From Synechococcus sp. (GTDB lineage Bacteria; Cyanobacteriota; Cyanobacteriia; Thermostichales; PCC-7336): a stretch of DNA of 15,794 nucleotides. Below, piece by piece: positions 1-15,794 of the stretch. The notes below the pieces were generated by a model. It saw only the letters and a list, made by a program, of their open reading frames with translations. It was not told the DNA's origin and ran no database searches. A program made the position numbers and the translations under genes. Location of the stretch: positions 1 through 15,794 of the forward strand of contig JBFRWN010000105.1 of the NCBI GenBank assembly GCA_051439605.1, written 5' to 3'. Within the stretch, counting starts at the first letter, position 1. Each line of letters opens with the position of its first letter.

Positions 1-174
1 GACTCCATCCCTCTACTCCATCGCTCGTTCTTGTTGGAGTCACTTTAACCTAGGGCTGAACACATGGCCTAGAAACCCTGTCCTCTATAGCCTGGAGGAC
101 TTAGCAGGAAAAGTCAGATCTACACAACCCAGTACTCCATAAGAATTCCTGCCAATGTATATAGATATCCCTGC

Positions 175-274
175 GGCGTCCCGAATGGCTCTCTATTCGG
201 GAAGCGCCTTGTCCCTTGGTCGGGGGAGCGGGCGCGATCACCCCCTCGCAACCTCTAACCGCTAGTCAATTAGC
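175..274. ncRNA. Candidate structured non-coding RNA or terminator region (2-3 consecutive stem-loops)
   Basis: GGCG-TCCCGAATGG-ctct-CTATTCGGGA-ag-CGCC at 175-208. GGT/ACC-closed G-run/C-run stem at 218-253. GCTAG-tcaa-TTAGC at 261-274. No known RNA family recognised. Confidence 0.35.
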
Positions 275-301
275 CTACGAAACGATACCCCAGCAACCCC
301 T

Positions 302-1141
302 CTAGGCAGAACAGGCATCGGTCAAAATCAACTGCATACGATCGGCGATCGCATCCGTTTGCTCCAACATGGCCAAGTGACCGCAATCAGACAACTCAAA
401 AACAATTTCTTGCTCTTTGTAGCTGGGATGGAAACTGGCCAAGTAATGAACGTATTTCGGTTCCATCACCGTATCTTTGACCCCCGCAAAAAAATAAGCC
501 GGCTGGGTGAGGCGAGTCACCACCTGCGGCAAACGATGAACCTCCTGTTCGGTAGTGGAATCTAAGAGCGAGTCACGAGCCGCGGCACTATCCGCTGCCA
601 CAAAGTCCCGCAAACGGCGCTTCCCCCAAGCCTTTGCTAACGGGCAAAAGACGTTGTCTCGACAGAAATACCAAGCAAGCCCCGGCAAATGGGGCAACCA
701 TCTGGGGCGCATTTGGACAATTTGTTTGCCCGCCGCCCGAAAGCGCTCGAATTCCTCTTTCAGATAGATGCCTCCACCTGCATTCACGCAAAACACCCCA
801 TCCACGCGATCGGGAGCCAAATCCGCTGCCCACAGCGCAATACTGCCCCCCATCGAATGGCCCACCAACCATACCCGCTCTAGCTGGAGAGTATCGATCA
901 ATTCCAATAAATCTTTGGCATAACTCACGAGGTCGAAGCCAACCCCATCTCCGGGAGAAGAATCCCCAAAGCCGCGCAGGTCATAGGTTAGGCAGTTATA
1001 AGGGGCCAGACGATCGCACAGAGGTTGCCAGTAATGGCGGCTCAGCATCCAGCCATGTACAAACACCAAGGTCGGCTGCTGGGTATCTCGCAGATACAGC
1101 TTGTAGCTATGGCGGGCAGAGCTAAGAACCAATGAGGTCAT
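302..1141 (-). CDS. Alpha/beta fold hydrolase (~279 aa)
   Basis: LVFVHGW oxyanion motif, YDLRGFG, GHSMGG nucleophile elbow, acid in GVKD and His in CGHLAM. Start placed at ATG 1141 (MTSLVL), just ahead of the fold. The ORF is open to 1312, and an alternative ATG at 1219 has GGAG upstream. Confidence 0.9.
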   Translation of the reverse strand: MTSLVLSSARHSYKLYLRDTQQPTLVFVHGWMLSRHYWQPLCDRLAPYNCLTYDLRGFGDSSPGDGVGFDLVSYAKDLLELIDTLQLERVWLVGHSMGGSIALWAADLAPDRVDGVFCVNAGGGIYLKEEFERFRAAGKQIVQMRPRWLPHLPGLAWYFCRDNVFCPLAKAWGKRRLRDFVAADSAAARDSLLDSTTEQEVHRLPQVVTRLTQPAYFFAGVKDTVMEPKYVHYLASFHPSYKEQEIVFELSDCGHLAMLEQTDAIADRMQLILTDACSA

Positions 1142-1408
1142 ACAAACAGCGTTATGCGATCGTAAACGGCTGAAGAAGGATGCTGCCACTTTGGCAGACC
1201 CCTTCCATTTTATCTCCATCTCCTGACTCCCTTGAGGAGAGAAGACCGGCTGACTCGCTCCAGCCCCCTCCTGGTGCAGCATCCTACGTACACCCAGACA
1301 CGTGCATCTCATCTGATGCTTGCCGATACTACAAAGTAGATGAGTTTCAGTTGAGTACGGTCTAGCTTGTCTCTATCGATCGAACAAGGTGTGGTGTAGG
1401 CGAGAGCA

Positions 1409-2731
1409 ATGGAAGCAATTGTGTTTCTGCTGGTGGGATTAGGAATTGGCTTGCTGTGCCACGCTTGGTGGCGCAAGCAATTGCTAGAGAGTACCAAACC
1501 GATGCTGCAGAAACTGGGGGTTGACCGTTATCACCCCGGCAGCTGGCAACTACTGCAGGACACTCTCAACGTAGCGGCGGAGCGCTGGCAAAAGGAGCGG
1601 ATTAAACAGGAGCAACTGGGCGATCTGTTGGAGAATTCCACCCGATTACAACAGGCACTGCCGCTGGGGTTTATTCAGCTCGATCGCTACAATCGGTTGC
1701 TGCAGTGCAACCCCGCAGCCAAAAGCTTGTTCAACATTTCCAGTTGGAAACCAGGCGATAACAAAGTCTTGCTGGAATGGGTGCGGTCTTACGAACTGGA
1801 CTTGCTGGTACAATCCACCCGCCTCAAGGTGGTGCACCCTTTATCCGGCGATCCCACCGATGTAGCCCCCCCAAAACTGGAGGAGCTAGCCACTCCAGAA
1901 ATGCGGGAATGGCTGTTCTATCCCCCAGATGGCATGAGCAAACCCATCCCAATTCGCGGCTGGGGCATCCCCCTTTCGGAGGGACAGGTGGGGATATTGA
2001 TCGAGGATCGGCGGGAGGCCACCGATCTGGCTCAGCAGCGCGATCGCTGGGCGTCGGATGTGGCCCACGAACTAAAAACCCCATTGACATCCATCCGCTT
2101 AGTCGCAGAAACCCTACAGCAGCGAGTGGATCCATCGCTCCGCAAGTGGATCGATCGCCTCCTGAACGAAATTCTCCGTCTCAGCGATCTTGTGCAAGAC
2201 CTGCTAGAGCTGAGTCGCCTCGATCTCAAAACTAGCGGTGCACTGCAGCTCACCAACGTCGATTTGGTGGAAACCATTCATTCCGCCTGGCGCAGTTTAG
2301 AGCCCCTGTCAGAACAAAAGCAGCAACAGCTAGTCTTTTCTGGACCTGCCACTGTGGAGTTTTGCGGCGATCAGTCCCGCATTCACCGTTTATTCCTCAA
2401 CCTGCTAGATAACGCCATCAAGTACGGCCCCGCTGAAAGCAAGATTTCGGCGTCGCTGCAAGTACAGGAGGAACAAGTAGCCATTGAAATTTGTGACGGT
2501 GGCCCAGGTTTCTCCCCAGAGGCGATCGATCGCATTTTCGAGCGGTTTTATCGCACCGATGTCGCCCGTGCCCGCAGTCAGGGAGGCACCGGCCTAGGCT
2601 TGGCGATCGCCAAGCAAATTGTGGAGGCCCACGGGGGAACGATTGCTGCCCGCAACCATCCCAACGGTGGGGGAGCCTGTTTGTTTTTCACCCTTAGCCG
2701 CCGTATGAAGGTACCGACCGGTGCGGGTTAG
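1409..2731 (+). CDS. sphS: Sensor histidine kinase, PhoR/SphS-like (N-terminal TM, PAS-like region, HisKA, HATPase)
   Basis: Hydrophobic N-terminus, H-box DVAHELKTPLTSIRLVAETL, N-box NLLDNAIKY, G1 DGGPG, F-box IFERFYR, G2 GGTGLGLAI. The kinase call is firm; SphS orthology is inferred from H-box style and domain layout. Confidence 0.8.
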   Translation: MEAIVFLLVGLGIGLLCHAWWRKQLLESTKPMLQKLGVDRYHPGSWQLLQDTLNVAAERWQKERIKQEQLGDLLENSTRLQQALPLGFIQLDRYNRLLQCNPAAKSLFNISSWKPGDNKVLLEWVRSYELDLLVQSTRLKVVHPLSGDPTDVAPPKLEELATPEMREWLFYPPDGMSKPIPIRGWGIPLSEGQVGILIEDRREATDLAQQRDRWASDVAHELKTPLTSIRLVAETLQQRVDPSLRKWIDRLLNEILRLSDLVQDLLELSRLDLKTSGALQLTNVDLVETIHSAWRSLEPLSEQKQQQLVFSGPATVEFCGDQSRIHRLFLNLLDNAIKYGPAESKISASLQVQEEQVAIEICDGGPGFSPEAIDRIFERFYRTDVARARSQGGTGLGLAIAKQIVEAHGGTIAARNHPNGGGACLFFTLSRRMKVPTGAG

Positions 2732-2734
2732 GGT

Positions 2735-4531
2735 TTATGTGGTGACTGGCCGACCCTCTTGCACGGTACTGGAATCCGCCTGGGCGATCGCCAGTTGCAC
2801 CCGTTGGGGAGCGGCCCAAAGAACCTTTTGGTGGAGGTAGGTCACCATTCCCGGTTTCGCGGCGGCTCCCTTGAGGCGGTAGATATGTTTCGGTCGCGTG
2901 TAGATGGTGGGAACCTGTTCGCTGAGGCGGGCCCGGCTGAAGTGGGCTGCGAGGTCGGCGGCCATTTGCATATCCTCATCCTCTGCTACAGCACCGGGGG
3001 GGAGGCGCAACAGGACGTGGCTGCCGGGAATTTCCTGGGCGTGGAACCACCAGTCATTACTTTGAGCCAGTTTGAAGGTGAGGATGTCGTTTTGGCGGTT
3101 GTTACGACCCACCAGGATTTCGAATCCGCTGGGGGTCGTAAATCTTTGGGGTTCTGACTCGATGTTAGTGGGGAGGGCAGGGCGATCGGGGTTGGGCAGA
3201 TACTGTTCGGTAATCAGCTCCCGCTCAATTTCCGCCAGCGCCTGCAGATCTGCGGGAGAGCGATACGCCTCCAGCTGCTCCACTGCCTCCAACACCTGCT
3301 CTAGGTATGAAATTTCGGCGGTGACCTCGTTCATCAGGGGGGTGACGGCATCTCGGGCACGCTTTTGCTTTTGGTGTTGTTTGTAATAGCGCTGGGCATT
3401 GGCGATGGCGTTTTTCTCTGGGTCGAGGGCAATCGTCACTAACTCCCCAGTGTCAAAGTCTGGCAGTTGGATGCTGCTCGCGCCCGCTTCCCACTGGTGC
3501 ATGTGGGCCATCAATAGGTCTGCCGCCTGCTTGGGCTCCTCTGCCCGATCGGATTTGACCAGCATATCAGCAAATTGCCCCCGCCGTTGCTCCAACTTTT
3601 TCAGCACAGCTTTGAGTTTCTGCCGCAGCCGATCGCGATCGCGATCGAACTGCTGGTGGTTGATTTGGCGATCGTAATAGGTATCCAGCAGGTGGTTTAG
3701 CTCTTCAGGTTGCGTTGCGTACCCCAGCAAATCGTAGCCGCTCTGCTCAACTCCTCCTTGGCGCCTATCCCCCGTCCACCCAGGCTGAAAGTCCCCTGAC
3801 TGCAGCGTCGACAACCAACGCTGCCATCCCTGAAACAAAGTTTCCCACTGGTCAAGCTCTATCTCATCCGTCATCACCTGTGCTGTCACCCCAGCCGCTT
3901 GCGCAATGGGATTCAACACCGTCCGACTCAATCCCCGATAGGTTCGAAATAGCTGCTTGCCCAAGGGTGCCGGAGCAAAGTCCAAGCGTCCTTTCCAATC
4001 TTCAAATGACTCTTTCAGGCTGGGTATTGCCCCCATGAGCGCAGGGGGGGGCTCGTAAGCTAAGCCGGGCTGCACCGGTCGCACGCTGGATTGGCGATCG
4101 CTGACCCCCCTCCCACAAGACACGATCGTTCCATCGGAGTCCACCAGCACGATGTTGCTGAATTTGCCCATCGTTTCTAAGTAGAGGTGCACCTGGATGT
4201 CATCTTGGGGGCGGGGGGCAAATTGCCAGTCGAACACTCGCTCCCAGGGGTCGAGCTGGACGATATTACTTAGGGCCAGCCCTCGCAAACGCTGAACGGT
4301 ACCGCTGAACTGAAACGGGTCGGGCTGTTTGGGAACGCGTCGCCCGATGTGAAATCTAGCGGCTTGAGGGTGCCAGCAGAGGGTAATCCAACGGCGTCCT
4401 TGCAGGGTGCGTAGGGCGAGGTGCAAGGTATATAGATCGGTTTGCTGGACAATTTCCACCCGTGCGGGTAGGCAGGTGTCCAACAGGTTGCGGTGAACGG
4501 CAATCGCAGTGGTTAGGTCGAACAGTTGCAT
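2735..4531 (-). CDS. rqcH: RqcH/Rqc2 (NFACT, FbpA/PavA family) ribosome quality control protein
   Basis: NFACT-N motifs (WERVF, LETMGKFSNIVL, R..PG..Y.PPP), central coiled coil with NAQRYYK, and NFACT-R domain (GRNNRQND, DWWFHAQEIPGSHV). 598 aa. Confidence 0.92.
   Translation of the reverse strand: MQLFDLTTAIAVHRNLLDTCLPARVEIVQQTDLYTLHLALRTLQGRRWITLCWHPQAARFHIGRRVPKQPDPFQFSGTVQRLRGLALSNIVQLDPWERVFDWQFAPRPQDDIQVHLYLETMGKFSNIVLVDSDGTIVSCGRGVSDRQSSVRPVQPGLAYEPPPALMGAIPSLKESFEDWKGRLDFAPAPLGKQLFRTYRGLSRTVLNPIAQAAGVTAQVMTDEIELDQWETLFQGWQRWLSTLQSGDFQPGWTGDRRQGGVEQSGYDLLGYATQPEELNHLLDTYYDRQINHQQFDRDRDRLRQKLKAVLKKLEQRRGQFADMLVKSDRAEEPKQAADLLMAHMHQWEAGASSIQLPDFDTGELVTIALDPEKNAIANAQRYYKQHQKQKRARDAVTPLMNEVTAEISYLEQVLEAVEQLEAYRSPADLQALAEIERELITEQYLPNPDRPALPTNIESEPQRFTTPSGFEILVGRNNRQNDILTFKLAQSNDWWFHAQEIPGSHVLLRLPPGAVAEDEDMQMAADLAAHFSRARLSEQVPTIYTRPKHIYRLKGAAAKPGMVTYLHQKVLWAAPQRVQLAIAQADSSTVQEGRPVTT
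3630..3647. repeat. (CGATCG)x3 tandem HIP1-core palindrome inside rqcH
   Basis: CGATCGCGATCGCGATCG is a perfect 18-bp palindrome lying in the DRDRDR-coding stretch. Confidence 0.9.
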
Positions 4532-5285
4532 GAAGGGGAAGGAAAGAACTGAGGATTAAGGTGCGATCGATTGCATTGTTGCGAGAAAGCACAAACACTA
4601 GCAAAACAGTGCTGCAGCCCTTGCTGCATTGCCCAACGGCTGTCGAATAGTCCCCTAACGAATTGTAATGGGATGCCCCGTCAGAAAAGGGTACGCGAGC
4701 AACGACTGGGACAGCAAATCTGGATGTATATCATTGGACTGCCACATGCTTAATTGATTTAGCCCTAACAGGAAGGCAACTTATCTGACAGGGAATGAAC
4801 TCAAACAAAGCACCTATCAGCCATAATCTCGCAGGGAGATAATTACCAACTAAACCTCAACGTATACAGACTTTTCATATTAAGGGATACCAGGCAAAAA
4901 CAGATAACTCTTGAAACAAGTGAGTGAGAAAGTCTTTAGACTCTAATTAAAGGCACTGTAGAACGTATAACCAAGATTACACACGAAATGCGATAGGCGT
5001 GGCGAACTAAAATACTATCAAGCGACATGAAAAGGTTAATTTTATCTAACCCCAACATGAATACAACCTACTACTAATTGGGTAAATGAAGGTCCAGATT
5101 TTGGTGATTTTTGACACAATGCAGATTGCGGATCCGAGCTTATGCCAAAAAACCTAACTTATTATTAAGGCTGAGTATTTCGCTCGAAGGTACTACTAGA
5201 ATTCTTTCAATTAACTCAATATCTCAAATAGGCTAGTGTCTAGCTGATGGCCTGATAAATATCTTCCACTACATTCATAACAATC

Positions 5286-7238
5286 ATGCCAAACTTCATC
5301 CAGCGTATATTTTTGAGCTTATCGGGCAGTCATTCTAGAGAACGTGTTGCTGACGCAGTTTGGGGATTTCTAGAGCGACCAGACATTGAGAACGTCTTGG
5401 CCATACTTGATTTTCGCGACTACGAGACGTTTGAGATTGAAGTACCCAGAAAGTATGCTCGATATACCCAAACATTTCGCATTGATGATGCTTTCCTGAA
5501 AAGAGCCTTAAGACCCTATAATGAGATGTCAGCCATTGCGAAATGCATCGAGCAGCTTGAGAAGTATGGAGAAGACAATGGAGTAGCCAAAAAACTTGTA
5601 GATAACTCAAAAAAAGCATACCAGACAGAATTAAGGAATACTTTAAGTAAATATAAGCAGAATGATGAAGTAAGTTTACCTGCTGTTATTGAATCTGAAA
5701 TACAAAGCAAAATAGACATACTAGATGATATAGAAAAAGATATTTCCGATATTGTTAGCTTTATCAGCTCGTTTAAACAAGAAATAATTGTCAGAGGTTG
5801 GTTCCATGACTTTCTTGATGGATTAGCTCGCTTTGAAGTCTGGATCAAATCAGGTGTAACTACAGCAAGCGAGCTAGAACCTTTTCTAATTCGATGGATA
5901 GAAGTTATTGGTGACAGAGAAAAACGACGTATCGGTGGTGCAACATTCTACGAAAGTCTTTTTCAATTTATTGAAGAAGCTGGATATCAAGATGTTCAAG
6001 CTCTTTTTAGAAGATTTGGCTTTGATATATCAAAATCTTTATACCCACAGGCTAGATTTTTACCATTTGCAGACGATAAACCAAAGAGCGATCGTCTAAG
6101 CCATCTACATAAGGCTTTATCTCTCTCAATGGCAGCCGATCTCTGCTACGCAGACTATTCTTACATCAAGGATTGGATTCTGAAATGGAATGAAATGGCT
6201 TTACGAGAAATCATTGACGCGAGGACACCAGAAACTTCTACAGACACTCCTAGAGTAACAATAAACGCAATTGCCGATTATGCAACGGTCGCAGATGCTC
6301 CCAGAGTCACAATGAATGCAATTGTTGATTATGTAAAGACAAAAAGAACCGGATTGGAAATCTTAAAAGGCAACGAGCCATACCAAGATGAAGAATTGAG
6401 CTTAGAGTTTTTTGAAGATAAACCAAGCGAAACTTTTGCTATTGCATTCACCTTAATGTTACCTAAAAGAGTAACAATCGTTGCATTTCGAGGCACCATC
6501 AACCTTCAAAATTGGATAACAAACCTCAATGTCGATCCGACCCAACTCCCCGAAGCAAAACTTTCTAGTAATACAAAGTCTATCACAGTCCACGAGGGTT
6601 TCTTGAAAGCTACTCAAAAAGTACAGAAAGATATAAATGATTATCTAGGCAGGCAACAGCCAAAGGAAGTATATTTTACTGGTCACAGTTTAGGCGGTGC
6701 CTTGGCTGTCTTATCTGCTGTCAACCTATCTATCGCAGAAGAACAGAAAAATAACATCGACGAGCAAAAAGAACGGATCGATGAAGATAATAAAGACTAC
6801 AGAGTTAATATTGCTGGAGTATATACGTTTGGGCAACCTAAAGTAGGCGCTAATTCTTTCCAAGCGTACTATAAAGGTAAATTTGGAAATGAAAAGTTGA
6901 TTCGATTTGTTAATAACAGCGACATCGTTCCTCGTATTCCTAACATAATCTCGTTATTAAACTTGAATTACCTTTTCAGGAGCTGGAGAATTTATAACTA
7001 TCAGTCGAATATCGGCCAAAGATATTATATTAGCTACTTTGGGAATATACTATATCCAAAAGACGGCAAGGCATTTTTGGTATTTATCAGAGATAGATTG
7101 ATTGGGATATTTCGCTTTATTATTGCATTTCCCAAGGTAATCTGGATACTCGATCATTCTATATCCCTATATATCAAATATATCAACAAAAACATCAAAA
7201 GACTTGAGTCAAGAGCATCTAGTAGGGACAAAAATTGA
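5286..7238 (+). CDS. Class-3 lipase domain protein with ~250-aa uncharacterised helical N-terminal domain
   Basis: IVAFRGT, VHEGF, FTGHSLGGALA (Ser468), YTFGQPKVG, NNSDIVPRIP (Asp) and LDHSI (His) give a complete Lipase_3-type triad. The gene is AT-rich. Confidence 0.88.
   Translation: MPNFIQRIFLSLSGSHSRERVADAVWGFLERPDIENVLAILDFRDYETFEIEVPRKYARYTQTFRIDDAFLKRALRPYNEMSAIAKCIEQLEKYGEDNGVAKKLVDNSKKAYQTELRNTLSKYKQNDEVSLPAVIESEIQSKIDILDDIEKDISDIVSFISSFKQEIIVRGWFHDFLDGLARFEVWIKSGVTTASELEPFLIRWIEVIGDREKRRIGGATFYESLFQFIEEAGYQDVQALFRRFGFDISKSLYPQARFLPFADDKPKSDRLSHLHKALSLSMAADLCYADYSYIKDWILKWNEMALREIIDARTPETSTDTPRVTINAIADYATVADAPRVTMNAIVDYVKTKRTGLEILKGNEPYQDEELSLEFFEDKPSETFAIAFTLMLPKRVTIVAFRGTINLQNWITNLNVDPTQLPEAKLSSNTKSITVHEGFLKATQKVQKDINDYLGRQQPKEVYFTGHSLGGALAVLSAVNLSIAEEQKNNIDEQKERIDEDNKDYRVNIAGVYTFGQPKVGANSFQAYYKGKFGNEKLIRFVNNSDIVPRIPNIISLLNLNYLFRSWRIYNYQSNIGQRYYISYFGNILYPKDGKAFLVFIRDRLIGIFRFIIAFPKVIWILDHSISLYIKYINKNIKRLESRASSRDKN
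6241..6342 (+). repeat. Diverged 51-bp (17-codon) tandem duplication within the lipase gene
   Basis: 6241-6291 versus 6292-6342: 36 of the first 45 nt are identical. Peptides DTPRVTINAIADY and DAPRVTMNAIVDY. Confidence 0.9.
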
Positions 7239-7316
7239 TTGAATCCTACAAAGGAATAGAGCCATAGCTAAATTATGAAAACCGCGCCTTCGGACTACTT
7301 TTCCCATCTCGATCGC

Positions 7317-9260
7317 TTATACATCTAATTCAGCCAATTCCATCCAGCGCTCGGTGGCTCGATCAATTTCCTCGGTTAATGTCGCCAATTGTTCGGACAA
7401 CTTTTGCACTTCGTCGTAGCTGCTGGGAGGATTGTTATAGAGCGTCTTTTCAAGTATCGTTTTCTGTTCTTCCAGTTCGGGAATTTTATTCTCTAGCTCC
7501 TCATATTCCCTGCGTTGGTAATTCGACAAGCGTTTCCGTTTTGGGGTCCCTCTTGAGTTATCACCTCCTGCCTTACAAGGCACTTTCTTATCTTTCGGAG
7601 CCTTGGCCGCCACTTCAGCTGCATCCGCTTTGGCTTTGTCCTCTTCAGCCCGTTTGAAATCGAGATATACAGAGTAATTACCGGGATACTGTCGCACCTT
7701 CCCGCCAGGTTCTAATGCAAAGATGCGATTAACCGTGCGATCGAGAAAATAGCGATCGTGGGAGACGGCGATCGCGCAGCCATTAAATTCTTGCAAATAC
7801 TCTTCCAACACTGACAACGTCTGCACGTCCAGATCGTTGGTGGGCTCATCCAAGATCAGAACGTTTGGAGCTTCCATCAGCACCTTAAGCAAGAACAAGC
7901 GACGCTTTTCCCCCCCCGAAAGCTTGTGAATGGGGGTGTATTGCTGGTTGCCATCAAACAAAAACCGTTCCAACATTTGGGAGGCGCTGATTTGCCCACC
8001 GTCCGCAGTTGTGACAAAGGAGGCCACGTCTTTGATGTACTCGATGACACGCTGTTGCTGTTGAGCGGCGGACAGTAGGTTCTCGGAGTGCTGATCGAAA
8101 TATCCGATGTGAATGGTCGAGCCAATGTCTACAGTTCCCTCGTCAGGTTGGAGGCGACCGGTGATGATGTTGAGCAATGTAGACTTCCCGGCCCCGTTTC
8201 CACCGATGATGCCAATTCGATCTTGAGGGCTGAATTCGTAGGTGAAATCGCAAATCAGCTGCCGATCGCCAAAAGACTGACTCACCCCCTGCAGCTCGAT
8301 CGTCTTTTTGCCAATCCGGCGACCGGGAGTGTCAATATCTACGCGTCCTTGCACCTCCTTAAACTCGCGATTTTTCATTTCGTGATAGCGATCGATGCGG
8401 GCCTTTTGCTTGGTGCTGCGGGCTTTTGCCCCCCGACGCAGCCAGGCCAGTTCTCGCCGCAACACCCCCTGAAGTTTCTTCTGACTGGAGGCGATCGCCT
8501 CCTCTTGGGCGGCTTTTTTCTCTAGGTAATAGGAATAATTTCCCGAATAGGTGTAAAGATCGGCTCGGTCAATTTCCAAAATGCGATTGGTGACGCGATC
8601 GAGAAAGTAGCGATCGTGGGTGATCAAGAGAATGGACCCGCGATAGTCATCTAAATAGGTTTGCAGCCATTCCACTGACTCTGCATCTAGATGGTTGGTG
8701 GGCTCGTCCATCAGCAACAGGTCGGGCTCGGACAGCAGCGCTGTCGCCAAGGCAATCCGCTTGCGATATCCTCCGGACAGAGTGCCGACTTTGACGTCAA
8801 AATCGTCGATGCCGAGTTTGCTAAGCACGATCTTGGCTTTGGTCTCCAGCCCCCAAGCATCTGCCTGTTCCATCTGTTCGGTGATGCTGGAAAGACGTCG
8901 CATCAGGGTATCCAGTTGGTCACCGCTAGCCTGGGCCATCTTGTGGGACAGGTCTTCGTACTGGCGCACCAGCTGCATTTGTTCGCTGCTGTCGGCAAAA
9001 ATTTGTTCGAGAACGGTATTGTTCTCGTCCACATCCGGTTGCTGGGGCAAGTAGACAATCCGAGCCCCCGATCGCACCAGGCGCTGACCGCCGTCGATGG
9101 GTTCCAATCCCGCCAGCATCTTTAATAAGGTCGATTTGCCGGAGCCGTTGACTCCAATCAAGCCCACTTTCTCGTTCTCCCCCACGCTGAAGCTGGCTTC
9201 CCGCAGGATTTCCTTAATACCAAAGTCTTTGCGAATGGATTGCAGGGTGAGGATGCTCAT
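7317..9260 (-). CDS. uup: ABC-F family ATPase, Uup/YfmR-like
   Basis: Two ABC domains (GVNGSGKST / LSGGYRKR / LMDEPTNHLD and GGNGAGKST / LSGGEKRR / ILDEPTNDLD), linker ELAWLRRGAKARSTKQKARI, C-terminal coiled-coil hairpin ending ERWMELAE. No TM segments. Confidence 0.9.
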   Translation of the reverse strand: MSILTLQSIRKDFGIKEILREASFSVGENEKVGLIGVNGSGKSTLLKMLAGLEPIDGGQRLVRSGARIVYLPQQPDVDENNTVLEQIFADSSEQMQLVRQYEDLSHKMAQASGDQLDTLMRRLSSITEQMEQADAWGLETKAKIVLSKLGIDDFDVKVGTLSGGYRKRIALATALLSEPDLLLMDEPTNHLDAESVEWLQTYLDDYRGSILLITHDRYFLDRVTNRILEIDRADLYTYSGNYSYYLEKKAAQEEAIASSQKKLQGVLRRELAWLRRGAKARSTKQKARIDRYHEMKNREFKEVQGRVDIDTPGRRIGKKTIELQGVSQSFGDRQLICDFTYEFSPQDRIGIIGGNGAGKSTLLNIITGRLQPDEGTVDIGSTIHIGYFDQHSENLLSAAQQQQRVIEYIKDVASFVTTADGGQISASQMLERFLFDGNQQYTPIHKLSGGEKRRLFLLKVLMEAPNVLILDEPTNDLDVQTLSVLEEYLQEFNGCAIAVSHDRYFLDRTVNRIFALEPGGKVRQYPGNYSVYLDFKRAEEDKAKADAAEVAAKAPKDKKVPCKAGGDNSRGTPKRKRLSNYQRREYEELENKIPELEEQKTILEKTLYNNPPSSYDEVQKLSEQLATLTEEIDRATERWMELAELDV

Positions 9261-9487
9261 AGATACCGATAGAGGGCGAAGACTTGTAGCTGCGACGTCT
9301 CAGGTAGGACATCAACCTCTGTGCCTAGTCAGGTTTCTGGGCAGCTGAGATGCACTAAACGACTTGAAGGTCGCTAAAGATTGGCACATTCATAACCTTA
9401 ACAAGCTGGCGAGCAAGGACATTGTCAATGCAGGTCAACGGCCTCTACGCAAGGTTTCGCGACAGCCGGTTCCAAGGGACCCCCCTC

Positions 9488-9505
9488 GTTCCCAGACCAG
9501 GGAAC
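9488..9505 (-). terminator. Possible stem-loop just after the pcm stop
   Basis: GTTCCC-agacca-GGGAAC, 9 nt downstream of pcm. No U-tract, so it may only be a stabilising hairpin. Confidence 0.3.
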
Positions 9506-9514
9506 TTCTGTCGG

Positions 9515-10141
9515 TCACTCACTCACTAGCGGGACAAACTGCACGGGTAGCGATCGCTTCCGCACTAAGCCATCTGGGGTCTTTTGCAGTACCAAGAGGT
9601 CTTGAAACCAAGTGCCGACGGGAATGACCAGTTTTCCATTGGAGACCAGTTGTTCTTCGAGCGATTCGGGAATGCGATCTGGAGCCGCCGTCACAAGAAT
9701 GGCATCGTAGGGGGCATGCTCTTTCCAACCGAAATTGCCATCTCCCTTTTTGATAAACACATTTTGATAGCCCAGGTCCGCCAAAGTGCGGCTGGCCTGT
9801 TCTGCCAATTCGGGCACAACCTCAATGGTGTAAACCTCTTTAGCGAGTTGACCTAAAATAGCGGCTTCATAGCCAGACCCCGTGCCAATCTCCAGCACGA
9901 TATCTTCTGATGAAATCCCTGCCGCTTCGGTCATGTAAGCCACGATGTAGGGCTGCGAGATGGTTTGCCCGTAACCAATGGGTAACGGTATATCCGAGTA
10001 AGCCATCCCAGCCTGCGATGGCGAAACAAATTGATGGCGGGGCACCCGCGTCATCGCCTCCAGGACGGCTTCATCCCGGATACCGCGATGGCGGAGCTGC
10101 TGTTCGACCATTTGCGATCGTTGTTGTTCGAAGTGAGTCAT
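9515..10141 (-). CDS. pcm: Protein-L-isoaspartate(D-aspartate) O-methyltransferase
   Basis: VPRHQF, GYGQTISQPYIVA, SAM motif I VLEIGTGSGY, APYDAILVTAA and C-terminal FVPL. 208 aa. Confidence 0.96.
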   Translation of the reverse strand: MTHFEQQRSQMVEQQLRHRGIRDEAVLEAMTRVPRHQFVSPSQAGMAYSDIPLPIGYGQTISQPYIVAYMTEAAGISSEDIVLEIGTGSGYEAAILGQLAKEVYTIEVVPELAEQASRTLADLGYQNVFIKKGDGNFGWKEHAPYDAILVTAAPDRIPESLEEQLVSNGKLVIPVGTWFQDLLVLQKTPDGLVRKRSLPVQFVPLVSE

Positions 10142-10258
10142 GGGAGAAGTATCGTTCGAAAAACCTATTGGGCCGAGAGTATATCCTTAGCTTTTTGGGT
10201 TACAGCATTGCAAAGTAGGGCTCACTACAAATCTCAATCGCCTGGAAGAATGGGAGTA

Positions 10259-11176
10259 TTAAGGAGTCTGCTCGTCCGACACGCGCAAAGCTCCCACGAG
10301 GCGATCGGCTAACCGTATGGGCTCTGGCAAATGATATTTAGATAACTGCAAAATCAGCTCGGCAGCCTGTTCGATAGTGGCCCGGTGTCCGACCGATACG
10401 AAAACAGGCTTGACATTGGATCGCGTGCGCAAGACCCGACCGATCGCGGTGTCGCCATCGCGCAATTCAGACCATCCACCGCGATCGCTCGGAACCTCAG
10501 CATGTTGACCGCACAGTCGACTTTTCGCACAGCCAATTGCCGGGCAGTCCAGCAAAACTCCTAGATGGCAAGCCAATCCAAATCGCTGCGGATGGGCCAG
10601 CCCCTGACCGTCCACCAGCAACACATCGAACGGCTTTTGTAACTCCCGCAACGCCGCAAACAGTACCGGAGCCTCTCGAAAGGAGAGTAGCCCGGGAATG
10701 TAAGGAAAGTTAATGGGCGCGATCGATTCTGACTGCGCGATCGGTTCCCCTCTATCGATATCCCAAACAATCGCCACTGCGTAAGAGCGTTGTTTGACTT
10801 GTGAATAGGCCACATCTGCTGCTGCAACGGTACTAATGGACGCAGGCAGCGAACAGATTTCCACTCGACGAGCCAGTTGCCGCTGAATCACCGTGGCAAT
10901 GCGGTAAATCGAGACTTCCTCAGGGTTTGCTGTTAGTCGAGATTCTCGGGCTAATGCTAGCTGAAATGCCGACAGGGCGATCGGTGCTGGTTCGAGGCGA
11001 TCGTTCGATACGAGTGCTGCCATCAGTGCGGCGATTTTCCCTTGCAGGGAGGGGGGCCATCGCTGCCATTGCGAGCCTACCGCCGCTTGGACTCTTCTTG
11101 CCAATAGAGCCTGCTGGTTTGACGAGTTCGCTGGTTCATCTGTGCTCAATGGCAAATCCGCATAGCGATCGTTCAA
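10259..11176 (-). CDS. nfi: Endonuclease V (deoxyinosine 3'-endonuclease) with N-terminal extension; start uncertain
   Basis: AAADVAY (Asp121), FPYIPGLLSFRE wedge and catalytic Glu, LVDGQGLAHP.RFGLACHLG, IGCAKS, KPVFVSVGH and LPEPIRLAD. Start is TTG at 11176, with an alternative ATG at 11023. Confidence 0.92.
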   Translation of the reverse strand: MNDRYADLPLSTDEPANSSNQQALLARRVQAAVGSQWQRWPPSLQGKIAALMAALVSNDRLEPAPIALSAFQLALARESRLTANPEEVSIYRIATVIQRQLARRVEICSLPASISTVAAADVAYSQVKQRSYAVAIVWDIDRGEPIAQSESIAPINFPYIPGLLSFREAPVLFAALRELQKPFDVLLVDGQGLAHPQRFGLACHLGVLLDCPAIGCAKSRLCGQHAEVPSDRGGWSELRDGDTAIGRVLRTRSNVKPVFVSVGHRATIEQAAELILQLSKYHLPEPIRLADRLVGALRVSDEQTP

Positions 11177-11301
11177 CTCATCTTGACCGATCTGAACGGG
11201 GATCTTGTGGTTATATTTCCATTTTCATAAGACTCTCTACAGTTGGATAGGATCGTAGTGAACCCATCCCATCCATTTAATTTAGAGGAGGGGAGTGCAA
11301 T

Positions 11302-11601
11302 ATGTTTACTCACCAAGAAGAAACTCACACGCAAGTTTCCAAGATTGGTAACTGGGAAAAATGCGAACTTGACCTCTATTGGTCCGCTAACTATTCTTAC
11401 GATACGTGGCGTCGATTTGGCGAGGGACTTCTCGCTCATCCTCAAGACGAAGAAGCTGCTTACGATCTGATCCGCGATGCGCAAAGCCACGATCGAGAGT
11501 CTTTAGAGAACTTGGATAGTTGTCGGAATCAAAATCTTTGGCGATTTTGGCAAATCGCTTACAAGGTCTGGTCCAAACACGGCCCCCAAGCGAAGAGTTA
11601 A
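11302..11601 (+). CDS. Hypothetical protein (99 aa, acidic, Trp/Tyr-rich)
   Basis: Strong RBS AGAGGAGGGGAG 6 nt before the ATG, protein-like composition, and co-oriented with capA. Confidence 0.65.
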   Translation: MFTHQEETHTQVSKIGNWEKCELDLYWSANYSYDTWRRFGEGLLAHPQDEEAAYDLIRDAQSHDRESLENLDSCRNQNLWRFWQIAYKVWSKHGPQAKS

Positions 11602-11713
11602 GCTCCGTTACATTCAAGTTTGCTAGCTCTCTGATTTAGAGCGATGTCTTTTGGTGGTAATAGCTGCGTCACCTGCCAATAGAGAGCTTGTCTTGTTTGC
11701 AAGATTGTTGAGA

Positions 11714-12824
11714 TTGATGCCAGACAACTGTAATGCCAGACAATATCGTCACGATATTCATGTGTGGAGATGTGATGCTGGGGAGAGGTATCGATCGCAT
11801 TTTGCCTCATCCCAGCCTGTCGGGTCTGCACGAAGGATACGTAAAAAATACGAGGGGATATGTCGAGCTTGCTGAAGCTAAAAGCGGCAAGATTCCCATG
11901 CCCGTGTCATATTCCTATGTCTGGGGAGAGGCTCTGAAGGCATTCGACACATTCAAGCCGGATATCAAACTCATTAATCTCGAAACGAGTATTACGACCA
12001 GCGAAAACTTCGAGCGGGGCAAGGGTATCCACTACAGGATGCATCCGGACAATATCGCTTGCTTGAGAGCAGCCCAGATCGATTGCTGTGCGCTGGCAAA
12101 CAATCACGTTCTCGATTGGAGAAAAGCCGGGCTGATCGAGACACTGGAAACGTTGAAAAAATCATCCGTACGATTTGCAGGTGCCGGACACACGATCCGC
12201 GAGGCAGAAGCTCCAGCCGTGTTTCCGATTGGCGATCGCCATCGATTACTCGTCTTTTCGTATGGCTCTCAATCTAGCGGAATTCCTGTGAGTTGGAGTG
12301 CAACGAAATCTGAACCCGGAATTGCTCTGTTGCCAGATTATTCAGACCTTGCCCTGCAGCAAGTTCGGGACAACATCCAAGACTATAAGCAACCGGGAGA
12401 TGTCGTTGTAGTCTCCATCCATTGGGGAGGGAATTGGGGCTATACGATACCGAACGCCCGCATCCAGTTCGCCCACAAGCTCGTTAGCGATGCGGATGTC
12501 GATCTGATTCACGGTCATTCGTGCCATCACGTTCAGGGGTGCGAAGTTTACCGGAACAAGTTGATTCTTTATGGCTGTGGCGATTTTTTAGATGATTACG
12601 AAGGGATTGATGGGTACGAAGTCTATCGAGGGGATTTAGGGTTGATGTATTTTGCCAGTGTCAATATTACGACTGGAGACCTCGTTAAACTGCAAATGGT
12701 TCCAACTCGAATTAACAGATTTAAAGTCAACGATGCATCAGATTTAGACCTATCCTGGCTGAAGAATACCTTGAACCGAGAAGGCAGAACATTTGGCACT
12801 CGCGTAGAGTTGATGCCAGACAAT
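11714..12824 (+). repeat. Three copies of ATGCCAGACAA bracketing capA
   Basis: Copies at 11717, 11733 (capA start) and 12813. TTGATGCCAGACAA is identical at 11714-11727 and 12810-12823. Confidence 0.85.
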
Positions 12825-12848
12825 GTTCTCGAGCTCAAATGGGAATAA
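11733..12848 (+). CDS. CapA/YwtB (PGA_cap) family calcineurin-like metallophosphoesterase
   Basis: CGDVMLGR, INLETSIT, LANNHVLD, SIHWG, IHGHSCHH and YGCGDF. No signal peptide or TM segment visible. Confidence 0.9.
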   Translation: MPDNIVTIFMCGDVMLGRGIDRILPHPSLSGLHEGYVKNTRGYVELAEAKSGKIPMPVSYSYVWGEALKAFDTFKPDIKLINLETSITTSENFERGKGIHYRMHPDNIACLRAAQIDCCALANNHVLDWRKAGLIETLETLKKSSVRFAGAGHTIREAEAPAVFPIGDRHRLLVFSYGSQSSGIPVSWSATKSEPGIALLPDYSDLALQQVRDNIQDYKQPGDVVVVSIHWGGNWGYTIPNARIQFAHKLVSDADVDLIHGHSCHHVQGCEVYRNKLILYGCGDFLDDYEGIDGYEVYRGDLGLMYFASVNITTGDLVKLQMVPTRINRFKVNDASDLDLSWLKNTLNREGRTFGTRVELMPDNVLELKWE

Positions 12849-13053
12849 AGGCGATCGCATTTACATGAAAATATGGTTAGATTGGCTACATTTGCGCAGA
12901 GCTACTTGCCTACCTCCTTTGAATTATTATGAGGCTAATTTACTAGCAAAGGAATAAAGGCGGATCTAGGCATGGGTTGATTTCAAAGTAATGACCTATT
13001 GCCAATAAATCTGAACCATAGCTTTATTCACTTATGAGATACGTTTCCTATGG

Positions 13054-13389
13054 CTAGCAGTATAGTATCTCCTCAAGTAACGGAGCTAATTCTTTAACAT
13101 ACTGCTCGCATTGCAATCTTTTCTGTAAGGCATTCACAAAACTGGCATACCCAGGAAACATACTTGAGTAAACTGCCTGCAAAGCTGACACCGTTCGCTT
13201 GGTATCTTGGCTTAGAAAATCATCGATGTGCTGTGATTCTGGAGAGTTATTGCGATCGCAAGCGAAGCGGATATCTCCTGCCTCTCGAACAAAATTCTTG
13301 GGATTTAGACCGGCAAAATAACTGTATGCAATCGCCGCGTAGGACGCCTCAGGAGTGATTTGGAAATTGGGTTTTGCGTTCTTAGGCAT
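13054..13389 (-). CDS. Hypothetical protein (111 aa)
   Basis: ATG-started ORF 65 nt downstream of the SDR on the same strand, with helical-looking composition. No motif recognised. Confidence 0.55.
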   Translation of the reverse strand: MPKNAKPNFQITPEASYAAIAYSYFAGLNPKNFVREAGDIRFACDRNNSPESQHIDDFLSQDTKRTVSALQAVYSSMFPGYASFVNALQKRLQCEQYVKELAPLLEEILYC

Positions 13390-13454
13390 CTGACTTATCC
13401 AACTTTGTTTACAAGAATTCGGGTTACTTGAATCAATGACGTAAGGGCCAATCG

Positions 13455-14291
13455 CTAAGAATCATTGACTCCCAGCCATAACCGTTGTCGCGGGTTTGCG
13501 TGCCTGAGTCTTTGCTGCTTTCTGGGCAAAGGGGCCGCCATACGCACCATCAGCTCCACTACTCCGGGCATGAGGCGATTGAGCCATACTGTCGCATAGC
13601 TCTGCCACCCCACCAGAATTTCGGAAGACCCCTGCTGCAATCCGCGTATCAAAGCGCTGGCTACCTTTTCCGGAGTGACCGGAACCACCCACTTAAACCA
13701 ATCAAAGTCATCCACCATATCTGTCCTGGTCAAAGTTGGTAATAACGCCACAACCTGTACATTGTGTCCGGCTAACTCGCTACGCAATGCTTGGGTAAAC
13801 CCGAGCAGAGCGAACTTCGTTGCCGAATAGGTAGACATGGTGGGAGCCGCCACCTTTCCCATCAGACTCGAGACGTTGACGATCGCCCCGTCTTCCATCG
13901 CTGCCATCCTGCGAGCTATGACGCGGGTGATGGCGTACACCCCCATTAAGTTAGTGCTCAATTCTGCCTGCATCTGAGGGGTTTGAGCCTGCAAGAACGG
14001 AGTTTGATGAGCCACTCCGGCGGAGTTGACCAACAGGTGAATCGGTCCATAATCTCTCCAGGCCTGGGCAATTTCGATATCAACATCCACCACCCGTGCT
14101 AGCTCGAGGGATAGCGGAATCGCTTCCGCGCCCAAGGCTTCGACTTCAGATGCGGTCTCGGCTAGCCGCTCTCGATTGCGCGCCACTAACACCAAGCGCT
14201 TGATACCGTTGCGTGCGAGTTCGAGGGAGATCGCCCGACCGATCCCTTTTGATGCTCCGGTGACCAGAGCTGTTTTTCCCAATACATTCAT
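13455..14291 (-). CDS. Classical short-chain dehydrogenase/reductase (~278 aa), probably NADP(H)-preferring
   Basis: TALVTGASKGIG, VAR, LVNSAG, IVNVSS and YSATK. Start placed at ATG 14291 (MNVLGK) because GAGGTG lies 6 nt upstream. Confidence 0.93.
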   Translation of the reverse strand: MNVLGKTALVTGASKGIGRAISLELARNGIKRLVLVARNRERLAETASEVEALGAEAIPLSLELARVVDVDIEIAQAWRDYGPIHLLVNSAGVAHQTPFLQAQTPQMQAELSTNLMGVYAITRVIARRMAAMEDGAIVNVSSLMGKVAAPTMSTYSATKFALLGFTQALRSELAGHNVQVVALLPTLTRTDMVDDFDWFKWVVPVTPEKVASALIRGLQQGSSEILVGWQSYATVWLNRLMPGVVELMVRMAAPLPRKQQRLRHANPRQRLWLGVNDS

Positions 14292-14631
14292 TACGAACAC
14301 CTCAAAGAAAGAGCGCAAAAACACTTCTGGCAAACATGTAAATAGGCTGCCAAGAAGATGAGCGATCGCGCTCTATTTACAAAGCGACAAACTGTCGCAC
14401 GAAACTGATGCTTAGAAAGAAGTAAGCAAGAAACATACACACTTGGAGCAGAACTTTCCGATAAACGTCTCGATGAGTTTGATTTAGAAGAACCCTCTTA
14501 GACGCTAAGAATTCCTATCTCCGGTCGAGCCGGGAACTGAGGAATACCATTGATTGAGTGAATCGGAAAGTAAAATTATGGATGGACAACTGACGGATTG
14601 AATCAGCAGTCAGCGGATGCTAATCGCTGTA

Positions 14632-14688
14632 TTAGGCTGTTCTAGAATCGGTGGTGCGGTCAGTTAATTCATTGACGTAGCGAAGCAT
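14632..14688 (-). CDS. Putative 18-aa micro-ORF / leader peptide MLRYVNELTDRTTDSRTA
   Basis: Minus strand reads TAAGGAGG-acgcccatc-ATG: a perfect 8-nt SD 9 nt before the ATG, with TAA at 14634-14632. A promoter-like element lies about 55 nt upstream. Below the ORF-track length cutoff. Confidence 0.55.
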   Translation of the reverse strand: MLRYVNELTDRTTDSRTA

Positions 14689-14741
14689 GATGGGCGTCCT
14701 CCTTAAGAGTAAGGATTGGCTGTAAGGTATTTACGCTTATA

Positions 14742-14783
14742 ACGCTATCAAGGGGATCGAAATCGTGCAACATTTTTTAATAC
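14742..14783 (-). promoter_or_regulatory. Sigma70-type promoter for the micro-ORF/SDR transcript
   Basis: TTGCAC (14770-14765), 17 nt, TAGCGT (14747-14742), with an extended -10 TG. A degenerate NtcA-like GTA-N8-TGT (14783-14770) ends 22 nt before the -10. Confidence 0.55.
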
Positions 14784-15051
14784 ATTAATGCCGCCAATCT
14801 AACTGCTATTTATAGCAAGTAAAAATGAGCACGGCTCAATTGTGGATAACACTTAACGAACTATCAATTGCTAAAACCGGTAATTTTACGGTTGGAATTA
14901 TAGAAAGTGGAGTTTAAGTCAAAATAGAAATTTCTTATCCTCGTCTGAAAGATTTGACAGAACAGTTTGCCTGGAGGAAAGATGCTAGACACAATTTTGA
15001 AAATAACAAGAGAATGTAGATAGAAACACAGATCGTTAAGCTCAGCTTCGG

Positions 15052-15489
15052 TCAGGCGATCGCCTGCTCTATGCCTGCCAATGCCGCACGTGCCGCCTGC
15101 ACATCGTAGGGAAACGGCAAGCGCATCGGGCGATAATCGCGCTCATCTGGCTCTCCGTGCCGCAGGACTGCATTAACTAGCACACAGGGCTCATCGCTCG
15201 GATTAATCGCCCCGTGCGGAACTCCCGGCGGAATCTCTACCACGACTGGTTGCGACTGACACAGAGGGATGTAGTCATACTGACGATCTCGCAATACCAC
15301 CAACACCATGCTGCCCCGCACTACCAACAGTTGATCCGTCTGGAAGTGATGCACAAACAAGGCATCTTGCGTGTGGGGAGCGACCTGCACCAACATAGTT
15401 TCATGGCTTGACTGCGGCGTATAAAACTCCGTCATTGCACTCTTGAAGGAGTCCAAAACGCGAACCTTAACATGACAGACAAGACTCAT
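15052..15489 (-). CDS. RmlC-like cupin (dTDP-4-dehydrorhamnose 3,5-epimerase-like fold)
   Basis: Cupin motif 1 LFVHHFQTDQLLVVRG and motif 2 EIPPGVPHGAIN, with AGGAG RBS upstream. Substrate unknown. Confidence 0.82.
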   Translation of the reverse strand: MSLVCHVKVRVLDSFKSAMTEFYTPQSSHETMLVQVAPHTQDALFVHHFQTDQLLVVRGSMVLVVLRDRQYDYIPLCQSQPVVVEIPPGVPHGAINPSDEPCVLVNAVLRHGEPDERDYRPMRLPFPYDVQAARAALAGIEQAIA

Positions 15490-15518
15490 GTTCGCTGGCT
15501 CCTACTGGATACACGTGC

Positions 15519-15560
15519 AGAATAAACGAGCCATCTATTAATTTCTGTAAACAAAACGAC
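15519..15560 (-). promoter_or_regulatory. Putative NtcA-activated (class II) promoter of the cupin gene
   Basis: Minus strand GTC-gttttgtt-TAC (15560-15547), exactly 22 nt, TATTCT (15524-15519). This matches GTA-N8-TAC-N22-TAN3T with one mismatch. The box sits within a TCTGT...ACAGA inverted repeat. Confidence 0.55.
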
Positions 15561-15794
15561 AGATTTTGCATGAGCTGTGTAATTTCCCCTGCCATATCGG
15601 CTTACCACGTAGCCACTTAGGCAACAGGATTTCTCGCAGATGCAGCCGTTTCTTGAGGCAAATCAAACCTAGTTCTAACGGTTTCTGTGGTAGCGGCGTA
15701 TATTGAAGCACTAATGAATGTTTGATAGATCGTAGCTTGTCCCCAACTGGTCAACCAGAATGGCTTCAGCTCAACGAGGCGACAAGAGTATCTG

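Follow-up and report, generated by a model that had tools for sequence, protein, structure and literature searches.

The window analysed here, the whole 15,794-nt stretch of Synechococcus sp. DNA, carries on its minus strand a gene for an SDR-family NAD(P)-dependent oxidoreductase (SDR), preceded by a 760-nt intergenic gap in which a mini-ORF of 18 codons sits ~340 nt upstream of this same-strand gene (Table 1). A promoter, an SD, an ATG and an 18-codon ORF had been described on the minus strand in an earlier note made from the letters of the window, and a check of the sequence found all four in place. A TG precedes the -10 TAGCGT by two bases on the minus strand and, from the position of the promoter, transcription is predicted to start at ~14737-14734 (-); a generic sigma-70 scan of the window did not list this promoter. 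The note had also called this the best SD match that it noticed in the window. The match to TAAGGAGG is indeed exact, but an identical TAAGGAGG occurs at 8361(-) within an ABC-F gene. There are 88 TAAGGAGG sites in the window's own genome, of which 14 have an ATG 4-11 nt downstream, and 10 of those 14 open ORFs of 31 aa or fewer. In this genome chance often places a short ORF behind a strong SD, and the feature alone is not above chance; the mini-ORF rises above it because it is conserved in relatives. Rfam 15 covariance models gave no match within 14200-15100 of the window (best E 0.26), and none in a set of 9 loci.

Table 1. Features of the SDR leader and gene, in coordinates of the window.
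Feature	Position	Strand	Description
Upstream block, possible extra regulator site	14790..14811	-	From alignment; conserved only in the three genus-level copies
Candidate HLR1-like (RpaB-type) imperfect direct repeat	14764..14781	-	11/16 matches; overlaps the -35 box
Promoter	14742..14770	-	-35 TTGCAC 14770-14765, 17-nt spacer, extended -10 TGnTAGCGT (TAGCGT 14747-14742)
SD-containing 6-bp hairpin TCCTTA/TAAGGA	14698..14715	-	Predicted; kept in 3/3 genus copies, without covariation
SD TAAGGAGG	14705-14698	-	9 nt ahead of ATG 14688
Leader mini-ORF, 18 codons + TAA	14632..14688	-	ATG 14688, MLRYVNELTDRTTDSRTA, TAA 14634-14632
Two short post-stop stems	14588..14629	-	Predicted folds of 3 copies; genus-level only, no U-tail
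Long irregular hairpin just ahead of the SDR ribosome-binding site	14310..14374	-	Predicted; second family-wide cis element
SDR-family NAD(P)-dependent oxidoreductase, 278 aa	13455..14291	-	Own SD at 14303-14300

The SDR matches generic profiles, below the top curated cut-offs, and does not reach the PRK07454 cut-off either. Its nearest solved chains are FabG-type (E 6.5e-35), its named relatives are all cyanobacterial, and none of its neighbour genes is shared beyond clades. Directly after the SDR lies a 111-aa ORF (13054-13389 (-)) with no Pfam or NCBIfam match, and AAGGAGG occurs further downstream at 12919; upstream of the promoter is a gene for a 145-aa cupin-domain protein (15052-15489 (-); Cupin_2, E 2.9e-6).

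When 41 genomes were searched at the DNA level with the stretch 14588-14822, only two other places matched, one upstream of a paralogous SDR in the same genome, where the copy is 73% identical, and one in the congener G001. In both copies the promoter, the SD and the ATG are retained and the ORF stops after 18 codons (MFHPNSRLTDCATDSGAA, MFHHLTPITDCFTDIETA). Across the 4.9 Mb of the window's own genome, the promoter matrix scored 35-37 at exactly two sites, both preceding SDRs, with the next best site at 14.7. This genome holds two promoter-leader-SDR units (contigs C105 and C90) with proteins that are 81% identical; most sampled genomes carry one. A stand-alone copy in G001 was considered and rejected, as the SDR gene to which it belongs is split there at codon 2 by an insertion element, which has inverted ends and a TA duplication (L002:1-130; L191 contig end). 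Pairwise differences among the three genus copies of the mini-ORF fall at the first, second and third codon positions in the proportions 9/6/3, 9/5/5 and 7/6/4, with third positions differing less than first, and amount to 3 synonymous versus 30 non-synonymous codon differences; for the SDR paralogues the corresponding differences by position are 34/17/123. The residues common to the genus copies (L/I-T-D and T-D) fall on bases predicted to pair with post-stop sequence, where GTCAGTT (14594-14588) could, in the predicted folds of all three copies, form a local stem or instead pair with AACTGAC (14665-14659) of the mini-ORF. The four Thr, the three Arg and the D-R-T/D-S-R-T echo to which the earlier note had drawn attention are not conserved in the other two copies.

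Of 201 genomes in the class, 78 have a close orthologue of the SDR. We collected 84 protein-anchored upstream regions, the G001 leader among them, and retained 83 after dropping one of 21 nt; named genomes, scanned with the protein as seed, yielded no more than 3 loci, and two named plasmid SDR copies were left out of scoring. The promoter matrix, which was trained on the same regions that it scored, exceeded 14 in 71 of the 83 regions, shuffles reaching at most 10.3, and 10 of the 12 promoter-less regions come from one genus with a different promoter. A promoter-only pattern matched 68 of 301 genomes (reversed control, 0) and had an SDR nearby in 28 of the 30 loci fetched. Among 13 pattern matches in metagenomes an SDR lay within 800 nt in 10, each with a short ORF on inspection. 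With a strong SD defined as a duplex of <= -6 kcal/mol, an SD-led ATG was found 25-95 nt after the promoter in 37 of the 71 promoter-bearing loci, versus a mean of 3.95 and a maximum of 6 in 20 shuffles. Outside the window's genus both are present in 34 of 68 promoter-bearing loci, and by a manual count from genome labels the 37 loci span 18 families. In 20 of the 37, the -10 box is followed by the ATG at 50-54 nt, and the ORF is 9-15 aa long in 27 (null 19%) and exactly 12 in 14 (null 2.8%). The 34 promoter-bearing loci that failed this SD and ATG test, 23 of them with leaders of >200 nt, are a mix of weaker homologous ORFs, decayed ORFs and short leaders without any; as some promoter-bearing loci lack any ORF, the ORF is dispensable. 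Overall, the promoter-SD-ORF unit is tied to the SDR gene and is conserved in promoter, SD, ATG, stop and length. All 30 loci of the clade with the other promoter have an SD-led ORF of their own, which is 10 codons long in 27. In this clade (L132-L161, family f5) a covarying post-stop hairpin lies behind the 10-codon ORF, and in the compact loci L090, L092, L096 and L098 an ORF of 11-14 codons ends ~40-50 nt ahead of the SDR start.

Selection on the mini-ORF was analysed in three clades sampled by DNA similarity, made up of 30 loci (141 of 151 genomes matching, Nostocaceae-like by names), 30 loci (47 of 61) and 29 new loci (49 of 81); in the third clade the ORF is missing from 8 of the 29 loci, and the analysis was confined to the 14 that matched best. 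As the clade loci are the best DNA matches to an ORF-containing query, overall conservation is inflated, and related genomes are not independent; sampling by DNA similarity should not, by itself, produce the selection ratios that were observed. Calculated on modal-length copies only (22/30, 27/30 and 9/14), pN/pS of the mini-ORF was 1.05, 1.01 and 0.87 in the three clades, versus 0.19, 0.10 and 0.24 for the SDR. Tree parsimony over 74 loci placed 88, 82 and 85 changes at the three codon positions of the mini-ORF, and information per codon position was flat (0.36/0.25/0.34 bits). The ATG underwent 0 changes across the 74 loci of the three clades, in which four-fold SDR sites change 3.4-5.6 times each. 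Of 12 changes affecting the stop, 9 retained it through a swap among TAA, TGA and TAG (p 0.002 if the neutral chance is 0.3, and 0.02 if it is 0.42), or 8 of 11 on a stricter count, one swap lying in a frameshifted copy; two stop changes after earlier stops were left out. Premature stops numbered 2 versus 7.8 expected (p 0.016), and the indels, which were read by eye, comprised three 3-nt deletions and one 1-nt insertion (frameshift) event. Truncated, frameshifted and read-through copies make up 7 of 30 in one clade, and over the 74 loci the body of the mini-ORF evolves ~40% more slowly than four-fold SDR sites. As the ATG is invariant and stops are swapped for stops while pN/pS is ~1 and codon periodicity is lacking, translation of the mini-ORF appears to be under selection, whereas its residues hardly seem to matter.

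The peptides themselves differ between clades, where they are unrelated in sequence, show radical replacements and have different C-termini. No conserved run of regulatory codons was found across the mini-ORFs compared, the RGSGR motif is absent from all peptides inspected, and the ~1.5-kb flanks of the loci hold no shared maturation, modification or export genes. A loose M-L-Y-I start recurs in ORFs of 9-14 aa (L2 in 13, Y3 in 10, I4 in 14), with synonymous variants present; this weak amino-acid signal at residues 2-4 leaves some room for a possible peptide role. On these sequence comparisons the mini-ORF does not look like a functional small protein, a RiPP or signalling precursor, or an arrest peptide, and the functional microprotein, signalling or precursor peptide proposed in the earlier note finds no backing in pN/pS, codon position or neighbouring genes. 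Its reading of the sequence as a leader fares better: the unit is conserved, is probably translated and probably forms a leader ORF of the downstream SDR.

An imperfect octamer direct repeat with a 2-nt spacer lies over the -35 box and a second ~29 nt upstream; they resemble the HLR1 motif of RpaB-controlled promoters as defined in PMC6525291. HLR1-like matches average 10.3/16 at the -35 site, which includes the -35 box itself, and 9.6/16 at the upstream repeat, both versus 8.2 after letter shuffling; at the -35 site the real count is the higher one in 69 of 71 loci. In the clade with the other promoter, 27 of 30 loci reach at least 14/16 as a raw count. Light/redox control of the promoter by RpaB is plausible from these matches, an assignment that is weakened because the first site includes the -35 hexamer and because, unlike the promoters of PMC6525291 as far as its available text goes, the sites here average ~10/16 and lie at the borders of the windows published for repression and activation.

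In the RNA, the first 130 nt of the leader, with the ORF region, show no more structure than expected by chance (mean z -0.16 over 46 loci). Folding single strands of the window region gave z between -0.6 and +0.7, and a consensus fold of the leader in two clades recovered hardly any common structure. The 130 nt that immediately precede the SDR are more strongly folded than shuffles (z averages -1.4 and is below zero in 68 of 83), and a perfect helix of at least 7 bp ends just ahead of the SDR's SD in 26 of 83 loci versus 6.9 expected, its arms changing between clades but staying complementary. The 3' arm of this SDR-proximal hairpin is predicted to be able to pair alternatively over the SDR's SD, a possible translational switch. 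The hairpin may also be among the conserved RNA structures of 202 cyanobacterial genomes in the supplement of PMC12873609. A thermometer built on the SD-hairpin was rejected as a family feature, the SD having an unpaired probability of 0.30 versus 0.31 when shuffled (lower in 23 of 37 loci).

We tentatively favour, at somewhat less than an even chance, a reading in which the conserved short ORF at the 5' end of the long SDR leader is translated and acts in cis, through ribosome loading that shields the mRNA. The SD, start and stop are conserved upstream of a same-strand gene, as in other cis-acting uORFs, and we infer that transcription runs from the promoter into the SDR, that the ORF is translated and that this stabilises the message. 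A ribosome would load ~45 nt from the predicted transcript start and would shield the mRNA from 5'-end-dependent decay, with the peptide likely a by-product; the early stop would free the ribosome ahead of the hairpin gating the SDR start, and the level of SDR mRNA would then follow initiation capacity. RpaB might, less securely, add a light/redox input at the promoter. This stabilising role is favoured because no terminator exceeds chance, Rho is absent, no codon run is conserved, the SDR start is unchanged when the ORF is blocked in silico, RNase J and RNase E are both encoded in the window's own genome, and Bacillus provides a precedent. There, in the available text of PMC3997798, downstream RNA is stabilised by a strong SD close to the 5' end, though less well versus RNase E, and not even a start codon is needed. 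As in the Bacillus cryIIIA, ermC and atpE leaders (same source), a strong SD lies near the predicted 5' end of a long leader in an RNase J-bearing host; unlike in those, the start, the stop and a fixed length of 9-18 codons are conserved here, the host also has RNase E, and the stabilisation is one that we infer. Several points speak against our reading. Of the 71 promoter-bearing loci 34 fail the SD and ATG test, and truncated, frameshifted and read-through copies exist. A pure stabiliser would need no fixed length, 5' ribosomes would by analogy guard poorly against the RNase E present here, and the ~40% slowdown of the ORF body is explained by the model only for the first codons.

The fixed length of the ORF and the fixed position of its stop would be accounted for if ribosome transit or termination on the mini-ORF steered co-transcriptional folding or RNA polymerase, and so gated read-through or the SDR-proximal hairpin. 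Such a translation-sensing attenuator, which we consider rather unlikely, would also suit ORF codons 8-10, predicted in the three genus copies to be able to pair alternatively with the post-stop stem, and the real hairpin at the SDR start with its 3' arm able to cover the SD; the DUF1127 uORF is a precedent, so far as the accessible portion of 10.1101/2025.01.31.635925 goes. The search for its parts speaks against it. A simple hairpin-plus-U scan within 150 nt past the stop found terminator-like sites in 3 of 36 loci versus 3.0 in shuffles, Rho is absent from the window's own genome, and no regulatory codons are conserved. Promoter-to-SDR distance ranges from 202 to 831 nt, and in silico blocking of the mini-ORF shifted the opening energy of the SDR start by a median of +0.1 kcal/mol in 28 loci (equilibrium model only), the shift being above 1 kcal/mol in no more than 5 of the 28, with either sign; no coupling of ribosome to SDR start was seen in this equilibrium folding. 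A bolder idea, which we hold to be distinctly unlikely, is that of an ancient class-wide device built on an ORF whose length is fixed and whose sequence is free. Such an ORF would act as a timer or ruler for ribosomes and would link translation capacity to a light/redox promoter and to an RNA gate downstream, with no need of Rho, a terminator or an arrest peptide. If true, this would be a mode of uORF control outside current attenuation models.

Other readings place the function in the RNA or the peptide itself. The dual-function sRNA of the earlier note survives as an improbable rival, in which the part from the promoter to past the stop would accumulate as an sRNA of its own, stabilised by ribosomes and pairing in trans. 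It would fit the conservation of nucleotides irrespective of codon position, at ~40% below the four-fold rate, the low third-position divergence of the genus trio, and a conserved block that stops just past the post-stop stems; it is opposed by the lack of any terminator beyond chance past the ORF, of an Rfam match and of a seed common to the clades, and by near-constant linkage to the SDR (in 28 of 30 promoter loci), the apparently lone G001 copy belonging to an insertion-split SDR. We give little credence to a trans-acting micropeptide with loose sequence needs: the recurring M-L-Y-I start with its synonymous variants would suit one, and an overlapping RNA constraint can push pN/pS towards 1, but the values of 0.87-1.05 hold in three clades, replacements are radical, the clade peptides are unrelated, information is flat over codon positions, and neither shared maturation or export neighbours nor an RGSGR motif was found. 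Highly improbable, finally, is an untranslated RNA or DNA motif that resembles an ORF, or the antisense RNA that the earlier note had suggested for the plus strand, with the anti-SD serving as its seed. The frequency with which a strong SD and a short ORF meet by chance in this genome would favour a look-alike, against which stand the invariant ATG, the stop-to-stop swaps, the deficit of nonsense changes and the frame-keeping deletions, all on the minus strand. The antisense RNA is countered by what is conserved, namely a promoter facing the minus strand, the ATG and the in-frame stop.

Amino-acid attenuators of the trpL, thrL and hisL type likewise place a short ORF behind an SD in the leader of a metabolic gene; here, unlike in these, no conserved codon run and no terminator or antiterminator was found, and the gene downstream encodes no known biosynthetic enzyme. 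Arrest peptides of the TnaC, ErmCL and SpeFL type are short cis-acting leader ORFs with a conserved stop position that depend on conserved residues. The stop position is conserved here as well, but pN/pS is ~1 and the C-termini vary by clade. Closer in kind are Sinorhizobium uORFs (the DUF1127 leader of 10.1101/2025.01.31.635925 and the uRBS set of PMC13285730, each in its available part), which share with the mini-ORF pyrimidine-rich early codons and in which, as seems to hold here, translation counts and its product does not. They differ from the present case, where there is no Rho, conservation is class-wide and, in most loci, the mini-ORF neither overlaps nor approaches the main start; as it lies far from that start in most loci, neither coupling nor occlusion would apply. 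Cis-acting leader ORFs are barely described in cyanobacteria and none was found in the literature for this gene; no published description of an SDR-leader mini-ORF was found in a literature that included the available text of PMC8632094, PMC12873609 and 10.64898/2025.12.20.695498. Five short motifs are absent from six supplements of PMC4734099, although the model-strain copy may differ from these motifs.

The mini-ORF has persisted from an early-branching lineage through to the heterocyst formers, and its natural losses and truncations would offer a clean test of the role of a 5' ribosome, and it illustrates that a perfect SD with a conserved short ORF is no proof of a functional microprotein. 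Should the stabiliser model be true, the unit would be a portable expression part for cyanobacterial engineering. SliP4, NblD and AtpTheta, as described in the accessible parts of PMC11848123 and PMC12850537, also arise from an unannotated short ORF behind an HLR1-like promoter, but are at least 37 aa long and act as proteins, whereas the mini-ORF shows no amino-acid selection. In three metagenome loci (L087:884-1015, L094 and L095) the promoter motif drives, instead of an SDR leader, an ORF of 41-43 aa with a strong SD and one hydrophobic stretch. These ORFs have no Pfam match, match only unnamed Atlas clusters at 0.82-0.85, and resemble SliP4-type proteins by description only.
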